NCBI RefSeq assembly: GCF_013122565.1
Contig: NZ_CP053258.1
Length of the DNA: 64,000 nucleotides
Source of the DNA: Escherichia coli
GTDB taxonomy: Bacteria > Pseudomonadota > Gammaproteobacteria > Enterobacterales > Enterobacteriaceae
Reading direction: 5' to 3' (one strand)
Part shown: positions 1-64,000 of the stretch, one piece after another
Position numbering within the stretch: the first letter of the stretch is position 1
Layout of the letters: each line of letters starts with the position of its first letter
Translations under genes and position numbers: made by a program
Notes under the pieces: generated by a model
Database searches by the model: none
What the model was told of the DNA's origin: nothing
Seen by the model: only the letters and a program-made list of their open reading frames with translations

Positions 1-12
1 CAACAGGTGATT

Positions 13-1394
<1,382 letters not shown>

Positions 1395-1532
1395 AACGTG
1401 AGGAAATACCTGGATTTTTCCTGGTTATTTTGCCGCAGGTCAGCGTATCGTGAACATCTTTTCCAGTGTTCAGTATGGTGCCTTGCACGGTAATTATGTC
1501 ACTGGTTATTAACCAATTTTCCTGGGGGATAA

Positions 1533-2672
1533 ATGAGCGCGGGAAGCCCAAAATTCACCGTTCGCCGCATTGCGGCATTGTCACTGGTTTCGCTATGGCT
1601 GGCAGGCTGTTCTGACACTTCAAATCCACCAGCACCGGTCAGCTCCGTTAATGGCAATGCGCCTGCAAATACCAATTCTGGTATGTTGATTACGCCGCCG
1701 CCGAAAATGGGGACGACGTCTACAGCGCAGCAACCGCAAATTCAGCCGGTGCAGCAGCCACAAATTCAGGCTACTCAACAACCGCAAATCCAGCCAGTGC
1801 AGCCAGTAGCTCAGCAGCCGGTACAGATGGAAAACGGACGCATCGTCTATAACCGTCAGTATGGGAACATTCCGAAAGGCAGTTATAGCGGCAGTACCTA
1901 TACCGTGAAAAAAGGCGACACGCTTTTCTATATCGCCTGGATAACTGGCAACGATTTCCGTGACCTTGCTCAGCGCAACAATATTCAGGCACCATACGCG
2001 CTGAACGTCGGTCAGACCTTACAGGTGGGTAATGCTTCCGGTACGCCAATCACTGGCGGAAATGCCATTACCCAGGCCGACGCAGCAGAGCAAGGAGTTG
2101 TGATCAAGCCTGCACAAAATTCCACCGTTGCTGTTGCGTCGCAACCGACAATTACGTATTCTGAGTCTTCGGGTGAACAGAGTGCTAACAAAATGTTGCC
2201 GAACAACAAGCCAACTGCGACCACGGTCACAGCGCCTGTAACGGTACCAACAGCAAGCACAACCGAGCCGACTGTCAGCAGTACATCAACCAGTACGCCT
2301 ATCTCCACCTGGCGCTGGCCGACTGAGGGCAAAGTGATCGAAACCTTTGGCGCTTCTGAGGGGGGCAACAAGGGGATTGATATCGCAGGCAGCAAAGGAC
2401 AGGCAATTATCGCGACCGCAGATGGCCGCGTTGTTTATGCCGGTAACGCGCTGCGCGGCTACGGTAATCTGATTATCATCAAACATAATGATGATTACCT
2501 GAGTGCCTACGCCCATAACGACACAATGCTGGTCCGGGAACAACAAGAAGTGAAGGCGGGGCAAAAAATAGCAACCATGGGTAGCACCGGAACCAGTTCA
2601 ACACGCTTGCATTTTGAAATTCGTTACAAGGGGAAATCCGTAAACCCGCTGCGTTATTTGCCGCAGCGATAA
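1533..2672 (+). CDS. nlpD: Murein hydrolase activator lipoprotein NlpD (lipobox, Q/P-rich repeat linker, LysM, M23 peptidase domain)
   Basis: 379-aa ORF; signal peptide with LAGCS lipobox; LysM-like and M23 segments; immediately upstream of rpoS. Confidence 0.93.
2134..2162 (+). promoter_or_regulatory. Candidate major rpoS promoter inside nlpD (-35 TTGCGT, 17-nt spacer, -10 TATTCT), giving a roughly 565-nt leader
   Basis: Hexamers read directly; predicted start about 566 nt upstream of the rpoS ATG, consistent with the long rpoS leader known to originate within nlpD. Confidence 0.55.
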
Positions 2673-2734
2673 ATCGGCGGAACCAGGCTTTTGCTTGAAT
2701 GTTCCGTCAAGGGATCACGGGTAGGAGCCACCTT

Positions 2735-3727
2735 ATGAGTCAGAATACGCTGAAAGTTCATGATTTAAATGAAGATGCGGAATTTGATGAGAACGGAGTT
2801 GAGGTTTTTGACGAAAAGGCCTTAGTAGAAGAGGAACCCAGTGATAACGATTTGGCCGAAGAGGAACTGTTATCGCAGGGAGCCACACAGCGTGTGTTGG
2901 ACGCGACTCAGCTTTACCTTGGTGAGATTGGTTATTCACCACTGTTAACGGCCGAAGAAGAAGTTTATTTTGCGCGTCGCGCACTGCGTGGAGATGTTGC
3001 CTCTCGCCGCCGGATGATCGAGAGTAACTTGCGTCTGGTGGTAAAAATTGCCCGCCGTTATGGCAATCGTGGTCTGGCGTTGCTGGACCTTATCGAAGAG
3101 GGCAACCTGGGGCTGATCCGCGCGGTAGAGAAGTTTGACCCGGAACGTGGTTTCCGCTTCTCAACATACGCAACCTGGTGGATTCGCCAGACGATCGAAC
3201 GGGCGATTATGAACCAAACCCGTACTATTCGTTTGCCGATTCACATCGTAAAGGAGCTGAACGTTTACCTGCGAACCGCACGCGAGTTGTCCCATAAACT
3301 GGACCACGAACCAAGTGCGGAAGAGATCGCAGAGCAACTGGATAAGCCAGTTGATGACGTCAGTCGTATGCTTCGTCTTAACGAGCGCATTACCTCGGTA
3401 GACACCCCGCTGGGTGGTGATTCCGAAAAAGCGTTGCTGGACATCCTGGCCGATGAAAAAGAGAACGGTCCGGAAGATACCACGCAAGATGACGATATGA
3501 AGCAGAGCATCGTCAAATGGCTGTTCGAGCTGAACGCCAAACAGCGTGAAGTACTGGCACGTCGATTCGGTTTGCTGGGGTACGAAGCGGCAACACTGGA
3601 AGATGTAGGTCGTGAAATTGGCCTCACCCGTGAACGTGTTCGCCAGATTCAGGTTGAAGGCCTGCGCCGTTTGCGCGAAATCCTGCAAACGCAGGGGCTG
3701 AATATCGAAGCGCTGTTCCGCGAATAA
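2735..3727 (+). CDS. rpoS: RNA polymerase sigma factor RpoS (sigma-S/sigma-38); 330 aa from the internal ATG (MSQNTLKV), codon 33 is GAG (Glu)
   Basis: ORF translation recognised as RpoS; ORF-track start at 2699 is an upstream in-frame ATG. Confidence 0.95.
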
Positions 3728-3745
3728 GTAAGCATCTGTCAGAAA

Positions 3746-3780
3746 GGCCAGTCTCAAGCGAGGCTGGCCTTTTTTCTTTT
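3746..3780 (+). terminator. Intrinsic terminator downstream of rpoS (GGCCAGTCTC..GAGGCTGGCC hairpin plus T-tract)
   Basis: Inverted repeat followed by TTTTTTCTTTT read in sequence. Confidence 0.7.
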
Positions 3781-3847
3781 GTTTGGGAAGCATGTGTTTT
3801 TGTCGCCTGGATAAGACACGTCAGCGTCCTACCCGGCAATCAGCATT

Positions 3848-4255
3848 CTATGTGTTCATCATCTTGCGCACCAACTGCATAAACAGCTCCTGCTCTTCTG
3901 CACTCAAACGCCCCAAAAATTCCTCATCCACGCTGTCACCAATGGGGATCGCCGCAGCAAGTACCTTTTCTCCTTCGGCAGTCAGCCAGACAAAGCGTCG
4001 CCGCTTGTCAGCGGCGTCATGTTCACGTCTGACTAAGCCACGATTTTCCATTCTTGCCAACATTTCTGCCAGCGTTGCTTTGGTGCTGACTGCTGCTTCT
4101 ATCAGTGCCACCTGTTCGATACCAGGCTTATCAGCAATGGCGCGCATCACCGCGTACTGTGGTTTGGTCAGGTCAGGTAACTCGTGCTGCCAGCGAGCCG
4201 TGTGCTGCTGAAAAAGCTGTCGTAACTGATGGAACGCTTTATTTCGTAACGCCAT
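3848..4255 (-). CDS. MarR/SlyA-family transcriptional regulator, divergent from the decarboxylase operon
   Basis: 135-aa ORF with winged-helix MarR-like core; position matches the slyA-like gene of the non-K-12 mutS-rpoS region. Confidence 0.8.
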   Translation of the reverse strand: MALRNKAFHQLRQLFQQHTARWQHELPDLTKPQYAVMRAIADKPGIEQVALIEAAVSTKATLAEMLARMENRGLVRREHDAADKRRRFVWLTAEGEKVLAAAIPIGDSVDEEFLGRLSAEEQELFMQLVRKMMNT

Positions 4256-4370
4256 GTAAACTCCGGGCTAATTCTCTGCCGCTATCATAGCGGTTTTTCA
4301 GTGACGAAGAAGATGTTGTTACTTTTCAGCGCTTGCCGCGATGAAAACAGAGGCGTATTTTAATAATAAC

Positions 4371-4384
4371 GTTCGTATACGAAC
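4371..4384. promoter_or_regulatory. Perfect 14-bp palindrome GTTCGTATACGAAC in the divergent promoter region, 18 bp upstream of the UbiX-like start; candidate MarR-type operator
   Basis: Palindrome read directly from sequence; position between divergent regulator and operon. Confidence 0.45.
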
Positions 4385-4401
4385 AATTTAGAGAGTAAGC
4401 A

Positions 4402-4995
4402 ATGAAACTGATCGTCGGGATGACAGGGGCCACCGGAGCGCCTCTTGGTGTGGCATTACTGCAAGCACTGCGGGAGATGCCGAATGTCGAGACTCATCTG
4501 GTGATGTCGAAGTGGGCGAAAACCACCATTGAACTGGAAACGCCTTACAGCGCCCGCGATGTTGCTGCCCTCGCTGACTTCAGCCATAACCCGGCGGATC
4601 AGGCGGCGACCATCTCCTCAGGTTCCTTTCGTACCGACGGCATGATCGTTATTCCGTGCAGTATGAAAACGCTCGCAGGTATCCGTGCCGGTTACGCCGA
4701 TGGCCTGGTAGGGCGCGCGGCGGACGTCGTGCTCAAAGAAGGCCGCAAACTGGTGCTGGTGCCGCGTGAAATGCCGCTTAGCACCATCCATCTCGAAAAT
4801 ATGCTCGCACTTTCACGCATGGGCGTGGCGATGGTGCCGCCGATGCCTGCCTTTTATAACCATCCCGAAACGGTAGATGACATTGTCCACCATGTGGTAG
4901 CCCGCGTGTTGGATCAATTTGGCCTCGAACATCCCCACGCCAGGCGCTGGCAAGGATTGCCGCAGGCCCTGAATTTTTCTCAGGAGAATGAATAA
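4402..4995 (+). CDS. UbiX/Pad1-family flavin prenyltransferase paralog (B subunit of a phenolic-acid decarboxylase system)
   Basis: 197-aa ORF with UbiX-like flavoprotein N-terminus (MKLIVGMTGATGA); stop overlaps start of the UbiD-like gene. Confidence 0.85.
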   Translation: MKLIVGMTGATGAPLGVALLQALREMPNVETHLVMSKWAKTTIELETPYSARDVAALADFSHNPADQAATISSGSFRTDGMIVIPCSMKTLAGIRAGYADGLVGRAADVVLKEGRKLVLVPREMPLSTIHLENMLALSRMGVAMVPPMPAFYNHPETVDDIVHHVVARVLDQFGLEHPHARRWQGLPQALNFSQENE

Positions 4996-6422
4996 TGGCA
5001 TTTGATGATTTACGCAGCTTTTTACTGGCGCTTGATGACCACGGCCAGTTACTGAAAATCAGCGAAGAGGTGAACGCGGAACCGGATCTGGCAGCAGCAG
5101 CTAACGCCACCGGGCGTATCGGCGATGGCGCGCCCGCGCTGTGGTTTGATAATATTCGCGGTTTTACCGATGCGCGCGTGGCGATGAATACCATCGGTTC
5201 CTGGCAGAACCACGCGATTTCCCTCGGCCTGCCGCCAAACACGCCGGTCAAAAAGCAGATTGATGAGTTTATCCGCCGCTGGGATAACTTCCCGATCGCC
5301 CCGGAGCGCCGCGCCAATCCAGCCTGGGCGCAGAACACCGTCGATGGCGACGAGATTAACCTGTTCGATATTCTGCCGCTGTTTCGTTTAAACGACGGTG
5401 ATGGCGGTTTCTATCTCGATAAAGCGTGCGTGGTTTCCCGCGACCCGCTCGATCCGGATAACTTCGGCAAGCAGAACGTCGGTATCTACCGCATGGAAGT
5501 GAAGGGCAAACGTAAGCTCGGCCTGCAACCGGTGCCGATGCACGATATCGCCCTGCATCTGCATAAAGCGGAAGAGCGCGGTGAAGATCTGCCGATTGCG
5601 ATCACCCTCGGTAACGATCCGATCATCACCCTGATGGGCGCCACCCCGCTGAAATACGATCAGTCTGAGTACGAAATGGCGGGCGCACTGCGCGAAAGCC
5701 CGTACCCGATCGCTACCGCGCCATTGACCGGTTTTGACGTGCCGTGGGGTTCTGAAGTGATCCTCGAAGGCGTTATCGAAAGCCGCAAACGTGAAATCGA
5801 AGGGCCATTCGGTGAGTTTACCGGCCACTACTCCGGCGGGCGTAACATGACCGTGGTGCGCATCGATAAAGTCTCTTACCGCACCAGGCCGATTTTCGAA
5901 TCGCTGTACCTCGGCATGCCGTGGACCGAAATCGACTACCTGATGGGGCCTGCCACCTGCGTGCCGCTTTACCAGCAACTGAAAGCCGAGTTCCCGGAAG
6001 TGCAGGCGGTAAACGCCATGTACACCCACGGCCTGCTGGCGATTATCTCCACCAAAAAACGCTACGGCGGCTTTGCCCGCGCGGTGGGGCTGCGAGCAAT
6101 GACAACGCCGCATGGTTTGGGCTACGTGAAGATGGTGATTATGGTCGATGAAGACGTTGATCCGTTCAACCTGCCACAGGTGATGTGGGCGCTCTCCTCG
6201 AAAGTGAACCCGGCGGGCGACCTGGTGCAGTTGCCGAATATGTCCGTGCTGGAACTCGACCCAGGTTCAAGCCCGGCGGGGATCACCGACAAGCTGATTA
6301 TCGACGCCACCACGCCTGTTGCCCCGGACAACCGTGGTCACTACAGCCAGCCGGTGGTGGATTTACCGGAAACCAAAGCCTGGGCTGAAAAACTGACCGC
6401 TATGCTGGCCGCACGTAAATAA
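4995..6422 (+). CDS. UbiD-family prFMN-dependent decarboxylase (C subunit)
   Basis: 475-aa ORF with UbiD-family similarity; translationally coupled to the upstream UbiX-like gene. Confidence 0.85.
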   Translation: MAFDDLRSFLLALDDHGQLLKISEEVNAEPDLAAAANATGRIGDGAPALWFDNIRGFTDARVAMNTIGSWQNHAISLGLPPNTPVKKQIDEFIRRWDNFPIAPERRANPAWAQNTVDGDEINLFDILPLFRLNDGDGGFYLDKACVVSRDPLDPDNFGKQNVGIYRMEVKGKRKLGLQPVPMHDIALHLHKAEERGEDLPIAITLGNDPIITLMGATPLKYDQSEYEMAGALRESPYPIATAPLTGFDVPWGSEVILEGVIESRKREIEGPFGEFTGHYSGGRNMTVVRIDKVSYRTRPIFESLYLGMPWTEIDYLMGPATCVPLYQQLKAEFPEVQAVNAMYTHGLLAIISTKKRYGGFARAVGLRAMTTPHGLGYVKMVIMVDEDVDPFNLPQVMWALSSKVNPAGDLVQLPNMSVLELDPGSSPAGITDKLIIDATTPVAPDNRGHYSQPVVDLPETKAWAEKLTAMLAARK

Positions 6423-6432
6423 GGAGAACAAG

Positions 6433-6669
6433 ATGATTTGTCCACGTTGTGCCGATGAACAGATTGAAGTGATGGCGAAATCGCCGGTGAAAGATGTCTG
6501 GACGGTCTACCAGTGCCAGCATTGCCTTTATACCTGGCGCGATACCGAACCGCTACGCCGCACCAGTCGCGAACATTACCCGGAAGCGTTTCGCATGACG
6601 CAGAAAGATATTGATGATGCGCCAATGGTGCCGAGCATCCCGCCGCTGCTGGCGGCAGATAAGCGTTAA
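6433..6669 (+). CDS. Small zinc-ribbon protein, D subunit of the decarboxylase cluster (CPRC...CQHC)
   Basis: 78-aa ORF, four Cys in two CxxC pairs, 10 nt downstream of the UbiD-like gene. Confidence 0.7.
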   Translation: MICPRCADEQIEVMAKSPVKDVWTVYQCQHCLYTWRDTEPLRRTSREHYPEAFRMTQKDIDDAPMVPSIPPLLAADKR

Positions 6670-6710
6670 TAAAAAAGTGCTGGGTAGAGGCTTTGCTTTA
6701 CCCGGCCACG

Positions 6711-7367
6711 TTATTTAATTTTATAAAACGATAACCGTCCACTCTCCGGCGAGCCGGTATCAATATAAACTTGATTGGCAAATGTCTGGATATTGGTAAA
6801 CATCATATGCCCGAAGATAAAACAGTCTGCACCGTTTATTTCTTTTAACTCTCCCTTGAATGATTTCTGCACGCGATCAACAGGCCAGAGTAATTCTCTT
6901 TCTGCTATTTCTTTACCAAACTGATATTCATCACCCGGATAATCCGCATGTGCGATGACATATTTTATTCTGTCGTTAGTGATTTCAATAATATGTGGAA
7001 GGTGATGAAATTTCAGCAACAGATCTATTGCCTCTTGTTGCTCTGAATCATTTAAATCGAAAAACCAGTCACCACCGCTGGCAAGCCACATGTTGCCATC
7101 GCCGGTCGCGAACGCATCCAGCGCCATTGCTTCGTGGTTGCCTTTAACGGAGATAAACCAGGGCTGGTTTAGCAGGCGCAGGACGCTAAGACTCTCCGGC
7201 CCACGATCAATATTATCGCCGACAGAAATAAGTAAGTCGGTTTCGGGGAAAAAAGAGAGTTGATGTAAACGGGATTGTAATAACTGATATTCACCATGAA
7301 TATCACCAACGACCCATATATGGCGATAGTGACGGGCATTGATTTTTTGATAGCGTGTAGATGGCAT
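6711..7367 (-). CDS. pphB: Serine/threonine protein phosphatase 2 (calcineurin-like metallophosphatase)
   Basis: 218-aa ORF with GDIHG and GNHE metallophosphatase motifs; adjacent to mutS. Confidence 0.9.
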   Translation of the reverse strand: MPSTRYQKINARHYRHIWVVGDIHGEYQLLQSRLHQLSFFPETDLLISVGDNIDRGPESLSVLRLLNQPWFISVKGNHEAMALDAFATGDGNMWLASGGDWFFDLNDSEQQEAIDLLLKFHHLPHIIEITNDRIKYVIAHADYPGDEYQFGKEIAERELLWPVDRVQKSFKGELKEINGADCFIFGHMMFTNIQTFANQVYIDTGSPESGRLSFYKIK

Positions 7368-7472
7368 GGTTTTACCCTGTAAAATAAGCTTTCCTATTAT
7401 ACAGGGTATTTTTATTTGATTCGTCAGTTGTCGTTAATATTCCCGATAGCAAAAGACTATCGGGAATTGTTA

Positions 7473-10034
7473 TTACACCAGACTCTTCAAGTGATAAATC
7501 CACTCCAGCGCCTGACGCGGGGTCAGTGAATCCGGGTCGAGATTTTCCAGCGCTTCCACCGCGGGCGAGGTTTCTTCCGGCACTGAAAGCAGCGACATCT
7601 GCGTACCATCAACCTGCGTAGCGGCGGCATTCGGCGAAATGCTCTCCAGCTCGCGCAGTTTCTGCCGCGCACGCTTGATCACCTCTTTCGGCACACCCGC
7701 CAGCGCAGCAACCGCCAGGCCGTAGCTTTTGCTCGCCGCGCCGTCCTGCACGCTGTGCATAAAGGCAATGGTATCGCCGTGCTCCAGTGCATCGAGATGC
7801 ACGTTGGCGACGCCTTCCATTTTCTCCGGTAACTGGGTCAGCTCGAAATAGTGGGTAGCAAACAACGTCAACGCTTTAATCTTATTCGCCAGATTTTCCG
7901 CGCACGCCCACGCCAGCGACAGACCATCGTAAGTGGACGTTCCACGCCCAATCTCATCCATCAGCACCAGACTGTACTCGGTGGCGTTATGTAAAATATT
8001 GGCGGTTTCGGTCATTTCCACCATAAAGGTTGAACGGCCGGAAGCCAGATCGTCCGCTGCCCCTACGCGGGTAAAGATGCGATCGATAGGTCCAATCTCG
8101 ACTTTTTGTGCCGGTACATAGCTGCCGATGTAGGCCATCAACGCAATCAGTGCGGTCTGGCGCATATAGGTACTTTTACCGCCCATATTCGGACCGGTAA
8201 TGATCAACATGCGACGCTGCGGCGACAGGTTCAGCGGGTTGGCGATAAACGGCTCATTCAGCACCTGTTCAACCACCGGATGGCGGCCTTCGGTGATGCG
8301 AATACCCGGTTTATCAATAAAGGTCGGGCAGGTGTAGTTCAGGGTATAGGCCCGCTCTGCCAGGTTAACCAGCACATCAAGTTCTGCCAGCGCGCTTGCG
8401 CTCTGTTGCAACGCTTCCAGATGCGGCAACAGCAGGTCGAACAGCTCTTCATAAAGCTGTTTTTCCAGTGCCAGTGCTTTGCCTTTTGAGGTGAGAACTT
8501 TATCTTCGTACTCTTTTAGCTCTGGAATAATGTAGCGTTCGGCGTTTTTCAGCGTCTGGCGGCGCATGTAGTTAATCGGAGCCAGGTGGCTTTGCCCACG
8601 GCTGATCTGAATGTAATAGCCATGCACCGCGTTAAAGCCAACTTTCAGCGTGTCCAGGCCGGTACGTTCACGCTCGCGGATTTCCAGACGCTCCAGATAA
8701 TCGGTCGCGCCGTCAGCCAGCGCGCGCCACTCATCCAGCTCTTCGTTATAGCCCGATGCGATAACACCACCGTCGCGTACCAGCACTGGCGGTGTGTCGA
8801 TGATTGCTCGCTCCAGCAGATCGCGCAGCTCGGCAAACTCGCCCATCTTCTCACGCAGCGCCTGTACCGGTGCACTATCGACGCCTTCCAGTTGCGCACG
8901 AAGTTCCGGCAGTTGCTGGAAAGCGTGACGCATACGGGCCAGATCGCGTGGGCGAGCGGTACGCAACGCCAGACGCGCCAGAATACGTTCCAGGTCGCCG
9001 ACCTGACGCAGTACCGGCTGCAGCTCGGCGGTGAAATCCTGCAATGCGCCAATAGTTTGCTGGCGCTCAAGCAACACGCGGGTATCGCGCACTGGCATAT
9101 GCAGCCAGCGCTTCAGCATACGGCTACCCATCGGCGTTACAGTGCAGTCGAGTACGGAAGCCAGCGTGTTTTCCGCACCACCCGCCAGATTCTGGGTGAT
9201 TTCCAGATTTCGACGCGTCGCGGCATCCATAATGATGCTGTCCTGCTCACGTTCCATGGTGATAGAACGAATATGCGGCAGGGTTGTGCGTTGGGTATCT
9301 TTCGCATACTGCAACAGACAACCGGCAGCACAAAGTCCGCGCGGCGCGTTCTCGACGCCGAAACCAATCAGATCACGAGTACCAAATTGCAGGTTCAACT
9401 GCTGGCGCGCGGTGTCGATTTCAAACTCCCACAGCGGGCGACGGCGCAGACCGCGACGACCTTCAATTAACGACATTTCAGCAAAATCTTCTGCATACAG
9501 CAGTTCCGCCGGATTAGTGCGTTGCAGTTCTGCCGCCATCGTTTCCCGGTCAGCCGGTTCGCTAAGGCGAAAACGACCGGAGCTGATATCCAGCGTCGCG
9601 TAGCCGAAACCTTTACTGTCCTGCCAGATAGCCGCCAACAGGTTGTCCTGACGCTCCTGCAACAGCGCTTCATCACTGATGGTGCCTGGCGTAACGATAC
9701 GCACAACTTTGCGCTCAACCGGACCTTTGCTGGTCGCCGGATCGCCAATTTGTTCGCAGATGGCAACGGACTCGCCCTGATTCACCAGTTTGGCGAGGTA
9801 GTTTTCCACCGCATGGTAGGGGATCCCCGCCATCGGGATCGGCTCGCCCGCTGAAGCGCCGCGTTTGGTCAGTGAAATATCCAGCAGTTGCGACGCGCGT
9901 TTTGCGTCGTCATAAAACAGTTCATAAAAATCACCCATCCGGTAAAACAGCAGGATCTCGGGATGCTGGGCTTTCAGCTTGAGATACTGCTGCATCATGG
10001 GCGTATGGGCGTCGAAATTTTCTATTGCACTCAT
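7473..10034 (-). CDS. mutS: DNA mismatch repair protein MutS
   Basis: 853-aa ORF with Walker [10 protein letters not shown] and MutS signature; recognised sequence. Confidence 0.97.
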
Positions 10035-10280
10035 GGGGTTATGTCCGGTTCCCTGATATTAAATGGGGTGTGATGGTTTTTATTTTCGTTGTAATCACAT
10101 AAGGCGCACATGATACCGGAGTTAATCATTTCAGGGGAAGAAGCGAACGGCGAGTTCTTGATGCTGGTTCCGGGAAAGATGCTGTTTTGCAGCTTTTGCG
10201 TGATGCTTATGAAGCAAGTACGCAAAATTGTATCGGTTGAATAAACCTCCTCCTTCAGAGCCATAGTCCCCTTTCAAATT

Positions 10281-10303
10281 AAGTTGTAGTATAAATACAC
10301 CTT
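10281..10303. promoter_or_regulatory. Putative NsrR-type operator (AAGTTGTAGTATAAATACACCTT) in the ygbA promoter
   Basis: About 17 of 23 positions match the NsrR 11-1-11 inverted-repeat consensus as I recall it; ygbA is a known NsrR target. Confidence 0.4.
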
Positions 10304-10320
10304 AAGAGTATGGAGGCAGT

Positions 10321-10674
10321 ATGTCCGGCAAGCGTATCTCTCGTGAAAAACTGACGATTAAAAAAATGATCGATCTTTATCAAGCGAAATGCCCGCAGGC
10401 GTCAGCGGAGCCGGAGCATTACGAGGCGTTGTTTGTTTACGCGCAAAAGCGGCTGGATAAATGTGTGTTCGGCGAACAGAAACCAGCCTGTAAGCAGTGT
10501 CCGGTGCACTGTTACCAGCCTGCAAAGCGTGAAGAGATGAAACAGATTATGCGTTGGGCCGGGCCGAGAATGCTGTGGCGTCATCCGATCTTAACCGTGC
10601 GTCATCTCATTGATGACAAGCGTCCGGTGCCAGAACTGCCGGAAAAATATCGTCCGAAAAAACCTCGTGAATAG
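10321..10674 (+). CDS. ygbA: Nitrous-oxide-stimulated promoter family protein YgbA
   Basis: 117-aa Cys-rich ORF between mutS and fhlA. Confidence 0.85.
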   Translation: MSGKRISREKLTIKKMIDLYQAKCPQASAEPEHYEALFVYAQKRLDKCVFGEQKPACKQCPVHCYQPAKREEMKQIMRWAGPRMLWRHPILTVRHLIDDKRPVPELPEKYRPKKPRE

Positions 10675-10710
10675 TATGCCGGACAGGCAGATCTGTCCGG
10701 CAATTTGCAG

Positions 10711-12789
10711 TTAAATCAATGCCGATTTATCAATTCCAAGCCGCTTCATCCGTGACAGCAGGGTCGTGCGTTTCAGCCCCAGACGTTGCGCAGCGCCTTT
10801 AGGCCCGGCAACCACGCCATTAGTTTCTTTCAGCACGCGCACAATCAACTGATATTCATCTTCGCCCTCCTGAGCGACAACCGTTGCGGCAGGCGGCGTT
10901 TCAGGTTCCGGTAAAGCAATATCTGGCAATGACAGCTGCAGCACGTTACCGCGTGTTAGCAATACCGCGCGCTCAATGACGTTTTCCAGTTCGCGTACGT
11001 TACCCGGCCACTCCATGTTGCTCAAGGTGCGCAGCGTCTCGGCAGGAATGCTGTCGATATTGCGCCCCAGACGACGGGCAATTTTGAAGGTAAAGGCTTT
11101 CGCCAGCAGAGGAATATCTTCCGGACGCTCGCGTAGTGGCGGCAGGTGAATCGGGAATACGTTCAGGCGGTAATAGAGATCGCTACGGAACTCACGGTCG
11201 GCGACCATTTTTTTCAGATCGCGGTTAGTCGCGGCGATTAGACGCACGTCCGTCTGAATGATTTTGTTGCTGCCGAGACGTTCAAACTCCTGTTCCTGTA
11301 ATACACGCAGCAACTTCGGCTGTAACTCCAGTGGCATATCGCCCACTTCGTCGAGGAACAGGGAGCTTTTATCCGCCAGTTCAAAACGACCAATGCGCTG
11401 GGCGCTGGCACCGGTAAAAGCTCCGCGTTCATGACCAAACAGATCGCTTTCCAGCAATCCGGCAGGCATTGCCGCGCAGTTCATTTTGACCATGCGGCGA
11501 GTATTACGTCCACTGAGATTATGGATAGCGCGGGCAATCAGCTCTTTACCCGTGCCAGTTTCACCGAGGATCAGCACGGTACTGTCACTTTGCGCCACCA
11601 TTTCAACTTGTTTAAGCACGCTGTACATGGCTTCGCTGCGGCCAATAATCTCGCCAAATTCACTATCAACATTGTTGAGCTGCTCGGTCAGGGCGAGGTT
11701 TTCATCAACCAGCCGTTCTTTCAGACGATGGATTTCCTGATAGGCGAGGGCGTTATCGACAGCGATTGCCACACGTTCGGCAATCTGGCGCAGTAAATTC
11801 AGATTGGTAGTGGTAAATACTTTCTCTTCGCATTGCGCCAGTTTCAGCACGCCCAGCATGGTGTCGCCAGACATCAGCGGTAACAGGCACAAGGTTTGAA
11901 TCTGGTTGCCCCAGGTGTCGAACAACATACGTTCATAGGGGGCTAAATCGTCCCGCTCGTGGAGATTGATCAGCAGCATCTCTTTACTTTTGAACACGCG
12001 TTCGGTGAGGGTTCCGGCTTCATCGACTTCACTCTGTTCGTGGGCGGGATGCTGTTTATCAAGATAGTGAGTGGAGTAGATGTTGAGTTTGTTTTTACGG
12101 TGGCTGCGTAAGACGATACTGATATCGTCAATATCGAAATAGTAATGGATTTCTTTGGCGACTTCGCTGACCAGTTCGTCCATATCCAGGCGGGAAAGCA
12201 CCGCGTTGGTGATGGCGACCAGGATGCGGAAGTTATCGCGTTCCCGGCATAACAACTCATAGTCAACATTGTTAACGACGCGACTCTGGATTTGTTCGGT
12301 GACGACAGAAACGATCTGCGTAAATGTTTGCAGACGATTGAACTCTTTTTCGCTCCAGGGGCGATCGTCATAACGAATAAATTCACAGCCACCAAAAATA
12401 TGCCCTTCTGCCGCCAGTGGCATCAGGCAATAGTGACCAAATTTTGGGTATAGCCCACCTGCGGCCAGCTGCGGCCAGGTTTCACAAAATTCTTCGTAAC
12501 TGCAATGCAGCGTATCAGGGCGCGACAAAATGCTGCGTACCGGACCGTGTGCCAGAACAGTTTCGTCTTCATATTTAATGGGGGTGTCTTTTTCACGCGA
12601 CGCGTAATAAGACGCACGTTGAGTCTGCGCTTGCCACAACACGATAGCCGCGTTGTCGGCGAGCGCAGAACGCTTTACCAGTTGCGAAAGAGCCTCACAC
12701 AGCGAGGCCAGATCGGGCTGCTGCAATAGTGTCCGAGTGATGTCGAACAACCCTTGCTGTCCGAGATCACTCATCGGTGTATATGACAT
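10711..12789 (-). CDS. fhlA: Formate hydrogenlyase transcriptional activator FhlA (sigma-54 enhancer-binding protein); start at MSYTPMSDLG
   Basis: GAF plus AAA+ sigma-54 activator domain ([14 protein letters not shown]) plus C-terminal HTH; ORF track begins 12 codons upstream. Confidence 0.93.
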   Translation of the reverse strand: MSYTPMSDLGQQGLFDITRTLLQQPDLASLCEALSQLVKRSALADNAAIVLWQAQTQRASYYASREKDTPIKYEDETVLAHGPVRSILSRPDTLHCSYEEFCETWPQLAAGGLYPKFGHYCLMPLAAEGHIFGGCEFIRYDDRPWSEKEFNRLQTFTQIVSVVTEQIQSRVVNNVDYELLCRERDNFRILVAITNAVLSRLDMDELVSEVAKEIHYYFDIDDISIVLRSHRKNKLNIYSTHYLDKQHPAHEQSEVDEAGTLTERVFKSKEMLLINLHERDDLAPYERMLFDTWGNQIQTLCLLPLMSGDTMLGVLKLAQCEEKVFTTTNLNLLRQIAERVAIAVDNALAYQEIHRLKERLVDENLALTEQLNNVDSEFGEIIGRSEAMYSVLKQVEMVAQSDSTVLILGETGTGKELIARAIHNLSGRNTRRMVKMNCAAMPAGLLESDLFGHERGAFTGASAQRIGRFELADKSSLFLDEVGDMPLELQPKLLRVLQEQEFERLGSNKIIQTDVRLIAATNRDLKKMVADREFRSDLYYRLNVFPIHLPPLRERPEDIPLLAKAFTFKIARRLGRNIDSIPAETLRTLSNMEWPGNVRELENVIERAVLLTRGNVLQLSLPDIALPEPETPPAATVVAQEGEDEYQLIVRVLKETNGVVAGPKGAAQRLGLKRTTLLSRMKRLGIDKSALI

Positions 12790-12862
12790 TTTGTTCTTCC
12801 AGGAAAGCACCGCAAAGCGGTGCAAAAGGTCATTGACTAACTATAGGAGATTTAGAATTTTA

Positions 12863-13873
12863 TTAGCATATACGCGGAAGCGGTTCGGCGTGTGGTAAAT
12901 CGAGGGTTCGTTTCACGCCATACAGACCGGCAAGACGAACACCTTTACGTTCCACCACTTCACCAATCAGCGCCGCGTCTTTCCCCAGTGGATGGGAATG
13001 TAACGCTGCCAAAACTTGCTCTGCCGCGTTGCGTTCAACGGCGATCACCAGTTTGCCTTCATTGGCAAAGTTAAGGGCGTCCAGTCCCAGTAGTTCGCAA
13101 ACGCCGCGCACAGCAGGTTTAACCGGCAGTGCCGCTTCTGAAAGTTCAATACCGCAACCGCAGGCTGCCGCGAACTCATGAACCACCGCGTTTACACCAC
13201 CACGGGTGGCATCACGCAGCGCTTTCACGCCGGGAATGTCACGCAGCGTCTGAATAAGCGGCGTCAGCACCGCGCAGTCGCTGACCAGTTCGCCATCCAG
13301 CCCCAGTTGCTCACGCAGGTTAAGGATAGTCGCCCCGTGGTCGCCGAGTGTACCGCTCACCAGCAACACATCGCCTGCACTTAACGTTTGTGCGCCCCAG
13401 TGAATATTCGCCGGAATTGCGCCCATGCCAGCGGTGTTGATAAACAGTTTATCTGCCGCGCCGCGCTGCACCACTTTAGTATCGCCAGTAACGATGGCAA
13501 TGCCTGCCGTGCGGGCGGTTTCTGCCATGCTGGTCACTACGGCTTTCAGTGTCTCCATCGGCAATCCTTCTTCGAGGATAAAGCCACAGGAGAGATAGCG
13601 CGGAATAGCGCCACTGACCGCAACGTCATTGGCGGTGCCGCAAATCGCCAGCTTGCCGATATTACCGCCAGGGAAGAACAGCGGGTCAATAACGTAACTG
13701 TCGGTGGAGAACGCCAGACGGTCGCCTTCCGCTACCAGTTGCGCCAGATCAAGACGTGCCTGATCTTCCTGCTCTGCCAGCCACGGGTTGGTAAAGGCTT
13801 CCATAAACAGGCTGTTGATTAATTGCTGCATCGCCTGGCCGCCGCTGCCGTGGGCGAGTTGGATATTATTCAC
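12863..13873 (-). CDS. hypE: Hydrogenase maturation protein HypE
   Basis: 336-aa ORF, PurM-like fold, C-terminal PRIC; hyp operon synteny. Confidence 0.93.
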   Translation of the reverse strand: MNNIQLAHGSGGQAMQQLINSLFMEAFTNPWLAEQEDQARLDLAQLVAEGDRLAFSTDSYVIDPLFFPGGNIGKLAICGTANDVAVSGAIPRYLSCGFILEEGLPMETLKAVVTSMAETARTAGIAIVTGDTKVVQRGAADKLFINTAGMGAIPANIHWGAQTLSAGDVLLVSGTLGDHGATILNLREQLGLDGELVSDCAVLTPLIQTLRDIPGVKALRDATRGGVNAVVHEFAAACGCGIELSEAALPVKPAVRGVCELLGLDALNFANEGKLVIAVERNAAEQVLAALHSHPLGKDAALIGEVVERKGVRLAGLYGVKRTLDLPHAEPLPRIC

Positions 13874-14991
13874 GCTTCACTCTCCTGCTGACGATACTGA
13901 TACCACGCGGCGCACGCTCCTTCGGAGGAAACCATCAGCGCACCAAACGCGGTTTGAGGATTACAGGTGTTACCAAACAGCGGGCATTGATGCGGCTTAC
14001 ATTTGCCCGTCAAGACTTCGCCACAACGCGCGCGCGGGTCATCGCAGACCTGCTGCGGTGCCGGGCGGAAATGTGCTTCGGCATCGAATCGTTGATAATC
14101 CGGCGTCAGGTGCACGCCAGAAGATTCAATCACGCCTAAGCCGCGCCATTCGCTGTCGCCGTTGACACAGAACACATCGGCAATCGCCTGTTGCGCCAGC
14201 AGGTTACCGGCATCCGGTACCACCCGACGATACTGATTCTCTACCTTGCTGTGGGCCGCTATTTTCTGCTCCACCAGCATCACCACGCCTTGCAGTAGAT
14301 CAAGGGGTTCGAAACCAGCGACCACCAGCGGACGATGAAAATCGCTGGCGATAAAATTATAGGCATCAGTGCCGATAACCATACTAACGTGGCCCGGCGC
14401 GAGGAACGCGTCGATACCGTTATCCGGCTGTTCCAGCAAACTGCGCAGCGTCGGGATAAGCGTAATATGCTGGCAGAAGAAGTAAAAATTCTGCACATCG
14501 CGGGCTTTCGCCTGTTGCAGGGTGATGGCGGTGGTCGGCATGGTGGTTTCAAAACCTAAGCCGAAGAACACCACTTTGCGGGTTGGATTCTCCTGCGCCA
14601 GTTTCAACGCATCCATCGGCGAGTAAACGATGCGCACATCGGCACCGCGTGCTTTTGCCTGCAACAGCGATCCCTGTTTCCCCGGCACGCGCATGGCGTC
14701 GCCAAAGGTACAGAAGATGACTTCCGGATGGCTGGCAATCTCCACGCAGGTGTCGATTCTGCCCATCGGCAGTACGCACACCGGGCAACCCGGACCGTGG
14801 ATAAACTCAACGTTTTCAGGCAGTAACTGGTCGAGGCCGAATTTAAAAATGGCGTGGGTATGACCGCCGCACACTTCCATAATCCGCAGAGGGCGTTCGG
14901 CGGTGTAAGAGAGATGTGAAGCACGTTCGCGCAGATGCTCAATTAACTGCATCACCTGTTCCGGCGCGCGATATTCATCAACAAAACGCAT
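13870..14991 (-). CDS. hypD: Hydrogenase maturation protein HypD
   Basis: 373-aa ORF with conserved Cys motifs (GPGCPVC); overlaps hypE. Confidence 0.93.
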   Translation of the reverse strand: MRFVDEYRAPEQVMQLIEHLRERASHLSYTAERPLRIMEVCGGHTHAIFKFGLDQLLPENVEFIHGPGCPVCVLPMGRIDTCVEIASHPEVIFCTFGDAMRVPGKQGSLLQAKARGADVRIVYSPMDALKLAQENPTRKVVFFGLGFETTMPTTAITLQQAKARDVQNFYFFCQHITLIPTLRSLLEQPDNGIDAFLAPGHVSMVIGTDAYNFIASDFHRPLVVAGFEPLDLLQGVVMLVEQKIAAHSKVENQYRRVVPDAGNLLAQQAIADVFCVNGDSEWRGLGVIESSGVHLTPDYQRFDAEAHFRPAPQQVCDDPRARCGEVLTGKCKPHQCPLFGNTCNPQTAFGALMVSSEGACAAWYQYRQQESEA

Positions 14992-15263
14992 TATTTTTCC
15001 TCGCCATACAACAGCGCGCCGACATCCGGCTCAACGTCAAACATGTTTTGTAAGGCGTCGAGAGTGTCGCGTGCTTCGGCTTCATTAATTACGCTCATGG
15101 CAAAGCCAACGTGAACCAGTACCCACTGGCCCACGCGCGGCTGACCGTTTTCATCGCAGCTGCCGACTAACGTTAAATCGACATCGCGCTGAATGCCGCA
15201 GACGTCGACTTTTGCCTGGTTGCCGTCAATGGTGCGGATCTGGCCGGGAACGCCTATGCACAT
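14991..15263 (-). CDS. hypC: Hydrogenase maturation chaperone HypC (90 aa, start MCIGVPG)
   Basis: N-terminal MC(I/L)G(V/I)P signature; start adjusted from the ORF track. Confidence 0.9.
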
Positions 15264-16126
15264 CGCTGTGTCTCCAGCCAGTTCAGCCACTGGTCCATCC
15301 CTTCGCCGCTGGTGGCGGAAATAAGGATGATTTCAATTTCTGGATTGACTTCGCGGGCGCAGGCGATGCACTTCTCAACGTCAAAGTTGAGATACGGCAA
15401 AAGGTCAACTTTGTTGAGCAGCATCAGCGAGGCGGCGGCAAACATATGCGGATATTTCAGCGGTTTGTCTTCACCTTCGGTAACGGAAAGCACCGCTACT
15501 TTGTGTTTTTCACCGAGATCGAAGCTGGCCGGGCATACGAGGTTGCCAACGTTTTCGATAAACAGAATACCGTTATCGTCCAGTGGCAGACGCGGTGCGG
15601 CGTCGGCAATCATCTGTGCGTCAAGATGGCAGCCTTTACCGGTGTTCACCTGAATCGCTGGTGTACCGGTAGCGCGAATGCGTGCGGCATCGTTCACGGT
15701 TTGCTGGTCGCCTTCAATAACTGCGCACGGAACGCTGTCTTTCAGGCGCATTAAGGTTTCCGTCAGCAGGGTGGTTTTACCGGAACCAGGGCTGGAAACC
15801 AGGTTGAGCACCAGTTGCTTGCGGGCAGCAAAGCGCGCGCGGTTGCGTTCAGCCAGACGGTTATTTTTGTCCAGCACGTCAATTTCGACTTCCAGCATCC
15901 GACGCTGGCTCATGCCCGGCGCGTGAGTGCCCGCTTCGCCATGACCGTAATGCAGGTCGCCTTCTTCAGTCTGGCTGGGGGTAAATTCAGGCGCTTTAAT
16001 ACCGGTGATTTTCATCTTCGGGCGTGCCGCCGGGGCAAATGGCGCGCTACGAAACGCGGAATGAGGGTTATGTTCATCACCCTCGATATACAGGTTGCCT
16101 TCACCGCAACCGCATGTTGTACACAT
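15254..16126 (-). CDS. hypB: Hydrogenase nickel-incorporation GTPase HypB
   Basis: 290-aa ORF with His-rich N-terminus and GTPase P-loop (GSGKTT). Confidence 0.93.
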
Positions 16127-16129
16127 CGC

Positions 16130-16480
16130 TCACTCCTGGTCTATTTCTATCCGCCGAATCTGTAAACCGTCGTCTGCCACAATCTGTAGCATGTCACCAT
16201 GACACTGTGGACAGCGGCGGACGCGCTGGGTCAGTAGCGTCACATACTGTTGGCATGTTTCACACCAGCATTCGGCCTCTTGTTCTTCGAGGTGCAGTTT
16301 ACAACCTTCCGCCACGCTGCCGCGGCAAACCAGATCAAAACAAAAGGCAAGAGAGCTGGTTTCGACACAAGAAAATGCGCCAATTTTGAGCCAGACCCCA
16401 GTTACGCGTTTTGCGCCGTGTTTTGCGGCCTGCTGTTCGATCAATTCCAGTGCCCGTTGGCAGAGGGTTATTTCGTGCAT
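16130..16480 (-). CDS. hypA: Hydrogenase nickel-insertion protein HypA (start MHEITLCQ)
   Basis: 116-aa ORF with zinc-finger CxxC pairs; first gene of the hyp operon. Confidence 0.9.
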   Translation of the reverse strand: MHEITLCQRALELIEQQAAKHGAKRVTGVWLKIGAFSCVETSSLAFCFDLVCRGSVAEGCKLHLEEQEAECWCETCQQYVTLLTQRVRRCPQCHGDMLQIVADDGLQIRRIEIDQE

Positions 16481-16511
16481 ATCGCCTCCCATTAACTATT
16501 GCCAGCTACAA

Positions 16512-16526
16512 GCAATAATTGTGCCA
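16512..16526 (-). promoter_or_regulatory. Sigma-54 promoter for the hyp operon (TGGCAC-N5-TTGC on the minus strand)
   Basis: Plus-strand GCAATAATTGTGCCA is the reverse complement of TGGCACAATTATTGC; FhlA-dependent context. Confidence 0.6.
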
Positions 16527-16639
16527 GTGTTGATTATCCCTGCGGTGAATAATGTCGATGATGTCGAAATGACACGTCGACACGGCGACGAAATTCATCT
16601 TTAGCTTAAAAATCTCTTTAATAACAATAAATTGAAAGT

Positions 16640-16654
16640 TGGCACAAAAAATGC
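16640..16654 (+). promoter_or_regulatory. Sigma-54 promoter for the hyc operon (TGGCACAAAAAATGC; GG-N10-GC)
   Basis: -24/-12 elements read in sequence about 40 bp upstream of hycA. Confidence 0.6.
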
Positions 16655-16691
16655 TTAAAGCAGGCATCTCTGTTAAACGGGTAACCTGACA

Positions 16692-17153
16692 ATGACTATT
16701 TGGGAAATAAGCGAGAAAGCCGATTACATCGCACAGCGGCATCGTCGCCTACAGGACCAGTGGCACATCTACTGCAATTCGCTGGTTCAGGGGATCACGT
16801 TATCGAAAGCGCGCCTGCATCACGCCATGAGCTGCGCGCCGGACAAAGAACTCTGTTTCGTCCTTTTTGAACATTTTCGTATTTACGTCACCCTGGCGGA
16901 TGGCTTTAACAGCCACACCATCGAGTATTACGTCGAAACAAAAGATGGCGAAGACAAACAGCGGATTGCGCAGGCGCAACTGAGCATTGACGGCATGATT
17001 GATGGCAAGGTCAACATCCGCGATCGCGAACAGGTTCTGGAACACTATCTCGAAAAAATCGCTGGCGTTTACGACAGCTTATACACCGCTATTGAAAACA
17101 ATGTGCCGGTGAATTTAAGCCAACTGGTAAAGGGACAAAGCCCGGCAGCATGA
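16692..17153 (+). CDS. hycA: Formate hydrogenlyase regulatory protein HycA
   Basis: 153-aa ORF; first gene of the hyc operon divergent from hypA. Confidence 0.9.
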   Translation: MTIWEISEKADYIAQRHRRLQDQWHIYCNSLVQGITLSKARLHHAMSCAPDKELCFVLFEHFRIYVTLADGFNSHTIEYYVETKDGEDKQRIAQAQLSIDGMIDGKVNIRDREQVLEHYLEKIAGVYDSLYTAIENNVPVNLSQLVKGQSPAA

Positions 17154-17277
17154 GCTGAGGCTTTGCCCGTTTTGCAGGCGTTACGCCTGTTTGGGGATGG
17201 GCGTGTCGATGAGTGTCGAAAATGACATTTCATCAGCATGTTTTCGTCAAAAATGACAATCACCTGAGGAATGCCTG

Positions 17278-17889
17278 GTGAATCGTTTTGTAATTGCTGA
17301 CTCCACGCTCTGTATCGGCTGCCACACTTGTGAGGCCGCCTGTTCAGAGACGCATCGCCAGCACGGCCTGCAATCAATGCCGCGCCTGAGAGTGATGCTA
17401 AATGAAAAAGAATCTGCGCCGCAGCTCTGTCACCACTGTGAAGATGCACCCTGCGCAGTGGTCTGCCCGGTTAACGCCATCACCCGCGTTGATGGGGCCG
17501 TGCAGTTGAATGAAAGTCTGTGCGTAAGCTGCAAACTGTGCGGCATCGCCTGCCCGTTTGGCGCAATCGAATTTTCCGGCAGCCGTCCGCTGGATATTCC
17601 GGCAAACGCCAATACCCCAAAAGCGCCACCGGCACCGCCTGCTCCGGCGCGTGTCAGCACATTGCTTGACTGGGTGCCAGGTATTCGCGCGATCGCCGTC
17701 AAATGTGACCTTTGTAGCTTTGATGAACAAGGTCCGGCCTGCGTGCGGATGTGCCCGACCAAAGCCCTGCATCTGGTGGATAACACCGATATCGCCCGCG
17801 TCAGCAAACGTAAGCGTGAGCTGACCTTTAACACGGACTTTGGCGATCTCACCTTGTTTCAGCAGGCTCAAAGTGGAGAGGCTAAATGA
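17278..17889 (+). CDS. hycB: Formate hydrogenlyase subunit 2, 4Fe-4S ferredoxin HycB
   Basis: 203-aa ORF with multiple CxxCxxCxxxCP motifs. Confidence 0.93.
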   Translation: MNRFVIADSTLCIGCHTCEAACSETHRQHGLQSMPRLRVMLNEKESAPQLCHHCEDAPCAVVCPVNAITRVDGAVQLNESLCVSCKLCGIACPFGAIEFSGSRPLDIPANANTPKAPPAPPAPARVSTLLDWVPGIRAIAVKCDLCSFDEQGPACVRMCPTKALHLVDNTDIARVSKRKRELTFNTDFGDLTLFQQAQSGEAK

Positions 17890-19712
17890 GCGCAATTTCC
17901 CTGATCAATAGCGGCGTGGCGTGGTTTGTCGCCGCCGCTGTTCTGGCATTTCTCTTTTCTTTTCAAAAAGCGCTAAGTGGCTGGATAGCCGGAATTGGCG
18001 GCGCGGTTGGTAGTCTGTATACGGCAGCCGCGGGCTTCATTGTACTGACTGGCGCGGTTGGCGTGAGCGGTGCGCTGTCGCTGGTAAGCTACGATGTGCA
18101 AATCTCTCCGCTTAACGCGATTTGGCTGATTACGCTCGGTCTGTGCGGTCTGTTTGTCAGCCTCTACAACATTGACTGGCATCGCCACGCGCAGGTGAAG
18201 TGCAACGGCTTGCAGATCAATATGTTGATGGCTGCCGCCGTCTGCGCAGTCATCGCCAGCAACCTCGGCATGTTCGTGGTAATGGCCGAAGTCATGGCCT
18301 TGTGCGCGGTGTTCCTCACCAACAACAGCAAAGAGGGCAAACTGTGGTTTGCGCTGGGGCGTCTTGGCACTCTGCTGCTGGCGATTGCTTGCTGGCTGCT
18401 GTGGCAGCGTTATGGCACGCTGGATCTGCGCCTGCTGGATATGCGTATGCAACAGCTGCCGCTCGGTTCCGATATCTGGCTGCTCGGTGTGATTGGCTTT
18501 GGCCTGCTGGCCGGGATTATTCCGCTGCACGGCTGGGTGCCGCAGGCACATGCTAACGCCTCTGCGCCAGCTGCCGCGTTGTTTTCTACGGTAGTCATGA
18601 AAATTGGCCTGCTGGGCATTTTAACCCTGTCGCTGCTGGGCGGTAATGCACCGCTGTGGTGGGGGATCGCGCTGCTGGTGCTCGGCATGATCACCGCGTT
18701 CGTCGGTGGTCTGTATGCGTTGATGGAACACAACATCCAGCGCCTGCTGGCTTACCACACCCTGGAAAATATCGGCATTATCCTGCTGGGGCTGGGCGCT
18801 GGCGTAACGGGTATCGCGCTCGAACAACCGGCGCTGATTGCTCTTGGCCTGGTCGGTGGTCTGTACCATCTGCTTAACCATAGCCTGTTCAAAAGCGTAC
18901 TTTTCCTCGGGGCGGGGAGCGTCTGGTTCCGTACCGGTCATCGCGATATCGAAAAACTCGGTGGTATTGGCAAGAAAATGCCGGTTATCTCCATCGCCAT
19001 GTTAGTCGGGCTGATGGCAATGGCTGCGCTGCCGCCGCTGAACGGGTTTGCCGGGGAATGGGTTATCTATCAATCCTTCTTCAAGCTGAGCAATAGTGGC
19101 GCGTTTGTTGCCCGTCTGCTGGGGCCGCTGCTCGCAGTGGGGCTGGCAATTACCGGTGCGCTGGCGGTGATGTGTATGGCGAAAGTCTATGGCGTCACGT
19201 TCCTCGGCGCGCCGCGTACCAAAGAAGCCGAAAACGCCACCTGTGCGCCGCTCCTGATGAGCGTAAGCGTAGTGGCACTGGCGATTTGCTGCGTAATTGG
19301 CGGTGTTGCTGCGCCGTGGCTGCTGCCGATGCTCTCTGCTGCTGTACCTCTGCCGCTGGAGCCTGCTAACACCACCGTTTCTCAACCAATGATCACGTTG
19401 CTGCTGATTGCCTGCCCGCTGCTGCCATTCATCATTATGGCGATTTGCAAAGGCGATCGTTTGCCGTCGCGTTCCCGCGGCGCGGCCTGGGTGTGCGGCT
19501 ACGACCATGAAAAATCAATGGTAATTACCGCCCACGGTTTTGCCATGCCGGTGAAACAGGCGTTTGCGCCGGTGCTGAAACTGCGCAAATGGCTGAATCC
19601 GGTGTCGCTGGTGCCGGGCTGGCAGTGCGAGGGGAGTGCGTTGCTGTTCCGCCGGATGGCGCTGGTTGAACTGGCGGTACTGGTGGTGATTATTGTTTCA
19701 CGAGGAGCCTGA
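17886..19712 (+). CDS. hycC: Formate hydrogenlyase membrane subunit 3 HycC (NuoL/M/N-like antiporter subunit)
   Basis: 608-aa polytopic membrane ORF; operon position. Confidence 0.93.
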   Translation: MSAISLINSGVAWFVAAAVLAFLFSFQKALSGWIAGIGGAVGSLYTAAAGFIVLTGAVGVSGALSLVSYDVQISPLNAIWLITLGLCGLFVSLYNIDWHRHAQVKCNGLQINMLMAAAVCAVIASNLGMFVVMAEVMALCAVFLTNNSKEGKLWFALGRLGTLLLAIACWLLWQRYGTLDLRLLDMRMQQLPLGSDIWLLGVIGFGLLAGIIPLHGWVPQAHANASAPAAALFSTVVMKIGLLGILTLSLLGGNAPLWWGIALLVLGMITAFVGGLYALMEHNIQRLLAYHTLENIGIILLGLGAGVTGIALEQPALIALGLVGGLYHLLNHSLFKSVLFLGAGSVWFRTGHRDIEKLGGIGKKMPVISIAMLVGLMAMAALPPLNGFAGEWVIYQSFFKLSNSGAFVARLLGPLLAVGLAITGALAVMCMAKVYGVTFLGAPRTKEAENATCAPLLMSVSVVALAICCVIGGVAAPWLLPMLSAAVPLPLEPANTTVSQPMITLLLIACPLLPFIIMAICKGDRLPSRSRGAAWVCGYDHEKSMVITAHGFAMPVKQAFAPVLKLRKWLNPVSLVPGWQCEGSALLFRRMALVELAVLVVIIVSRGA

Positions 19713-19714
19713 GA

Positions 19715-20638
19715 ATGAGTGTTTTATATCCGTTAATTCAGGCGCTGGTGTTATTTGCCGTTGCGCCGCTGCTCTCCGGTATAACCCGCGTGGCGCGCGC
19801 CCGCTTGCATAACCGTCGCGGGCCGGGCGTGTTGCAGGAGTATCGCGACATTATCAAACTGCTGGGGCGTCAGAGCGTTGGCCCGGATGCCTCCGGCTGG
19901 GTTTTCCGCCTGACGCCGTATGTGATGGTGGGCGTCATGCTGACTATCGCTACTGCGCTGCCGGTGGTGACCGTTGGTTCTCCGCTGCCGCAGCTGGGTG
20001 ATTTGATCACCTTACTGTATCTCTTTGCCATCGCGCGTTTCTTCTTTGCCATTTCCGGTCTGGATACCGGTAGCCCGTTTACCGCTATCGGCGCGAGCCG
20101 TGAAGCGATGCTTGGCGTGCTGGTCGAACCGATGTTGCTGCTTGGTCTGTGGGTCGCCGCACAGGTTGCCGGTTCCACCAACATCAGCAACATCACCGAC
20201 ACCGTTTATCACTGGCCGCTGAGCCAGAGCATCCCGCTGGTGCTGGCGCTTTGTGCCTGTGCGTTCGCCACTTTTATCGAAATGGGCAAACTGCCGTTCG
20301 ACCTGGCGGAAGCCGAGCAGGAGTTGCAGGAAGGTCCGCTCTCTGAGTATAGCGGCAGCGGCTTTGGCGTCATGAAATGGGGTATCAGCCTGAAACAGCT
20401 GGTGGTGCTGCAGATGTTCGTCGGGGTGTTTATTCCGTGGGGACAAATGGAAACTTTCACCGTCGGTGGGCTGCTGCTGGCGCTGGTGATTGCCATCGTC
20501 AAACTGGTGGTCGGCGTCCTGGTTATCGCGCTGTTCGAAAACAGCATGGCCCGTCTGCGTCTTGATATTACTCCGCGCATTACCTGGGCTGGGTTTGGCT
20601 TTGCATTTTTAGCGTTCGTCTCCTTGCTGGCGGCGTGA
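19715..20638 (+). CDS. hycD: Formate hydrogenlyase membrane subunit 4 HycD (NuoH-like)
   Basis: 307-aa membrane ORF. Confidence 0.93.
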   Translation: MSVLYPLIQALVLFAVAPLLSGITRVARARLHNRRGPGVLQEYRDIIKLLGRQSVGPDASGWVFRLTPYVMVGVMLTIATALPVVTVGSPLPQLGDLITLLYLFAIARFFFAISGLDTGSPFTAIGASREAMLGVLVEPMLLLGLWVAAQVAGSTNISNITDTVYHWPLSQSIPLVLALCACAFATFIEMGKLPFDLAEAEQELQEGPLSEYSGSGFGVMKWGISLKQLVVLQMFVGVFIPWGQMETFTVGGLLLALVIAIVKLVVGVLVIALFENSMARLRLDITPRITWAGFGFAFLAFVSLLAA

Positions 20639-20655
20639 TTAAAGAGAGTTTGAGC

Positions 20656-22365
20656 ATGTCTGAAGAAAAATTAGGTCAACATTATCTCGCCGCGCTGAAT
20701 GAGGCATTTCCGGGCGTCGTGCTGGACCACGCCTGGCAGACCAAAGATCAGCTGACCGTGACCGTAAAGGTGAACTATCTGCCGGAAGTGGTGGAGTTTC
20801 TCTACTACAAGCAGGGTGGCTGGCTGTCGGTGCTGTTTGGTAACGACGAACGCAAACTGAATGGTCATTACGCCGTTTATTACGTGCTGTCGATGGAGAA
20901 GGGCACCAAGTGTTGGGTAACGGTTCGCGTCGAAGTTGACGCCAACAAACCGGAATATCCTTCCGTGACGCCGCGCGTTCCGGCGGCGGTGTGGGGCGAG
21001 CGTGAAGTGCGCGATATGTACGGTTTGATTCCGGTTGGTCTACCGGATGAACGTCGTCTGGTGCTGCCGGATGACTGGCCGGATGAACTTTATCCGCTGC
21101 GCAAAGACAGCATGGATTATCGTCAGCGTCCGGCACCGACCACCGATGCTGAAACCTACGAGTTCATCAACGAACTGGGCGACAAGAAAAACAACGTCGT
21201 GCCGATTGGTCCGCTGCATGTCACTTCTGACGAACCGGGCCACTTCCGTCTGTTCGTCGATGGCGAAAACATTATCGACGCCGACTACCGCCTGTTCTAT
21301 GTCCATCGCGGCATGGAAAAACTGGCGGAAACCCGCATGGGTTATAACGAAGTGACCTTCCTCTCTGACCGTGTGTGCGGGATCTGCGGCTTTGCTCACA
21401 GCACCGCCTACACCACGTCGGTGGAAAACGCGATGGGTATTCAGGTGCCGGAACGTGCGCAGATGATCCGCGCCATTCTGCTGGAGGTGGAACGCCTGCA
21501 CTCGCATCTGCTCAACCTCGGCCTCGCCTGCCACTTTACCGGCTTTGACTCCGGCTTTATGCAGTTCTTCCGCGTGCGTGAAACCTCCATGAAAATGGCG
21601 GAGATCCTTACCGGTGCGCGTAAAACCTACGGCCTGAACCTGATCGGCGGGATTCGTCGCGATCTGCTGAAAGATGACATGATCCAGACCCGCCAGCTGG
21701 CGCAACAGATGCGTCGTGAAGTGCAGGAGCTGGTGGATGTGCTGCTGAGTACGCCGAACATGGAACAGCGCACTGTCGGCATTGGTCGTCTGGACCCGGA
21801 AATCGCTCGCGACTTCAGTAACGTTGGCCCGATGGTCCGCGCCAGCGGTCACGCCCGCGATACCCGCGCCGATCACCCATTTGTCGGCTATGGCCTGCTG
21901 CCAATGGAAGTCCACAGCGAGCAGGGCTGCGACGTTATTTCCCGTCTGAAAGTGCGTATCAACGAAGTCTATACCGCGCTGAACATGATCGACTACGGTC
22001 TGGACAACCTGCCGGGTGGCCCACTGATGGTGGAAGGCTTTACCTACATTCCGCACCGCTTTGCGCTGGGCTTTGCCGAAGCGCCGCGCGGTGATGATAT
22101 CCACTGGAGCATGACCGGCGACAACCAGAAGCTGTACCGCTGGCGCTGCCGTGCCGCGACCTACGCGAACTGGCCGACCCTGCGCTACATGCTGCGCGGC
22201 AATACCGTTTCCGATGCGCCGCTGATTATCGGTAGCCTGGACCCTTGCTACTCCTGTACCGACCGCATGACCGTGGTCGATGTGCGTAAGAAGAAGAGCA
22301 AAGTGGTGCCGTACAAAGAACTCGAGCGTTACAGCATTGAGCGTAAAAACTCGCCGCTGAAATAA
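20656..22365 (+). CDS. hycE: Hydrogenase 3 large subunit HycE (start MSEEKLGQ)
   Basis: NiFe large-subunit motifs (RVCGICGFAH N-terminal, DPCYSC C-terminal); start adjusted from the ORF track. Confidence 0.93.
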   Translation: MSEEKLGQHYLAALNEAFPGVVLDHAWQTKDQLTVTVKVNYLPEVVEFLYYKQGGWLSVLFGNDERKLNGHYAVYYVLSMEKGTKCWVTVRVEVDANKPEYPSVTPRVPAAVWGEREVRDMYGLIPVGLPDERRLVLPDDWPDELYPLRKDSMDYRQRPAPTTDAETYEFINELGDKKNNVVPIGPLHVTSDEPGHFRLFVDGENIIDADYRLFYVHRGMEKLAETRMGYNEVTFLSDRVCGICGFAHSTAYTTSVENAMGIQVPERAQMIRAILLEVERLHSHLLNLGLACHFTGFDSGFMQFFRVRETSMKMAEILTGARKTYGLNLIGGIRRDLLKDDMIQTRQLAQQMRREVQELVDVLLSTPNMEQRTVGIGRLDPEIARDFSNVGPMVRASGHARDTRADHPFVGYGLLPMEVHSEQGCDVISRLKVRINEVYTALNMIDYGLDNLPGGPLMVEGFTYIPHRFALGFAEAPRGDDIHWSMTGDNQKLYRWRCRAATYANWPTLRYMLRGNTVSDAPLIIGSLDPCYSCTDRMTVVDVRKKKSKVVPYKELERYSIERKNSPLK

Positions 22366-22374
22366 GGAATCGCC

Positions 22375-22917
22375 ATGTTTACCTTTATCAAAAAAGTCAT
22401 CAAAACCGGCACGGCGACCTCGTCTTATCCGCTGGAGCCGATTGCGGTTGATAAAAACTTCCGTGGTAAGCCAGAGCAGAACCCGCAGCAGTGCATCGGC
22501 TGCGCGGCCTGCGTCAATGCCTGCCCGTCAAACGCCTTAACGGTTGAAACTGACCTCACCACAGGAGAGCTTGCGTGGGAGTTTAATCTCGGGCGTTGCA
22601 TCTTCTGTGGACGCTGCGAAGAAGTTTGCCCGACGGCGGCGATCAAACTGTCGCAAGAGTACGAACTGGCGGTGTGGAAGAAAGAAGACTTCCTGCAACA
22701 GTCCCGCTTCGCGCTGTGTAACTGCCGCGTCTGCAATCGTCCTTTCGCCGTTCAGAAAGAGATCGACTACGCCATTGCGCTGCTTAAGCACAACGGCGAC
22801 AGCCGCGCGGAAAACCACCGCGAAAGCTTTGAGACTTGCCCGGAATGTAAGCGCCAGAAATGCCTGGTGCCGTCCGACCGTATTGAACTGACTCGCCATA
22901 TGAAAGAGGCCATCTGA
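22375..22917 (+). CDS. hycF: Formate hydrogenlyase subunit 6, iron-sulfur protein HycF
   Basis: 180-aa ORF with two 4Fe-4S motifs. Confidence 0.93.
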
Positions 22918-23684
22918 TGAGCAATTTATTAGGCCCCCGTGACGCCAACGGCATTCCGGTCCCGATGACGGTGGATGAATCCATCGCCAGCATGAAGGCG
23001 TCGTTACTGAAAAAAATCAAACGTTCTGCCTATGTTTACCGCGTGGACTGCGGCGGCTGCAACGGCTGCGAAATCGAAATTTTCGCCACTTTGTCGCCGC
23101 TGTTCGATGCAGAACGCTTCGGCATTAAAGTCGTTCCTTCACCGCGTCATGCGGATATTTTACTGTTTACCGGCGCGGTCACCCGTGCAATGCGATCCCC
23201 TGCGCTGCGTGCGTGGCAGTCCGCGCCGGACCCGAAAATCTGTATCTCCTACGGTGCCTGCGGTAACAGCGGCGGGATCTTCCACGATCTCTACTGCGTG
23301 TGGGGCGGTACGGATAAAATTGTCCCTGTGGATGTTTATATCCCTGGCTGCCCGCCAACGCCTGCCGCCACGCTGTACGGCTTTGCAATGGCGCTCGGCC
23401 TGCTGGAGCAGAAAATTCACGCCCGTGGGCCGGGTGAACTGGATGAACAACCGGCGGAGATCCTGCATGGCGATATGGTGCAGCCGCTGCGCGTGAAAGT
23501 GGATCGCGAAGCACGTCGCCTGGCGGGTTATCGTTACGGTCGTCAGATTGCCGATGACTTCCTGACACAGTTAGGGCAGGGCGAAGAACAGGTTGCACGC
23601 TGGCTGGAAGCGGAAAACGATCCGCGTCTGAACGAGATTGTCAGCCATCTGAATCATGTTGTTGAAGAGGCGCGTATCCGATGA
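22917..23684 (+). CDS. hycG: Hydrogenase 3 small subunit HycG (NuoB-like)
   Basis: 255-aa ORF with CGGCNGC and GCPP motifs. Confidence 0.93.
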
Positions 23685-24091
23685 GTGAAAAGGTGGTGTT
23701 CAGTCAACTGAGCCGTAAATTTATTGATGAGAACGATGCCACGCCCGCCGAGGCGCAGCAGGTGGTCTATTACAGCCTGGCGATTGGTCACCACCTTGGG
23801 GTTATCGATTGCCTGGAAGCGGCGCTCACCTGCCCATGGGATGACTATCTGGCATGGATTGCCACTCTGGAGGCGGGCAGCGAAGCCCGCCGCAAAATGG
23901 AAGGCGTACCGAAATATGGCGAGATCGTCATCGACATTAACCATGTGCCGATGCTGGCCAACGCATTCGATAAAGCCCGGGCAGCGCAAACTTCGCAGCA
24001 GCAGGAATGGAGTACAATGCTGTTAAGTATGCTGCATGATATTCATCAGGAAAACGCCATCTATTTGATGGTGAGGAGACTGCGTGACTGA
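23681..24091 (+). CDS. hycH: Formate hydrogenlyase maturation protein HycH
   Basis: 136-aa ORF; operon position. Confidence 0.9.
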
Positions 24092-24554
24092 CGTTTTACT
24101 CTGTGTTGGCAATAGCATGATGGGCGATGATGGCGCTGGCCCGCTGCTGGCGGAAAAGTGCGCCGCCGCGCCGAAAGGTAACTGGGTGGTGATTGACGGC
24201 GGTAGTGCACCGGAAAACGACATCGTCGCCATCCGTGAACTGCGCCCGACACGACTGCTGATTGTCGACGCCACGGATATGGGGCTAAACCCCGGCGAGA
24301 TCCGCATCATCGACCCGGATGATATCGCCGAGATGTTTATGATGACTACCCATAACATGCCGTTGAACTACCTTATCGATCAGTTGAAAGAAGATATTGG
24401 CGAAGTGATTTTCCTCGGCATCCAGCCGGATATCGTCGGCTTTTACTACCCGATGACTCAGCCGATTAAAGATGCGGTAGAAACCGTTTATCAACGACTG
24501 GAAGGCTGGGAAGGGAATGGCGGCTTCGCGCAGTTAGCGGTGGAAGAAGAGTAG
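24084..24554 (+). CDS. hycI: Hydrogenase 3 maturation endopeptidase HycI
   Basis: 156-aa ORF; last gene of the hyc operon. Confidence 0.92.
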   Translation: MTDVLLCVGNSMMGDDGAGPLLAEKCAAAPKGNWVVIDGGSAPENDIVAIRELRPTRLLIVDATDMGLNPGEIRIIDPDDIAEMFMMTTHNMPLNYLIDQLKEDIGEVIFLGIQPDIVGFYYPMTQPIKDAVETVYQRLEGWEGNGGFAQLAVEEE

Positions 24555-24624
24555 TTTTTCATTAAGGAATCAGGACAGGGATGTTCTTGATGGGGTGAAC
24601 CAGCTCTGATGCCAAATGCTAAAT

Positions 24625-24705
24625 TGCCCGATGCGCTGCGCTTATCGGGCCTTCCTGGTTCGTGCGACACGTAGGCCGGATAAGGCGTTCACGCCGCATC
24701 CGGCA
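24625..24705. repeat. REP/BIME palindromic elements between hycI and ascB
   Basis: REP-type palindromes TGCCCGATGCGCTGCGCTTATCGGGCC and GTAGGCCGGATAAGGCGTTCACGCCGCATCCGGCA read in sequence. Confidence 0.75.
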
Positions 24706-24712
24706 CTGTTAC

Positions 24713-27603
<2,891 letters not shown>

Positions 27604-27862
27604 CGGATTTTATCCTGTTATCAGTAGGGTAGATGTAGTTGTTATCAGTCGACGTGATGGAAAAATGCCGATGCTGAAACGGAATTAAGAAACCGGTTTC
27701 ACAAAATCATGAATAGTTGTCACTGAATAAGCAAGAGAGTTAATTGTTCATTTTTTATATTTGTGAAACCGGTCACCTGAATATTTTTCCCGCCGATTGC
27801 GCAAGGACAATCGGCAAACGGTGCAGTACACTGCGTTGATTGCGTGTAAAGGGATGAAAATG

Positions 27863-28873
27863 ATGACGACGATGCTGGAAGTGGCGAAGCGCGCCGGGGT
27901 TTCAAAAGCGACCGTTTCCCGCGTGCTTTCAGGTAATGGCTACGTCAGCCAGGAGACTAAAGATCGCGTGTTTCAGGCGGTAGAAGAGAGCGGTTACCGC
28001 CCAAATTTGCTGGCGCGCAATCTGTCGGCGAAGAGTACTCAGACGCTGGGGCTGGTAGTGACCAACACGCTTTACCACGGCATTTATTTTAGTGAATTAC
28101 TGTTTCATGCCGCGCGAATGGCGGAAGAGAAAGGGCGGCAGTTGCTATTGGCAGATGGTAAACACAGCGCCGAAGAAGAGCGCCAGGCGATTCAGTATCT
28201 GCTGGATTTGCGCTGCGACGCCATTATGATTTACCCGCGTTTTTTAAGCGTGGATGAGATCGATGACATCATTGACGCGCACAGTCAGCCGATAATGGTG
28301 CTTAATCGCCGCCTGCGCAAAAACAGCAGCCATAGCGTCTGGTGCGATCATAAACAGACCAGCTTTAATGCCGTGGCAGAGTTGATAAACGCCGGACATC
28401 AGGAGATTGCTTTCCTTACCGGCTCGATGGATTCCCCCACCAGCATTGAACGTCTTGCCGGGTATAAAGACGCGCTGGCGCAGCATGGTATTGCGCTCAA
28501 TGAAAAACTTATCGCTAACGGTAAATGGACGCCCGTCAGCGGGGCCGAAGGGGTAGAAATGTTGCTCGAACGTGGGGCTAAATTTAGCGCGTTAGTTGCC
28601 AGTAACGACGATATGGCGATAGGTGCGATGAAAGCGTTACACGAGCGCGGCGTAGCGGTGCCAGAGCAGGTGTCAGTTATCGGATTCGATGATATCGCAA
28701 TTGCCCCCTACACCGTTCCGGCGCTCTCCAGCGTAAAAATTCCGGTGACTGAGATGATTCAGGAAATTATTGGACGGCTGATTTTTATGCTCGATGGGGG
28801 CGCTTACACACCGCCGAAAACCTTCAGCGGAAAACTGATCCGCCGCGACTCACTCATTGCTCTTTCGCGATAA
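27863..28873 (+). CDS. ascG: LacI/GalR-family repressor AscG (start MTTMLEVAK)
   Basis: N-terminal HTH (LEVAKRAGVSKATVSRVLSG) and periplasmic-binding-like domain; divergent from ascFB. Confidence 0.9.
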   Translation: MTTMLEVAKRAGVSKATVSRVLSGNGYVSQETKDRVFQAVEESGYRPNLLARNLSAKSTQTLGLVVTNTLYHGIYFSELLFHAARMAEEKGRQLLLADGKHSAEEERQAIQYLLDLRCDAIMIYPRFLSVDEIDDIIDAHSQPIMVLNRRLRKNSSHSVWCDHKQTSFNAVAELINAGHQEIAFLTGSMDSPTSIERLAGYKDALAQHGIALNEKLIANGKWTPVSGAEGVEMLLERGAKFSALVASNDDMAIGAMKALHERGVAVPEQVSVIGFDDIAIAPYTVPALSSVKIPVTEMIQEIIGRLIFMLDGGAYTPPKTFSGKLIRRDSLIALSR

Positions 28874-28885
28874 ACATTGTCATCA

Positions 28886-28920
28886 CATGTCATCGTCACT
28901 AGTGTCGATGACATCTTTTT
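28886..28920 (+). terminator. Intrinsic terminator after ascG (ATGTCATCG..CGATGACAT hairpin plus T6)
   Basis: Inverted repeat followed by CTTTTTT read in sequence. Confidence 0.65.
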
Positions 28921-29021
28921 TCCTGCATTACAGAAATTAATTTCCTTAAATAACAGTGAATTAAAAACTGGCATGATTTGTGAATGTATCGGCGCATTAA
29001 CTGTCATTGCTGGAGAATTTG

Positions 29022-29549
29022 ATGAACCGTTTCATCATTGCTGACGCGAGTAAATGTATTGGTTGCCGTACCTGTGAAGTAGCGTGCGTGGTTTCTCATC
29101 AGGAAAATCAGGATTGTGCATCGCTGACCCCGGAAACTTTTTTACCGCGTATCCATGTCATTAAAGGTGTGAACATTTCCACGGCGACAGTTTGCCGTCA
29201 GTGTGAAGATGCACCGTGCGCTAACGTCTGCCCGAATGGTGCTATCAGCCGTGATAAAGGGTTTGTTCATGTGATGCAGGAACGTTGCATTGGTTGCAAA
29301 ACCTGCGTTGTGGCTTGCCCGTATGGCGCGATGGAAGTGGTGGTGCGTCCGGTGATTCGCAACAGCGGCGCGGGTCTGAATGTACGGGCTGACAAAGCCG
29401 AAGCCAATAAATGCGACCTGTGCAACCATCGTGAAGACGGCCCGGCGTGTATGGCGGCTTGCCCGACTCATGCGCTGATTTGTGTCGATCGTAATAAACT
29501 TGAACAACTGAGCGCAGAAAAACGCCGCCGTACGGCGCTGATGTTCTAA
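29022..29549 (+). CDS. hydN: Electron-transport ferredoxin-like protein HydN (start [10 protein letters not shown])
   Basis: Four 4Fe-4S Cys clusters; precedes hypF. Confidence 0.9.
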
Positions 29550-29701
29550 AAATCTTACAGAACTGTTCTGGCATCAAAGGAATTCCCGGAAATATTCGTA
29601 GAATACGGAGCGGGCGGTATCGCCGACCTGAGACTGCCGGATACGACGCTGTCGTGTCCGGCTGGGCGGGTTACGCAATTCATGATGGCGGGAATAACTC
29701 A

Positions 29702-31954
29702 ATGGCAAAAAACACATCTTGCGGTGTCCAACTGCGTATTCGTGGCAAAGTGCAGGGCGTCGGTTTTCGTCCGTTTGTCTGGCAGCTGGCACAGCAATTA
29801 AATCTTCACGGCGATGTCTGTAATGACGGCGATGGCGTAGAAGTCCGGCTGCTGGAAGACCCGGAAACGTTTCTTGTTCAATTGCATCAGCACTGCCCGC
29901 CGCTGGCGCGTATTGATAGCGTCGAGCGTGAGCCGTTTATCTGGTCACAACTGCCCACCGAGTTCACTATACGCCAGAGCACAGGCGGCACCATGAATAC
30001 GCAAATTGTTCCCGATGCCGCTACTTGTCCTGCCTGTCTTGCCGAAATGAATACCCCAGGCGAGCGGCGTTATCGTTATCCGTTTATCAACTGTACTCAC
30101 TGTGGCCCGCGTTTCACCATTATTCGCGCCATGCCTTACGACCGCCCGTTTACCGTAATGGCGGCGTTTCCGCTGTGTCCAGCCTGTGATAAAGAGTACC
30201 GCGACCCGCTCGATCGTCGCTTCCACGCCCAGCCGGTGGCCTGCCCGGAGTGTGGCCCGCATCTTGAATGGGTAAGTCATGGTGAATATGCGGAACAAGA
30301 GGCGGCATTACAGGCAGCTATCGCACAGTTAAAAATGGGCAACATTGTCGCCATCAAAGGGATTGGCGGATTTCATCTTGCCTGCGATGCTCGTAACAGT
30401 AACGCGGTGGCGACACTTCGGGCGCGCAAACATCGCCCGGCGAAACCGCTGGCGGTCATGTTGCCAGTGGCTGACGGTTTACCAGACGCTGTGCGCCAGT
30501 TGCTTACCACCCCCGCCGCGCCGATTGTGCTGGTGGATAAAAAATACGTACCTGAGCTTTGTGATGATATCGCCCCTGGCCTTAACGAAGTCGGGGTGAT
30601 GTTGCCTGCGAACCCGCTCCAGCATTTGCTGTTACAGGAACTGCAATGCCCGCTGGTGATGACCTCCGGCAACCTGAGCGGTAAACCTCCGGCTATCAGC
30701 AACGAACAGGCGCTGGCGGATTTGCAGGGCATTGCCGACGGATTCTTGATACATAACCGCGACATCGTGCAGCGGATGGATGATTCGGTGGTGCGCGAAA
30801 GCGGCGAAATGCTGCGCCGTTCGCGGGGGTATGTACCGGATGCGCTGGCTTTGCCTCCGGGCTTTAAAAATGTTCCGCCTGTGCTGTGTCTCGGCGCAGA
30901 TCTGAAAAATACCTTCTGCCTGGTGCGCGGTGAACAAGCGGTGCTGAGTCAGCATCTGGGCGATTTAAGTGACGATGGCATCCAGATGCAGTGGCGCGAA
31001 GCGTTACGCCTGATGCAAAACATCTACGATTTCACCCCGCAATACGTTGTGCATGACGTGCATCCGGGCTATGTCTCCAGCCAGTGGGCGCGCGAAATGA
31101 ATCTGCCGACGCAAACGGTGCTGCATCATCATGCCCACGCAGCGGCGTGTCTGGCAGAACATCACTGGCCGCTGGATGGCGGTGATGTCATTGCTTTGAC
31201 GCTCGACGGTATCGGTATGGGGGAGAATGGCGCTTTGTGGGGCGGCGAGTGCCTGCGGGTGAACTATCGCGAATGTGAGCACCTGGGCGGCTTGCCTGCA
31301 GTGGCGCTTCCGGGTGGCGATTTGGCGGCGAAGCAGCCGTGGCGAAACCTGCTGGCGCAGTGCCTGCGCTTTGTGCCGGAGTGGCAGAATTACCCTGAAA
31401 CGGCAAGTGTGCAACAGCAAAACTGGAGCGTGCTGGCGCGGGCCATTGAGCGTGGAATTAACGCGCCGCTGGCATCATCGTGTGGGCGGTTGTTCGATGC
31501 AGTGGCGGCGGCACTGGGCTGTGCGCCAGCCACGTTAAGTTATGAAGGTGAAGCGGCTTGTGCTCTGGAGGCGCTCGCAGCCTCATGCGACGGAGTGACG
31601 CATCCGGTGACGATGCCGCTGGTGGACAATCAACTGGATCTCGCCACTTTCTGGCAGCAGTGGCTGAACTGGCAGGCACCGGTTAATCAACGCGCGTGGG
31701 CGTTTCATGATGCGCTGGCGCAGGGTTTTGCCGCGTTGATGCGTGAGCAGGCCACGATGCACGGTATCACTACGCTGGTATTTAGCGGCGGGGTTATTCA
31801 TAACCGTTTGCTGCGTGCACGTCTGGCGCATTATCTCGCTGATTTCACATTGCTCTTCCCGCAGAGTTTACCGGCGGGTGATGGCGGTTTGTCTCTGGGG
31901 CAGGGGGTTATTGCTGCGGCGCGTTGGTTAGCGGGTGAAGTCCAGAACGGATAA
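29702..31954 (+). CDS. hypF: Carbamoyltransferase HypF (acylphosphatase, Zn-fingers, YrdC and Kae1-like domains); start [10 protein letters not shown]
   Basis: 750-aa ORF with acylphosphatase-like N-terminus and two CxxC Zn-finger pairs. Confidence 0.93.
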
Positions 31955-31969
31955 AGCGTGTTGCATTTG

Positions 31970-32052
31970 GACACCCTTGCCGGATGCGGCGTAAATGCCT
32001 TATCCGGCTTACATATGCGCTCCCCGTAGGTCGGATAAGACGCGCCAGCGTC
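31970..32052. repeat. REP/BIME elements between hypF and norW
   Basis: GCCGGATGCGGCGTAAATGCCTTATCCGGC and GTAGGTCGGATAAGACGCGCCAGCGTCGCATCCGAC palindromes. Confidence 0.75.
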
Positions 32053-32082
32053 GCATCCGACATTTTAGGCACAGTAGCCCAC

Positions 32083-33216
32083 CTACACCGTCAACGTTTT
32101 CAACAATCCAAATGCCTCTTTCATCCGATCCTCACTGACCACAAAGGCGCGAAGCTGGTCAGCATCGTCAACGCCGCGCGCCACCATTCCCTGGCGTTCG
32201 GTATTAATCTGCCAGCGTAAATCCTGACGCTGGGTTTCGCCTGCCAGATGCAGCGGTAATTCCGGCGTTTTGATTTTCACCAGCATCGCCGGTAGTTTCA
32301 GCGGCGTGTTATTGCCGAGAAGATTTTTTGCCAGCACCATCCCGCTAAGTTGAATCGGCTGCAGGAACGGCAATACCTGACTGTTAATTTCCGCGCAATC
32401 GCCCAGCGCGTAAATATCGGCATTACTGGTTTGCAGATAACTATCGACGCAAACGCCGCGATTAATCGTCAGCCCGGCGCGTCGTGCCAGGGCGGTTTCC
32501 GGGCGCAGTCCGGTGGCGGCAATTACCGCATCCACTTCGATACTACGCTGGCGGTCCAGCGTTGCCAGAATGCCAGAATCCGTTTTTTCCAGCCCCTGCA
32601 ACTGAGATTTCAACAGCAGATGAACGCCCATCTCCGTCAACCGATGCTGCAAGCGGCTGCTTACTTCCGGTGGCATTAACGACGCCAGAATACTGGTAGC
32701 GTTGTCGATTAGCGTAACCATTTTGCCTGCACGACAAAAATCCATCGCCAGTTCGCTACCAATCAAACCACCGCCAACAATCAACACGCGTCGGGCATCC
32801 CGCAGTTGCGTTTCACAGGCGCGATACTCTTGCTGACTATTTAACGTCAGCATTAACTCACGCCCAGGCACAGGCGGGACAAAGGCGCTGGCACCAGTTG
32901 CCAGCACTAACTTGTCGTATTGCCACTGATTATTCTGGCTTTTCACCACATGGGCTTCGGCATCGATATCCGTCACCCAGGTGTGCGGAAACAGGCGCAG
33001 ATTAAACTGCTCGGCAAATTCACCCGCCGTCTGGCGGGTAAGGTCGTCGGCACGTTGCCCCTTACTGATAACATGGCTGAGGTCAGGTTTGTTGTACTCA
33101 TCTATGCTGTCGGCGGCAATCAGGGTTAATGGAATAGTGGCGTCCTGTTTGCGAATATTTTTCACCAGTTGGCGGGCGGCGAAGCCCGAACCGATGATCA
33201 CAATGCCGTTACTCAT
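32083..33216 (-). CDS. norW: NADH:flavorubredoxin reductase NorW
   Basis: 377-aa FAD/NAD-binding ORF ([10 protein letters not shown]); overlaps norV stop. Confidence 0.93.
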
Positions 33217-34652
33217 TTTGCCTCCGATGCCAGTTCGTCAAAGACGTCTTTGCCGAGGGAGCATTCCGGGCAGAGGAAGTTATCCGGGACTTCACTCCAC
33301 GGCGTTCCTGGCGCAACGTCCTGCATTGGCTCGCCTTTTGCCGGATCGTAAATCCACTGGCAGACGCTGCACTGCATCCGTGGGCCGAGGTCAGCCGTCG
33401 TGGTGGCAGAGGTTTCTTCTTTAACTACCGTATTCACCGTGCTCTGCGGCAGAGGCGCGAGCGCCCACTGACGGGCGATTTCGCGACCGTGTTCACGGCA
33501 TAACTCCAGAGCGTCCTGGTCTGGTCGCCATTTCGCTTTCAGGCTAAGCGACATTTCGAAACCCGCATCCTGCAGGCGCGTGGAAAGACGATCCACCGCA
33601 CCGCCGCTCCAGCCGTGAGAGCCGAAAGCACTGGCGCGTTTGTTACGGAAGCGTAATCCGGTCATCTCCTCCACCAGCCCGGCGATTTTCGGCATCATCA
33701 CGTTATTCATCGTCGAAGTGCCGACCAGCACGCCTTTTGAGCGGAAGACATTGGTCAGGATTTCGTTTTTATCGCTTCGGGCGACGTTGAAAATTTTCAC
33801 CGCCACGCGTGGGTCGGTTTCCGCAATCCCTTGGGCGATAGCGTCAGCCATCATGCGGGTGTTATTCGACATGGTGTCGTAGAAAATGGTGATTCTGTCT
33901 TCCTGATAATCAGCCGCCCATTTCAGGTACAGCTCGACAATTTGCGTCGGGTTATCGCGCCAGACCACGCCGTGAGAGGTCGCTATCATATCGACTGGTA
34001 AGTTAAAGCCCAGGATCTCGGTAATTTTCGGCGTTACCAGGCGGCTGAACGGCGTAAGGATATTGGCGTAGTAACGCTGGCACTGCTCAAAAAGCTCCGT
34101 CTGATCCACTTCATCGTTGAACAGATGCTCGTCGCAGTAGTGCTGACCGAAAGCATCGTTACTGAACAGCACCGCGTCGCCTGTCAGGTAAGTCATCATG
34201 CTGTCCGGCCAGTGCAGCATTGGTGTTTCGACAAAAATGAGCTGTTTGCCGTTGCCGATATCCAGCGTGTCGCCAGTTTTCACCACATTAAAATTCCACT
34301 CCGGATGATGGTGATGACCATTTATCGAGTCGATAGCGTTGGCAGTACAGTAGATCGGCGTATCGGGAATTTGTGCCATCAGTTCGGTCAGCGCCCCGGC
34401 GTGGTCCTCTTCTGCATGGTTAATCACGATGTAATCGATATCCGCCAGATCGATTTCATTACGCAGGTTCTGCACAAATTCGCGGCTGAATTTATGGTCG
34501 ACGGTGTCGATCAGCACGTTTTTTTCTTCGCGGATGAGGTAGCTGTTGTAGCTGCTGCCGCGCAGCGTTTTATATTCCGTGCCGTGAAAATCACGCACTT
34601 CCCAGTCACGTTGACCCACCCAATGAATGTTATTTTTCACCACAATAGACAT
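33213..34652 (-). CDS. norV: Anaerobic nitric oxide reductase flavorubredoxin NorV
   Basis: 479-aa ORF with metallo-beta-lactamase-like, flavodoxin and C-terminal rubredoxin (CxxC...CPxC) regions. Confidence 0.93.
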
Positions 34653-34698
34653 AGCAACCTCAATTTATTCAGCGTGTTCTAAAAAGATATCTTGCTAA

Positions 34699-34714
34699 TT
34701 GCAGATTGCGTGCC
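34699..34714 (-). promoter_or_regulatory. Sigma-54 promoter of norVW (TGGCAC-N5-CTGCA on the minus strand)
   Basis: Plus-strand TGCAGATTGCGTGCCA is the reverse complement of TGGCACGCAATCTGCA; correct position upstream of norV. Confidence 0.65.
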
Positions 34715-34770
34715 ATTTTTTTATCTGATTGTTTTTACTCTATAAATAAAATTATGCTCATTAATGAGTA

Positions 34771-34826
34771 GTCAAAATGACTATCAATCAAATGGTCGAT
34801 ATGACAATATCTATAGTCAAATTGAC
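34771..34826. promoter_or_regulatory. Three NorR binding sites (GT-N7-AC): GTCAAAATGAC, GTCGATATGAC, GTCAAATTGAC
   Basis: Three 11-bp inverted repeats read directly at 34771-34781, 34795-34805, 34816-34826 in the norR-norV intergenic region. Confidence 0.8.
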
Positions 34827-34838
34827 AGTGAGGCAAAG

Positions 34839-36353
34839 ATGAGTTTTTCCGTTGATGTGCTGGCGAATATCGCCATCGAATTGCAGCGTGGGATTGGTCA
34901 TCAGGATCGTTTTCAGCGCCTGATCACCACGCTGCGTCAGGTGCTGGAGTGCGATGCGTCTGCGTTGCTACGTTACGACTCGCGGCAGTTTATTCCGCTT
35001 GCCATCGACGGGCTGGCGAAGGATGTACTCGGTAGACGCTTTGCGCTGGAAGGTCATCCACGGCTGGAAGCGATTGCCCGCGCGGGTGATGTGGTGCGCT
35101 TTCCCGCAGACAGCGAATTGCCCGATCCCTATGACGGTTTGATTCCAGGGCAGGAGAGTCTGAAGGTTCACGCCTGCGTTGGTCTGCCGCTGTTTGCCGG
35201 GCAAAACCTGATCGGCGCATTGACGCTCGACGGAATGCAGCCCGATCAGTTCGATGTTTTCAGCGACGAAGAGTTACGCCTGATTGCCGCGCTGGCGGCG
35301 GGAGCGTTAAGCAATGCGTTGCTGATTGAGCAACTGGAAAGCCAGAATATGCTGCCGGGCGATGCCACGCCGTTTGAAGCGGTGAAACAGACGCAGATGA
35401 TCGGTCTGTCGCCAGGTATGACGCAATTGAAAAAAGAGATTGAGATTGTGGCGGCGTCCGATCTCAACGTCCTGATCAGCGGTGAGACGGGAACCGGTAA
35501 GGAGCTGGTGGCGAAAGCGATTCATGAAGCCTCGCCACGGGCGGTGAATCCGCTGGTCTATCTCAACTGTGCTGCACTGCCGGAAAGTGTGGCGGAAAGT
35601 GAGTTGTTCGGGCATGTGAAAGGAGCGTTTACTGGCGCTATCAGTAATCGCAGCGGGAAGTTTGAAATGGCGGATAACGGCACGCTGTTTCTGGATGAGA
35701 TCGGCGAGTTGTCGTTGGCATTGCAGGCCAAGCTGCTGAGGGTGTTGCAGTATGGCGATATTCAGCGCGTTGGCGATGACCGTAGTTTGCGGGTCGATGT
35801 GCGCGTGCTGGCGGCGACTAACCGCGACTTACGCGAAGAGGTGCTGGCAGGGCGATTCCGCGCCGATTTGTTTCATCGCCTGAGCGTGTTCCCACTTTCG
35901 GTGCCGCCGCTGCGTGAGCGGGGCGATGATGTCATTCTGCTGGCGGGGTATTTCTGCGAGCAGTGTCGTTTGCGGCTGGGGCTCTCCCGCGTGGTATTAA
36001 GTGCCGGGGCGCGAAATTTACTGCAAAACTACAGTTTTCCGGGAAACGTGCGCGAACTGGAACATGCTATTCATCGGGCGGTAGTACTGTCGAGAGCCAC
36101 CCGCAGCGGCGATGAAGTGATTCTTGAGGCGCAACATTTTGCTTTTCCTGAGGTGACGTTGCCGCCGCCAGAAGTGGCGGCGGTGCCCGTTGTTAAGCAA
36201 AACCTGCGTGAAGCGACAGAAGCGTTCCAGCGTGAAACCATTCGCCAGGCACTGGCACAAAATCATCACAACTGGGCTGCCTGCGCGCGGATGCTGGAAA
36301 CTGACGTCGCCAACCTGCATCGGCTGGCGAAACGTCTGGGATTGAAGGATTAA
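34839..36353 (+). CDS. norR: NO-responsive sigma-54-dependent activator NorR (GAF-AAA+-HTH); start [10 protein letters not shown]
   Basis: GAF N-terminus, AAA+ core ([14 protein letters not shown]), C-terminal HTH; start adjusted to downstream ATG so the operators stay intergenic. Confidence 0.92.
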
Positions 36354-37315
36354 ATAATCCCGGCCTGATAGAAATCCTGCAGGTTAATTGCGCCGGTGAG
36401 TTTGCCGTTTTCATCCACCACCGGTGCGGCAGTGATTTTGCGCTTCATCAGGATCTCTTTGGCGTCGATGGCGCGACTTTGTGCCTGTAATGTGGTGCCG
36501 CCTGTCGTCATCGCTTCATTAACTGGCGTGGTGAGTGCGCCGCCGCCAACCAGCCAGCGACGTAAATCGCCGTCGGTAAAGACGCCTTGTACCTGTTGTT
36601 GAGCGTCACATACCGCCACCAGCCCCAGACCGGTGCGGCTGAGTTCCAGCATCGCGTCCATTACACTGGCATTTACCGCTACCTGTGGGATAGCGTCATC
36701 ACGACGCATCAGATGATGCACTTTATTCAGCAAGCGAGCGCCCAGTGCCCCAGCTGGGTGGGAGCGGGCAAAATCTTCTTCATTAAATCCGCGCGCCTGC
36801 ATGACTGCCATAGCTAGTGCGTCGCCCATCATCAGGGTATTGACGGTGCTGGAGGTCGGCGCAAGGTGCATCGGACAGGCTTCGCGTTCTACGGAGATAT
36901 CCAGCACCGCTTTCGCCGCCAGGCCCAGCGGTGACGTCGGTTTGCCGGTCATCGCCAGCAGCGCGATAGATTTATCTTCCAGACGCGGAATAATCAGATC
37001 CAGTTCCTTCGCGCCACCGGAGTAAGAGATAAACAGCATCACATCGCGGCTTTCGATCATCCCCAGATCGCCGTGCAGTGCTTCTGCCGGATGGACAAAA
37101 AAAGCCGGTGTGCCGGTACTGGCAAGTGTTGCGGCGATTTTCTTACCAATGTGGCCCGATTTGCCAATTCCCGAAACCACCACTTTGCCTTCGCAGTGCA
37201 GGATGATATTGGCGGCGCGAACAAAATCATCGCCCAGACGTTCCGGTAAACGGCTTGCTTCCTGCAACTCCAGCATTAACGTCTGACGTCCCGCGTTCAG
37301 TAGTGCTTCACTCAT
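36350..37315 (-). CDS. gutQ: D-arabinose 5-phosphate isomerase GutQ (SIS plus tandem CBS)
   Basis: 321-aa ORF; last gene of the srl/gut operon. Confidence 0.9.
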
Positions 37316-38081
37316 TGCTCTCTCCGGTTATGATCACATCGATCCCTTTCTCTTCCAGCGCCTGACGAAACGCCGGATCGATACCTGCGTCGGTAATCAG
37401 CTTATCGACGCTTTCAAGACTGCAAACTACGTTGGGGCTTTTACGGCCAAACTTTGATGAGTCCGCCATCAAAATCACTTCGCGCGCGGCATTGCACATT
37501 GCCTTACTGACGGTATAAACCTCGTTAAAGGTGGTTACGCCCGCATTGAGATCGATGCCGTCGGTGCCCATGAATAATTTGTCGAAGGTGAAATGCTCGA
37601 AGGCATTCTCTGCTAGTTGCCCGTGAAATGAGGCCGATTTTTTGCGAAATGTTCCACCTGGCATCAGGATAGTTTGTTCGTTATCCAATTCGGATAGCGC
37701 ATTGACGATATGCAGGCTGTTGGTCATCACCGTGATGTTATTAAAGCGCGAGAGCAGGGGAACCATCTGCAAAACGGTACTGCCAGCATCCAGAATGATC
37801 GAATCGCCATCATGGATAAAACTAACGGCAGCTTCTGCAATCAGCTCTTTCTTGTGGGTATTGATGAGTGTTTTATGATCGATAGGCGGATCGGATTCCT
37901 CTTTATTCAACACCACTCCGCCATAAGTACGAATGACGGTTCCGGCATGTTCCAGAATGACCAGATCTTTGCGAATGGTTGTGCCTGTGGTGTCAAAGTA
38001 TTGCGCCAATTCTTCAACCGAGCATTTACCCTGCTTTTGCAGATACTCCAGAATGGCGGCCTGACGCTGACGAGGTTTCAT
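37308..38081 (-). CDS. srlR: DeoR-family glucitol operon repressor SrlR
   Basis: 257-aa ORF with DeoR HTH N-terminus. Confidence 0.9.
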
Positions 38082-38147
38082 GGGCGTGATTACCTGATTT
38101 AGGTTTCAAAATGATAACTTCGCAAGCAAGTAACATTCACAACGAAA

Positions 38148-38507
38148 TTATCCACGTTTCAGTTTAAGCGCCAATGATAGAGCATTCTGTGATAGTGGAT
38201 CATGGGGAAAGATCACATCGGGCTGTAAATCACCTGCATGCATGCCGGTAATTGCGGGAATTTTTTGCGGTCGGGCGAAGATGGTCAGTCCTTTCATAAA
38301 CAAGGTGTCGACGATGCGCTGCTGATCGTCCAGCGCGATGGCGACCACGACCCGCGGTTTAAAGCGCCCGCTGGAACGGCCCACGCCAACCCGCCCTTGC
38401 TGGCATAGTGTGTCGAAGGCACGGTTAAAACGAGAAATTTGCCAGCCGCCTAAGGCCAGTTGCGCACACCAGGCGATAACGGCGACGGTGATGAGTGCGG
38501 ATACCAT
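38148..38507 (-). CDS. gutM: Glucitol operon activator GutM
   Basis: 119-aa ORF with N-terminal hydrophobic segment; position after srlD. Confidence 0.88.
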   Translation of the reverse strand: MVSALITVAVIAWCAQLALGGWQISRFNRAFDTLCQQGRVGVGRSSGRFKPRVVVAIALDDQQRIVDTLFMKGLTIFARPQKIPAITGMHAGDLQPDVIFPHDPLSQNALSLALKLKRG

Positions 38508-38538
38508 AACTTTTCCTTAATGTAGTGGCGGAAGTCCT

Positions 38539-38568
38539 GTAGGCCTGATAAGCGTAGCGCATCAGGCA
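38539..38568. repeat. REP element between srlD and gutM
   Basis: GTAGGCCTGATAAGCGTAGCGCATCAGGCA palindrome. Confidence 0.7.
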
Positions 38569-38612
38569 TTCTATTAGTCTTGCGGAGATCCTTAACGGAT
38601 CTCCGCTGTTAA

Positions 38613-39767
<1,155 letters not shown>

Positions 39768-39777
39768 GTTTCAGCCT

Positions 39778-41315
<1,538 letters not shown>

Positions 41316-41552
41316 TTATTGTTTTATTACCAAACGGCAACCTAATCTAATCAGATCGAAAGATTTAAAAGTGTTATTTTGATCGCAAAATGAAAGATAA
41401 ATATTTTAATTTGAAAGTTTGAATAAAAGGATAGCGAGGAGAATGAGTTGAGTTATGTAAAGTCCGTATCGGGCAGTGACTACCGCTTCCTTGTGCGGGG
41501 CGGGATGCTTTACCATACTTGCCCCTGGTTGAATCTGTTAAATGGACCCCTC

Positions 41553-42638
41553 ATGTTCAAGCGTCGTTATGTAACATTGCTTCCCCTTTTTGTGTTGCTT
41601 GCCGCCTGTAGCAGCAAGCCAAAACCTACTGAGACTGAAACGACCACCGGAACGCCGTCTGGCGGCTTCCTGCTTGAGCCGCAGCACAATGTGATGCAGA
41701 TGGGCGGTGACTTCGCCAATAACCCGAATGCTCAGCAGTTCATCGACAAAATGGTGAACAAACACGGTTTCGATCGTCAGCAGTTGCAGGAAATTCTCTC
41801 CCAGGCGAAACGTCTGGATTCGGTACTGCGGCTGATGGATAACCAGGCACCAACCACATCGGTGAAACCGCCATCAGGTCCGAACGGCGCATGGCTGCGT
41901 TATCGCAAAAAATTTATTACGCCGGACAACGTGCAGAACGGTGTGGTTTTCTGGAATCAGTATGAAGATGCGTTGAATCGCGCGTGGCAGGTGTATGGCG
42001 TACCGCCGGAAATTATCGTCGGGATTATCGGCGTTGAAACCCGCTGGGGGCGCGTGATGGGGAAAACTCGCATCCTCGATGCGCTGGCAACGCTGTCATT
42101 TAACTACCCACGCCGCGCGGAATATTTCTCTGGCGAGCTGGAAACCTTCCTGCTGATGGCGCGCGACGAGCAGGACGATCCGCTCAATCTGAAAGGTTCC
42201 TTTGCCGGGGCGATGGGCTACGGACAGTTTATGCCGTCGTCTTACAAACAATATGCGGTAGATTTCAGCGGCGACGGGCATATCAACCTGTGGGATCCGG
42301 TTGATGCGATCGGTAGCGTGGCGAATTATTTCAAAGCGCATGGCTGGGTGAAAGGCGATCAGGTCGCGGTAATGGCAAACGGTCAGGCTCCAGGCTTGCC
42401 AAATGGCTTCAAAACCAGGTACAGCATTTCGCAGCTTGCTGCGGCAGGTTTAACGCCACAGCAGCCGCTGGGCAACCATCAACAAGCCAGCCTGCTGCGT
42501 CTGGATGTTGGAACAGGTTACCAGTACTGGTACGGTCTGCCGAACTTCTACACCATTACCCGTTATAACCACAGCACCCATTACGCAATGGCGGTCTGGC
42601 AGTTAGGACAAGCCGTGGCGCTGGCGCGCGTGCAGTAA
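41553..42638 (+). CDS. mltB: Membrane-bound lytic murein transglycosylase B (start MFKRRYVTLLPLFVLLAAC lipoprotein signal)
   Basis: Lipobox LLAACSS after the internal ATG; ORF track begins 35 codons upstream. Confidence 0.92.
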   Translation: MFKRRYVTLLPLFVLLAACSSKPKPTETETTTGTPSGGFLLEPQHNVMQMGGDFANNPNAQQFIDKMVNKHGFDRQQLQEILSQAKRLDSVLRLMDNQAPTTSVKPPSGPNGAWLRYRKKFITPDNVQNGVVFWNQYEDALNRAWQVYGVPPEIIVGIIGVETRWGRVMGKTRILDALATLSFNYPRRAEYFSGELETFLLMARDEQDDPLNLKGSFAGAMGYGQFMPSSYKQYAVDFSGDGHINLWDPVDAIGSVANYFKAHGWVKGDQVAVMANGQAPGLPNGFKTRYSISQLAAAGLTPQQPLGNHQQASLLRLDVGTGYQYWYGLPNFYTITRYNHSTHYAMAVWQLGQAVALARVQ

Positions 42639-42676
42639 CTATTTGCAAGAGGGGGGTTAAACTTCCCTCTCCTTTC

Positions 42677-42916
42677 TTACTGTTTATTCGAATTACGTAA
42701 TTGCTTGATTTTTTTCGACAGCGATATCGCATATCCCAGGCAGACAACGCCTAATGCAGCCTGGCCGAAGTCGAAAGGTTCAAGATAGCCAGAAGATAAA
42801 ATTTTACATACCACTGCAACCAGGGCGCTGACGCCGCCAATGGTGACCCACATGCGCATTTGCGTAGTCTGTTTGAGCACGTTTTGTGGGGGGTTATCCT
42901 TTTTCTTTGTTGCCAT
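42677..42916 (-). CDS. Candidate small inner-membrane protein (79 aa, two predicted TM helices, basic termini), not on my recalled K-12 gene list
   Basis: ATG preceded by GGGAGA Shine-Dalgarno about 8 nt upstream; two hydrophobic segments; sits in a 459-bp gap between mltB and pncC. Confidence 0.45.
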   Translation of the reverse strand: MATKKKDNPPQNVLKQTTQMRMWVTIGGVSALVAVVCKILSSGYLEPFDFGQAALGVVCLGYAISLSKKIKQLRNSNKQ

Positions 42917-43097
42917 TGCTTTTCTCTCCCTGTGAATACATATCAATGTGAACGCGGCATGGTAGCCTTTTTTCTTTACCGGTTGGTCGTAACAGTCTTA
43001 TTTCGGAATGCGACTCGTAAAATGAATCGCTCGTCCCCATCTTCTGCGGGAAAGTGCTATCTTGTCCGGCATAAATTTTTGACTGACAGAGGTTGTG

Positions 43098-43595
43098 ATG
43101 ACTGACAGTGAACTGATGCAGTTAAGCGAACAGGTTGGGCAGGCGCTGAAAGCCCGTGGCGCAACCGTAACAACCGCTGAGTCTTGTACCGGCGGTTGGG
43201 TAGCGAAAGTGATTACCGATATTGCCGGTAGCTCCGCCTGGTTTGAACGCGGATTTGTCACCTACAGTAACGAAGCCAAAGCGCAGATGATCGGCGTACG
43301 CGAAGAGACGCTGGCGCAGCATGGCGCGGTGAGCGAACCTGTCGTGGTGGAAATGGCGATAGGTGCACTGAAAGCGGCTCGTGCTGATTATGCCGTGTCT
43401 ATTAGTGGTATCGCCGGGCCGGATGGCGGCAGTGAAGAGAAGCCTGTCGGCACCGTCTGGTTTGCTTTTGCCACTGCCCGCGGTGAAGGCATTACCCGGC
43501 GGGAATGCTTCAGCGGTGACCGTGATGCGGTGCGTCGTCAGGCTACTGCGTATGCATTGCAGACCTTGTGGCAACAATTTCTACAAAACACTTGA
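43098..43595 (+). CDS. pncC: NMN amidohydrolase PncC (CinA-like C-terminal domain)
   Basis: 165-aa ORF (MTDSELMQLSEQ); immediately upstream of recA. Confidence 0.92.
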   Translation: MTDSELMQLSEQVGQALKARGATVTTAESCTGGWVAKVITDIAGSSAWFERGFVTYSNEAKAQMIGVREETLAQHGAVSEPVVVEMAIGALKAARADYAVSISGIAGPDGGSEEKPVGTVWFAFATARGEGITRRECFSGDRDAVRRQATAYALQTLWQQFLQNT

Positions 43596-44736
<1,141 letters not shown>

Positions 44737-44804
44737 TCGTCTGGTTTGATACTCAAGGGTCGCATCTGCGGCCCTTTTGCTTTTTTAAGTTGTAAGGATA
44801 TGCC

Positions 44805-45305
44805 ATGACAGAATCAACATCCCGTCGCCCGGCATATGCTCGCCTGTTGGATCGTGCGGTACGCATTCTGGCGGTGCGCGATCACAGTGAGCAAGAATTG
44901 CGACGTAAACTCGCGGCACCGATTATGGGCAAAAATGGCCCGGAAGAGATTGATGCTACGGCAGAAGATTACGAACGCGTTATTGCCTGGTGCCATGAAC
45001 ATGGCTATCTCGATGACAGCCGATTTGTGGCGCGCTTTATCGCCAGCCGTAGCCGCAAAGGTTATGGACCTGCGCGTATTCGTCAGGAACTGAATCAGAA
45101 AGGTATTTCCCGCGAAGCGACAGAAAAAGCGATGAGTGAATGTGACATCGACTGGTGCGCACTGGCGCGCGATCAGGCGACGCGAAAATATGGCGAACCT
45201 TTGCCAACTGTCTTTTCAGAAAAAGTTAAGATCCAGCGTTTTCTGCTCTATCGTGGCTATCTGATGGAAGATATCCAGGATATTTGGCGAAATTTTGCCG
45301 ACTGA
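44805..45305 (+). CDS. recX: RecA regulator RecX
   Basis: 166-aa ORF downstream of recA. Confidence 0.93.
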
Positions 45306-45432
45306 ACGCATACGGTATTTTACTTCCCAGTCAAGAAAACTTATCTTATTCCCACTTTTCAGTTACCAGCCCGGCGGTTAAGACACGCTGGAGCTGGTGG
45401 CGATATTTCGTTAGCTTGATTTCAGGATAATT

Positions 45433-48063
45433 ATGAGCAAGAGCACCGCTGAGATCCGTCAGGCGTTTCTCGACTTTTTCCATAGTAAGGGACATCAGGT
45501 AGTTGCCAGCAGCTCCCTGGTACCCCATAACGACCCAACTTTGTTGTTTACCAACGCCGGGATGAACCAGTTCAAGGATGTGTTCCTTGGGCTCGACAAG
45601 CGTAATTATTCCCGCGCTACCACTTCCCAACGCTGCGTGCGTGCGGGTGGTAAACACAACGACCTGGAAAACGTCGGTTACACCGCGCGTCACCATACCT
45701 TCTTCGAAATGCTGGGCAACTTCAGCTTCGGCGACTATTTCAAACACGATGCCATTCAGTTTGCATGGGAACTGCTGACCAGCGAAAAATGGTTTGCCCT
45801 GCCGAAAGAGCGTCTGTGGGTTACCGTCTATGAAAGCGACGACGAAGCCTACGAAATCTGGGAAAAAGAAGTCGGGATCCCGCGCGAACGTATTATTCGC
45901 ATCGGCGATAACAAAGGTGCGCCATACGCATCTGACAACTTCTGGCAGATGGGTGACACTGGTCCGTGCGGCCCGTGCACCGAAATCTTCTACGATCACG
46001 GCGACCACATTTGGGGTGGCCCTCCGGGAAGTCCGGAAGAAGACGGCGACCGCTACATTGAGATCTGGAACATCGTCTTCATGCAGTTCAACCGCCAGGC
46101 CGATGGCACGATGGAACCGCTGCCGAAGCCGTCTGTAGATACCGGTATGGGTCTGGAGCGTATTGCTGCGGTGCTGCAACACGTTAACTCTAACTATGAC
46201 ATCGACCTGTTCCGCACGTTGATCCAGGCGGTAGCGAAAGTCACTGGCGCGACCGATCTGAGCAATAAATCGCTGCGCGTAATCGCTGACCACATTCGTT
46301 CTTGTGCGTTCCTGATCGCGGATGGCGTAATGCCGTCCAATGAAAACCGTGGTTATGTACTGCGTCGTATCATTCGTCGCGCAGTGCGTCACGGTAATAT
46401 GCTCGGCGCGAAAGAAACCTTCTTCTACAAACTGGTTGGTCCGCTGATCGACGTTATGGGCTCTGCGGGTGAAGACCTGAAACGCCAGCAGGCTCAGGTT
46501 GAGCAGGTGCTGAAGACTGAAGAAGAGCAGTTTGCCCGTACTCTGGAGCGCGGTCTGGCGCTGCTGGATGAAGAGCTGGCAAAACTTTCCGGCGACACGC
46601 TGGATGGTGAAACTGCTTTCCGTCTGTACGACACCTATGGCTTCCCGGTTGACCTGACGGCTGATGTTTGTCGTGAGCGCAACATCAAAGTTGACGAAGC
46701 TGGTTTTGAAGCAGCAATGGAAGAGCAGCGTCGTCGGGCGCGCGAAGCCAGCGGCTTTGGTGCCGATTACAACGCAATGATCCGTGTTGACAGTGCATCT
46801 GAATTTAAAGGCTATGACCATCTGGAACTGAACGGCAAAGTGACCGCGCTGTTTGTTGATGGTAAAGCGGTTGATGCTATCAATGCAGGCCAGGAAGCTG
46901 TGGTCGTGCTGGATCAAACGCCATTCTATGCGGAATCCGGCGGTCAGGTTGGCGATAAAGGCGAACTGAAAGGCGCTAACTTCTCCTTTGCGGTGGAAGA
47001 TACGCAGAAATACGGCCAGGCGATTGGTCACATCGGTAAACTTGCTGCGGGTTCTCTGAAAGTGGGCGACGCGGTGCAGGCTGATGTTGATGAGGCTCGT
47101 CGCGCCCGTATTCGTCTGAATCACTCCGCAACGCACCTGATGCACGCTGCGCTGCGCCAGGTTCTGGGTACTCATGTATCGCAGAAAGGTTCACTGGTTA
47201 ACGACAAAGTGCTGCGCTTCGACTTCTCACACAACGAAGCGATGAAACCAGAAGAGATTCGTGCGGTCGAAGACCTGGTGAACGCACAGATTCGTCGCAA
47301 TTTGCCGATCGAAACCAACATCATGGATCTCGAAGCGGCGAAAGCGAAAGGTGCGATGGCGCTGTTCGGCGAGAAGTATGATGAGCGCGTACGCGTGCTG
47401 AGCATGGGCGATTTCTCCACCGAGTTGTGTGGCGGTACTCACGCCAGCCGCACTGGTGATATTGGTCTGTTCCGCATCATCTCTGAATCGGGTACTGCTG
47501 CAGGCGTTCGTCGTATCGAAGCGGTAACCGGAGAAGGCGCTATCGCCACCGTTCATGCAGACAGCGATCGCTTAAGCGAAGTCGCACATCTGCTGAAAGG
47601 CGATAGCAATAATCTGGCTGATAAAGTGCGCTCAGTACTGGAACGTACGCGTCAGCTGGAAAAAGAGTTACAACAGCTTAAAGAACAAGCTGCCGCACAG
47701 GAGAGCGCAAATCTTTCCAGTAAGGCAATTGATGTTAATGGTGTTAAGCTGTTGGTTAGCGAGCTTAGCGGTGTTGAGCCGAAGATGTTGCGTACCATGG
47801 TTGACGATTTAAAAAATCAGCTGGGGTCGACAATTATCGTGCTGGCAACGGTAGCCGAAGGTAAGGTTTCTCTGATTGCAGGCGTATCTAAGGACGTCAC
47901 AGATCGTGTGAAAGCAGGGGAACTGATTGGTATGGTCGCTCAGCAGGTGGGCGGCAAGGGTGGTGGACGTCCTGACATGGCGCAAGCCGGTGGTACGGAT
48001 GCTGCGGCCTTACCTGCAGCGTTAGCCAGTGTGAAAGGCTGGGTCAGCGCGAAATTGCAATAA
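45433..48063 (+). CDS. alaS: Alanine--tRNA ligase AlaS
   Basis: 876-aa ORF; recognised class II aaRS sequence. Confidence 0.97.
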
Positions 48064-48297
48064 TATAAGCGTCAGGCAATGCCGTGGACTCGCTTCACGG
48101 CATTCGCATTAACGCTATCGACAACGATAAAGTCAGGTTGAAGTTGTGTATATCGGCTAAACTTAGGTTTAACAGAATGTAATGCCATGACTGCTTAGAT
48201 GTAATGTGTTTGTCATTGCTTACTTTTTGGCGTTATATGATGGATAATGCCGGGATACAGAGAGACCCGACTCTTTTAATCTTTCAAGGAGCAAAGA

Positions 48298-48483
48298 ATG
48301 CTGATTCTGACTCGTCGAGTTGGTGAGACCCTCATGATTGGGGATGAGGTCACCGTGACAGTTTTAGGGGTAAAGGGCAACCAGGTACGTATTGGCGTAA
48401 ATGCCCCGAAGGAAGTTTCTGTTCACCGTGAAGAGATCTACCAGCGTATCCAGGCTGAAAAATCCCAGCAGTCCAGTTACTAA
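48298..48483 (+). CDS. csrA: Carbon storage regulator CsrA
   Basis: 61-aa [51 protein letters not shown]. Confidence 0.98.
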
Positions 48484-48489
48484 TCTTTC

Positions 48490-48516
48490 CGCGTCTCATC
48501 TTTATCGGTGAGACGC
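48490..48516 (+). terminator. Hairpin downstream of csrA (CGCGTCTCA..TGAGACGC)
   Basis: Inverted repeat read in sequence; no strong T-tract. Confidence 0.5.
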
Positions 48517-48708
48517 ACCCTCAAAATTTCTCCTTCACTCCATTGTCTTTTCGCTTTACTCCCGTTCATTCAACTTAAGTCTCCATTTTTTTGCATTACT
48601 GCTATCTGCCAGACCTCCGTTTTTCTGTTGATAAAACACTCTTTTTGACGTTTTTACAGACTAATTGAGCGTGAAGTGTGCAAACGATAAAAGTGTGGGA
48701 AAAATTGT

Positions 48709-48736
48709 TTGACTTATAAGTCTCAGAAAGTAATAT
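48709..48736 (+). promoter_or_regulatory. Promoter of the serV-argVYZQ tRNA operon (-35 TTGACT, 16-nt spacer, -10 TAATAT, GC-rich discriminator)
   Basis: Consensus-like hexamers with A-rich upstream tract and GCGCCACGC discriminator typical of stringently controlled stable-RNA promoters. Confidence 0.7.
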
Positions 48737-48798
48737 GTGCGCCACGCAGCGACGATGAGCGATAAACAAGTTCTTCGAAGCACTCGTAAGAGGCGTGT

Positions 48799-48891
48799 GG
48801 TGAGGTGGCCGAGAGGCTGAAGGCGCTCCCCTGCTAAGGGAGTATGCGGTTAAAAGCTGCATCCGGGGTTCGAATCCCCGCCTCACCGCCA
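48799..48891 (+). tRNA. serV: tRNA-Ser (anticodon GCU), long variable arm, encoded CCA
   Basis: GGTGAGGTGGCCGAGAGG...CTGCTAA anticodon loop...GGTTCGAATCC T-arm...CACCGCCA. Confidence 0.95.
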
Positions 48892-48894
48892 TTT

Positions 48895-48971
48895 GCATCC
48901 GTAGCTCAGCTGGATAGAGTACTCGGCTACGAACCGAGCGGTCGGAGGTTCGAATCCTCCCGGATGCACCA
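48895..48971 (+). tRNA. argV: tRNA-Arg (anticodon ACG), copy 1
   Basis: GCATCCGTAGCTCAGCTGGATAGAGTACTCGGCTACGAACCGAGCGGTCGGAGGTTCGAATCCTCCCGGATGCACCA. Confidence 0.95.
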
Positions 48972-49105
48972 TATTCTACGTACTTTCAGCGATGAAGGTA
49001 TGGAAGAGGTGGCGGTAATAACCGCAGGCACCAGGGAGGATAACGTTGCTTTAGCAACGGCCCGAAGGGCGAGCCGCAAGGCGAGTAATCCTCCCGGATG
49101 CACCA
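48972..49105 (+). repeat. Spacer unit A (about 134 nt) ending in a pseudo-copy of the tRNA-Arg 3' end (AATCCTCCCGGATGCACCA); second copy at 49525-49657
   Basis: Two copies of roughly 85% identity by eye, both ending in the last 18-19 nt of tRNA-Arg; internal hairpins retained in both. Confidence 0.8.
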
Positions 49106-49169
49106 TCTCTTACTTGATACGGCTTTAGTAGCGGTATCAAAAAATCTGCAGTAAAGTAAGTTTCCCGAT

Positions 49170-49246
49170 GCATCCGTAGCTCAGCTGGATAGAGTACTCG
49201 GCTACGAACCGAGCGGTCGGAGGTTCGAATCCTCCCGGATGCACCA
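49170..49246 (+). tRNA. argY: tRNA-Arg (ACG), copy 2
   Basis: Identical 77-nt tRNA-Arg sequence. Confidence 0.95.
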
Positions 49247-49308
49247 TCTCTTACTTGATATGGCTTTAGTAGCGGTATCAATATCAGCAGTAAAATAAAT
49301 TTTCCGAT

Positions 49309-49385
49309 GCATCCGTAGCTCAGCTGGATAGAGTACTCGGCTACGAACCGAGCGGTCGGAGGTTCGAATCCTCCCGGATGCACCA
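49309..49385 (+). tRNA. argZ: tRNA-Arg (ACG), copy 3
   Basis: Identical 77-nt tRNA-Arg sequence. Confidence 0.95.
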
Positions 49386-49447
49386 TCTCTTAATTGATAT
49401 GGCTTTAGTAGCGGTATCAATATCAGCAGTAAAATAAATTTCCCGAT

Positions 49448-49524
49448 GCATCCGTAGCTCAGCTGGATAGAGTACTCGGCTACGAACCGAGCGGTCGGAG
49501 GTTCGAATCCTCCCGGATGCACCA
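49448..49524 (+). tRNA. argQ: tRNA-Arg (ACG), copy 4
   Basis: Identical 77-nt tRNA-Arg sequence. Confidence 0.95.
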
Positions 49525-49657
49525 TATTCTCCGAAATCTTCAGCAATGAAGGTATCGAAGAGGTAGCGGAATTAACCGCAGGCACCAGGGAGGATAACGT
49601 TGCGCCAGCAACGGTCCGAAGGGCGAACGCCAGTGAGTCATCCTCCCGGATGCACCA
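49525..49657 (+). repeat. Spacer unit A, second copy, downstream of the last tRNA-Arg
   Basis: See 48972-49105; ends in ATCCTCCCGGATGCACCA. Confidence 0.8.
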
Positions 49658-49804
49658 TCTTCTCCCAAAAATTTCCTTCAAAAATATCTCATTTCTAAAT
49701 AACTACTTTATCCATTTCCTGAATTTTCTTCTCCTTCTCCATCAGCGACAAAATCAAGCAATTACGCTAAAGTAGCGTCATATTTTTCGACTTGCGAGAA
49801 GACC

Positions 49805-50371
49805 ATGTACGAGCGTTATGCAGGTTTAATTTTTGATATGGATGGCACAATCCTGGATACGGAGCCTACGCACCGTAAAGCGTGGCGCGAAGTATTAGGG
49901 CACTACGGTCTTCAGTACGATGTTCAGGCAATGATTGCGCTTAATGGCTCGCCCACCTGGCGTATTGCTCAGGCGATTATTGAGCTGAATCAGGCCGATC
50001 TCGACCCGCATGCGTTAGCGCGTGAAAAAACAGAAGCAGTAAGAAGTATGCTGCTGGATAGTGTCGAGCCGCTTCCTCTTGTTGAAGTGGTGAAAAGTTG
50101 GCATGGTCGTCGCCCAATGGCTGTAGGAACGGGGAGTGAAAGCGCCATCGCTGAGGCATTGCTGGCGCATCTGGGATTACGCCGTTATTTTGACGCTGTC
50201 GTCGCTGCTGATCACGTCAAACACCATAAACCCGCGCCAGACACATTTTTGTTGTGCGCGCAGCGTATGGGCGTGCAACCGACACAGTGTGTGGTCTTTG
50301 AAGATGCCGATTTCGGTATTCAGGCGGCCCGTGCAGCAGGCATGGACGCTGTGGATGTTCGCTTGCTGTGA
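49805..50371 (+). CDS. yqaB: HAD-family sugar phosphatase YqaB
   Basis: 188-aa ORF with HAD motif I (FDMDGT). Confidence 0.9.
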   Translation: MYERYAGLIFDMDGTILDTEPTHRKAWREVLGHYGLQYDVQAMIALNGSPTWRIAQAIIELNQADLDPHALAREKTEAVRSMLLDSVEPLPLVEVVKSWHGRRPMAVGTGSESAIAEALLAHLGLRRYFDAVVAADHVKHHKPAPDTFLLCAQRMGVQPTQCVVFEDADFGIQAARAAGMDAVDVRLL

Positions 50372-50796
50372 GTGAAGCGTTATCGCTTTTCTCGTTGTTT
50401 GCCAGTAGTTTTCTCAGCGCTACACTATTACCCGGCAACTCCGAAGTCGTGCTGGTGGCAATGTTGCTTTCCGGGATCAGTCATCCCTGGGTTTTAGTTT
50501 TAACAGCAACAATGGGTAATAGCCTTGGAGGGTTAACTAACGTTATCCTTGGGCGTTTCTTTCCATTGCGTAAAACATCGCGCTGGCAAGAGAAAGCTAC
50601 CGGCTGGCTGAAACGCTATGGTGCAGTCACGCTATTATTAAGCTGGATGCCCGTGGTTGGCGATTTACTGTGTCTGTTAGCGGGATGGATGCGCATCTCC
50701 TGGGGACCGGTAATCTTTTTTTTGTGCCTTGGTAAAGCGTTACGCTATGTTGCAGTTGCAGCAGCTACCGTTCAGGGCATGATGTGGTGGCACTAA
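50368..50796 (+). CDS. yqaA: Inner-membrane protein YqaA (DedA/SNARE-associated family)
   Basis: 142-aa membrane ORF overlapping the yqaB stop. Confidence 0.88.
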   Translation: MSEALSLFSLFASSFLSATLLPGNSEVVLVAMLLSGISHPWVLVLTATMGNSLGGLTNVILGRFFPLRKTSRWQEKATGWLKRYGAVTLLLSWMPVVGDLLCLLAGWMRISWGPVIFFLCLGKALRYVAVAAATVQGMMWWH

Positions 50797-50841
50797 TTGT
50801 AGGCCTGCACATATGGTCACCATTACAGTTATGCTAATTAA

Positions 50842-52425
<1,584 letters not shown>

Positions 52426-52433
52426 CAGAAAAG

Positions 52434-52506
52434 AAAAAGGCCACTCGTGAGTGGCCAAAATTTCATCTCTGAATTCAGGGATGATGATAACAAATGCGCG
52501 TCTTTC
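52434..52506 (-). ncRNA. micA: MicA (SraD) Hfq-dependent sRNA, antisense in the gshA-luxS gap
   Basis: Minus-strand sequence GAAAGACGCGCATTTGTTATCATCATCCCTGAATTCAGAGATGAAATTTTGGCCACTCACGAGTGGCCTTTTT matches MicA as I recall it, including the terminator hairpin and U-tail. Confidence 0.9.
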
Positions 52507-52574
52507 ATATACTCAGACTCGCCTGGGAAGAAAGAGTTCAGAAAATTTTTAAAAAAATTACCGGAGGTGGCTAA

Positions 52575-53090
52575 ATGCCGTTGTTAGATAGCTTCACAGT
52601 CGATCATACCCGGATGGAAGCGCCTGCAGTTCGGGTGGCGAAAACAATGAACACCCCGCATGGCGACGCAATCACCGTGTTCGATCTGCGCTTCTGCGTG
52701 CCGAACAAAGAAGTGATGCCAGAAAGAGGGATCCATACCCTGGAGCACCTGTTTGCTGGTTTTATGCGTAACCATCTTAACGGTAATGGTGTAGAGATTA
52801 TCGATATCTCGCCAATGGGCTGCCGCACCGGTTTTTATATGAGTCTGATTGGTACGCCAGATGAGCAGCGTGTCGCTGATGCCTGGAAAGCGGCAATGGA
52901 AGACGTGCTGAAAGTGCAGGATCAGAATCAGATCCCGGAACTGAACGTCTACCAGTGTGGCACTTACCAGATGCACTCGTTGCAGGAAGCGCAGGATATT
53001 GCGCGTAGCATTCTGGAACGTGACGTGCGCATCAACAGCAACGAAGAACTGGCGCTGCCGAAAGAAAAGTTGCAGGAACTGCACATTTAG
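52575..53090 (+). CDS. luxS: S-ribosylhomocysteine lyase LuxS (AI-2 synthase)
   Basis: 171-aa ORF ([14 protein letters not shown]) with HTLEH metal motif. Confidence 0.96.
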
Positions 53091-53107
53091 TCAGTGGAAC
53101 AAAAGAA

Positions 53108-53140
53108 GCCGGGCAGGTGACACCACCGCCCGGTTTTTTT
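53108..53140. terminator. Bidirectional intrinsic terminator shared by luxS (+) and the HD-Pnk gene (-): GCCGGGC..GCCCGG plus T7
   Basis: Hairpin and T-tract read in sequence; the HD-Pnk stop codon overlaps the T-tract. Confidence 0.75.
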
Positions 53141-54251
53141 ACCTTTCAATCACCCGATACTCCACGCTATGTGCTTCATCAGGTTGAGGAACTTCCAGCC
53201 TTGAGGCCATCCGCAGCACGACCGCTTCAGGAACTGCATACTCGCGTCTGGCATTTTGCTGCTTCCATTGCGTCCATGGCACTTCCAGATAAACGATTTT
53301 TACTCGTGCGCCGTAAGCCGTAAACAGACTGATGAGCTGGCTACGCAGCTGGCGGGTAATGTTCGTTGCATTCCAGATGAACGGCTTTTTCTGGCGTAAA
53401 AAAACGCGTGCCTCTTCTTTTGCCTGTTGCACAATACGCCCGGTGGCGGTTTTGTCGTCCGGACTGGCATTGATTCGCCGCCGCATATCATCAAGGCTGA
53501 TAACGTCAATTCCCTGGCACTGTTCACTGATATAGCGATCTTTGCCCATACCCGGTAAGCCACACAGCAAAATAACCTCAAAAGGTTCAGCCCCCCAGGG
53601 AACAAAATCAGGAGAACTTTGCTCATGAGTCAGGTAGTGCCAGCGTGCGGAATCAGAAACGAACGGGCGCACTTTTCCCCAACACTGTTGCTCCTGGCAA
53701 AACAGCTCGAACAGATCGATGCGTTCCAGCATTGATTGCTGATCCGGGCTTTGGCGACCAAGCAGATCGGCACGAGCAAGCAAAGCGAGCAGACGCGTGT
53801 CGATGCGCATTGCAGCCGTGAGCAGCAAACGCTCCGGTTCCGGACGTTCCAGTAACCACAGCGGTAACCCATGCAGACGCACCAGCGCAACAATTTGCTC
53901 GCGTAGCACGAACGGCGTAGGGATATCGCGCCATAAAATTTGTCGGGCCGTCAATTCGCCCCGCCGAGCATGGCCAGGCGACTGAATACGTCCGTTTTCC
54001 TGCACGGTAGTGCTGCGCTTTTCAACATCATGCAATAACGCCGCCGCCCATAAAACTTCCTGCTGTTGAGCGGGGAGTTGCTGGAATTCTGGCAGAGTAA
54101 CGAGGGCGTTCAGCACCATTTCGGTATGCACGCCGACGTCGCCTTCACCATGATGCTCCGGGTCTTGTGGCGTGTGATGCATCTCCTCAACCCAACTGAA
54201 ACGCTGGAGTAGTGTCGACCAGCGTTTATCGTCGGTAAGCTGCCAAATCAT
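53139..54251 (-). CDS. Bifunctional RNA/DNA end-healing enzyme candidate: N-terminal HD-domain phosphoesterase fused to a C-terminal P-loop polynucleotide 5'-OH kinase (HD-Pnk type)
   Basis: 370-aa ORF; HD motifs ([18 protein letters not shown], later His/Asp); Walker A GLPGMGKD followed by an acidic DVISLDD segment; ATGA overlap with the upstream ligase gene; absent from the K-12 luxS-emrB junction as I recall it. Confidence 0.75.
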
Positions 54252-54955
54252 GACTGTTCTCCATAAGCGAACTCATGGGCCATCCGCGCCCGTTGCCAGT
54301 GTCGTTTCCAGTGCACGGTGGTTTTGACATGATTTTTGCGCACATACTTGAAGACGTTATGCGAAAAGTCAGCGACGGAAAACGCATCACGATTCCGGCT
54401 GACAATGCCTTCCAGCGTACAGGGTTGCCCGGTTTGTGTATCCCAGGGATCGAACGCGCCGCGCGCATTGGTCAGTGCCAGAAAATCACGTTGCCAGCTT
54501 TTTTCATCATTCCCCGGCTGCGGACCGGAGATTTCGGGAACGCAGGGGAAATCAAACAGAGCGGCGTAAAACTGCACCTCTTCCCAGCTCAGCCACATAT
54601 CCTGGCAGCGAACGGCAAACAGGTAAAAGTCCTGTTCCAGCGCGCGGTATTCAATGGAATGAACGGCGTAGAGATTTTCACCAAACAGTTCCAGATCGCC
54701 GAGATCGTTTTTCAGCAGTTGCCAACGCTGGCGAATTTTATAAGTCCATGCCGACTGCGTAGGCGCAGCATGGGAACGGGCAAACACGCCGTAGCGGTTA
54801 AGGCAGTTATTTTCGCCGTCGAGTTTTTCTGTGTGCACCAGTTGCGCAATGGCCTGTAAATCCTGCCAGTAATCGGCGTTAATGCGGTCATCGCTGGTGG
54901 TGCCAGGGGAGAAAGGATAATGCCAGGTTCTCCCGTATTTTCGTTGGGTATTCAT
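54248..54955 (-). CDS. ATP-dependent RNA ligase-like covalent nucleotidyltransferase (small Rnl-type)
   Basis: 235-aa ORF with motif I KLDG (Lys44), FGEN motif III-like, EGIV motif IV, FKYVRK motif V; stop overlaps the HD-Pnk start. Confidence 0.75.
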
Positions 54956-55176
54956 AATAATCCATTATTTTGTGTGTAATAAATGTACGCCCGCGAGGGT
55001 GCGAGTTATGGGGTTAAAAGAAAAATGTGAGTATCACCCGCGAAAGCGAGGGCGAAGGAAAAAGAGAATTAACAACCTGAGCGAATGCTCAGAACCGGTT
55101 AATGGTGAATGGAAGAGTTTGGGGCGGCGAAAAGATACACCGAATGAGTGGATAAAACAACCGTTTGCAGAATGAG

Positions 55177-55202
55177 CAAATAAAAAGGGAGCCGAAGCTC
55201 CC
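55177..55202 (-). terminator. Intrinsic terminator of emrB (GGGAGC-TTCG-GCTCCC hairpin plus T-rich tail on the minus strand)
   Basis: Hairpin 10 nt downstream of the emrB stop. Confidence 0.75.
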
Positions 55203-55212
55203 TTTGACAACC

Positions 55213-56751
55213 TTAGTGCGCACCGCCTCCGCCGCCACCTGCGCCAAAGGGCGGTTTAGCAAACCACACCAGCCCCAGCAGGACGAGGAATATCCCGGCT
55301 GACATCCAGAAGATCTCATTGGCGGAAATAATCAGCCCCTGGTTAGTGATCTGCTGGGCAATCCAGCCTGATGCCTGCTGTTGCGTCATCCCAAGCCCTT
55401 CCAGTTGACTATACATCGCCTGGGCATTCGGGTTGAACGGGTTTACCGACTCAGTCAACTGCGCATGGTGCATCGACTCGCGGTTGGTCCACATGGTAGT
55501 GGTTATCGATGTGCCGATAGACCCCGCCAGCGTTCGCGTAAAGTTGGAGAGGCTCGATGCCGCCGCCAGTCGTTCCGGTGGCAAACCAGACAGCGTAATG
55601 GTGGTCAGCGGCATAAAGAAGCAGGCCACCGCAAACCCCTGGATAAACTGCGGCCATGCCGACGCGCCAAAATCCATACCTGGTTCAAAGGTATAGGCAC
55701 GCCAGTAGAAGCAGACGGCATACATAATAAAGCTGAAGGTTACCAGCCGCCGCATATCCAGTTTATGCGCGAAGCGGCCGATAATTGGCGACAGGATCAC
55801 CGGAATAATCCCTACCGGCGCAGAGGCCAAACCTGCCCAGGTCGCCGTGTAACCGTAGACCTCCTGCAACAACTGCGGCAGCAGAACAATAGCGCCGAAG
55901 TAGAGCATATACGCGAGGCTGATACACAAGCAGCCGATGGTGAAGTTGCGCGACTTAAACAACGACAGATCGACTATCGGGTTATCGTCGGTCAGCTCCC
56001 AGACAATCAGGAAGCAGATAGCCACCACCGCCACCACGGTAAGGATGATAATTTCCTGTGATGAAAACCAGTCCAGCTCTTTACCGCGGTCGAGCATAAT
56101 CTGCAGGCTGCCGATACCAATAACCAGCAGTGCCAGCCCCACGGCATCAATTCGCCGCCGTTCGGTGCGGGTTTCACGTCCGCGCAGAGTTTGCAGTGTC
56201 ATCAACACCACCGCCACGCCAATCGGCACGTTGATGAAGAATATCCAGCCCCAGTGGTAATTATCGCTGATATATCCGCCGAGGATTGGGCCGCAAATTG
56301 GCGCGACAATCACCGTCATCGACCACAACGCCAGCGCGATTGAGCGTTTGGCTGGCGGGTAATTATTCAGCAATAGACTTTGCGAAAGCGGGATCAACGG
56401 CCCGGCGACAATCCCCTGAATCACGCGGAAGAAGATCAGCATATTCAGGCTGCTGGAGACACCACACGCCCACGACGCAATAGCAAAGGCGATGGTTGAC
56501 CAGAGGAACAGTTTCACTTCCCCGACGCGCTTTGCCAGCCAGCCGGTAAGCGGGATCGAGATGGCATTCGCCACCCCGAAAGAAGTGATTACCCACGTTC
56601 CCTGGCTGAGCGATGAGCCCAGATTCCCGGCGATAGTGGGGATCGCCACGTTAGCAATGGTGGAGTCCAGCACCTGCATGAATGTCGCCAGTGACAGCGC
56701 AATCGTCATAATGACCAGTTGCGCGCCTTCCAGCGGTTTTTGCTGTTGCAT
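55213..56751 (-). CDS. emrB: Multidrug efflux MFS transporter EmrB (start MQQQKPLEG)
   Basis: 512-aa 14-TM MFS ORF; 16-nt gap after emrA. Confidence 0.94.
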   Translation of the reverse strand: MQQQKPLEGAQLVIMTIALSLATFMQVLDSTIANVAIPTIAGNLGSSLSQGTWVITSFGVANAISIPLTGWLAKRVGEVKLFLWSTIAFAIASWACGVSSSLNMLIFFRVIQGIVAGPLIPLSQSLLLNNYPPAKRSIALALWSMTVIVAPICGPILGGYISDNYHWGWIFFINVPIGVAVVLMTLQTLRGRETRTERRRIDAVGLALLVIGIGSLQIMLDRGKELDWFSSQEIIILTVVAVVAICFLIVWELTDDNPIVDLSLFKSRNFTIGCLCISLAYMLYFGAIVLLPQLLQEVYGYTATWAGLASAPVGIIPVILSPIIGRFAHKLDMRRLVTFSFIMYAVCFYWRAYTFEPGMDFGASAWPQFIQGFAVACFFMPLTTITLSGLPPERLAAASSLSNFTRTLAGSIGTSITTTMWTNRESMHHAQLTESVNPFNPNAQAMYSQLEGLGMTQQQASGWIAQQITNQGLIISANEIFWMSAGIFLVLLGLVWFAKPPFGAGGGGGGAH

Positions 56752-56767
56752 CACACGCACCTCTGGA

Positions 56768-57940
56768 TTAGCCAGCGTTAGCTTTTACGATATCGTCGAT
56801 CAGTTTATTGACAGGTGCCAGGCTGATTTCACGCGCGGTGCTTACCGCTACCGGTGTGGAACGTACTTTATTTGCCAGTACCTGACCGTCACGGTTAGTG
56901 GTATTGACGCTCACCAGCGTGGACAAACCGATACGCAGCGGGTATTGCTCGAGCTGTTTCTGGTCCAGTTCAATACGAACAGGCAGACGCTGAACGACTT
57001 TGATCCAGTTACCGGTGGCATTTTGCGCCGGAAGCAGTGAGAACGCGCTACCCGTGCCCATATCCAGACCAACCACTTTACCGGTGTATTTCACATCATC
57101 GCCGTAAATATCGGTGGTGATGGTGACCGGCTGACCGATACGCATATTGGCAATCTGCGTCTCTTTAAAGTTGGCATCCACCCACATATTGGTGGCTGGA
57201 ACGACCGCCATCAGCGGCGTCGTTGGGCTAATTTGTGCCCCAGGCTGTACCGCGCGGCGGGAGACATAACCGGTCATCGGACTGACAATACGGGTACGCT
57301 CCAGCGCCAGCCAGGCGTTACGTACTTCGGTGGCAGCCTGTTGCACGGCAGGCTGATCTTCCAGTTTAGTCCCCAGAATCATCGCCTGATTGGCATTGTA
57401 TTGTTGAATAGCGACGTCCAGTTGTGCCTGGGCACTGGTGACGGCGTCGCGGGCGTGTTGCAGCTCTTCGCGACCAATCAGGTTGGCATTGCCCAGCGGC
57501 ACACGGCGGTTGTAGTCGCTTTGTGCTTTCGCGAGGGCGATTTTTTGCACCTCAATATTCGCCTGCAACTGTTTGCTGTTAATCATCAGCTGGTGGGTTT
57601 GGCGAACGCTGGAAGCCAGTGCAGTTTTGGCTTTTTCAAACGCCTGGCGAGCATCTGTCGGGTCGAGAGTGACCAGCACGTCGCCTTCTTTTACAAAATC
57701 GGTGTTATCGGCCCAGACTTTCGTCACGCTGCCAGACACCTGAGACATAATTTGAATCTGATTCCCTGCCACGTATGCGTCATCGGTTTCTTCGAAGTGA
57801 CGCAGTACCAAAAACCAATAAATCCCTATCGCTACGGCAATAATTATAAAGAGCAAGGTGAGAAGGAGGAGCAGACGCTTACGTTTGCCGCTCTTCTTTA
57901 CCGGTTGCTGCGGGGTTTGAGTCTCCGCATTTGCGCTCAT
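56768..57940 (-). CDS. emrA: Multidrug efflux periplasmic adaptor EmrA (start MSANAETQ)
   Basis: 390-aa ORF with single N-terminal TM and HlyD-like coiled coil. Confidence 0.94.
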   Translation of the reverse strand: MSANAETQTPQQPVKKSGKRKRLLLLLTLLFIIIAVAIGIYWFLVLRHFEETDDAYVAGNQIQIMSQVSGSVTKVWADNTDFVKEGDVLVTLDPTDARQAFEKAKTALASSVRQTHQLMINSKQLQANIEVQKIALAKAQSDYNRRVPLGNANLIGREELQHARDAVTSAQAQLDVAIQQYNANQAMILGTKLEDQPAVQQAATEVRNAWLALERTRIVSPMTGYVSRRAVQPGAQISPTTPLMAVVPATNMWVDANFKETQIANMRIGQPVTITTDIYGDDVKYTGKVVGLDMGTGSAFSLLPAQNATGNWIKVVQRLPVRIELDQKQLEQYPLRIGLSTLVSVNTTNRDGQVLANKVRSTPVAVSTAREISLAPVNKLIDDIVKANAG

Positions 57941-58066
57941 ATTGTTCTCCACGATCTTCTTAACTCATCGGCTGAGCCGACCTGCTTGCCAAAAAGGCCA
58001 GCATGTTGCGATGCTGGCCAGTCATTTTTTCTTTTATAAATCTGGATTTTTGAGCGAGATGACGCG

Positions 58067-58597
58067 TTAGCTCATCGCTTCGAGAACCACACCGTCTTGT
58101 TCCATCTGGTCGAGACGGGAGAGCAATTTGCGGGTGATTTGCTCGAGCTGATCTTTTTCTGTTGTACTGAGCGCGGACCAGAGTTGATGCAGGCAGTTAT
58201 GCTGCGGTGGTAAAACCTCGCGCAAAAACTCGTGACCTTTTTCCGTTAATTGCAGATGCAGGCAGCGGCGATCGTTATCGCTTTCACGACGTTCGATCCA
58301 ACCGCGTTTTTCCAGTTCATCGGCAATACGCGTCGCGTTGGTACGGGATGATCCAAGAGCACAACTCAATTCAGAAGGCTGAATACTGTGGTTTTCCTGA
58401 GACTCCAGCGTAATCAACGCCATAAACAACGTCTCGTTAATCCCCTGAGCCTTCAGCATTTTATTGCGGTTCTCCAGCAGCTTGCTTTGCATGTGCATGC
58501 AAAGACGAGTCAGAAGGATCTCCTGATAAGGAAAATCTTCGTGGCGGCTGGCGCGAAATTTTAGCATTTGTTCAATGGGCGTAAACGAACTATCCAT
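58067..58597 (-). CDS. emrR: MarR-family repressor EmrR (MprA)
   Basis: 176-aa MarR-type ORF upstream of emrAB. Confidence 0.94.
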
Positions 58598-58687
58598 TTG
58601 GGTATGACCTCATTAATTTCAGCCGATATAGTAACGACAGTGACAAATAAAGTAAATGTATTGTTTTAGAAAAATGATTCTTATGGG

Positions 58688-59023
58688 TTATATAATCGCC
58701 ATCACTTTCCAGGCGAGCCCGTAGGCCAGCGCACTAAGCAGTGTTGGGATGATAATGCTGCGTGTTTTATAGAAACTGGCACCCAGTACCGCGAAGCCGA
58801 CCAGCGTGGGCACGAAACGGCGTGTATCGTGCATCACTTCTGGTGCGGTAGAGACAACCAGCAGAGCGCATATCGAGGCGATGCCAATGGTGTCGAGCAA
58901 TATGCCTATCACGCCACGTTTGGTTGGGCGGGCATTACCCACACGCAGGCGCAGCGGCAAATAGCGGAAACAATAATTCGCCGTGCCAACCAGTAACCCA
59001 AGCAGCAAAACCTCATAGCTCAT
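58688..59023 (-). CDS. ygaH: L-valine exporter small subunit YgaH (AzlD-like)
   Basis: 111-aa membrane ORF overlapping ygaZ. Confidence 0.88.
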
Positions 59024-59750
59024 CGGGCGCTCCTTGCCAGAATGCCTGGATTAACGCAGTGAGGCAGCCACAGACAATGCCTGCCAGAATGGCGACGGGA
59101 ATAGAAAATAGCGTTACGCCTGCAAGGGCACCAACTAACGCTGCGGTAACGCAAAGAGATTGTTTGCGCTGGAAAGAGGCGAGCAGGAAACTCATAAAGA
59201 GTGCCGGAAGCATAAAACCTAATGCAGCTTCAACGGCGGGATAACCTTGCAGCAAGCCGCTGCCGGAGAATGCCCCTATTACCGTACCAAATACCCACGA
59301 TGACCATGAACTGAAGGCAATGCCGATCATCCAGTTCTCGCTCCAGCGGCGATTATTGCGTACCAGTTTTGCGGTTGCGGCGGCAAAAACCTCATCCGTC
59401 AGGCCAAACGCCCATAGGGCGGTTTTCGATTTTTGCAGACGCTGAATAATACGGCTACGCAGTGACGGGCCATACAAAACATGGCGAACATCCATTGCCA
59501 TGACGGTCAGTGCAGCAACCCACAAACTACTCCCGGCTGCCAGCATCGCGGTAATGACGAACTGGCTCGCGCCTGCATAAATGATGCAGGAGAAAAAAAC
59601 GCTTTCGAGAGGAGAGAATCCCAGACGGGTCGCATTCAGACCGAACGCAAAGGCCACCGGAATATAACTAATAACAATCGGTAAACTGTCTTTGCATCCT
59701 TCCATGAAGGTCGCCGAACCAGGAGCAGGCAGTGGAGTAGGGCTTTCCAT
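59013..59750 (-). CDS. ygaZ: L-valine exporter large subunit YgaZ (AzlC-like)
   Basis: 245-aa membrane ORF. Confidence 0.88.
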
Positions 59751-59873
59751 AGAGTGTACGCTTAACGATTGTTAATATTATAAATAGACTGAATGAATAT
59801 CTTAACCTTATCAGACTGATGGGCTTCTTAACACCCTTATAAGTGTAAAGCCACGAAAACGGTTGCTGATTGC

Positions 59874-61058
59874 TTAATTTGCGGCTTCCTGACGATGAAA
59901 ACCTCGCCACCAGACCAGTAAGTTAACCAGGGCAATCGTCGCGCCAGCCAGACAAACGCCAGCCCAACCGCCATGTTGCCAGGCTGAGGCTGAAATTAGC
60001 GATCCGGCGGCACCGCCAATAAAGTAGCTGGTCATGTAACCTGCGGTCAGGCGATTACGCGCATCAGGATGTATTCGATAAATTACCGTCTGGTTAGTGA
60101 TATGCACGCCCTGCACGGTGAGGTCCAGCACCAGGATGCCGATAATCAGCGCCAGTACGGAAGTGTGACCAAACCAGATTGCCAGCCATGAAAGTAACAG
60201 CAGAAGCAGACCGAAAGTTGTTGTGTGGTGCGATTTGCCCTTGTCGGCAAAACCGCCCGCCGGACGAGCGCCCAACGCTCCGGCAGCTCCCGCAAGTCCA
60301 AACAGACCAATTACACCATCGCTGTAGTTAAAAGGCGGTGCGGCAAGCAAAAAGGCCATTGAGGTCCAGAGAATGCTGAAGTTGGCAAAGGTCAGGCAGC
60401 CCAGCAACGCGCGGGTGCGCAGGATCTTATCGCTGATAAACATGCTGAAAACGGAACCAAGCAACTGTGGGTAGTTGAGGTGGGTTTCTGATTTCATTTG
60501 TGGCAGACCACGCCATAATGCCAGCGCCATCAGTGCCATTAACACCGAGGCAACCCAAAAGACGGTGCGCCAGCCGCCGAGGTTTGCCAGCAATCCGGCA
60601 ACGGTCCGTGCGAGTAAGATCCCCAGCAGCAGACCGCTCATAATGGTGCCAACCACTTTGCCGCGTTTGTCCGGTGAAGCCAGCGTCGCTGCCAGCGGAA
60701 CCAGAATTTGTGCCACGACTGAGAATAAACCGGTTAATGCCGTACCGAGGATCATCATCGCCAGCGACTGACTGCTGGCGGTAATCAACATGCCGCATGC
60801 CGCCAGTAAGGTCATCGAGACAATCAGGCGGCGGCGTTCAAACATATCACCGAGGGGAACAAGAAACAGCAGACCGGCGGCATAGCCCAACTGCGCGGCG
60901 GTAACAATAAAGCCTGCCGAACTGGCGGAAAGGGAAAAGTTACGCGCGATGGTGTCGAGCAATGGCTGGGCGTAATAGTTACTGGCTACCGCCAGACCGG
61001 TGGCGATAGACATCAGCACGATCAGCGCCGGGCTAAGCTCATGATTAGGTTTAGTCAT
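59874..61058 (-). CDS. ygaY: MFS transporter YgaY, apparently intact (394 aa)
   Basis: 12-TM-like MFS ORF without interruption; I recall the K-12 counterpart as a split pseudogene. Confidence 0.8.
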   Translation of the reverse strand: MTKPNHELSPALIVLMSIATGLAVASNYYAQPLLDTIARNFSLSASSAGFIVTAAQLGYAAGLLFLVPLGDMFERRRLIVSMTLLAACGMLITASSQSLAMMILGTALTGLFSVVAQILVPLAATLASPDKRGKVVGTIMSGLLLGILLARTVAGLLANLGGWRTVFWVASVLMALMALALWRGLPQMKSETHLNYPQLLGSVFSMFISDKILRTRALLGCLTFANFSILWTSMAFLLAAPPFNYSDGVIGLFGLAGAAGALGARPAGGFADKGKSHHTTTFGLLLLLLSWLAIWFGHTSVLALIIGILVLDLTVQGVHITNQTVIYRIHPDARNRLTAGYMTSYFIGGAAGSLISASAWQHGGWAGVCLAGATIALVNLLVWWRGFHRQEAAN

Positions 61059-61159
61059 TATTTTTGTTCATCAGGTGATGATTAAGCTGGAAATCAATAA
61101 TAGCGGATGTTGATGAATCTGGGATGAAAGATAGATTGTTGAAATGTGCGGTGTGGTTT

Positions 61160-61240
61160 GTAGGCATGATAAGACGCGCCAGCGTCGCATCAGGCATTGT
61201 GTACAGAGCGGCGGATGCGGCGAAAACGCCTTATCCGCCC
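61160..61240. repeat. REP/BIME elements between ygaY and proX
   Basis: GTAGGCATGATAAGACGCGCCAGCGTCGCATCAGGCA and GGCGGATGCGGCGAAAACGCCTTATCCGCCC palindromes. Confidence 0.75.
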
Positions 61241-61249
61241 GAATAAAAA

Positions 61250-62242
61250 TTACTTCTGCGCTGCCAGCGCCTCATTCACCCAGCCATCGAACTGCTGCTG
61301 GTGGGCTTTGATCCAGCCATCAACATGGCCCTGAATATCTCCTTCTGAGGCTTTGCCGTCATGCATAATGGCGTTCTGGGCGTTAATATCTGCCACTGGC
61401 AACTGCATAATGGCAAACAGTTTCGCTGCTGCCGGGTTTTTCTCGGCCCAGACTTTGTTGGCAACGATATGCATGGTGCTGACCGGGAAGCCGTAATTCG
61501 CGCCATTCGGCAGTTTGGTATCGGCATTTTTATCGCCCGGCAGTGCAGAGAACGGCACCTGCAACCAGACCACATCTTTCCCTGGCTTCAGCTCATTACT
61601 CACCCAGTACGGCGTCCAGGTGTAGTAAAACACCGGCTTACCCTCTTTGTAACGACTGATGGTGTCAGCCATCATCGCCGCGTAGTTCCCCTGATTATGC
61701 GTCACGGTATTGGTCAGTTCATACGCGGCAAGCTGGTGGTTGATCGCACCTTCGCAGCCCCAGCCTGGGTTACAGCCGGTTAAATCCGCTTTACCGTCGC
61801 CGTTGGTATCGAACAGTTTGGCGATCTTCGGATCTTTCAGTTGTGCGATGTTGGTGATTTTGTACTGGTCGGCGGTTTTCTTATCGATCAGGTAGCCCTG
61901 TGCCGCGCCGTTAACAAATACCCCTTCACGATAAAATTTCTTCTCGCCACCGGCAGCTTCGTACATGTTGTCATGCAGCGGCGTCCAGTTCACGGCGGTG
62001 AAGGTTGCATCGCCGGAAGCAAGCGAGGTGTAGCCAACGTTGTAATCCACTTCGCTGGGTTTGTTGACGGTATAACCTAATTTCTCCAGCGCACGACTGA
62101 CCAGCAGCGTCTGGAAGGTTTCTTCAGTGATGGTGCTCTGAACTGGATTAACAGTAATGCCTTTGCCCGGCAGATCGGCAGCAAAAGTTTGTGTAGAGAT
62201 AAGCGTGGCAAACGCTGTCGCAAAAAGTACGCTATGTCGCAT
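61250..62242 (-). CDS. proX: Glycine betaine/proline ABC transporter periplasmic binding protein ProX (start [12 protein letters not shown])
   Basis: 330-aa ORF with signal peptide; ORF track begins 16 codons upstream. Confidence 0.93.
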
Positions 62243-62298
62243 TGTTATTCCTTTTTTTGGCAGGGTGATATGCCCGGCGTCACCGGGCAAGTGCAGAG

Positions 62299-63363
62299 TT
62301 ACTTAATGAATGGGCGGGTCAGCAGACCGACAGGGCCAGTGGTGTACCAGCGACGGTTGCCGCGACTGCGTGAGTCGCGCCCAACGGCCTGCGTCAGGCG
62401 ATCGAGGATAATGGCGAGGATCACAATCCCGACGCCGCCAACGGTGGCAAGCCCCATATCCAGACGACCGATACCGCGAAGTACCATCTGACCCAGCCCG
62501 CCGACGGCAATCATCGAGGCAATGACCACCATAGAAAGGGCCAGCATCAGCGTCTGGTTAACGCCCGCCATAATGGTCGGCATCGCCAGCGGTAACTGAA
62601 CTTTGAACAGCATCTGACGCGGGCTGGCACCGAATGAGCGCGAGGCTTCAATCAGATCCGCGGGAACCTGGTTAATCCCCAGAATGGTCAGACGGATAAT
62701 CGGCGGCAGAGCAAAGATGATCGTCACCACCACGCCCGGCACGTTACCGATACCAAACAGCATGACGATTGGCACCAGATAAACAAACGCAGGCGTGGTC
62801 TGCATGGCATCAAGCAGTGGACGAATAATTTTCGCCGCTCGCGGACTTCTCGCCAGCCAGATCCCCAACGGCAAACCGATGACGATACAGAACAGCAGGG
62901 CGGTTAACACCAGCGCCAGAGTAACCATTGCCTGCGACCAGGCACCGATTGCGCCGATGGCAATCAGCGAAACCAGCGTCGCCACGCCCATTCCGACCCC
63001 GGAAATCTGCCAGGCGATGAGAGCGAAAACGATAATCGCCACCGGCGCGGGCATACCCAGCAGCAATTGCTGGAAACCGTTGAGGATATAATCAACCGGA
63101 ACGCGCACGCCCTGGAAGACGGGACGGAAATGGGTAACGACCCAGTCGATCCCTTCAGTGACCCAACTGTCGAGCGGGATCAGCGTTTTATGGAACGGAT
63201 CGAGAATATTAAAATGCTCGACGTTTGGCGCAGGCGTACTGGTCAGCCAGTCAGCACCACCGCCGTCAGTCGGTGCAGTCGCCGGTGTACCCCAGGCGTC
63301 TGCGGATTGTGCGGCACTGTCCGTCGCTGGCGTGGTATCCCACGGATTATTTTGATCAGCCAT
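62299..63363 (-). CDS. proW: Glycine betaine/proline ABC transporter permease ProW
   Basis: 354-aa membrane ORF; overlaps proV stop. Confidence 0.93.
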
Positions 63364-64000
63364 TATTTACCCCCTCACGATCTAAAGCGCGCAGCAGCAT
63401 TCCTTTCGAAATGATGCCGACATACTGTTGGTCCTCGTCGACCACGGGCACCGCACAGGGTGCCTGTCCGACATGAGAGAGCAACTCGCTAAGAGGCGTT
63501 TGTGCATCGACCGCTAACGGTGCATCAATCAGCGCCGCATCAAGACCTTGCTGCTGCGTTAACGCGGCTTTAAGCGAATCGATAGACACTGCGCCGACAA
63601 ACTTATTACCGCGTTCGATAACGTAGCCATATTCGCGATCTTCATCCTGCAATAATTTCAGTGCCGAACGTGGGCCGAAGCCAGGGGTTTTACGAATTAA
63701 GCCATTCGGTGTCCGGCGGGCAATATCTTTCGCACTGAACACCTGACTAATATCAACGCCACGGAAGAAGGTACGGACATAATCATTCGCCGGATTATTG
63801 AGAATTTCATCCGGTGTGCCGACCTGTACCACTTCACCATTTTGCATAATGGCAATTCGGTCGCCAATACGCATGGCTTCATCGAGATCGTGGGAAATAA
63901 AGACAATGGTGCGCTGATGTTTCGCCTGTAATTTTACCAGCTCATCCTGCATCTCGGTGCGAATTAATGGATCGAGCGCCGAGAAGGCTTCGTCCATTAA
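63356..64000 (-). CDS. proV: Glycine betaine/proline ABC transporter ATPase ProV, C-terminal part only (N-terminus lies beyond the window end)
   Basis: ORF open to the window edge; ABC signature region and C-terminal CBS domains. Confidence 0.9.

Follow-up and report, generated by a model that had tools for sequence, protein, structure and literature searches.

The tandem repeat within nlpD of the Escherichia coli genome studied here (a single window of 64,000 nucleotides, to which all positions refer) is best understood as an old, imperfect in-frame duplication that encodes residues 65-98, the second and uncharged half of the flexible tether between Cys26 and the LysM domain of NlpD, a reading to which we would give a probability of about 0.85. 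The repeat most likely acts as part of an extended spacer, and not as a switch. It occupies 1725-1829, between the lipobox Cys26 and LysM, and is built of three imperfect 24-nt units (xQQPQIQx), a pair of 9-nt units (QPV) and a degenerate tail, all in frame. Residues 65-98 would thus lengthen the same flexible spacer as residues 27-64. Its origin, and its occasional changes to this day, would lie in slippage during replication or in recombination, in either case between short direct repeats. Its near-fixation would be due to purifying selection, acting on the peptide as well as on segment length, and to the loss of DNA identity at silent sites.

The gene that carries the repeat encodes NlpD, an outer-membrane lipoprotein and activator of the murein hydrolase AmiC. 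Its coding sequence lies at 1533-2672 on the plus strand (379 amino acids plus stop), as given by the open reading frame, NCBIfam and Pfam. The NCBIfam equivalog NF008123 scores 679 bits against this frame, for a cut-off of 311, and aligns over its full length (residues 4-379 to profile positions 1-365). A signal peptide with the lipobox LAGC can be read from the translation at 1533-1610 (+) and ends in Cys26 (1608-1610), the residue expected to be lipidated, which is invariant in an alignment of 38 orthologues. It is followed by the first part of the linker, from S27 to T64 (1611-1724, +), which was delimited by alignment and composition, includes a conserved block and matches the segment removed in the published variant NlpD delta29-64. 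Beyond the repeat lie a LysM domain at residues 123-165 (1899-2027, +; Pfam PF01476, E = 2.7e-12) and an M23 domain at residues 279-372 (2367-2648, +; Pfam PF01551 Peptidase_M23, E = 4.6e-33). A motif check identifies the latter as a degenerate LytM domain, with HxxxD absent and HFE at 360-362 in place of HxH. The genomic setting is likewise that of nlpD: the gene order at the start of the window is surE-pcm-nlpD-rpoS, the RpoS equivalog is found at 2735-3724, and both genes, pcm and nlpD, occupy the corresponding places in the annotation of the E. coli records inspected.

Some observations on reading frames at this locus stand apart from the repeat. RefSeq/PGAP begins nlpD at a TTG (1578) and not at the ATG at 1533, which precedes it by 45 nt, and in all E. 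coli records inspected this start gives a protein of 364 amino acids (1,095 nt) instead of 379. The PGAP start does away with K7, R11 and R12, and with them the positive charge that the n-region of a lipoprotein signal peptide should have, and the longer N-terminus (MSAGS...) is kept in 38 of 38 aligned orthologues. For rpoS, the mechanical open reading frame runs from an ATG at 2699 (342 amino acids, 2699-3727), and the equivalog aligns end to end with the 330-residue product that starts at the ATG at 2735. An open reading frame on the minus strand (1771-2049) was also considered and taken as mechanical; third-position variation tracks the plus-strand frame.

Tandem Repeats Finder places the array at 1726-1795, with a period of 24, 2.9 copies, 71% matches and a score of 70. 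Read in frame on the plus strand, unit 1 (GCGCAGCAACCGCAAATTCAGCCG, AQQPQIQP, residues 65-72) spans 1725-1748, unit 2 (GTGCAGCAGCCACAAATTCAGGCT, VQQPQIQA, residues 73-80) spans 1749-1772 and is identical to unit 1 at 19/24 positions, and unit 3 (ACTCAACAACCGCAAATCCAGCCA, TQQPQIQP, residues 81-88) spans 1773-1796, with identities of 19/24 to unit 1 and 15/24 to unit 2; pairwise identity among the units is therefore 63-79%. The in-frame remainder comprises 11 residues (89-99; 1797-1829, +). A nested 9-nt repeat, CAGCCAGTG CAGCCAGTA, encodes QPV QPV at residues 87-92 (1791-1808, +), contains an exact 8-nt repeat at lag 9, and is where the -9 and +9 alleles described below differ from the common length. 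The degenerate tail, which reads AQQPVQM in frame (residues 93-99; 1809-1829, +), holds CAGCCGGTACAG (1815-1826, +), the distal direct repeat of a -72 deletion. The sequences ACGACGTCTACA and ATGGAAAACGG flank the repeat segment on either side, and the C-terminal bound of the variable segment is a block, residues 100-118 (1830-1886, +), that is nearly invariant in the alignment of 38 orthologues.

That the copies stand head to tail beyond chance is borne out by the score, by the singularity of the array in the window and by shuffling: an identity of 34/48 at lag 24 is reached only from starts 1722-1725 and nowhere else in the 64 kb, and when the codons of the region were shuffled with its biased composition kept, 35 of 5,000 shuffles matched or exceeded the observed periodicity. 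The longest exact repeat of the region measures 11 nt, at lag 48, and the longest exact match at lag 24 is 9 nt. An earlier note, written from the letters of the window, had described an in-frame repeat that encodes a Q/P-rich linker in NlpD between the lipoprotein signal and LysM, and this description stands. The profile match and the in-frame reading of the units confirm the gene and the frame, the positions of Cys26 and LysM confirm the placement, and residues 65-98 consist of 47% Q and 21% P, with proline every 3-8 residues and no charged or aromatic residue. Its coordinates, 1726-1830, were off by no more than one base, and the motif it quoted, CAGCAACCGCAAATTCAGCC, occurs exactly at 1728-1747.

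Such a composition favours disorder in residues 65-98, and the two linkers of NlpD have been predicted to be disordered by DISOPRED (Tsang et al., 2017; PMC5533458). An AlphaFold2 model made with 38 orthologues as input (mean pLDDT 37, pTM 0.22) was poor even in LysM and LytM, and it is uninformative on disorder because it is poor throughout, folded domains included. Searches of PDB sequences returned solved relatives for the LytM domain only and none over the linker. The position is that of the N-terminal linker of an outer-membrane lipoprotein, as residues 27-99 span the distance from Cys26 to the conserved block and LysM. With the disordered N-terminal linkers of RcsF, Pal and NlpD (bioRxiv 10.1101/2021.01.05.425367; PMC5533458) the repeat shares a place that directly follows the lipobox and the sorting residues, as well as a low-complexity, proline-rich make-up. 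NlpD is itself among the tested examples. El Rayes et al. (bioRxiv 10.1101/2021.01.05.425367) showed with NlpD delta29-64, about 60% of which stays in the inner membrane, that this part of the linker is needed for efficient Lol-dependent sorting to the outer membrane; nor does the variant relieve chaining in an envC nlpD mutant. However, the tested deletion ends one residue short of the repeat and leaves residues 65-98 in place, and we found in the literature no published experiment specific to these residues. Low-complexity periplasmic spacers are known from TonB, with its Pro-rich (Glu-Pro/Lys-Pro) region, and from FtsN, with its Gln-rich linker. Like them, the repeat is an extended P- or Q-rich segment, of the kind by which envelope proteins reach part of the way across the periplasm from their anchor. 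The compositions differ, the TonB spacer being charged and the NlpD repeat uncharged, and the proteins are unrelated, so that no homology is implied.

How far the repeat varies within the species was examined in 5,426 complete E. coli genomes, of which 5,420 matched a 351-nt query, always in nlpD. Real and synthetic alleles were used as queries, so that the carriers of each allele would rank first. One common length is found in more than 99.5% of the 5,420 genomes, and the 169-nt repeat region of the window is 100% identical to that of K-12, BL21-derived and O157:H7 genomes. Length variants, all of them in frame, were found in at least 15 of the 5,420 genomes (0.28%), a lower bound to which some 10 further records, with identities of 90-95% to the reference-length query, may add. 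The 169-nt reference-length query covered at least 80% of its length in 5,416 of 5,419 records, 21 of which fell below 95% identity, and it limits deletions and small indels to about 25 at most; larger insertions, which may align as two full-coverage pieces, were checked by direct allele queries. Some 61 genomes to which the indel queries aligned only in part were considered as a hidden class of alleles and rejected, since they align in full to the reference-length query and are therefore normal-length SNP variants. For six of the 5,426 genomes the query from nlpD positions 1600-1950 had no match; they may have lost the nlpD-rpoS region or diverged strongly.

The most frequent variant is a -9 allele with one QPV, present with identical sequence in seven genomes, whose sources are cattle and, in one case, human stool; the seven carriers probably form one lineage. 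A +9 allele with three QPV occurs in four genomes on two codon backgrounds, GTA-type and GTG-type, and must therefore have arisen in at least two independent events. Five units are found in one genome (+48; PapRG-04-4), and a single unit in the two pig isolates PEC145 and PEC411 (-48) and in Z142-6 (-72); the singleton alleles +48 and -72 could be assembly errors. In all five variant alleles whose annotation was inspected, nlpD is annotated as intact. Changes by a single unit (+24 or -24) were not found among the 5,420 genomes with synthetic 4-unit and 2-unit queries, which no genome matched better than did the gap-aligned reference allele; the 2-unit query incidentally retrieved the +48 and -9 alleles.

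The comparison of repeat numbers across strains that the earlier note had proposed thus gave differing numbers, among them alleles with one and with five units, with one or with three QPV, and the four units of E. albertii. Length variation exists, and an identical repeat number in all strains, the outcome that the note had named as making slippage irrelevant, is thereby refuted. Its view that the repeat can change in length is upheld, but "prone to" slippage is too strong for 15 genomes in 5,420 and no change by a single unit. Since copy number differs between strains, the repeat is a VNTR in the broad sense; it would be of little use as a typing marker because length variation is rare. We found no literature on strain-level length variation of the nlpD repeat.

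All length variants have their junctions within direct repeats of 7-12 nt. The +48 allele has a hybrid third unit with the crossover inside CAACCGCAAAT, the 11-nt longest exact repeat of the region, at lag 48; the -48 junction lies in GTGCAGC, the -72 junction in CAGCCGGT(A)CAG, and those of the +9 and -9 alleles in CAGCCAGT. The maximum match of 9 nt at lag 24 fits the lack of single-unit changes, and slippage is rare because decay at silent sites shortens the exact repeats.

With its tandem copies, its place in a cell-envelope gene that immediately precedes rpoS, some length alleles and a +9 change that arose at least twice, the repeat may bring to mind a hypervariable contingency locus, at which frequent slippage produces diversity of adaptive value or turns NlpD, or rpoS downstream of it, on and off by phase variation. 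With the in-frame VNTRs and phase-variable loci of surface proteins the array indeed shares its head-to-tail copies, its place in a cell-envelope gene and its short-direct-repeat junctions. However, units of 24 and 9 nt exclude switching by frameshift, the variation is very rare where such loci vary at high frequency, the exact repeats do not exceed 11 nt, and the number of units is equal in four three-unit Escherichia genomes from separate species-level lineages. As the units are multiples of three and imperfect, and 99.7% of the 5,420 genomes are uniform in length, this explanation is so improbable that we consider it excluded.

Across five Escherichia genomes, 16 QQPQIQ cores are encoded by 10 DNA versions and yield one peptide. 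All six third codon positions vary among these cores, and none of the 12 first and second positions does. The constraint must therefore act on the peptide and neither on DNA nor on RNA, because the silent sites all vary and the amino acids are fixed. Comparison of the coding sequences thus gives a clear indication of purifying selection on the QQPQIQ peptide, and the likeness among the units is not maintained by gene conversion.

The same pattern bears on the idea that the repeat acts in the nucleic acid and not in the protein, for instance as a promoter, as a structured RNA or as an array of binding sites for proteins, in the expression of nlpD or rpoS. Transcription of rpoS begins in part within nlpD, which gives this idea some appeal. 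However, the major rpoS promoter, which we take to lie some 570 nt ahead of the start of rpoS, would fall near window position 2170, some 350 nt downstream of the repeat. Moreover, a promoter and terminator scan of 1380-2760 returned nothing in or near the repeat and no promoter-like site, and an Rfam search of the window gave no match in nlpD. Given that silent sites vary and that neither a promoter-like site nor an Rfam match was found in nlpD, we judge a role of the repeat at the level of nucleic acid to be very unlikely.

Beyond E. coli, a scan of species representatives returned 80 Enterobacteriaceae loci, or 81 sequences with the window. Three units are found in three Escherichia genomes besides the window and four in E. 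albertii (386 amino acids). In Citrobacter, Salmonella, Enterobacter and others a degenerate periodic segment rich in Q, P and V occupies the same site. Tandem Repeats Finder detects arrays at the site in 26 of the 81 sequences, with periods of 9, 12, 15, 18, 24 or 30, all multiples of 3. The segment from MLIT to NGRIVYNR measures 30-54 residues (median 40; 46 in E. coli), and in the 38-orthologue alignment the repeat segment is the most gap-rich stretch of NlpD, set between two nearly invariant blocks. These differences among species therefore point to repeated expansion and contraction over evolutionary time within a limited range of lengths.

Other arrays at the site, and the segments around it, were noted in passing. 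In Enterobacter pulveris DSM 19144, nucleotides 248-286 of nlpD form a perfect 15-nt repeat in 2.6 copies (PVSQP), and in Kosakonia cowanii nucleotides 205-246 encode four QPV. These arrays appear younger and particular to their genera, and the repeat site of nlpD would be a recurrent hotspot for in-frame expansion. The nearly invariant blocks across the 38 Enterobacteriaceae are residues 49-60 (1677-1712) and the block at 100-118; their conservation suggests that a linker supposed to be unstructured has functional or structured elements on both sides of the variable repeat. A second linker, T/S/A/P-rich, extends from LysM to the degenerate LytM domain (residues 166-278; 2028-2366) and shows lineage-specific indels across genera (alignment columns 211-285).

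The strict conservation of QQPQIQ exceeds the need of a pure spacer and counts against reading the segment as spacer only. It could be proposed instead that the units form a sequence-specific, multivalent docking motif for a septal, outer-membrane or Lol-pathway partner, with a copy number that regulates NlpD beyond its effect on length. In line with such a proposal, all 16 cores keep QQPQIQ exactly despite variation at every synonymous site, PQIQ is present in 64 of the 81 Enterobacteriaceae orthologues, and a fusion with the N-terminal linker alone is weakly enriched at midcell (PMC5533458). On the contrary, outside Escherichia there is usually one copy of PQIQPVQ and the rest of the segment changes freely in sequence and period, E. 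coli genomes with a single unit have an apparently intact nlpD, the NlpD of Yersinia reportedly is without the region (PMC2736372), and such a motif has no known partner. We therefore regard docking as unlikely, albeit more probable than either alternative above. The more specific proposal that QQPQIQ is a selected multivalent binding motif, whose copy number (1 to 5 in nature) tunes when NlpD activates AmiC, is a little more doubtful still.

Elsewhere in the window, the interval between rpoS and mutS (3848-10034) carries a gene for a MarR-family regulator at 3848-4255 (-), genes for the hydroxyarylic acid decarboxylase subunits VdcB (4402-4995) and VdcC (4995-6422), and a phosphatase gene at 6711-7367. 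K-12 has the ygbI-ygbN block at this interval instead, and we take the form in the window to be that of O157:H7-like strains in a known polymorphic region. Rfam further identifies a cluster of five tRNAs at 48799-49521, four of them with identical scores and regular spacing, and the MicA sRNA and naRNA4 at 52435-52506 (-) and 61163-61240 (-), respectively.

Overall, the significance of the repeat is small. It is already known, and it is ordinary and near-fixed in length. Going by a title in the reference list of Tidhar et al. (2009; PMC2736372), a repeat in nlpD was reported in 1994 by Ichikawa; from that title and the later description, gene and repeat are the same, with no difference in kind. 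The locus is among the best studied in E. coli, and the general role of linkers of this kind has been published. To the repeat of 1994 the present analysis adds how often length alleles occur among 5,420 genomes and where their junctions lie, together with the allele of four units in E. albertii and the synonymous-only divergence of the cores. The natural alleles with 1, 3, 4 and 5 units provide ready-made material on linker length in NlpD, and the purifying selection on the core raises the modest question of whether the segment serves as a spacer only.

Follow-up and report, generated by a model that had tools for sequence, protein, structure and literature searches.

Several systems closely related to the one described here are known. 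VdcCD of Sedimentibacter hydroxybenzoicus and of Bacillus subtilis (PDB IDs 7AE4, 7AE5, and 7AE7) pairs a C subunit of the UbiD type with a zinc-ribbon D subunit that plays an activator role, and VdcCD homologues turn over both 4-hydroxybenzoate and vanillate (PMC8379154). The 4-hydroxybenzoate decarboxylases KpdBCD of Klebsiella pneumoniae and EcdBCD of Enterobacter cloacae are orthologues of the system found here. The decarboxylase operon is repressed by HosA, which binds downstream of the transcription start and is released by 4-hydroxybenzoate, identified as the ligand with the UMN026 protein (10.1101/2024.04.24.590444; PMC6261655); on HosA function, the preprint 10.1101/2024.04.24.590444 cites Roy and Ranjan 2016. 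HosA and Pad1/EcdB have solved structures, as does ShVdcCD, whose subunits are distant homologues of EcdC and EcdD. In Escherichia coli, these genes lie in the rpoS-mutS region. In the O157:H7 (EDL933-type) form, pattern I of Ewers et al. 2014 (PMC4209514), they constitute the “2.9-kb insert,” whereas in the long form of the EPEC E2348/69 type (pattern IV) the order is rpoS-hosA-ecdBCD-ygbN...ygbI-pphB-mutS, with a 6.1-kb ygbI-ygbN block (ltnD, otnK, and otnC) between ecdD and pphB. Earlier work has thus already described the module together with its regulator, operator, and polymorphic distribution.

We analyzed a 64,000-nucleotide stretch of E. coli DNA (the window), in which positions 3728 to 6710 represent the entire rpoS-pphB interval according to the ORF list and BLAST. 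The best explanation for this interval, which we hold with high confidence, is that it is the pattern I short form carrying a HosA-controlled, 4-hydroxybenzoate-sensing decarboxylase module. The gene order rpoS, hosA, ecdB-ecdC-ecdD, pphB, mutS is confirmed, and the segment is intact, with only four ORFs, all of known function (Table 1).

Table 1. Features of the rpoS-mutS region in the window, with positions counted from its first nucleotide (a dot marks features given without strand)
Feature	Position	Strand	Remarks
rpoS, left anchor	2735–3727	+	330 aa; 100% identical to O157:H7 RpoS
rpoS terminator hairpin	3741–3774	+	
Non-K-12 segment	3774–6674	.	2901 bp; BLAST; shared with the O157:H7 short form and with the long form of the EPEC type
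hosA	3848–4255	-	MarR family, 135 aa
ecdB promoter (putative, sigma-70)	4333–4361	+	-35 TTGCCG (4333–4338), 17-nt spacer, -10 TATTTT (4356–4361)
HosA operator	4371–4384	.	Perfect 14-bp palindrome GTTCGTATACGAAC, 17 bp upstream of the ecdB ATG
ecdB (pad1, kpdB, vdcB)	4402–4995	+	197 aa, UbiX-like
ecdC (yclC, kpdC, vdcC)	4995–6422	+	475 aa, UbiD-like
ecdD (kpdD, vdcD)	6433–6669	+	78 aa, two CxxC motifs
REP-like hairpin	6679–6706	+	Fills the short-form ecdD-pphB spacer
pphB, right neighbor	6711–7367	-	Divergent allele
mutS, right anchor	7473–10034	-	

The junctions were set by BLAST against K-12, one O157:H7 strain, and one “long-form” E. coli. Positions 3700 to 3773, comprising the 3′ end of rpoS and its terminator, are common to K-12; homology stops at 3773/3774, and the following 2901 bp have no K-12 counterpart. 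These junctions make exact the size of about 2.9 kb that an earlier note, written from the DNA alone, had given for a non-K-12 form of the region. Shared sequence resumes around position 6712, at the 3′ end of pphB, after a short spacer (6675 to 6710) that occurs in the short form only. Homologues of this hairpin spacer of ~41 bp between ecdD and pphB are found in O157:H7, Escherichia sp. E1V33, the MAG contig L004, and Pseudocitrobacter. Since the spacer gave no match to the canonical REP pattern, we refer to its hairpin only as REP resembling.

Comparison with the described forms confirms the interval as the short O157:H7/EDL933 type, that is, pattern I. Positions 3700 to 6788 align with O157:H7 in a single colinear alignment (3089 columns, 95.6% identity), in agreement with the synteny that the earlier note had proposed. 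The two loci share the gene order, both junctions, the ecdD-pphB spacer, and the lengths of all four segment ORFs. The encoded proteins are 97 to 100% identical, with identical residues at 195/197 positions in EcdB, 474/475 in EcdC, 76/78 in EcdD, and 132/135 in HosA (three substitutions), although the segment DNA is only 95.6% identical. To the right of the segment, pphB is 91.3% identical to its O157:H7 counterpart at the DNA level (201/218 aa for the protein), and mutS is ~94.7% identical over the whole gene. In silico PCR with the Ewers et al. 2014 primer set likewise yielded amplicons close to those published for EDL933 (PMC4209514), with 1319 bp for mutS-yclC (published, 1318 bp), 1394 bp for slyA-nlpD (1393 bp), 1208 bp for fhlA-mutS (1208 bp), and 8681 bp for fhlA-nlpD (8679 bp).

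The same approach distinguishes the locus from the other known forms. The ygbI-ygbN block of K-12, which the module had been said to replace, gave no BLAST match in the window, and the o454, o388, and f265 primers directed at this block have no site there with up to 4 mismatches allowed. The o347 primer has no site either, and the fhlA-mutS amplicon measures 1208 bp and not 1673 bp; the B2-type o347/c3302-c3304 insert is therefore absent. The pattern IV long form shares with the window the 2.9-kb module and the left junction (96% identity over positions 3700 to 6674) but differs by the ygbI-ygbN block, which the window lacks.

The regulator encoded at the left end of the segment is assigned by sequence to HosA, a MarR-family repressor. 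It matches PDB 8AGA (“Transcriptional regulator HosA”) over residues 1 to 135 with an E value of 5.9e-85, and compared with HosA of E. coli UMN026 and E2348/69, the match covers all 135 residues and the operator sequence is identical. The regulator had previously been described as SlyA/MarR-like and divergent from the operon; its family and orientation hold, but it is no SlyA orthologue, since it scores 29.8 bits with the SlyA equivalog model, for which the cut-off is 120. SlyA, the name used in the early literature and still a historical label of this gene, shares with HosA the MarR-family winged helix-turn-helix fold. HosA itself passes no NCBIfam equivalog cut-off.

hosA and ecdB are divergently oriented, and their shared intergenic region contains the palindrome GTTCGTATACGAAC. 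Together with its flanks, this palindrome is identical to the HosA binding-site oligonucleotide given in the supplement of PMC6261655. It is kept with two mismatches at most in 77 of 78 related loci, and in most of the scorable loci it lies 15 to 21 bp before the ecdB ATG. Upstream of it, a candidate sigma-70 promoter for ecdB matches the consensus at 8 of 12 positions, and an alignment of 14 intergenic regions shows its CTTG and GTA positions to be conserved across genera. A consensus promoter scan of positions 3650 to 6800 at a threshold of 9 of 12 returned no site, and because the candidate falls below this threshold we treat the promoter as putative. An influence of HosA on motility has been reported as well, in EPEC, and the decarboxylase model leaves it unexplained.

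Downstream of the operator, a UbiX-like gene, a UbiD-like gene, and a zinc-ribbon gene follow one another on the plus strand from position 4402 to 6669, as the earlier note had indicated. They are contiguous and co-oriented; the ecdB stop codon overlaps the ecdC start, and the 10-nt gap between ecdC and ecdD contains AAGGAG. EcdB passes the NCBIfam model VdcB (NF041206; 312.2 bits, cut-off 290) and matches Pad1 of O157:H7 (PDB ID 1SBZ; E value, 1.6e-128), which identifies it as a UbiX-family flavin prenyltransferase, predicted to make prenylated FMN (prFMN). EcdC passes VdcC (NF041204; 788.1 bits, cut-off 650) and matches ShVdcC (PDB ID 7AE4, chain A; E value, 9.7e-160), and EcdD passes VdcD (NF041205; 121.2 bits, cut-off 30). 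The Sedimentibacter and Bacillus enzymes are distant, Firmicutes homologues, and EcdC shows many substitutions relative to ShVdcC; nevertheless, it keeps R166, E269, E274, and L421, equivalent to ShVdcC R168, E273, E278, and L425, and thus both the Glu-Arg-Glu motif and the conserved Leu. EcdD is a small zinc ribbon in which cysteines C3, C6, C28, and C31 form two CxxC motifs. It aligns with the ShdD subunit of 7AE4, although it is the longer protein and carries a six-residue insertion. The Glu-Arg-Glu motif, the Leu, the four Cys residues, and a UbiX-type B gene in the operon are shared with the Sedimentibacter and Bacillus systems.

These family assignments and conserved residues support the identification of the operon as a predicted VdcBCD-type non-oxidative hydroxyarylic acid decarboxylase, prFMN dependent and equipped with its own flavin prenyltransferase, much as the earlier note had suggested. 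Its dependence on prFMN and on the D subunit, as well as its oxygen sensitivity, would follow what is known from the homologues (PMC8379154). The pocket residues of EcdCD resemble those of the B. subtilis enzyme and not those of the Sedimentibacter enzyme, which bears on the choice of substrate. EcdC V180 and L419 together with EcdD V66 agree with the larger pocket found in B. subtilis VdcCD, enzymes of this kind are reversible and promiscuous, and the B subunit stimulates AroY, a protocatechuate decarboxylase. One could therefore propose that the main substrate is another aromatic acid, such as protocatechuate (as in AroY-like enzymes) or gallate, or that the enzyme is mainly a phenol carboxylase. 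We consider this unlikely, since AroY structures reach only 92 to 100 bits compared with 536 bits for ShVdcC, the ligand of the cognate regulator is 4-hydroxybenzoate, and this compound and vanillate are the substrates on which the VdcCD homologues act (PMC8379154).

The distribution of the module speaks to its origin. Of 5426 complete E. coli genomes, 2415 (44.5%), from every kind of host, carry ecdC, and none of the 2423 E. coli ecdC copies is located on a plasmid. The region had been presented as the known variable region of O157:H7-like and other non-K-12 lineages, which is confirmed, but the arrangement is not confined to lineages resembling O157, since the short form occurs in 801 of the 5426 genomes; it is also found in another Escherichia species and in Pseudocitrobacter. 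Among 80 species loci, the module lies between rpoS and mutS in the orientation of the window in 39, mostly from Enterobacteriaceae, and is inverted between the same anchors in 5 more; in a further 12 it adjoins either rpoS or mutS, the other anchor not being found in the sequence examined. Klebsiella and Enterobacter species representatives carry it at the rpoS-mutS position likewise, with an EcdC protein 96 to 97% identical at ~80% DNA identity; in several of these genera an additional ~2.6 kb separates rpoS from hosA, and pphB is missing from all of them. The module has long resided in the rpoS-mutS gap of Enterobacteriaceae and is no pathogen-specific island, and the K-12 and B2 lineages have lost it.

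No direct, inverted, or terminal repeats were found flanking the segment, none of its ORFs encodes an integrase or a transposase, and no tRNA gene lies nearby, the only tRNA genes of the window being located at 48.8 to 49.5 kb. A genomic island or mobile element was accordingly rejected, in the absence of an integrase, a transposase, a tRNA target, flanking repeats, and plasmid carriage. The G+C content of the operon (57 to 59%) exceeds that of the flanking genes (roughly 51 to 55%; pphB, roughly 42 to 45%), so an old foreign origin would fit as well. A pathogen-associated island acquired horizontally from outside by O157-like lineages would account for this G+C content and for the absence of the segment from K-12. 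It would also be in line with the exchange of ecdC, ecdD, and pphB seen between Escherichia and Pseudocitrobacter and with the HosA preprint, which claims horizontal acquisition and proposes Shigella as the source (10.1101/2024.04.24.590444). We nonetheless find such an island quite improbable, given the rpoS-mutS location of the module in at least 39 species representatives, its frequency across E. coli hosts, its strictly chromosomal carriage in that species, and its lack of mobility features; differential loss is a simpler account of the distribution. That the UbiX/UbiD-like pair would be a spare decarboxylase of the ubiquinone pathway, acting on 3-polyprenyl-4-hydroxybenzoate and not on free phenolic acids, is most implausible, for although the superfamilies are the same and E. 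coli UbiD structures match EcdC with E values of ~1e-46, EcdC reaches only 172.7 bits with the UbiD (4-hydroxy-3-polyprenylbenzoate decarboxylase) equivalog (cut-off 788) while passing VdcC (788 against 650), the VdcD subunit present here is lacking in the ubiquinone enzyme, and the repressor reportedly responds to free 4-hydroxybenzoate.

We therefore favor the HosA-controlled decarboxylase module, in which the segment is a self-contained combination of sensor and enzymes. In the mechanism that we propose, a HosA dimer would sit on GTTCGTATACGAAC, just downstream of the putative ecdB promoter, and block transcription. Binding of 4-hydroxybenzoate would cause HosA to leave the DNA, allowing expression of the translationally coupled ecdBCD operon. 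EcdB, as a UbiX-type enzyme, would turn FMN into prenylated FMN, which would be taken up by the UbiD-type EcdC, probably a hexamer, while the zinc ribbon of EcdD would keep the catalytic Glu-Arg-Glu loops positioned. EcdC and EcdD together would reversibly decarboxylate 4-hydroxybenzoate to phenol and may also act on vanillate and related phenolic acids, in a complex that is probably oxygen sensitive.

The window copy stands out by its allele. At the DNA level, it diverges by 4 to 9% from every complete E. coli genome, the closest being ~96% identical, and among non-coli representatives Escherichia sp. E1V33 comes nearest, with no more than 91 to 93% identity; for positions 12000 to 36000 of the window, the best E. 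coli match is 98.4%. Compared with O157:H7, dS amounts to 0.2 to 0.33 from ecdC to mutS and to 0.015 to 0.04 in nlpD and rpoS. The copy is a rare allele, deeply divergent all the way from hosA to the end of mutS, in keeping with what is known of past recombination around mutS. The genes of the segment are under purifying selection, as indicated by low dN/dS ratios against O157:H7 (0.009 for ecdC, 0.05 for ecdB, 0.05 for ecdD, and 0.10 for hosA) despite dS values of up to 0.23. The exact PphB sequence was found on two contigs only, one of which, from the Logan assembly of SRR11451224, shows 100% identity to positions 3711 to 10367 of the window.

We tentatively raise a reading that we judge possible but somewhat less than probable. 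The short arrangement may represent an ancient haplotype, either maintained within Escherichia species and even Pseudocitrobacter or passing from one to another, and not a recent deletion particular to the O157:H7 lineage, and the allele itself may be an import from a lineage of Escherichia that has not been sampled. Should this hold, the older state in Escherichia would be the short form, or one shorter still, and not the long form, and the locus would offer a clean, dated example of cross-species homologous exchange at the mutS hotspot.

Taken by itself, the segment is real and intact but ordinary, and the practical value of its description is small, amounting to the typing of the rpoS-mutS region of this strain as pattern I. 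Some research value lies in the unusually deep allelic divergence from ecdC to mutS and in a short-form junction common to several species, both of which are relevant to the long-standing discussion of how the mutS region has recombined. For the biology of the strain, the module predicts that it would sense 4-hydroxybenzoate and, under low oxygen, convert it to phenol and probably vanillate to guaiacol, a trait that would be relevant to phenol production in the gut and to the tolerance of parabens and of phenolic acids from plants.

At its left end the window carries surE, pcm, nlpD and rpoS in this order, as read from the ORF list and by comparison with annotated E. coli records. Junctions were mapped by BLAST against three E. 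coli loci, from O157:H7, a long-form strain and K-12 MG1655. K-12 homology stops at 3773, right behind the rpoS terminator hairpin, and is back from ~6712, the 3' end of pphB. The 2,901 bp at 3774-6674 are absent from K-12 and carried by both O157:H7 and the long-form strain, while the adjoining spacer (6675-6710) was seen, among the three loci, only where ecdD abuts pphB. The K-12 rpoS-pphB gap holds ygbN, ygbM, otnC, otnK, ltnD and ygbI (~6.1 kb), and the long form holds this block and the decarboxylase module together; nothing of the block was found in the window by BLAST or in silico primers. The earlier note had placed the segment at 3728-6710, which is the exact rpoS-pphB interval, and its proposal that the ygbI-ygbN block is replaced is borne out by the missing block and the 2,901 bp of non-K-12 DNA in its place. 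The divergent arrangement that it described is also present, with hosA on the minus strand facing three plus-strand genes. An in-frame ATG 12 codons ahead of the annotated start codon opens the mechanical rpoS ORF (2699-2734); annotated RpoS (330 aa) is identical to that of O157:H7, with Glu at codon 33.

Features of the rpoS-mutS interval and the basis of each assignment
Feature	Coordinates	Strand	Remarks	Basis
rpoS	2735-3727	+		ORF list, annotated E. coli records
rpoS terminator hairpin	3741-3774			hairpin scan
MarR-family gene (hosA)	3848-4255	-	135 aa	ORF list
Candidate ecdB promoter	4333-4361		TTGCCG, 17-nt spacer, TATTTT; just upstream of operator	conserved bases
Putative HosA operator	4371-4384		14-bp palindrome, 17 bp before ecdB ATG	palindrome search, published oligonucleotide
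ecdB	4402-4995	+	197 aa	ORF list
ecdC	4995-6422	+	475 aa	ORF list
ecdD	6433-6669	+	78 aa	ORF list
pphB	6711-7367	-		ORF list, annotated records
mutS	7473-10034	-	then ygbA, fhlA, hyp and hyc genes	

Four patterns of the rpoS-mutS region have been defined, with primers and expected product sizes (Ewers et al. 2014, PMC4209514). Applied in silico to the window, these primers gave products of 1,319 bp (mutS-yclC), 1,394 bp (slyA-nlpD), 1,208 bp (fhlA-mutS) and 8,681 bp (fhlA-nlpD), against published EDL933 sizes of 1,318, 1,393, 1,208 and 8,679 bp, and the o454, o388, f265 and o347 primers had no site in the window. Because the amplicon sizes match EDL933 and the other primers lack a site, the window is assigned to pattern I, the O157:H7 short form. 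The match to a known strain-variable form thus holds, and the lack of synteny named in the earlier note as grounds for rejection was not found. Of 5,426 complete E. coli genomes, 2,415 (44.5%) carry ecdC, every time on the chromosome and never on a plasmid; the short form, counted where one place covers at least 80% of window 3400-7500, occurs in 801 (14.8%), and the other carriers mostly have the long form. In E. coli YZ3E2001 (NZ_CP135961-type record), an IS4-like ISVsa5 transposase sits inside the hosA-ecdBCD segment.

The regulator matches PDB 8AGA, 'Transcriptional regulator HosA', over all 135 residues (E 5.9e-85). Of the SlyA/MarR-like designation, the MarR family part stands and the protein is HosA rather than SlyA, since it reached 29.8 bits with the SlyA orthologue model (cut-off 120); the old 'slyA' label reflects family resemblance only. 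In E. coli UMN026, HosA is reported to repress both its own gene and the decarboxylase operon, to bind a palindromic site of 14 bp that lies downstream of the transcription start, and to be released by 4-hydroxybenzoate with a KD of ~4.7 µM (preprint 10.1101/2024.04.24.590444, citing Roy and Ranjan 2016; PMC6261655). The sequence GTTCGTATACGAAC lies in the binding-site oligonucleotide of the PMC6261655 supplement, with flanks identical to window 4364-4388. This motif, at no more than two mismatches, was found in 77 of 78 related loci, 15-21 bp before ecdB in most loci with a scorable distance. The candidate promoter scored below the threshold of the promoter scanner; its key bases are kept in different genera, and an ecdB promoter at this site is plausible. 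A second operator-like site (e.g. GATCGTATACGAAC) lies beside the -35 region in Klebsiella, Enterobacter, Kluyvera and Pseudocitrobacter (L006, L023, L034, L043). In three aligned Escherichia copies the hosA-ecdB intergenic region is ~25 bp shorter and this second site is degenerate (window 4300-4330).

NCBI curated models assign ecdB, ecdC and ecdD to subunits B, C and D of non-oxidative hydroxyarylic acid decarboxylase (312, 788 and 121 bits; cut-offs 290, 650 and 30, respectively). EcdB resembles the O157:H7 Pad1 protein (1SBZ, E 1.6e-128), EcdC the Sedimentibacter VdcC of 7AE4 (E 9.7e-160), and EcdD its zinc-ribbon partner ShdD in the same structure. With three models above their cut-offs and these PDB matches, the predicted prFMN-type aromatic-acid decarboxylase with its own UbiX-family enzyme is upheld. 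A ubiquinone-pathway UbiD identity for EcdC was rejected (173 bits, cut-off 788). Residue-by-residue alignment showed that EcdC retains R166, E269, E274 and L421, equivalent to ShVdcC R168, E273, E278 and L425; PMC8379154 names R168, E278 and L425, and E273 was located by aligning Fdc1, whose E277 is the leading Glu of the catalytic triad described there. The zinc-binding cysteines of EcdD (C3, C6, C28 and C31) are all retained as well. VdcC without VdcD is inactive; VdcD acts as an allosteric activator that stabilizes the catalytic loops, the complex is a C-subunit hexamer decorated with D subunits, and its cofactor is inactivated by oxygen (PMC8379154). By analogy, we infer that EcdCD would share this D dependence, allosteric activation, hexameric form and oxygen-sensitive cofactor. 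At three pocket residues associated with the acceptance of syringate (PMC8379154), EcdCD (V180 and L419 in EcdC, V66 in EcdD) matches B. subtilis VdcCD and not the Sedimentibacter enzyme, which suggests a wider substrate range.

All four ORFs are full length. From hosA to ecdD, the DNA differs from O157:H7 by 2.4-5% and the proteins are almost unchanged, with dN/dS values of 0.009 for ecdC, ~0.05 for ecdB and ecdD, and 0.10 for hosA. The stop codon of ecdB and the start codon of ecdC overlap, and 10 nt with a good ribosome-binding site separate ecdC from ecdD. From its sequence, ecdBCD is a maintained, co-translated operon.

With each bacterial species represented by one genome, a scan gave 353 EcdC relatives, of which the best 80 were kept. 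In 39 of these 80, including Citrobacter, Klebsiella, Enterobacter, Kluyvera, Kosakonia, Atlantibacter and Franconibacter, the module occupies the rpoS-mutS gap in the window's orientation; it is inverted there in five, from Salmonella (L016, L017) and Phytobacter (L020, L046, L048). In 12 further loci it adjoins one anchor, and the other was not found in the DNA covered; Pantoea, Erwinia, Rahnella and one Vibrio carry the module with hosA at another genomic place. The Salmonella loci have ygbI and ygbN homologues on the hosA side, and ~2.6 kb of extra DNA separates rpoS from hosA in Enterobacter, Leclercia, Lelliottia and Klebsiella (L015, L021, L023, L026, L029, L034, L042, L044, L060). The ORF list, Rfam and a repeat search revealed no integrase, nearby tRNA or flanking repeats in or around the segment. 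Since the position is common across genera and mobile signatures are absent, we regard the module as an old resident of the rpoS-mutS gap, lost by K-12 and other lineages. Its long standing there across genera argues against acquisition from Shigella, as claimed in the preprint 10.1101/2024.04.24.590444; the operon's raised G+C content (57-59%) is the one finding also compatible with a foreign origin in the distant past. Elsewhere in the window, Rfam reported a five-tRNA cluster (48799-49521) and, on the minus strand, MicA sRNA and the REP-derived RNA naRNA4 (52435-52506 and 61163-61240), as expected for such an E. coli chromosome region.

The ecdD-pphB spacer is a hairpin of ~41 bp resembling a REP element. 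Homologous spacers occur in O157:H7, Escherichia sp. E1V33, an Escherichia-like MAG contig (L004) and two Pseudocitrobacter loci (L006, L007); the short-form junction, being common to several species, is therefore not a private O157 deletion scar. The long form is reportedly ancestral in E. coli, and the O157:H7 form is said to have arisen by deletion (Herbelin et al., 2000). By eye, window 3808-3843 (GCCTGGATAAGACACGTCAGCGTCCTACCCGGC), which separates the rpoS terminator from the hosA stop codon, resembles a REP element in reverse; were that so, REP-like sequences would stand at both ends of the 2.9-kb segment. Between Pseudocitrobacter and Escherichia alleles, DNA identity is 93-96% in ecdC and ecdD and 86-91% in pphB, against 70% in hosA, 80-82% in ecdB, 89% in rpoS and 86% in mutS. 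This pattern of high and low identity indicates that the ecdC-pphB stretch was exchanged between the two genera. Among the best 80 species loci, pphB was found only in Escherichia and Pseudocitrobacter, plus a homologue of 61% identity in Klebsiella spallanzanii, and it appears to have been inserted later, beside the old ecd module. The G+C content of pphB is low (~42-45%).

The allele itself is divergent. Its flanks are ordinary E. coli: surE-rpoS is ~99% identical to K-12 and O157:H7, and the best E. coli identity over 12000-36000 is 98.4%. From ~3600 to ~10500 (hosA to the mutS-ygbA spacer), the window differs from O157:H7 by 2.5-15% (2.5-5% in hosA to ecdD, 5-15% in pphB and mutS) versus 0.3-1% in surE-rpoS, with dS values of 0.20 for ecdC, 0.33 for pphB, 0.25 for mutS and 0.015 for nlpD. 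The closest complete E. coli genomes reach at most 95.9% identity in ecdC and 95.7% in mutS. The exact PphB protein was found on two contigs only, one of them 100% identical to the window over 3711-10367. The mutS region has long been known as mosaic and recombination-prone (Denamur et al. 2000; Brown et al.), which the tract fits, and the tract has the look of a stretch imported by recombination from an Escherichia lineage not yet sampled.

Taken together, the earlier observation and interpretation were right, with small corrections to name (HosA, not SlyA) and scope: the form is that of O157:H7 and is not restricted to O157-like lineages. The module's sequence, regulation and population distribution were already known, and structures had been solved for HosA, O157:H7 Pad1/EcdB and distant homologues of EcdC and EcdD. 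Minor leads are the divergent allele and the junction common across species; from the latter, the short form would either predate E. coli or be spread by homologous recombination.

Follow-up and report, generated by a model that had tools for sequence, protein, structure and literature searches.

The perfect 14-bp palindrome GTTCGTATACGAAC at positions 4371–4384 of the window, by which we mean the whole 64,000-nucleotide stretch of Escherichia coli DNA that was analysed, is very probably the published operator of the MarR-family repressor HosA, and as such an element that is already known rather than new. A bare palindrome of 14 bp is statistically ordinary in 64 kb of DNA; the meaning of this one comes from its location, its conservation across genera and the published binding of HosA to the same sequence.

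Location of the palindrome

The palindrome lies within the 146-bp intergenic region (4256–4401) that separates hosA, on the minus strand, from vdcB, on the plus strand (Table 1). Inspection of the letters bears out the preliminary description of this DNA in its positional claims, namely that the palindrome is perfect over 14 bp at these coordinates, that it sits in a divergent region shared with a MarR-like gene and that it is 18 bp upstream of a UbiX-like start codon; the last figure agrees when counted from the end of the palindrome to the start, with 17 nt between position 4384 and the vdcB ATG at 4402. The symmetry goes no further, C4370 and A4385 being non-complementary.

Three perfect 14-bp palindromes were observed in the window against 4–5.5 expected by chance (3.9 by a naive estimate and 5.5 ± 2.3 per window in first-order Markov simulations), a count that favours reading this one as a chance feature without function. 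Only about 0.012 such palindromes are expected inside 4256–4401 alone, however, and the intergenic location is by itself suggestive. Searching the window for GTTCGTATACGAAC at up to three mismatches returned two extra matches, which is the chance level (30 of 100 shuffles reach 3), and TTCGNNNNCGAA gave one extra match, also at chance level; we found no evidence of further HosA sites within the 64 kb.

The flanking genes place the hosA–vdcBCD locus in the polymorphic rpoS–mutS region of Escherichia. Gene order is rpoS (2699–3727), hosA, vdcB, vdcC, vdcD, a phosphatase gene and mutS (7473–10034), as in the RefSeq annotation of the equivalent region; to the left of hosA stands surE-pcm-nlpD-rpoS, and the gene to the right of vdcD, before mutS, is pphB-like. 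VdcB, VdcC and VdcD all score above the NCBIfam curated cut-offs for the subunits of non-oxidative hydroxyarylic acid decarboxylase. The hosA–vdcB junction is present in 2403 of 5426 complete E. coli genomes, chromosomal every time. Only six of these 2403 match the hosA region of the window at ≥99%, and the lineage of the window is therefore poorly represented among complete E. coli genomes.

Two strain differences were seen along this region. The gene after vdcD is a pphB-like serine/threonine phosphatase gene in the window (6711–7367, followed by mutS) and ygbN in E2348/69 (L081, 6361–7573), a difference that is part of the known rpoS–mutS polymorphism. In addition, the annotation of E2348/69 (L081, 2388–3381) gives a frameshifted rpoS, a gene whose frame is intact in the window (2699–3727).

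Table 1. Features of the hosA–vdcBCD locus, in window coordinates
Feature	Position	Strand	Basis
hosA, MarR-family winged-helix repressor, 135 aa	3848–4255	-	Pfam MarR; PDB 8aga
Probable hosA -10, TATGAT within CTATNATAGC	4284–4289	-	Columns 4282–4291 conserved
Predicted -35 hexamer TTGCCG, vdcBCD promoter	4333–4338	+	TTG invariant across genera
Predicted -10 hexamer TATTTT, vdcBCD promoter	4356–4361	+	T1, A2 and T6 conserved
Operator assigned to HosA, GTTCGTATACGAAC	4371–4384	.	Identity to published HosA oligonucleotides; cross-genus conservation
Operator half-site GTTCG	4371–4375		
Operator half-site CGAAC (centre between the half-sites, TATA)	4380–4384		
Shine–Dalgarno-like GAGAG of vdcB, outside the palindrome	4391–4395	+	Aligns with GAGG conserved elsewhere
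vdcB, UbiX-family flavin prenyltransferase, decarboxylase subunit B	4402–4995	+	NCBIfam VdcB, 312 bits (cut-off 290)
vdcC, UbiD-family decarboxylase subunit C	4995–6422	+	NCBIfam VdcC, 788 bits (cut-off 650)
vdcD, small subunit D	6433–6669	+	NCBIfam VdcD, 121 bits (cut-off 30)

The regulator and its published binding site

The neighbouring regulator, which had been described as SlyA/MarR-like, is identified by homology as HosA, a ‘homologue of SlyA’. Its protein matches PDB entry 8aga (‘Transcriptional regulator HosA’) over its full length (residues 1–135) with an E value of 5.9e-85, matches six further PDB entries named HosA and is 97–98% identical to protein clusters of E. coli (HosA) and Shigella; one Klebsiella orthologue carries the name HosA from its source. 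Across 81 orthologues, conservation reaches at least 90% in the recognition helix (S57–L66) and the wing (D83–R87), a near-invariance that matches that of the operator half-sites described below.

Binding of HosA to this sequence has been published. In one study (PMC6261655, Sci Adv 2018), HosA of E. coli UMN026 shifted synthetic DNA with a 14-bp palindromic site in EMSA and bound it in BLI; 4-hydroxybenzoate, which bound HosA with a Kd of 4.74 µM by ITC, released the protein. The supplementary oligonucleotide DNA_HosA-F0 of that study reads CAGAGGCGTATTTTAATAATAAC-site-AATTAAGAG, and its left flank is identical to positions 4349–4370 of the window. In another (PMC6694116, Nat Commun 2019), the native part of the supplementary probe dsDNA(HosA)-F consists of only 16 bp, CGTTCGTATACGAACA, an upper-case motif that is the same as window positions 4370–4385. 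HosA shifted this probe and was released by p-hydroxybenzoate but not by close analogues. The HosA binding and 4-hydroxybenzoate release that we attribute to the window site are those reported for HosA of UMN026 on an identical sequence.

One discrepancy concerns the machine-read form of the PMC6261655 supplement, in which the site in bold appears as GTTTCGTATACGAAC, with 15 letters and in the same form on both strands. The forward and reverse oligonucleotides are identical over this stretch, which is impossible for complementary oligonucleotides. This is probably a transcription error, as the text of the paper says 14 bp and two other oligonucleotides give GTTCGTATACGAAC. A full-text literature search for the 14-mer returned no paper, and we found its letters only in supplementary oligonucleotide tables.

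Two preprints on HosA crystal structures credit Roy & Ranjan 2016 (PMID 26818787; Biochemistry 55:1120) with repression of the decarboxylase operon of E. coli UMN026, its derepression by 4-hydroxybenzoate and autorepression of hosA; papers that cite the same study also attribute to it a palindromic site that lies beyond the transcription start and serves as a steric block. The proposals made earlier from the letters, of an operator for a MarR-like dimer that might respond to a phenolic acid and control both the operon and its own gene, find support in these sources on essentially every point. The palindrome is identical to the HosA probes of both binding studies (PMC6694116 and PMC6261655), the ligand named in these papers is 4-hydroxybenzoic acid, and operon control and autoregulation are among the results that the two preprints credit to Roy & Ranjan 2016, the route of autoregulation being unobvious from the Escherichia sequence.

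Conservation of the operator

We scanned one genome per species and collected 80 loci with HosA relatives at 60–99% identity from about 20 enterobacterial genera, among them Escherichia, Citrobacter, Salmonella, Klebsiella, Enterobacter, Kluyvera, Kosakonia, Leclercia, Lelliottia, Phytobacter, Pseudocitrobacter, Pluralibacter, Atlantibacter, Cedecea, Superficieibacter and Rahnella. The operator motif was found upstream of hosA at 0–2 mismatches in all 80 loci, 26 of which carry it exactly. Across 75 aligned intergenic sequences, positions 2–5 (TTCG) and 10–14 (CGAAC) are invariant and position 1 is G in 71, with variation at positions 6–9 limited to transitions that keep the alternation of pyrimidine and purine (YRYR). 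Identity to the window base averages 95% over the columns of the palindrome against 49% over the remaining spacer. The site thus has the character of a MarR-family operator, being an inverted repeat in a promoter region whose half-sites are conserved alongside the recognition helix. Half-sites that are invariant across some 20 genera, next to flanks with identity down to 49%, are not what a functionless palindrome would leave, and the published binding of HosA to the sequence (PMC6261655, PMC6694116) points the same way; we regard a chance origin as already effectively refuted by this conservation and the published EMSA.

The motif is kept in loci with a different operon structure. In Cedecea the operon begins with vdcC and has no vdcB, and the operator is still present; the site therefore tracks the junction between hosA and the operon, and not vdcB. 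In the Cedecea sulfonylureivorans locus (L066, 857–2905), hosA is divergent directly from vdcC and the operator is about 63 bp upstream of vdcC. Searches for vdcB by tblastn in four loci (L052, L059, L071 and L079) found none, and all four retain the motif upstream of hosA.

Operators of GntR-family regulators have GT-N-AC cores, which the central GTATAC of the palindrome resembles. The palindrome could on this ground be the site of another regulator, for example one of GntR/FadR type, with the MarR-family neighbour being coincidental. We consider this extremely unlikely, because it is the outer TTCG and CGAAC that are conserved and the GTATAC core that varies (GTGTAC, GTACAC, GTATGC), because the site accompanies hosA throughout the 80 loci, Cedecea without vdcB included, and because HosA binding is published for a probe with only 16 bp of native sequence (PMC6694116). 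The assignment to HosA is the one that we retain.

Within E. coli, the canonical operator with common flanks is present in at least 1803 complete genomes. The variant GTTCGTGTACGAAC (A7 to G), represented by strain MS1718 (L083), occurs in 71 complete genomes, and GTTTGTATACGAAC (C4 to T), which breaks an invariant half-site and is represented by strain 13TMH22 (L084), in only eight. A separate observation concerns a 6-kb contig (L001, DXKH01000072.1) from a metagenome-assembled genome named ‘Citrobacter sp.’, on which both the HosA (99% identical) and the 147-bp spacer are of Escherichia type. The same assembly carries a Citrobacter-type locus (L017), and the contig is probably mis-binned.

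Predicted promoter geometry and the leader RNA

The operator has a fixed relation to a predicted promoter of vdcBCD. In 74 of 75 loci we found the arrangement TTGnnn, 17 nt, TAnnnT, followed 7–11 nt further on (mostly 9–10) by the operator; in the window the distance from the -10 hexamer to the palindrome is 9 nt. A generic sigma-70 scan of 3700–4500 reported no promoter, and this one was missed because TTGCCG-17-TATTTT agrees with the consensus at 8 of 12 positions, one under the threshold of 9. The predicted promoter would place the transcription start at about 4368–4369, so that the operator would span roughly +3 to +17, in agreement with the position past the transcription start given in the literature. 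An inverted repeat flanking the -35 hexamer (TTTTCAGCGC/GCGATGAAAA) was dropped from consideration; it is unconserved even within Escherichia.

Transcription from about 4368 would carry the palindrome into the 5' leader of vdcB, where a stem of 5 bp with a loop of 4 nt is possible and where the variable operator positions 6–9 would fall in or beside the loop. The palindrome might then work chiefly at the RNA level, as a hairpin that influences the stability or translation of the mRNA, and not as a protein-binding DNA site. Several findings make this a highly unlikely reading. The hairpin would be weak (-3.4 to -4.9 kcal/mol), and the leader shows no gain in folding over shuffled sequences (z = +0.5; 137 of 200 shuffles at least as stable). 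The stem excludes the Shine–Dalgarno sequence and so leaves the ribosome-binding site free. Nor does the stem show compensatory changes: its sequence is invariant, and the G1-to-A substitution in Rahnella breaks a pair that is not compensated. A near-copy of the motif upstream of the -35 in many genera would not be transcribed from the vdcBCD promoter at all, and an Rfam scan of 3700–4700 found no family, returning two irrelevant sub-threshold matches only. Finally, the direct binding of HosA to DNA has been published (PMC6261655, PMC6694116).

We also rejected the palindrome as an intrinsic terminator or structured leader RNA, with a folding energy of -3.4 kcal/mol, no T-run on the plus strand, no covariation and no Rfam match. 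A ‘terminator-like’ scan match to it on the minus strand was likewise set aside, since no minus-strand gene leads into it.

The probable hosA promoter and a second HosA-like box in other genera

A 15-bp palindrome, CCGCTATCATAGCGG, is present at 4279–4293, and our scan marked it as resembling a terminator when read on the plus strand; the columns of its core CTATNATAGC (4282–4291) are 70–98% conserved across genera, the central N excepted. The TATGAT within this core is probably the -10 element of hosA, a promoter role that we infer from sequence and conservation. About 82 bp separate it from the HosA operator, and simple occlusion of the hosA promoter from the single Escherichia site is therefore unlikely. 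The reported autorepression of hosA may involve a different promoter or work in a different way.

Many genera have a second HosA-like box, GATCGTRTRCGAAC, among them Klebsiella, Enterobacter, Kluyvera, Leclercia, Lelliottia, Pluralibacter, Pseudocitrobacter and Pseudenterobacter, with a weaker form in Phytobacter. We noted the box upstream of hosA in loci L006, L010, L019, L020, L022-L024, L027, L030, L034, L037, L039-L051, L054-L058, L063-L065 and L067. Its distance upstream of the main operator is a fixed 56–57 bp, and its end lies 3–4 nt before the -35 hexamer. Conservation covers the right half and the centre of the box and is weaker in the left half; the chance probability of a match at up to two mismatches is about 5e-4 per spacer. 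At up to four mismatches we found no counterpart in Escherichia (the window included), Citrobacter, Salmonella, Kosakonia, Atlantibacter or Rahnella, and the equivalent position in the window, at about 4312–4328, has no such site.

The single operator of Escherichia may belong to a broader design with two operators, of which it would be one half, a suggestion that we offer tentatively and regard as somewhat more doubtful than probable. If the second box were a real HosA site, the tightness of repression, cooperativity or autoregulation of hosA would differ between lineages, and the hosA promoter of the window would be subject to different, or to less, regulation than its counterpart in the genera that have the box.

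Proposed mechanism and significance

The operator, its position and the published ligand suggest a simple mode of action. A HosA dimer would settle with its two winged-helix domains on the half-sites GTTCG and CGAAC, and when bound at about +3 to +17 it would stop RNA polymerase during initiation or promoter escape, so that the decarboxylase operon stays off. Binding of 4-hydroxybenzoate would free the DNA and allow the operon to be transcribed. As this compound is both a substrate of VdcBCD and the ligand that releases HosA, the operon would be induced by its own substrate.

By analogy with what is established for the UbiX and UbiD families, VdcB would supply prenyl-FMN to VdcC. The HosA switch would represent textbook substrate induction, in which the operon for a prenyl-FMN-dependent 4-hydroxybenzoate decarboxylase is silent until 4-hydroxybenzoate appears, for example from parabens or plant phenolics. 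The pair of HosA and its operator already serves as a biosensor part for 4-hydroxybenzoate (PMC6261655, PMC6694116). The presence of the palindrome in the window only bears out that a known regulatory element of the rpoS–mutS region is correctly annotated, and it advances no open question; the cross-genus consensus RTTCG-YRYR-CGAAC, together with the fixed geometry of promoter and operator, could aid the annotation of orthologous loci.

Comparison with known systems

The nearest known system is the hosA/HAD (vdcBCD/ecdBCD) locus of E. coli UMN026, which has the same 14-bp site and immediate flanks (window 4349–4385), the same gene arrangement in the rpoS–mutS region and a regulator that is 97–98% identical. 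It differs from the window in no essential respect; there are a few substitutions downstream, in the ribosome-binding region (AATTTAGAGAGTAAGCA in the window and AATTAAGAGAATAAACA in UMN026).

MarR with marO and the SlyA operators of E. coli and Salmonella offer a broader parallel. These regulators share the Pfam MarR domain with HosA and resemble it as dimeric winged-helix proteins on an inverted repeat, but HosA falls far under the equivalog cut-offs of both families (29.8 bits against 120 for SlyA; 28.6 against 240 for MarR) and differs from them in operator sequence, ligand and regulon.

PcaV of Streptomyces coelicolor follows the same principle as HosA, as a MarR dimer that responds to a hydroxybenzoate-type ligand, is released by it from a palindromic operator and controls the catabolism of aromatic acids. 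Among solved structures it is the closest homologue of the window protein outside HosA itself (PDB 4fht/4g9y, E 1.8e-16), although it is a distant protein whose ligand is protocatechuate and whose target is the pca operon.

Follow-up and report, generated by a model that had tools for sequence, protein, structure and literature searches.

The 23-bp inverted repeat AAGTTGTAGTATAAATACACCTT, which occupies exactly positions 10281-10303 on the plus strand of the 64 kb stretch of Escherichia coli DNA analyzed here (referred to as the window), very probably serves as the operator for control of ygbA by NsrR, an [Fe-S] repressor of the Rrf2 family, with promoter occlusion as the proposed mode of repression. 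The assignment of this 11-1-11 repeat as an NsrR operator draws on its position weight matrix (PWM) score, on its conservation in 80 species and on the CFT073 version of the site, which Mehta et al. 2015 (PMC5320621) give in their Table 4. The operator is already known; control of ygbA by NsrR has been published for K-12, CFT073 and Salmonella (PMC5320621, PMC2884951, PMC1274295), and the window carries this documented site as a rare allele that is neutral with regard to the PWM score. The original prediction of an NsrR-like inverted repeat was borne out with respect to its coordinates.

The ygbA locus and the significance of its operator

Based on the open reading frame (ORF) list and the RefSeq annotation, the window represents the mutS, ygbA and fhlA region of the E. 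coli chromosome; for a segment of 671 bases surrounding the operator, a match was found in 5,419 of the 5,426 complete E. coli genomes (best match, 99.3%). In the ORF list, ygbA (10321-10674, plus strand; supported also by Pfam PF11756 and the RefSeq annotation), which encodes a Cys-rich protein of 117 amino acids, lies between mutS (7473-10034) and fhlA (10711-12825), both on the minus strand. The product of 10321-10674 is YgbA, as judged by its match to Pfam PF11756 (YgbA_NO; E = 1.7e-40). Direct reading of the sequence places a Shine-Dalgarno sequence, GGAGG, at 10312-10316 (plus strand), and a G-rich block is kept ahead of the ygbA ATG in the orthologues. The operator had been predicted to lie about 15 bp upstream of the ygbA start; its upstream placement was correct, while the gap between its 3' end and the ATG (10321) is 17 nt.

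Three further features of the locus were observed. The region between mutS and ygbA includes an ORF of 44 amino acids (10110-10244, plus strand; "hypothetical protein" WP_000611931.1), which is annotated in many RefSeq E. coli genomes, is absent from the K-12 annotation and overlaps the likely promoter and leader region of mutS. Matches to this ORF in tblastn searches were found in Escherichia only, and it is unlikely to represent a conserved gene, because in E. albertii and E. whittamii the identity of its product is only 64-66%, as compared to 96-98% for YgbA in the same species. Within both this intergenic region and the ORF there is also a terminator-like hairpin at 10181-10193 (plus strand; GCTGTTTTGCAGC followed by TTTTGCGTGA), for which no variation was found in six aligned E. 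coli sequences. Between the convergent ygbA and fhlA genes, a G+C-rich hairpin of 9 bp (GCCGGACAG-GCAGAT-CTGTCCGGC, 10678-10701) may represent a terminator common to both genes; it was missing from the terminator scan because its T tract (AATTT) is weak.

When compared to the consensus AAGATGCATTTNAAATGCATCTT, the site matches at 17 of 23 positions (i.e., 16 of the 22 informative positions plus the N), as had been predicted, and 8 of the 11 pairs of positions across its two arms are self-complementary. No other 23-mer in the 64 kb window matches the consensus at 17 or more positions. The bare consensus count is nevertheless weak evidence on its own and is not significant, because 27% of simulated 64 kb windows (first-order Markov) hold at least one site that reaches 17/23. 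When up to 3 mismatches to the full 23-bp consensus were allowed, a search of the window yielded no matches, and a search for the 14-base NsrR core gATGyAT-N5-ATrCATc of Rodionov et al. 2005 (PMC1274295) was uninformative, since the 10 matches observed in the window with 3 mismatches compare to 8.9 expected.

The site was also scored with a symmetric PWM, trained on the 16 ChIP-seq-positive 11-1-11 sites of CFT073 in Table 4 of PMC5320621 with ygbA excluded, and thus derived from one study of one strain. With 22.9 bits, the operator ranked first among the 63,978 positions in the window and outscored 14 of the 16 training sites. In 300 dinucleotide-preserving shuffles, the maximum averaged 13.7 bits and never exceeded 21.6 bits, so that this score was not reached once, and the per-position probability under an iid model was 7.5e-9, equivalent to approx. 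0.04 sites expected per 5 Mb genome. The skeleton AANNTGYA-N7-TRCANNTT likewise occurred once in the window, as compared to 0.06 expected occurrences, and the mismatches of the operator to the consensus fall at positions that tolerate substitution. The PWM scan proposed as a check of the original prediction hence returned no weak score; it placed the site above all others in the window and above most of the experimentally bound sites used for training.

The second-best PWM match in the window was AAATGACATTTCATCAGCATGTT (17220-17242; 17.4-18.4 bits), located between hycA and hycB, 36 nt before the GTG start of hycB. This sequence is the CFT073 hycB NsrR site with one substitution, and its score is circular because the CFT073 hycB site was part of the training set. 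In CFT073, that site corresponds to the second-strongest NsrR ChIP-seq peak (16-fold), and hycB is 100-fold down with nitrate.

Conservation of the site and a predicted promoter overlapping it

For comparison among species, one genome per species was searched by YgbA alignment, which provided 80 loci from 80 species, mostly Enterobacteriaceae (Escherichia, Citrobacter, Salmonella, Klebsiella, Enterobacter, Kluyvera, Leclercia, Lelliottia, Raoultella and others) and one Rahnella. In all 80 species, the 23-mer with the best PWM score in the approx. 3.3 kb ygbA locus preceded the ygbA start by 12-25 nt, and in 71 of them this proximal site scored at least 15 bits. The conservation profile anchored on the site forms a sharp island of 23 bp, in which positions 1, 2, 6-8, 11, 12, 15-19 and 21-23 carry 1.1-2.0 bits, as compared to 0-0.4 bits for most flanking positions. 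As these species have diverged enough to randomize neutral sequence, the sharp island against nearly unconserved flanks indicates that the operator is under selection. The island furthermore includes positions 15-23 (approx. -4 to +5 relative to the start site predicted below), where a bare promoter would show no conservation.

Only one of the 80 species scored poorly. In Enterobacteriaceae bacterium UBA5654, the sequence AAGAGGTAACATTCAAGCCTCTT, located 18 nt before ygbA, reached 4.1 bits, although its AAG...CTT ends and its palindromic outline are retained; a diverged operator or a diverged NsrR specificity in this lineage may account for the low score.

Two features of the conserved footprint are left unexplained by the NsrR motif, i.e., an asymmetry in the conservation of the two arms and a conserved T/C-T-G upstream of the site. 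Operator positions 7-12 read TAnnAT without exception in 81 sequences. Most genera have TATTAT at these positions, K-12 has TAATAT, Salmonella TAAAAT, some Citrobacter TAGAAT and the window TAGTAT. Position 7 is T in 100% of the sequences, whereas its mirror position prefers the equivalent of C in 85%; positions 11 (A in 98%) and 12 (T in 100%) carry 1.81 and 1.99 bits, respectively, as compared to 0.52 bits for position 13, the mirror of position 11. The T/C-T-G (G in 90%) is kept 17 to 15 nt before the operator, which is exactly 17 bp upstream of TAnnAT.

A T/C-T-G separated by 17 bp from TAnnAT has the signature of a sigma-70 promoter. On this basis, we predict a -10 hexamer TAGTAT at 10287-10292 (operator positions 7-12), a -35 hexamer TAGTCC at 10264-10269 (TTGnnn in most species) and a transcription start at the A at 10299 (operator position 19), all on the plus strand; this A is 95% conserved and is located 7 nt downstream of the -10 hexamer predicted here. 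A start at 10299 would give ygbA a leader of approx. 22 nt. When 10000-10760 was scanned with a simple sigma-70 consensus, no promoter was detected, because the E. coli version of the -35 hexamer, TAGTCC, is weak. Searches of the literature and of transcription start site data gave no experimentally mapped start for ygbA. The non-consensus operator bases T7, A11 and T12 are those that a -10 hexamer needs, which suggests that the operator departs from its consensus because its left arm and center double as the -10 hexamer.

Other placements of the promoter, as well as an RNA element, were considered and rejected. A -10 hexamer at TATAAA (operator positions 10-15) or ATAAAT (positions 11-16) would lack the conserved final T or the second-position A, and the conserved TTG would then be 20-21 bp away. 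An upstream promoter composed of TTGAAT (10237-10242) and CATAGT (10262-10267), for which the operator would act as a roadblock, has a spacer of 19 bp and falls in a region that is not conserved across species. A scan of 9900-10800 against Rfam gave no match at E ≤ 1, and the fold of the predicted leader was unremarkable (z = 0.94).

Allelic variation and alternative explanations

In K-12 MG1655, the ygbA site is AAGATGTAATATAAATACATCTT (NC_000913, 2856824-2856846, minus strand), which shares with the site in the window the locus, the 11-1-11 layout, the distance of 17 nt to the ygbA ATG and essentially the PWM score (22.8 and 22.9 bits, respectively). The site in the window differs from it by the substitutions A4T, A9G and T20C, and the K-12 site, with its more symmetric arms, comes closer to the textbook consensus (19/23 by hand count, as compared to 17/23). 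The CFT073 site, given as AAGGTGCATTTATATTACAACTT by Mehta et al. 2015 (PMC5320621, Table 4) and reading AAGTTGTAATATAAATGCACCTT as its reverse complement, has T4, C20 and the gene context in common with the window, and differs by two substitutions (A9 and G17 in CFT073; G9 and A17 in the window). Overall, the six E. coli alleles sampled differ at positions 4, 9, 17 and 20 only, and all score between 21.9 and 23.5 bits. The exact 41-nt allele of the window, with G9, was present in 26 of the 5,426 complete genomes, O169:H41 strains among them. Two lineage-specific SNPs were seen: G at operator position 9 (10289), which alters the third base of the predicted -10 hexamer from TAATAT to TAGTAT, and T for C directly before the ygbA ATG (10320). 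It seems unlikely that such natural variation tunes NsrR occupancy between E. coli lineages, with G9 changing promoter strength rather than repressor binding; if it did, basal ygbA expression and the NO threshold would differ between strains.

According to PMC5320621, regulation of ygbA by NsrR in E. coli was reported by Bodenmiller and Spiro 2006, and it had been included as a personal communication in Rodionov et al. 2005 (PMC1274295); in a Salmonella nsrR mutant, ygbA mRNA is up 31.8-fold (PMC2884951). The picture is less uniform with regard to binding, and one may hypothesize that the operator is real while NsrR has a lower affinity for the T4/C20 allele shared by the window and CFT073 than for that of K-12, so that ygbA would be only partly repressed or would respond to NO partly via another regulator. 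Consistent with this, the CFT073 site AAGTTGTAATATAAATGCACCTT showed no NsrR ChIP-seq peak (PMC5320621), whereas the K-12 promoter with AAGATGTAATATAAATACATCTT was bound by NsrR in the ChIP-chip study of Partridge et al. 2009, as this study is cited in PMC5320621, and C at position 20 contributes -0.45 bits to the PWM score as compared to +0.66 bits for T. The total scores of all alleles are, however, within 1.6 bits of each other, and positions 4 and 20 are degenerate both across species and among bound sites. Moreover, in CFT073 ygbA belongs to the genes with the strongest induction by nitrate (PMC5320621), which implies tight basal repression, and the authors of that study regard the missing peak as a probable false negative. 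We thus consider weaker binding of the T4/C20 allele unlikely.

Two explanations that dispense with NsrR altogether are far less probable still. If the site were no more than an A/T-rich core promoter with a partial palindrome that is similar to an NsrR site by chance, with no repressor bound, the ease with which simulated windows yield 17/23 matches and the plausible -10 hexamer in the center of the site would both be accounted for. Such a promoter is very hard to reconcile with a PWM score that no shuffled sequence reached, with the published NsrR dependence of ygbA or with the retention, in 80 species, of AA at positions 1-2, G6, ATGCA at positions 15-19 and CTT at positions 21-23, which lie outside the -10 hexamer and mirror the left arm. 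It is equally improbable that the inverted repeat is the target of another regulator, e.g., the Rrf2 paralogue IscR or a factor of the FNR/CRP type, even though proteins of the Rrf2 family bind A/T-rich operators of similar size. The core of the IscR type 1 motif is GACT...AGTC, and TTGAT-N4-ATCAA is a motif for FNR-type sites; neither was found when the site was judged by reading of the sequence rather than with an IscR or FNR matrix. In addition, the fit of the site to the NsrR matrix exceeds that of most bound NsrR sites, and the genetic evidence favors nsrR.

Control by NsrR remains our preferred explanation. Counted against it are the CFT073 site without a peak, the fruitless search for a mapped start, the poor -35 hexamer TAGTCC with the negative sigma-70 scan, the non-significance of the bare consensus and the derivation of the PWM from one study of one strain. 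The claim that ygbA is an NO-responsive NsrR target agrees with the PWM results, with the presence of the site in 80 of 80 species and with the literature (PMC5320621, PMC2884951, PMC1274295).

Proposed mode of repression

The E. coli NsrR operators of ytfE, hmp and hcp resemble that of ygbA in that each is a 23-bp inverted repeat of the 11-bp AAGATGCATTT near a start codon and mediates a repression that is relieved by NO. The ytfE site is nearly perfect (AAGATGCATTTAAAATGCATCTT), whereas the left arm of the ygbA site appears instead to be adapted as a -10 hexamer (T7, A11 and T12). A more distant parallel is the hmpA1 operator bound by the [4Fe-4S] NsrR of Streptomyces coelicolor (ScNsrR), a winged helix-turn-helix dimer (PMC9338935); this operator also has 23 bp and the AA...TT ends found at ygbA, but comes from another organism and has a divergent core (AACACGAATATCATCTACCAATT). 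In the crystal structure of ScNsrR with its operator, the central 7 bp are without base contacts and can be changed at unchanged affinity (PMC9338935). Operator positions 9-12 of ygbA fall in this uncontacted center when the two are compared, and the center of the ygbA operator could therefore accommodate part of a -10 hexamer.

We propose that an NsrR dimer would bind the 23-bp 11-1-11 inverted repeat and cover roughly -18 to +5. As the operator would contain both the -10 hexamer (positions 7-12) and the predicted start (position 19), bound NsrR would exclude RNA polymerase; occlusion as the mode of repression is suggested by the predicted -10, -35 and start-site assignments. NO would then nitrosylate and degrade the [4Fe-4S] cluster, upon which NsrR would leave the DNA and ygbA would be transcribed. 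For ScNsrR, cluster loss driven by NO dissociates the complex with DNA (PMC9338935), and the literature as a whole supplies binding in K-12, derepression in an nsrR mutant, induction by NO or nitrate and the loss of DNA binding upon cluster loss. The nsrR gene lies outside the window; at the level of the species, it was found in 5,425 of the 5,426 complete E. coli genomes, with an identity of at least 99% in 5,297 of them.

Overall, the identification of this operator is correct but ordinary, as a reading of the sequence alone arrived at a documented site, and it is of little importance beyond annotation. Judged from its sequence, the NO-responsive control of ygbA is probably intact in the strain represented by the window, despite three substitutions as compared to K-12. 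The footprint of the operator over 80 species adds modest value, in that it provides a concrete, testable picture of how NsrR may repress ygbA.

Follow-up and report, generated by a model that had tools for sequence, protein, structure and literature searches.

Which elements open the two operons that run away from each other across the hypA–hycA intergenic region of Escherichia coli, and what do the two promoters share? The question is raised here by 64,000 nucleotides of E. coli chromosomal DNA (hereafter the window), lying in the orientation opposite to that of K-12. Within it hypA (16130..16480, minus strand; 116 aa, start as in the K-12 annotation, full-length match to NCBIfam HypA with 241.8 bits), the first gene of hypABCDE-fhlA, diverges from hycA (16692..17153, plus strand; 153 aa, NCBIfam HycA equivalog, 301 bits), the first gene of hycABCDEFGHI. 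The divergent, NtrA (sigma-54)-dependent promoters hycAp and hypAp of E. coli K-12 were reportedly first described by Lutz, Bohm, Beier and Bock in 1990 (Mol Microbiol 4:13; pmid 2181234), and these hyp and hyc promoters, known since that year, are experimentally confirmed. The reading that we favour, with a probability of about 97%, is that the two motifs found in this region are the divergent sigma-54 (-24/-12) promoters of hypABCDE-fhlA and hycABCDEFGHI, and that the formate-sensing activator FhlA, bound to an enhancer between them, would open both by looping. The motifs, their statistics, their conservation in orthologous regions, the enhancer core with its phasing and the presence of fhlA come from the present analysis; sigma-54 occupancy, the dependence on rpoN, FhlA and formate, and the status of confirmed promoters come from the literature.

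Bases 16000-17200 (hypB-hypA-hycA) are matched in 5,425 of 5,426 complete E. coli genomes, with identity up to 99.8%. The intergenic region occupies 16481-16691 and its 211 bp equal the length of its MG1655 counterpart, with which it shares 209 of 211 bases. The first-pass annotation had set its left boundary at 16493, apparently by assuming an upstream in-frame ATG as the start of hypA; the annotated start is at 16480, the region accordingly begins at 16481, and the longer version of the reading frame from 16492 falls within the 5'UTR. A Shine-Dalgarno sequence GGAGG can be read at 16485..16489 on the minus strand, ahead of hypA. Both single-nucleotide differences from MG1655 lie outside the -24/-12 elements: a G at 16634, which is A in K-12 and occupies the last (R) base of the IHF-like element discussed below, and an A at 16662, which is T in K-12 and precedes the predicted hyc start by 4 nt. 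The hycAp/hypAp pair of K-12 is otherwise identical in its 17-nt promoters, their orientation, the 113-bp gap and the flanking genes.

The two motifs proposed earlier were found at the coordinates and on the strands given for them, the minus strand carrying TGGCACAATTATTGC (16512-16526) and the plus strand TGGCACAAAAAATGC (16640-16654), and their back-to-back layout was borne out as well, since they face in opposite directions across the 113 bp that separate the -24 elements. The full hyp promoter, CTGGCACAATTATTGCT (16511..16527, minus strand), carries a -24 TGGCAC at 16521-16526 and a -12 TTGC at 16512-16515; its GG (16524-16525) and GC (16512-16513) are exactly 10 nt apart in a TGGCAC-N5-TTGCW-like setting, the arrangement of the sigma-54 class. 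The same holds for the hyc promoter, TTGGCACAAAAAATGCT (16639..16655, plus strand), with -24 TGGCAC at 16640-16645, -12 TGC at 16652-16654 and the invariant dinucleotides at 16641-16642 and 16653-16654, again exactly 10 nt apart. By the rule of Bonocora et al., which places the start 19 nt downstream of the motif centre, transcription is predicted to begin at 16500 (minus strand), 20 nt upstream of the hypA ATG, and at 16666 (plus strand), 26 nt upstream of the hycA ATG. The published distances of 20 and 26 are thereby reproduced in the window, with both predicted starts upstream of their genes and both promoters oriented towards them, as in the sigma-54 class. The two promoters also form a 27-nt inverted repeat (16500-16526 and 16640-16666; 78% complementary, with one more matching base in K-12) that spans the -24 element through the predicted +1 (…TGCTT.{2}AGC.GGCA); its part downstream of -12 is not conserved outside Escherichia.

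Occupancy of both promoters by sigma-54 has been documented by ChIP-seq, in which hycA is site OS27, TTGGCACAAAAAATGCT, with a fold-above-threshold (FAT) value of 91, and hypA is site OS28, CTGGCACAATTATTGCT, with a FAT of 201 (Bonocora et al. 2015, PMC4591121, Table 1). No other intergenic sense site in that table scores as high as OS28 by FAT or by PSSM, and both sites are marked 'C', that is, experimentally confirmed in EcoCyc (PMC4591121). Genomic SELEX with the RpoN holoenzyme recovers the hycA/hypA spacer (Shimada et al. 2021). In Salmonella, sigma-54 binding is accompanied by sigma-54-dependent expression on microarrays, 26-fold for hycABCDEFGHI and 5.6-fold for hypABCDE (Samuels et al. 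2013, PMC3844500, which cites Lutz et al.). The Salmonella Typhimurium hycA/hypA region resembles the present one in its divergent layout and in the 113-bp gap between -24 elements (PMC3844500), and differs in the spacer and -24 bases of its promoters, TGGCATGGAAAATGCTTA and TGGCATAAATATTGCTTT.

How stable is this arrangement in evolution? To keep the choice of loci independent of promoter motifs, they were collected by a degenerate pattern for the first eight hypA codons (MHEITLCQ), one genome per species (n=120), and 87 of the 120 loci had a divergent hycA homologue, with 31-99% amino-acid identity. Every one of these 87 intergenic regions contains a hypA-directed sigma-54 site (best scores 15.8-21.3) and a hycA-directed one (best scores 8.3-18.8), as against scores of about 0-3 for shuffled intergenic regions. 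The GG and GC are invariant in 87/87, with spacer and flanking bases variable, which is the pattern of conservation of the sigma-54 class. In Enterobacteriaceae the -12 C of the hyp promoter precedes the ATG by 29-36 nt and that of the hyc promoter by 36-39 nt, except for 43-45 nt at hyc in the Silvania/Leclercia group. Across the loci the gaps between the promoters cluster at 91, 101-102, 113-115 and 125-126 bp. A -12 element that reads GTGC, not TTGC, keeps the score of the hyc site down to 8-12 in many genera. The hyp site is retained at several Yersinia, Serratia and Arsenophonus loci in which hycA was not captured. The sequences upstream of hypA in Proteus and outside Enterobacterales provide a negative contrast, scoring only -0.5 to 10.5. 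About 48 nt upstream of hypA, Proteus spp. (L048, L108, L111, L112, L118) have CTGATACTATAGTTGCT at the position of the hyp promoter, with the -12 TTGC retained and the GG replaced by GA (PSSM 6.0), suggesting a sigma-54 promoter that has decayed or been re-purposed.

Another possibility for the nature of these sites is that they bind sigma-54 silently, or that the operons are transcribed from other promoters. We consider this very improbable. Silent binding is suggested by the finding that most sigma-54 sites appear transcriptionally inactive under the conditions of Bonocora et al. (PMC4591121), and is opposed by the confirmed status of both promoters in EcoCyc, by the sigma-54 dependence of hyc and hyp in the Salmonella microarray (PMC3844500) and by the presence of both sites in all 87 orthologous regions, each at a constant spacing to its ATG. 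As to other promoters, a scan with the sigma-70 consensus returned one weak match at 16492-16519 on the plus strand, which is at chance level (1 vs 1.4 expected), and sigma-70 promoter and terminator scans of the region gave chance-level matches only. There is likewise no sigma-70 ChIP peak at hyc, which is labelled as a sigma-N site (Myers et al. 2013). In favour of other promoters, the same study reports an FNR ChIP-seq summit just inside hypA (2,848,688 in U00096.2), which maps to about 16461, some 19 bp into the gene. Within hypA no match to the FNR consensus was found with up to 2 mismatches, and the internal FNR-dependent hyp promoter of the literature could not be located by sequence. 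The summit may relate to that promoter. In the window as a whole, the FNR/CRP-like palindrome TTGAT-N4-ATCAA occurs 43 times with up to 2 mismatches, compared with 28.2 expected (sd 5.3), a count that none of 100 shuffles reaches.

The strength of the two sites relative to the rest of the window was assessed with a PSSM built from 38 intergenic sigma-54 ChIP-seq sites (Bonocora et al. 2015), the four sites within the window being left out. Among about 128,000 window positions the hyp promoter ranks first (21.7) and the hyc promoter second (17.6), both well above the sequence background; the training sites have a median of 16.2. The third rank is taken by 34700-34716 on the minus strand (17.5) and the fourth by 16760-16776 on the plus strand, inside hycA (16.4), with the fifth falling to 12.4. 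Windows simulated with a first-order Markov model contain 0.45 hits at or above 16.4 on average, and never more than 2. For the exact pattern TGGCAC-N6-TGC the window has 4 occurrences where 1.14 are expected, a count reached by only 1 of 100 shuffles; apart from hyp and hyc, its matches are those of ranks three and four (34701-34715, minus strand, and 16761-16775, plus strand). A looser 16-mer consensus with one mismatch shows no enrichment in the window (4 vs 3.64 expected), and the argument therefore rests on the strength and placement of the sites rather than on the bare consensus. Two hits of at least 16.4 within one 211-bp region, each facing its gene and with a predicted transcription start 20-26 nt ahead of it, are far beyond chance. 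The least probable of the alternatives, that a short consensus has turned up twice by chance in an A/T-rich intergenic region, could draw on the unenriched looser 16-mer and on the Markov-random windows that sometimes reach a PSSM maximum of about 16-22, yet it is refuted by conservation and ChIP data, with both sites kept in 87/87 regions as their spacers diverge, correctly oriented within 211 bp, at a score with at most 2 hits in any simulated window and attained by three literature-confirmed sigma-54 promoters among the four top hits.

The rank-three hit is the known norV sigma-54 promoter, ATGGCACGCAATCTGCA, which begins with C instead of A in K-12, and it serves as an internal positive control. 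It lies in the norV–norR intergenic region (34652-34839), 49 nt ahead of the norV ATG, and is itself preceded by three NorR-type GT-N7-AC boxes (~34816-34826, ~34795-34805 and ~34771-34781); the adjoining norR equivalog diverges from 34839. The norR-norV system is alike in that activator sites precede a -24/-12 promoter between divergent genes, and differs in that only norV is listed as a sigma-54 promoter and that the activator is NorR and the signal nitric oxide, not formate. A further site inside hycC, GTGGCGCGTTTGTTGCC (19096-19112, plus strand; PSSM 11.8), is the one that Bonocora et al. list as IS31 among their intragenic sigma-54 ChIP-seq sites.

The earlier proposal of control by FhlA and formate, as part of the formate hydrogenlyase regulon, is supported by the flanking genes, by fhlA in the cluster and by the ChIP-seq, EcoCyc, Salmonella and other published data. 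The gene for the cognate enhancer-binding protein is present: fhlA, coding for the sigma-54 activator (10711..12789, minus strand), follows hypE directly as the last gene of the hyp-fhlA cluster and matches the NCBIfam equivalog NF011958 over ORF residues 13-704 with 1547 bits against a cutoff of 830. Where, then, would FhlA bind? A 16-bp palindromic FhlA consensus, CATTTCGTACGAAATG, is quoted second-hand in PMC4987338. In this form it has no match with up to 5 mismatches in the intergenic region, in which the only FhlA half-sites are CGAAATG (16565) and CGAAATT (16589). Given the lack of a usable match to the consensus, the enhancer was delimited by conservation instead.

A footprint alignment of 58 distinct intergenic regions with HycA identity of at least 60% revealed six conserved blocks, namely the hypA Shine-Dalgarno sequence (at least 95% conserved over the 58 regions), the hyp promoter, a central core, an A/T-rich tract, the hyc promoter and the hycA leader. 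The central core, GTGAATAATGTCGATGATGTCGAAATGACACGTCGACA (16546..16582, best conserved at 16560-16578), holds TGTCGA at 16553 and 16562 and an inverted TCGACA at 16577, together with two short tandem repeats. Its position and conservation, the parallel at hydN described below and the literature suggest that it is the FhlA upstream activating sequence. It is followed by a segment that is confined to particular lineages, CGGCGACGAAATTCA (16583..16597), which carries a second CGAAAT-type half-site and appears as an indel between gap classes. This extension is present in the Escherichia-type 113-bp class and absent from the main Citrobacter group and the other lineages of the 101-102-bp class, whose gap is shorter by about 12 nt because the segment is missing. 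At the other end of the alignment, the hycA 5' leader, TCTCTGTTAAACGGGTAACCTGAC (16667..16690, plus strand), is strongly conserved across genera around the core TTAA(A/C)CGG(G/A)TA and has no obvious strong Shine-Dalgarno sequence. An Rfam scan of 16000-17400 returned nothing credible and no family for this leader.

The A/T-rich tract (~16598-16639) ends in an ATCAAT-N-TTAAAAA element adjoining the hyc -24 box. The element, TAACAATAAATTG (16622..16634, plus strand), has one mismatch to the IHF consensus WATCAANNNNTTR, and matches of this quality occur in the window at chance frequency. Among the 87 orthologous regions, 23 have a perfect match to WATCAANNNNTTR starting 19-21 nt before the hyc GG, where 0.53 would be expected, and of the two comparisons only this positional one across species was informative. 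The element is a candidate binding site for IHF. The first-pass annotation had been right about the divergent sigma-54 promoters and had made no mention of the shared enhancer and the IHF-like element between them.

The central core is a conserved enhancer-like block of the kind looked for at FhlA-dependent promoters, some 70-100 bp upstream of the starts, and a related core of the same spacing class (62 bp) is found in the window at hydN (hydN-hypF), whose sigma-54 promoter CTGGCATGATTTGTGAA (28968-28984, plus strand; ChIP-seq site OS26) belongs to the same FhlA regulon. The sequence upstream (28870-28984) contains TGTCAT repeats and a core TGTCGATGACA at 28903-28913, the ATGACA of which starts 62 bp upstream of the GG, and then AATAACAGTGAATTAAAAAC abutting TGGCA. 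Searches with the 18-nt core TGTCGAAATGACACGTCG (up to 3 mismatches) and with the looser TGWCGNNATGACA (up to 1 mismatch) missed the hydN enhancer, and its likeness was noticed only by reading the sequence. The layout is that of hyc, with a TGTCG..TGACA core and an AATAACA...AATTAAAAAC tract abutting the -24 box TGGCA, although hydN has a single promoter rather than a divergent pair and a weaker -12 (GTGAA).

The core is not spaced alike relative to the two promoters. Measured from its ATGACA in about 30 genus-level lineages, the hyc -24 GG has its first G at only 50, 61-64 or 71-74 bp, whereas the hyp GG lies 42-46 or 54-58 bp away in the majority of lineages and 36, 71 or 133-186 bp away in others. 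For the hyc distances the Rayleigh statistic peaks at 0.86 at a period of 10.5-11 bp, with lineages treated without phylogenetic correction, and none of 5,000 uniform null sets reaches 0.86; the independent indel events behind the phasing are probably only four to six. FhlA has been reported to bind one face of the DNA, and the phasing of core to hyc agrees with such binding and with bend-assisted looping at hyc. It is possible, at somewhat less than even odds, that one core is shared asymmetrically, the core and the IHF-like site being locked to hyc in whole helical turns, the distance to hyp being free over 36-186 bp and the second half of the upstream activating sequence (16583-16597) being specific to certain lineages. 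If this is true, activation of hyc would depend on helix face and DNA bending, and activation of hyp would not.

A separate possibility, less likely than such asymmetric sharing, concerns the rank-four hit, GTGGCACATCTACTGCA (16760-16776), a strong sigma-54-like motif that K-12 shares unchanged and that reads in the sense direction within hycA, 121 bp beyond the hyc promoter. A third promoter at this place would express hycB-I without the anti-activator HycA, which we regard as quite improbable. The motif has no separate ChIP-seq site in Bonocora et al. and arises from the codons W-H-I-Y-C-N; 13 lineages encode this Cys by TGT and so lose the GC of the -12, and those with another residue in its place lack the motif. 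Most likely the W-H-x-Y-C-N codons produce it as a by-product of the coding sequence.

What could be the course of events at the hyp and hyc promoters? The account with the best support is that of the textbooks: the sigma-54 RNA polymerase would sit at each of them as a closed complex, and formate-sensing FhlA, encoded at the end of the hyp cluster, would bind the enhancer between them and open each complex by ATP hydrolysis through DNA looping, probably with the assistance of the IHF-like bend site adjoining the -24 box in the case of hyc. Fermentative accumulation of formate would in this way induce the structural operon of hydrogenase-3 together with the maturation operon that carries fhlA.

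The confirmation of these promoters adds no new biology, and shows that genuine sigma-54 promoters are recognisable from raw sequence. The phasing of the enhancer to hyc and not to hyp, the lineage-specific second half of the enhancer and the positionally fixed IHF-like site are modest additions, to be regarded as refinements rather than discoveries. The hyp and hyc operons are a classic case of divergent, enhancer-dependent sigma-54 transcription, and their promoters are the switch that couples the accumulation of formate to the production of hydrogen in fermenting enterobacteria.

Follow-up and report, generated by a model that had tools for sequence, protein, structure and literature searches.

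The closest described system to the region considered here is norR-norVW of Escherichia coli K-12 (Tucker et al. 2004, 2010). The targets of NorR there are three inverted repeats built on a GT-N7-AC core, and IHF binds the DNA between these enhancers and the norV start (PMC2831303). According to the same work, mutation of any single site abolishes norV-lacZ induction in vivo, and NorR reaches full ATPase activity, supports open-complex formation and builds stable ring-shaped oligomers only when the three sites are present together with flanking DNA. In the published model three dimers sit on three sites, the DNA induces a hexamer, and the complex is poised until NO lifts the repression imposed on the AAA+ domain through the GAF domain (PMC2831303). 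Within NorR it is the GAFTGA surface, the one in contact with sigma-54, that the GAF domain targets (PMC2941729). When the K-12 genome is surveyed by gSELEX, NorR binds essentially only the spacer between norR and norV (PMC8249747).

Several other systems share parts of this architecture. The norAB genes of Ralstonia eutropha and the hmp genes of Pseudomonas aeruginosa and Vibrio cholerae have, according to the literature, tandem GT-N7-AC repeats upstream of a sigma-54 promoter and an orthologue of NorR (PMC2831303, PMC1274295), but the targets are a membrane NO reductase or a flavohaemoglobin. The FhlA-dependent hyc/hyp promoters, which lie in the window studied here at about 16.5 kb, have an activator with GAF, AAA+ and HTH parts, and divergent sigma-54 promoters that flank an upstream activating region. 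However, the effector is formate and not NO, the published binding motif is a different one, and the regulon is separate. TyrR boxes are an analogy only, drawn in PMC2831303: three consecutive sites take one dimer each and build a hexamer, but TyrR works at sigma-70 promoters and represses in that mode.

The norR-norV region of the window

The window is a stretch of 64,000 nucleotides of E. coli DNA. We read positions 34400-35100 together with the list of open reading frames, and the intergenic region between norV and norR covers 34653-34838, 186 bp with 31% G+C. A minus-strand ORF of 479 amino acids (33213..34652) lies on one side. On the other is a plus-strand ORF whose longest form starts from ATG 34764 and has 529 amino acids. 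We hold it to be almost certain that the divergent control region of E. coli norR and norVW lies here, with the NorR enhancers and the sigma-54 promoter of norV, and none of the results contradicts this identification.

The genes on both sides leave little to argue about. The minus-strand ORF is norV, the anaerobic NO reductase flavorubredoxin, which starts at ATG 34652; Pfam recognises in it a metallo-beta-lactamase-like ODP part (ODP/Lactamase_B), a flavodoxin (Flavodoxin_1) and a rubredoxin (Rubredoxin) domain, and the RefSeq annotation agrees. Its Shine-Dalgarno sequence, GAGG at 34658..34661 on the minus strand, stands 5 nt 5' of the ATG within CTGAATAAATTGAGGTTGCTATG, a block that is kept across genera. 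Beyond it lies norW (32083..33216, minus strand, 377 amino acids), the NADH:flavorubredoxin reductase, identified from the ORF list, from its Pyr_redox_2 and rubredoxin-binding (Rbx_binding) domains in Pfam and from the RefSeq annotation of the matching E. coli locus. The plus-strand gene is norR, the NO-sensing sigma-54 enhancer-binding protein (34839..36353, 504 amino acids, by RefSeq and Pfam), with GAF and AAA+ domains and a DNA-binding region at its C-terminus. Its Pfam matches are GAF, Sigma54_activat and AAA_lid_14, the GAFTGA motif falls at residues 262-267, and from residue 444 on the C-terminus is identical to that of K-12 NorR. Pfam lists no HTH family in NorR at E <= 0.001. RefSeq gives the same gene order, hypF, norW, norV, norR (504 amino acids), gutQ and srlR, in the best E. 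coli match and in K-12 MG1655. When 701 bp around the region are used as a query, 5,425 of the 5,426 complete E. coli genomes give a match, every time under the features norR and norV. One match in this collection sits on a record that is labelled a plasmid, and three copies of the segment are present in one genome.

The likeness to K-12 is very close. The three sites, their 24/21 spacing, the -24/-12 hexamers, both Shine-Dalgarno sequences, both start codons and the 186-bp length are the same. Only three of the 186 intergenic bases differ, at 34689 (A, G in K-12), 34716 (T, G in K-12) and 34758 (T, C in K-12), and none of them is in a NorR site or in the -24/-12 hexamers. The initial annotation had proposed an alignment with the characterised norR-norV region as a check on its reading, and K-12 is without any difference inside the sites. 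The NorR proteins are 99% identical, with differences at 5 of 504 residues (316, 380, 397, 418 and 443), and the iron ligands of the GAF domain and the GAFTGA motif are untouched. From this near-identity to the K-12 system we would expect NorR to activate norV in the strain of the window in an NO- and rpoN-dependent manner.

Two of the three differences are rare alleles. Position 34716 is at -27, directly 5' of TGGCAC, and the T found there, where K-12 and all close relatives have G, gives ATGGCAC instead of the usual C/T-TGGCAC. Position 34689, at about the predicted +1, has A where K-12 and all close relatives have G. Either allele occurs in only 1 of the 5,426 complete E. coli genomes; other genera show T and A at these positions, respectively. 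We rejected the idea that the two differences from the best E. coli match are strikingly concentrated in the norV promoter, since the flanking 6.7 kb also differs at many positions. The best identity of positions 32000-40000 (8 kb) to any of the 5,426 complete E. coli genomes is only 98.3%. The best match of the 701-bp promoter segment (99.7%) has flanks that diverge by about 1-2%, and when the two are compared without gaps the agreement is lost below about 31,970, where hypF and norW meet. Around 32000-40000 the ancestry of this E. coli-like source is mosaic.

The three enhancer sites

The initial annotation described three perfect GT-N7-AC inverted repeats and called them the NorR enhancer triad. 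Reading the sequence and searching it for the pattern confirms the repeats, and all three are in fact perfect inverted repeats of the stricter form GTC-N5-GAC. Site 1 (GTCAAAATGAC, 34771..34781) is centred at about -87 from the predicted norV start, site 2 (GTCGATATGAC, 34795..34805) at about -111 and site 3 (GTCAAATTGAC, 34816..34826) at about -132. As inverted repeats they are assigned no strand. Two of them are perfect palindromes: site 1, when extended, over 15 bp (TAGTCAAAATGACTA) and site 3 over 11 bp. The centres are 24 and 21 bp apart. Relative to the -24 element the array begins 56 bp and ends 111 bp upstream, and the three centres are 61, 85 and 106 bp away, so the distance of roughly 60-120 bp given in the initial annotation was a fair one.

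What identifies these repeats as the NorR enhancers is that they are the very sites on which the experiments were done. The mutagenic primers for Site1, Site2 and Site3 of Tucker et al. 2010 (PMC2831303), together with the 21-bp site 1 duplex oligonucleotide used in that study, match window positions 34762-34838 base for base, save for the designed changes of GT/AC to GG/CC.

The sites are also held in place across the order. We scanned one genome per species with NorR and obtained 80 loci, all from Enterobacterales (Escherichia, Salmonella, Citrobacter, Klebsiella, Enterobacter, Kosakonia, Kluyvera, Leminorella, Xenorhabdus and others). Three strict GTC-N5-GAC sites occur in the 76 nt upstream of the norR ATG in 78 of the 80 species, and 77 of these 78 keep the 24/21-bp spacing. 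The offsets from the norR ATG are exactly -68/-44/-23 in 74 of the 80. Conservation is highest at the two arms of the sites (GTC and GAC), at TGGCAC and at the Shine-Dalgarno sequence and start codon of each gene. Salmonella, Citrobacter, Klebsiella, Enterobacter and other Enterobacterales resemble the window in the sites at -68/-44/-23, in TGGCAC at -24 and in the divergent gene order. The AT-rich spacer differs in sequence, about half of the genera differ in the -12 element and many in the IHF core, all of which are taken up below.

A fourth match to GTC-N5-GAC, GTCACGTTGAC at 34605-34615, lies within norV, 37-47 nt 3' of its ATG. About one in four of the 80 species has such a match at the corresponding position, and it is probably a by-product of the conserved coding sequence for the NorV N-terminus. 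The NorR sites described in PMC2831303 are three only.

The norVW promoter and the spacer

The minus-strand -24/-12 element that the initial annotation assigned to norVW is the sigma-54 promoter of norV. A pattern search finds TGGCACGCAATCTGCA at 34715..34700 on the minus strand, TGGCAC (-24), N5 and CTGCA (-12), with 1 mismatch to TGGCAC-N5-TTGCA, oriented towards norV and 48 nt upstream of the norV ATG, and the assignment is borne out by the conservation of TGGCAC and by the RefSeq annotation of norV. Counting 12 nt from the -12 C at 34701 predicts a norV transcription start at 34689 (+/-2 nt, minus strand), which would give a leader of about 37 nt to the ATG at 34652. The norV promoter has KMnO4-reactive T residues between -11 and +1 (PMC2941729), and the predicted start would fit them.

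The two halves of the promoter are conserved to different degrees. In 79 aligned sequences TGGCAC is kept to at least 95%. The pentamer at -12, in contrast, reads CTGCA (or CTGCT) in 32 species but TTGAT in 39 others (n=78). CTGCA is the form in Escherichia, Citrobacter and Salmonella, whereas TTGAT is found in about half of the genera. The TTGAT loci (L023-L081, from Enterobacter, Klebsiella, Kosakonia, Raoultella and others) are without the canonical GC at -12 and retain TGGCAC at -24. A strict -12/-24 pattern is unmatched in about half of the species, and we considered and rejected the conclusion that the promoter is absent from them: the alignment shows TTGAT at -12.

Between the promoter and site 1 the literature would place IHF. 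The IHF consensus WATCAANNNNTTR was searched for at no more than 1 mismatch in 34716-34770 and was not found there; the nearest matches at that threshold are between sites 1 and 2, at chance frequency. Of 78 species, 27 have a perfect minus-strand IHF core no more than 25 nt upstream of the -24 element, and 25 of these 27 cores stand 5-6 nt from the element, which is the spacing of a candidate core in the window at 34722..34734 on the minus strand. This candidate has 2 mismatches to WATCAANNNNTTR; E. coli has two mismatches where many other Enterobacterales have a perfect core. We place it from the position of the perfect cores in those species, and on account of its two mismatches we would call it putative. 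The sequence of the AT-rich segment at 34736-34768 is poorly conserved among species.

Does NorR also control its own gene?

A reading that does not compete with the norVW enhancer is that NorR also represses its own gene, with sites 1-3 as the operators. Stably bound as an oligomer, it would cover or obstruct the norR promoter or the early transcribed region. We lean toward this complementary reading, with real reservations. From the end of site 3 it is 3 nt to the Shine-Dalgarno sequence of norR and 12 nt to its ATG, a spacing that is fixed in 74 of 80 species, so the norR promoter must lie inside the array or upstream of it. Even without NO, NorR forms complexes with DNA that resist heparin (PMC2831303), which makes autorepression plausible. 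The K-12 RefSeq record calls NorR a 'dual regulator', and NorR is described as regulating both norR and norVW (PMC8249747). In Vibrionales a single NorR2 site upstream of norR2 was suggested to serve negative autoregulation (PMC1274295).

A scan of 34600-34900 with the sigma-70 consensus yielded no plus-strand candidate for norR, and its one minus-strand match is at chance level. The AT-rich segment at 34736-34768 is a possible promoter segment, but its poor conservation speaks against it. A literature search for a mapped E. coli norR transcription start found none. Among the features of this region the exact norV transcription start, the position of the IHF core and the autorepression of norR are the three that we infer.

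Where norR begins

The ORF track gives norR the longest possible form, from ATG 34764, and this would put all three operators inside the coding region. The initial annotation saw this and took it as support for the downstream in-frame ATG at 34839 as the true start. The premise is correct and the conclusion is supported. However, the argument from the operators is only suggestive and by itself not decisive. Independent evidence supports the same start.

We judge the 25-codon stretch at 34764..34838 on the plus strand to be non-coding. No Shine-Dalgarno sequence precedes 34764, and the preceding AAATTATGCTCATTA is without a purine-rich element. ATG 34839 on the other hand has GAGG at 34830..34833 on the plus strand, 5 nt 5' of it, and across 79 sequences this GAGG, at -9..-6, is kept to at least 95%. 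Homology to NorR, as found by tblastn, starts at query residue 1, which is the residue encoded at 34839, in 80 of 80 species. An in-frame stop within the 24 codons upstream excludes a start at -25 in 34 of the 80, and in 16 of the 80 the upstream frame has no in-frame start codon at all before the stop and no extension is possible. Conservation across the 75 nt upstream of 34839 tracks the palindromes and not the codons.

Populations of E. coli speak to the same question. Codon -17 (34788-34790) is TCA in the window and in K-12, but out of 5,426 complete E. coli genomes at least 617, or at least 11%, have TAA there, the type strain ATCC 11775 among them. These counts come from a 41-bp query, which with TCA matched 4,079 E. 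coli genomes and with TAA matched 617. TAA is also found in the loci of E. albertii and of Escherichia sp. E1V33. A stop that common means that the putative extension of NorR is dispensable, and the polymorphism means that the 529-amino-acid ORF is present in some E. coli strains only.

Annotation and experiment agree with the shorter protein. The RefSeq (PGAP) start gives 504 amino acids in E. coli 88-3493 and in K-12 (b2709). The residues named in the literature, R75, R81, D99, H111, C113, G266 (the second glycine of GAFTGA) and Q304, fall on the right amino acids only if the protein is numbered from 34839. The protein of those in vivo and in vitro studies was therefore numbered as the 504-amino-acid form. 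On these comparative, population, annotation and literature-numbering grounds we regard translation of norR from ATG 34839 as supported, and it follows that the enhancer array lies in non-coding DNA directly upstream of the norR ribosome-binding site.

Two further readings deserve mention, and both are very improbable. The first is that open-frame strains make a minor 529-amino-acid isoform from 34764, or that the substitutions at 34716 and 34689 retune norVW in this lineage; we would be very surprised by either. The second is that NorR as such is made from ATG 34764, with 529 amino acids and with the three repeats inside its coding sequence, and this we consider slightly less probable still. 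It can point to a frame that is open in the window and in K-12, to the 4,079 genomes that match the stop-free query, and to the 17 of 80 species with an in-frame ATG or GTG at codon -25. Against this stand the ribosome-binding sites, the homology, the stops in other species and in E. coli itself, the annotations, the residue numbering and the pattern of conservation, all of which favor 34839.

Most non-Escherichia species (loci L007-L069) have an in-frame ATG 10 codons upstream of the norR start, between sites 2 and 3. It is without an obvious Shine-Dalgarno sequence and could mislead gene callers in those genomes.

Could the repeats belong to something else?

It is important to realize that the GT-N7-AC motif alone proves nothing. 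With four specified bases it is very common by chance, matching 214 times in the window, and three starts fell within 45 bp in 1348 of 2000 Markov simulations. The stricter GTC-N5-GAC matches 19 times in 64 kb, where 11.7 are expected, and a group of three inside 56 bp was produced by none of 2000 simulations and by none of 200,000 shuffles of the AT-rich intergenic region that kept its composition.

One could still suppose that the repeats are a chance cluster, as loose clusters of three are, or that they serve FhlA, NsrR or FNR instead of NorR, the more so as a similar GTCGAAATGAC stands in FhlA territory in the hyc-hyp control region, but the strict cluster is not produced by chance, the site positions are conserved in 78 of 80 species, the NsrR motif gATGyAT-N5-ATrCATc (PMC1274295) and the published FhlA motif CATTTCGTACGAAATG differ from the sites, and these same sites when mutated lost NorR methylation protection and norV activation (PMC2831303), so we dismiss this with near certainty. 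The FhlA consensus CATTTCGTACGAAATG has no meaningful match in the window and none near the NorR sites. We therefore keep to the reading of the repeats as NorR sites 1-3.

The hyc-hyp region has its own elements. Sigma-54-like sequences precede two divergent genes, hypA on the minus strand and hycA on the plus strand (ATG 16692): TGGCACAATTATTGCT at 16511-16526 on the minus strand and TGGCACAAAAAATGCT at 16641-16656 on the plus strand. Between them lie GTCGAAATGAC (16563-73) and repeated GTCGA/CGAC motifs, and this interval is presumably the upstream activating region of FhlA. GTCGAAATGAC fits the NorR core pattern, yet in gSELEX NorR bound essentially only the norR/norV spacer (PMC8249747). 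A further sigma-54-like match, TGGCACATCTACTGCA at 16761-16776 on the plus strand, is inside the coding sequence of hycA and is probably a chance intragenic match.

How the region would work

Binding, the need for three sites, the hexamer and the sensing of NO are all taken from the literature, and we propose that they apply to the window as follows. Three NorR dimers would bind the three GT-N7-AC repeats, whose centres, 24 and 21 bp apart, are roughly two helical turns from one another. The DNA would act as a scaffold that drives assembly of the NorR hexamer, which would then be poised on the DNA. Binding of NO to the non-haem iron in the GAF domain would relieve the repression of the AAA+ ATPase. 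IHF may bend the DNA in the AT-rich spacer and let the hexamer contact sigma-54 RNA polymerase at -24/-12 (34715..34700). The hexamer would turn the closed complex to the open one and switch on norVW, the flavorubredoxin NO reductase and its reductase. NorR bound to the array probably lowers the expression of norR as well.

Conclusions

This is a textbook sigma-54 enhancer system that was mapped biochemically between 2004 and 2010. The norR-norVW control region is already known in full mechanistic detail and there is nothing new in it, so as a discovery the finding carries little weight. The practical gain is in annotation: the 529-amino-acid call for norR is a longest-ORF artefact, and 34839, with 504 amino acids, is correct. 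The survey also records a rigid three-site geometry across Enterobacterales, 24/21 bp with a fixed offset to the norR start.

Follow-up and report, generated by a model that had tools for sequence, protein, structure and literature searches.

Small membrane proteins have received little study, and their functions have been examined almost exclusively in Escherichia coli K-12. Several characterised enterobacterial small proteins act as accessory subunits of larger membrane proteins. AcrZ, MgtS, MgrB, KdpF, and CydX are examples of modulators of this sort, and they form a functional class rather than a homologous family. Other small membrane proteins that bear comparison are class II phage holins and pinholins such as S21 of phage 21 and gp17.5 of phage T7 (about 70–90 aa, two helices, a K/R-rich C-tail, and an N-in/C-in topology), and type I toxins and SOS-induced membrane peptides such as TisB, DinQ, and Hok. 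Type I toxins are mostly shorter than 60 aa and have one helix.

Here, we analyzed a 64,000-nucleotide stretch of E. coli DNA (contig NZ_CP053258.1 of assembly GCF_013122565.1; hereafter, the window), where a small open reading frame (ORF) lies between mltB and pncC in the order srlE< srlA< mltB> <ORF pncC> recA> recX>. It resembles the AcrZ/MgtS class in being a small, stand-alone gene with its own Shine-Dalgarno (SD) sequence, whose product is predicted to be nearly all membrane helix with basic cytoplasmic flanks, and in being lineage-restricted and dispensable under laboratory-type conditions. Unlike that class, its product has two predicted helices – most members have one – and shares no sequence similarity with them, the gene does not share an operon with a transporter or sensor, and it is absent from K-12, where the class was defined. 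The protein is also like S21 and gp17.5 in size, helix number, C-tail, and predicted topology, but its gene is a vertically inherited chromosomal one that stands outside any phage or lysis cassette. With TisB, DinQ, and Hok it has in common a small hydrophobic product, encoded here near recA; unlike them, the protein is larger and has two helices, and the gene has an exposed SD and no conserved LexA box.

We consider it very probable that the small ORF is a real, selected protein-coding gene. Our best explanation as a whole, for which we see somewhat better than even chances, is that this real gene encodes a membrane hairpin with a packing-based role and is ancestral and dispensable. What is new is a small membrane protein gene without name, domain, or literature; what was known is a database "hypothetical protein". 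The features of the region are collected in Table 1.

Table 1. Features of the mltB–pncC region, with their positions in the window.
Feature	Position	Strand	Basis or remark
G+C-rich hairpin between convergent mltB and small ORF	42648..42670		Terminator scan, folds
Segment absent from K-12-type E. coli	42671..42986		ORF plus 6 nt downstream and 70 nt upstream
CDS, 79-aa small membrane protein	42677..42916	-	ORF list, carrier annotation, dN/dS ~0.2, codon-position bias
A7 homopolymer, codons 68-70 (T7 on the + strand), slippage hot spot	42709..42715	-	Simulated A6/A8
Predicted TM helix 2, codons 53-66, AALGVVCLGYAISL, glycine-rich	42719..42760	-	Kyte-Doolittle peak 1.9; AF2 helix 47-78
Acidic/aromatic loop, codons 41-52, SSGYLEPFDFGQ, predicted periplasmic	42761..42796	-	Charge distribution; conserved GY.EPYDGGQ
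Predicted TM helix 1, codons 23-40, WVTIGGVSALVAVVCKIL	42797..42850	-	Kyte-Doolittle peak 2.3; AF2 helix 9-42
Shine-Dalgarno GGGAGAG	42924..42930	-	Read in window; GGAGAG kept in Escherichia, Salmonella, C. amalonaticus
pncC-proximal part of divergent control region	42987..43097		Cross-genus alignment; K-12 comparison

The reading frame and its predicted product

The frame has 79 codons, runs from an ATG at 42916–42914 to a TAA at 42679–42677, and encodes MATKKKDNPPQNVLKQTTQMRMWVTIGGVSALVAVVCKILSSGYLEPFDFGQAALGVVCLGYAISLSKKIKQLRNSNKQ. The first-pass annotation had described a 79-aa minus-strand ORF that fills a gap of about 460 bp, is preceded by a strong SD about 8 nt from the ATG, and encodes two hydrophobic helices with lysine-rich ends on either side. 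The sequence bears this description out: the frame lies exactly where it was placed, GGGAGAG is read directly in the window and its spacing from the ATG measures 7 nt, the hydrophobic stretches span residues 23–40 and 53–66 between tails that carry 5 K/R each, and the mltB–pncC spacer measures 456–459 bp.

The predicted duplex of this SD with the 3′ end of the 16S rRNA has an energy of −8.2 kcal/mol, and no stable structure that would sequester it was predicted, so the site is strong and exposed. GGAGAG before the start codon is common to three genera, and the rest of the upstream DNA is unalignable between genera. An alternative TTG start at 42946 would give 89 aa; it lacks an SD, and PGAP uses the other start; a dual-start motif is absent on inspection of the sequence. 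The ORF list of the window also contains many spurious ORFs of 60–90 aa in other frames around this one. Thus, ORF length alone is no proof of a gene, and the case is carried by the comparative data: synteny, codon-position pattern, and pN/pS.

Regarding the non-coding surroundings, the hairpin beyond the stop codon is the intrinsic terminator of mltB, with a T-rich tail on the plus strand. It folds with −13.8 kcal/mol on the plus and −15.4 kcal/mol on the minus strand (z about −2.6). On the small gene's own strand, a terminator scan and folding of the minus-strand hairpin found no U-tract terminator. For a promoter of the small gene, a strict sigma-70 scan returned 0 sites and cross-genus footprinting of the ORF-proximal DNA gave no conserved hexamers; an extended −10-like TGATATGTA at 42937–42945, spotted by eye, is weak and we do not claim it as a promoter. 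The pncC-proximal part of the spacer is conserved across genera (alignment columns 1–103 in Escherichia, Citrobacter, and one further organism, P0027), and is retained but diverged in K-12, with 83/111 positions identical. The pncC promoter probably lies within it, with TGCTATCTT as a putative extended −10-like element on the plus strand. Between 42400 and 43300, Rfam gave no family match at E≤1, antisense and small RNA families included.

At the protein level, the charges are distributed unevenly. The N-tail (residues 1–22) has 5 K/R and 1 D/E, the C-tail (residues 67–79) 5 K/R and 0 D/E, and the loop in between (residues 41–52) 0 K/R and 2 D/E. Following the positive-inside rule together with a low-confidence AF2 model, we infer an N-in/C-in topology with the loop in the periplasm. 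That model contains the two helices with a pLDDT of 63.5 (8 sequences) or 65.4 (32 sequences) and a pTM of 0.28–0.34, and we used it for helix boundaries only. With only about 14 hydrophobic residues, the second helix is short for a membrane-spanning segment; its shortness and its many glycines would suit tight helix packing.

The conserved blocks among 32 sequences are LKQ..QLR.W before helix 1, GG in helix 1, GY.EP.D.GQ in the loop, and LG.GCLGY in helix 2, and the family also shares the basic C-tail. G28, L55, and Y62 are invariant, and at least 90% of the sequences share L14, K15, Q16, Q19, R21, G27, Q52, G56, and C59. The loop motif of Table 1 is conserved across Escherichia, Salmonella, and Citrobacter.

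None of the described families recognised this protein. Pfam and NCBIfam gave nothing above their cut-offs (best matches IncE, 13.9 bits vs. 27, and PspM, 11.7 bits vs. 80), and a search of PDB sequences with the family profile returned nothing but GlpG at E=2. Fold searches reached at best E 0.57 in a viral library and E 2.2 in the PDB, with no named holin. PADLOC had no match for the window protein and a single one, 'Effector' at E=0.049, among 13 family members; a defence system was rejected on that basis. A link to PnuC and NAD salvage, considered for the neighboring pncC, was also discarded: only phrog_1880 matched, at a sub-significant E of 0.08–0.13 over 54 residues. The literature held nothing on the protein under its gene names, accessions, locus tags, or peptides.

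Orthologues, selection, and the K-12 deletion

Scanning one genome per species, we found intact 79-codon copies between mltB and pncC in E. whittamii, E. albertii, and two further Escherichia species. An intact and syntenic ORF is also present in E. coli CP61 and AVS0533, and the source names of protein clusters add E. fergusonii and E. marmotae as further carriers. Taken by locus, an unbroken ORF in the conserved position was seen seven times in Escherichia, and it recurs in three other genera. A first profile search, exhaustive over 1.84 billion representative proteins, gave only 9 matches, and a second one with a cross-genus profile retrieved 58 clusters. The members outside Escherichia come from Citrobacter (telavivensis, amalonaticus, and others), Salmonella enterica (salamae, indica, and enterica), and Pseudocitrobacter; Affinibrenneria has one marginal family match in a different genomic context. 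The window protein matched the Escherichia clusters at E 1e-27 to 1e-41, and the family profile matched the Citrobacter, Salmonella, and Pseudocitrobacter proteins at E 1e-17 to 1e-36. The orthologous family is restricted to the Escherichia–Salmonella–Citrobacter–Pseudocitrobacter part of the Enterobacteriaceae.

Wherever we fetched the DNA, the gene lay about 150–200 nt from pncC and divergent from it, with recA and recX beyond. Pseudocitrobacter-type loci have a three-gene ZnuA-like ABC operon between the small gene and mltB and still keep pncC adjacent; the stable linkage is thus to pncC and not to mltB. One Salmonella lineage is an exception in position, with a 454-aa gene directly upstream of the small gene, for which PADLOC found nothing.

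The protein is fast-evolving yet clearly constrained. Between E. coli and Salmonella, identity is about 50%. Within Escherichia, the pooled pN/pS is 0.20 for the small ORF, compared to 0.019 for mltB, 0.072 for pncC, and 0.005 for recA; its omega of 0.2–0.3 is 3–40 times above that of the neighboring genes. The variable sites fall on the three codon positions as 8:4:20 (chi-square against an even spread, p ~0.0015). Comparisons inside and across Salmonella, Citrobacter, and Escherichia gave an omega of ~0.1–0.5, mostly 0.1–0.35, for pairs with unsaturated dS, and pN is lower than pS in every pair with synonymous differences. The three Salmonella loci compared at first were identical and uninformative on selection, and more alleles were then compared.

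The A7 run near the 3′ end gives rise to variant C-termini. Of the 22 protein clusters first recovered, 8 have an altered C-terminus from SKK onwards. A simulated A8 run reproduces exactly the E. marmotae variant P0010, a 74-aa form ending in ...SKKNQAIT*, and a simulated A6 run reads through as ...SKKSSNYVIRINSK..., as in P0009, P0011, P0013, and P0015. Such changes in run length affect the last 10 residues alone, and neither helix is touched. Among E. marmotae contigs, two intact forms were found 187 and 166 times vs. 12 for the A8 form, and the A6 and A8 forms are minority alleles, or possibly homopolymer sequencing errors. In Salmonella, there are in-frame length variants in helix 2, and truncated or frameshifted forms also exist. 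The first-pass annotation had proposed conservation and dN/dS as a check, and frameshifts or stops in close relatives as a sign against the gene. The pooled pN/pS and the orthologues in four genera speak for it, and the disruptions seen in relatives are minority variants of the A7 run with intact helices.

In K-12 MG1655, the mltB–pncC spacer is 144 bp long. A single-gap alignment to this spacer and the blastn break points agree that K-12 is without 316 bp of the window (Table 1), and either side of this gap it keeps the mltB terminator hairpin and the pncC-proximal block. The G+C content is 45.6% in the segment, 45.8% in the ORF, and 55–57% in the adjacent genes, and the genes flanking it in the window are 96.9–98.5% identical to those of E. 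coli genomes. The flanks were matched in 5,423 of 5,426 complete E. coli genomes, and 573 genomes (10.6%) carry the segment; about 89% are without it. In carriers, the small gene is always single copy and chromosomal.

PGAP labels it as a 240-nt CDS for a "hypothetical protein" (WP_000201679.1, WP_000985460.1, EC958_RS15035), and all 60 carrier records that we sampled, out of 573, show an intact annotated CDS. The exact protein of the window had also been deposited already (QJU27286.1 / WP_171460468.1). This identical entry has no function, domain, or name on record; the same holds for WP_000201679.1, WP_000985460.1, and UniProt A0A4S1WTL6, which come from the same locus and are 87–97% identical.

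These results bear on the earlier suggestion of an overlooked small protein, which was based on the lack of a K-12 gene annotation here. The MG1655 spacer is indeed empty of annotated features, and the idea of a real, uncharacterised two-helix gene stands. What does not hold is that annotation missed it: K-12 lacks the gene because of the 316-bp deletion and not through a missed call, and carriers have it annotated. Its occurrence at one and the same site in four genera marks the gene as ancestral, so K-12-type genomes have lost it by deletion. The gene is also dispensable, and one 316-bp deletion removed it in the lineage that now makes up most sequenced E. coli. K-12-based work on small proteins could not cover a gene that is absent there.

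Candidate roles and rival explanations

The small gene would encode a 79-residue helical hairpin of the inner membrane, N-in/C-in. Its basic tails (residues 1–22 and 67–79) would be cytoplasmic, and its two glycine-rich helices would span the membrane and place the loop at the periplasmic face. Such a hairpin would most likely act inside the membrane by helix–helix packing through the GG of helix 1 and the LG.GCLGY of helix 2; it could pack with itself into a homo-oligomer or join a larger envelope protein as an accessory or modulating subunit. By analogy with the AcrZ/MgtS class, we put forward the subunit mechanism only tentatively, as a possibility with less than even chances. No paralogue, partner protein, or informative neighbor points the gene to a pathway. 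Because most E. coli have lost it, its function should be conditional or weak; likewise, since most E. coli live without it, a phenotype is probably conditional and its impact limited. The hairpin is unlikely to be an enzyme, a holin, or a toxin.

The coding status of the frame can be questioned in two ways. It might be an evolutionary relic, that is, a decaying ORF kept open by chance or by an overlapping non-coding constraint. The loss of the gene from about 89% of E. coli at no obvious cost would agree with decay, as would an omega far above that of the neighboring genes, the A7-run frameshifts, the helix-2 length variants and broken forms of Salmonella, and the low G+C content of the ORF. 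We find this unlikely, given a full-length ORF that stays open in four genera separated very long ago, pN lower than pS wherever a comparison includes synonymous differences, and a third-position bias. Moreover, the SD is conserved amid non-coding DNA that cannot be aligned between genera, intact alleles far outnumber frameshifted ones (as the E. marmotae contigs illustrate), and the sampled E. coli carriers are all annotated as intact. The other challenge is that the conserved element is non-coding – a spacer or RNA serving pncC–recA or mltB – and the ORF incidental. Despite the strong cross-genus conservation of the pncC-proximal third of the spacer, and a strict sigma-70 scan that gave no promoter for the ORF, this is barely credible: the codon-position pattern and an omega <1 are specific to the minus-strand frame, and Rfam had no match. 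In K-12-type genomes, the ORF segment is gone and both the pncC-proximal block and the mltB terminator remain, which makes the signals of pncC and mltB separable from the ORF.

If a protein is made, its shape invites comparison with holins. A chromosomal holin- or pinholin-like protein would oligomerise into membrane lesions, perhaps working with MltB in controlled murein cleavage or protein release, and the small gene does adjoin this lytic transglycosylase gene. The size, the two helices, the predicted N-in/C-in topology, and the basic C-tail are as in class II holins, one UniRef entry – the E. whittamii orthologue – is named 'Holin', and 4 of 13 family members matched PHROG 1129 'holin' weakly over their full length (E 0.001–0.008). 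But these four are near-identical Escherichia sequences, and none of the 10 members from Salmonella, Citrobacter, Pseudocitrobacter, and Affinibrenneria shares the match. A tblastn search against 50,697 phage records found no homologue, the viral and PDB fold libraries returned nothing at E<0.5, and no Pfam holin family matched. Prophage genes, an endolysin, and a spanin are all missing from the locus, and in every genus its core neighbors are srlAE, mltB, pncC, recA, and recX. The small gene is convergent to mltB with the mltB terminator between them, the ABC operon separates the two in Pseudocitrobacter-type loci, and the dual-start motif is missing. Besides, MltB is a lipoprotein exported by Sec/Lol and does not depend on a holin. 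With a PHROG match that orthologues do not share, an empty phage search, and insignificant folds, we rejected the holin identity and regard a holin-like role as very unlikely; the "Holin" label on one orthologue should not spread in annotation. More improbable still is a stress-induced membrane toxin of the type I toxin–antitoxin or SOS kind, which the small size and hydrophobicity of the protein and the position of its gene next to the SOS gene recA might bring to mind, together with a one-mismatch LexA-box-like site upstream (42980–42995). ST131-type and E. albertii alleles do not preserve this site, and Citrobacter lacks it. One-mismatch sites make up 32 of the 33 LexA-box matches in the window, where ~18 matches in total are expected by chance, and the only perfect box is recA's own (43598–43613). 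As this is a non-conserved, chance-level site, SOS/LexA control of the small gene was rejected. Its product, with 79 aa and two helices, is larger than known type I toxins, the strong SD has no predicted sequestering structure, the region has no Rfam antisense or small RNA family, and the gene is a single-copy syntenic orthologue and not a mobile multi-copy module. A membrane hairpin acting through helix packing remains our preferred reading.

The ST131 copy and its possible significance

Two types of allele are found among the E. coli carriers. Of the 573, 555 have the ST131-type allele, EC958 and JJ1887 among them, and 18 have the window-type allele. Over a tract of ~42000–43250, the ST131-type sequence differs from E. 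albertii at 19/1251 positions (1.5%), vs. 4.7–5.0% in the flanks; against other E. coli the pattern is reversed, with 6.7–9.6% in the tract and 0.2–2.7% in the flanks. The ST131 copy lies inside a ~1.25-kb import by homologous recombination from an E. albertii-like donor. The imported tract comprises the small gene, the 3′ half of mltB, and the 5′ end of pncC. For the window-type allele, an import from a cryptic clade was considered and rejected for lack of contrast (tract 3.4% vs. flanks 3.6–6.4%), and it may have been vertically retained.

Purifying selection in at least four enterobacterial genera and its carriage by pandemic ST131 make the small gene a reasonable study target. A more ambitious proposal is that it is the founding member of a new chromosomal class of envelope modulators, kept beside pncC–recA for a reason. 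In one version, it could assemble into oligomers resembling holins or channels and so gate the access of murein enzymes, e.g., MltB, to the periplasm; in another, it could be a small subunit tuning an envelope or NAD-salvage transporter. We give this proposal very little credence: beyond topology, position, and a coincidence with association data, the tests give it nothing. If it were true, ST131 would have re-acquired the gene because such an activity was selected for in extra-intestinal E. coli. The association data come from a genome-wide association study of bloodstream infection that lists mltB unitigs with an allele frequency of 0.105 (PMC10395866). This value is near the 10.6% carrier frequency, which suggests that the mltB unitigs may tag the ST131-type tract.

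A recombinant tract in ST131-type genomes

At the mltB-pncC locus, the ST131-type E. coli genomes AVS0533 and EC958 (L002 and L020) carry a tract of about 1.25 kb that presented 1.5% divergence from E. albertii (L005), against 4.7-5.0% for its flanks. Compared with other E. coli, the same tract diverged by 6.7-9.6% and the flanks by 0.2-2.7%. The tract is, on these divergence levels, an interspecies recombination import. In a GWAS of bloodstream infection, the listed mltB unitigs had an allele frequency of 0.105 (PMC10395866, supplementary tables S6/S7), which is near the share of complete genomes with the segment holding the small ORF (10.6%). That mltB signal may be a tag for the ST131 recombinant tract rather than for MltB function.

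Coordinates of the features discussed in this part
Feature	Record	Position	Strand	Detail
Perfect LexA box	window	43598-43613		CTGTATGAGCATACAG; upstream of recA
ST131-type tract	window-equivalent	~42000-43250		3' half of mltB, small ORF and 5' end of pncC
Leftover spacer, K-12-type	window / L003	42987-43060 / 2573-2650		adjoins the deletion
454-aa gene	L021 / L022 (Salmonella enterica)	61-1425	+	
ZnuA / ABC-3 / ABC_tran operon	L010-L013	4268-6715		
ZnuA / ABC-3 / ABC_tran operon	L018	4268-6772		
SIS-domain gene	L026 (metagenomic contig)	2300-2824		after mltB
Chloramphenicol acetyltransferase region	L003 (NZ_CP010438.1)	3347-4588		in place of recA

The spacer in genomes without the small gene

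In K-12-type genomes, the spacer left beside the deletion differed from the window at 36/215 positions (16.7%). The flanking genes presented 1.5-2.0% divergence in the same comparison, so the leftover spacer is unusually diverged. Among carriers of the small gene, the block that matches this spacer is conserved across genera. The divergence of the K-12-type spacer could reflect relaxed constraint following loss of the small gene, or the spacer could be an old allele. In E. coli NY1601 (NZ_CM135959.1), the 501-nt query was matched over its first 71 nt only (14% coverage), which points to a third kind of spacer between mltB and pncC, possibly produced by another deletion or an insertion.

The K-12-type spacer was taken from NZ_CP010438.1, a record labelled K-12 MG1655. 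In this record, a chloramphenicol acetyltransferase gene bordered on either side by lambda-derived pseudogene fragments (DUF1317, DUF1382) takes the place of recA; the record represents a strain engineered to lack recA rather than wild-type K-12.

Length variants of the small protein

In three Salmonella members of the family (P0096, P0112, and P0113), the LGC repeat of the glycine-rich second helix (columns 58-63 of the family alignment) varies in length while the reading frame is kept; one form is LGLGCLGCLGCLGY (+6 aa) and another is 3 aa shorter. This suggests slippage of a short tandem repeat within the predicted membrane helix. In cryptic-clade Escherichia (P0005, P0063, and P0065), a frequent 82-aa allele is lengthened by an in-frame insertion of three codons within the C-terminal tail (QLRQQSLSNKQ); thus, the tail tolerates length change.

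Neighboring genes and related records

The gene neighborhood also varied. In one Salmonella enterica lineage, a gene for a 454-aa protein with N-terminal hydrophobic segments occupies the usual place of pncC. It has the orientation of the small ORF and is 76 nt upstream of it; searches of Pfam, NCBIfam, and PADLOC gave no match for this protein. In Pseudocitrobacter-type genomes, an inserted three-gene, metal-uptake-like operon separates the small ORF from mltB. One metagenomic contig, which carries the exact small protein of the window, has a SIS-domain gene after mltB in place of srlA; its mltB locus apparently lacks the sorbitol PTS operon.

Two records deposited as 'Escherichia phage ECO95 1-6-1' (OR845620.1 and OR845594.1), unannotated and 1.9-2.0 kb each, presented 50-58% amino-acid identity to the small protein. 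They look like enterobacterial chromosome fragments from a Salmonella- or Citrobacter-like mltB-pncC region, not phage genes.

Finally, the exact pattern CTGT-N8-ACAG had a single match in the 64-kb window, the LexA box upstream of recA, which is the expected recA operator.
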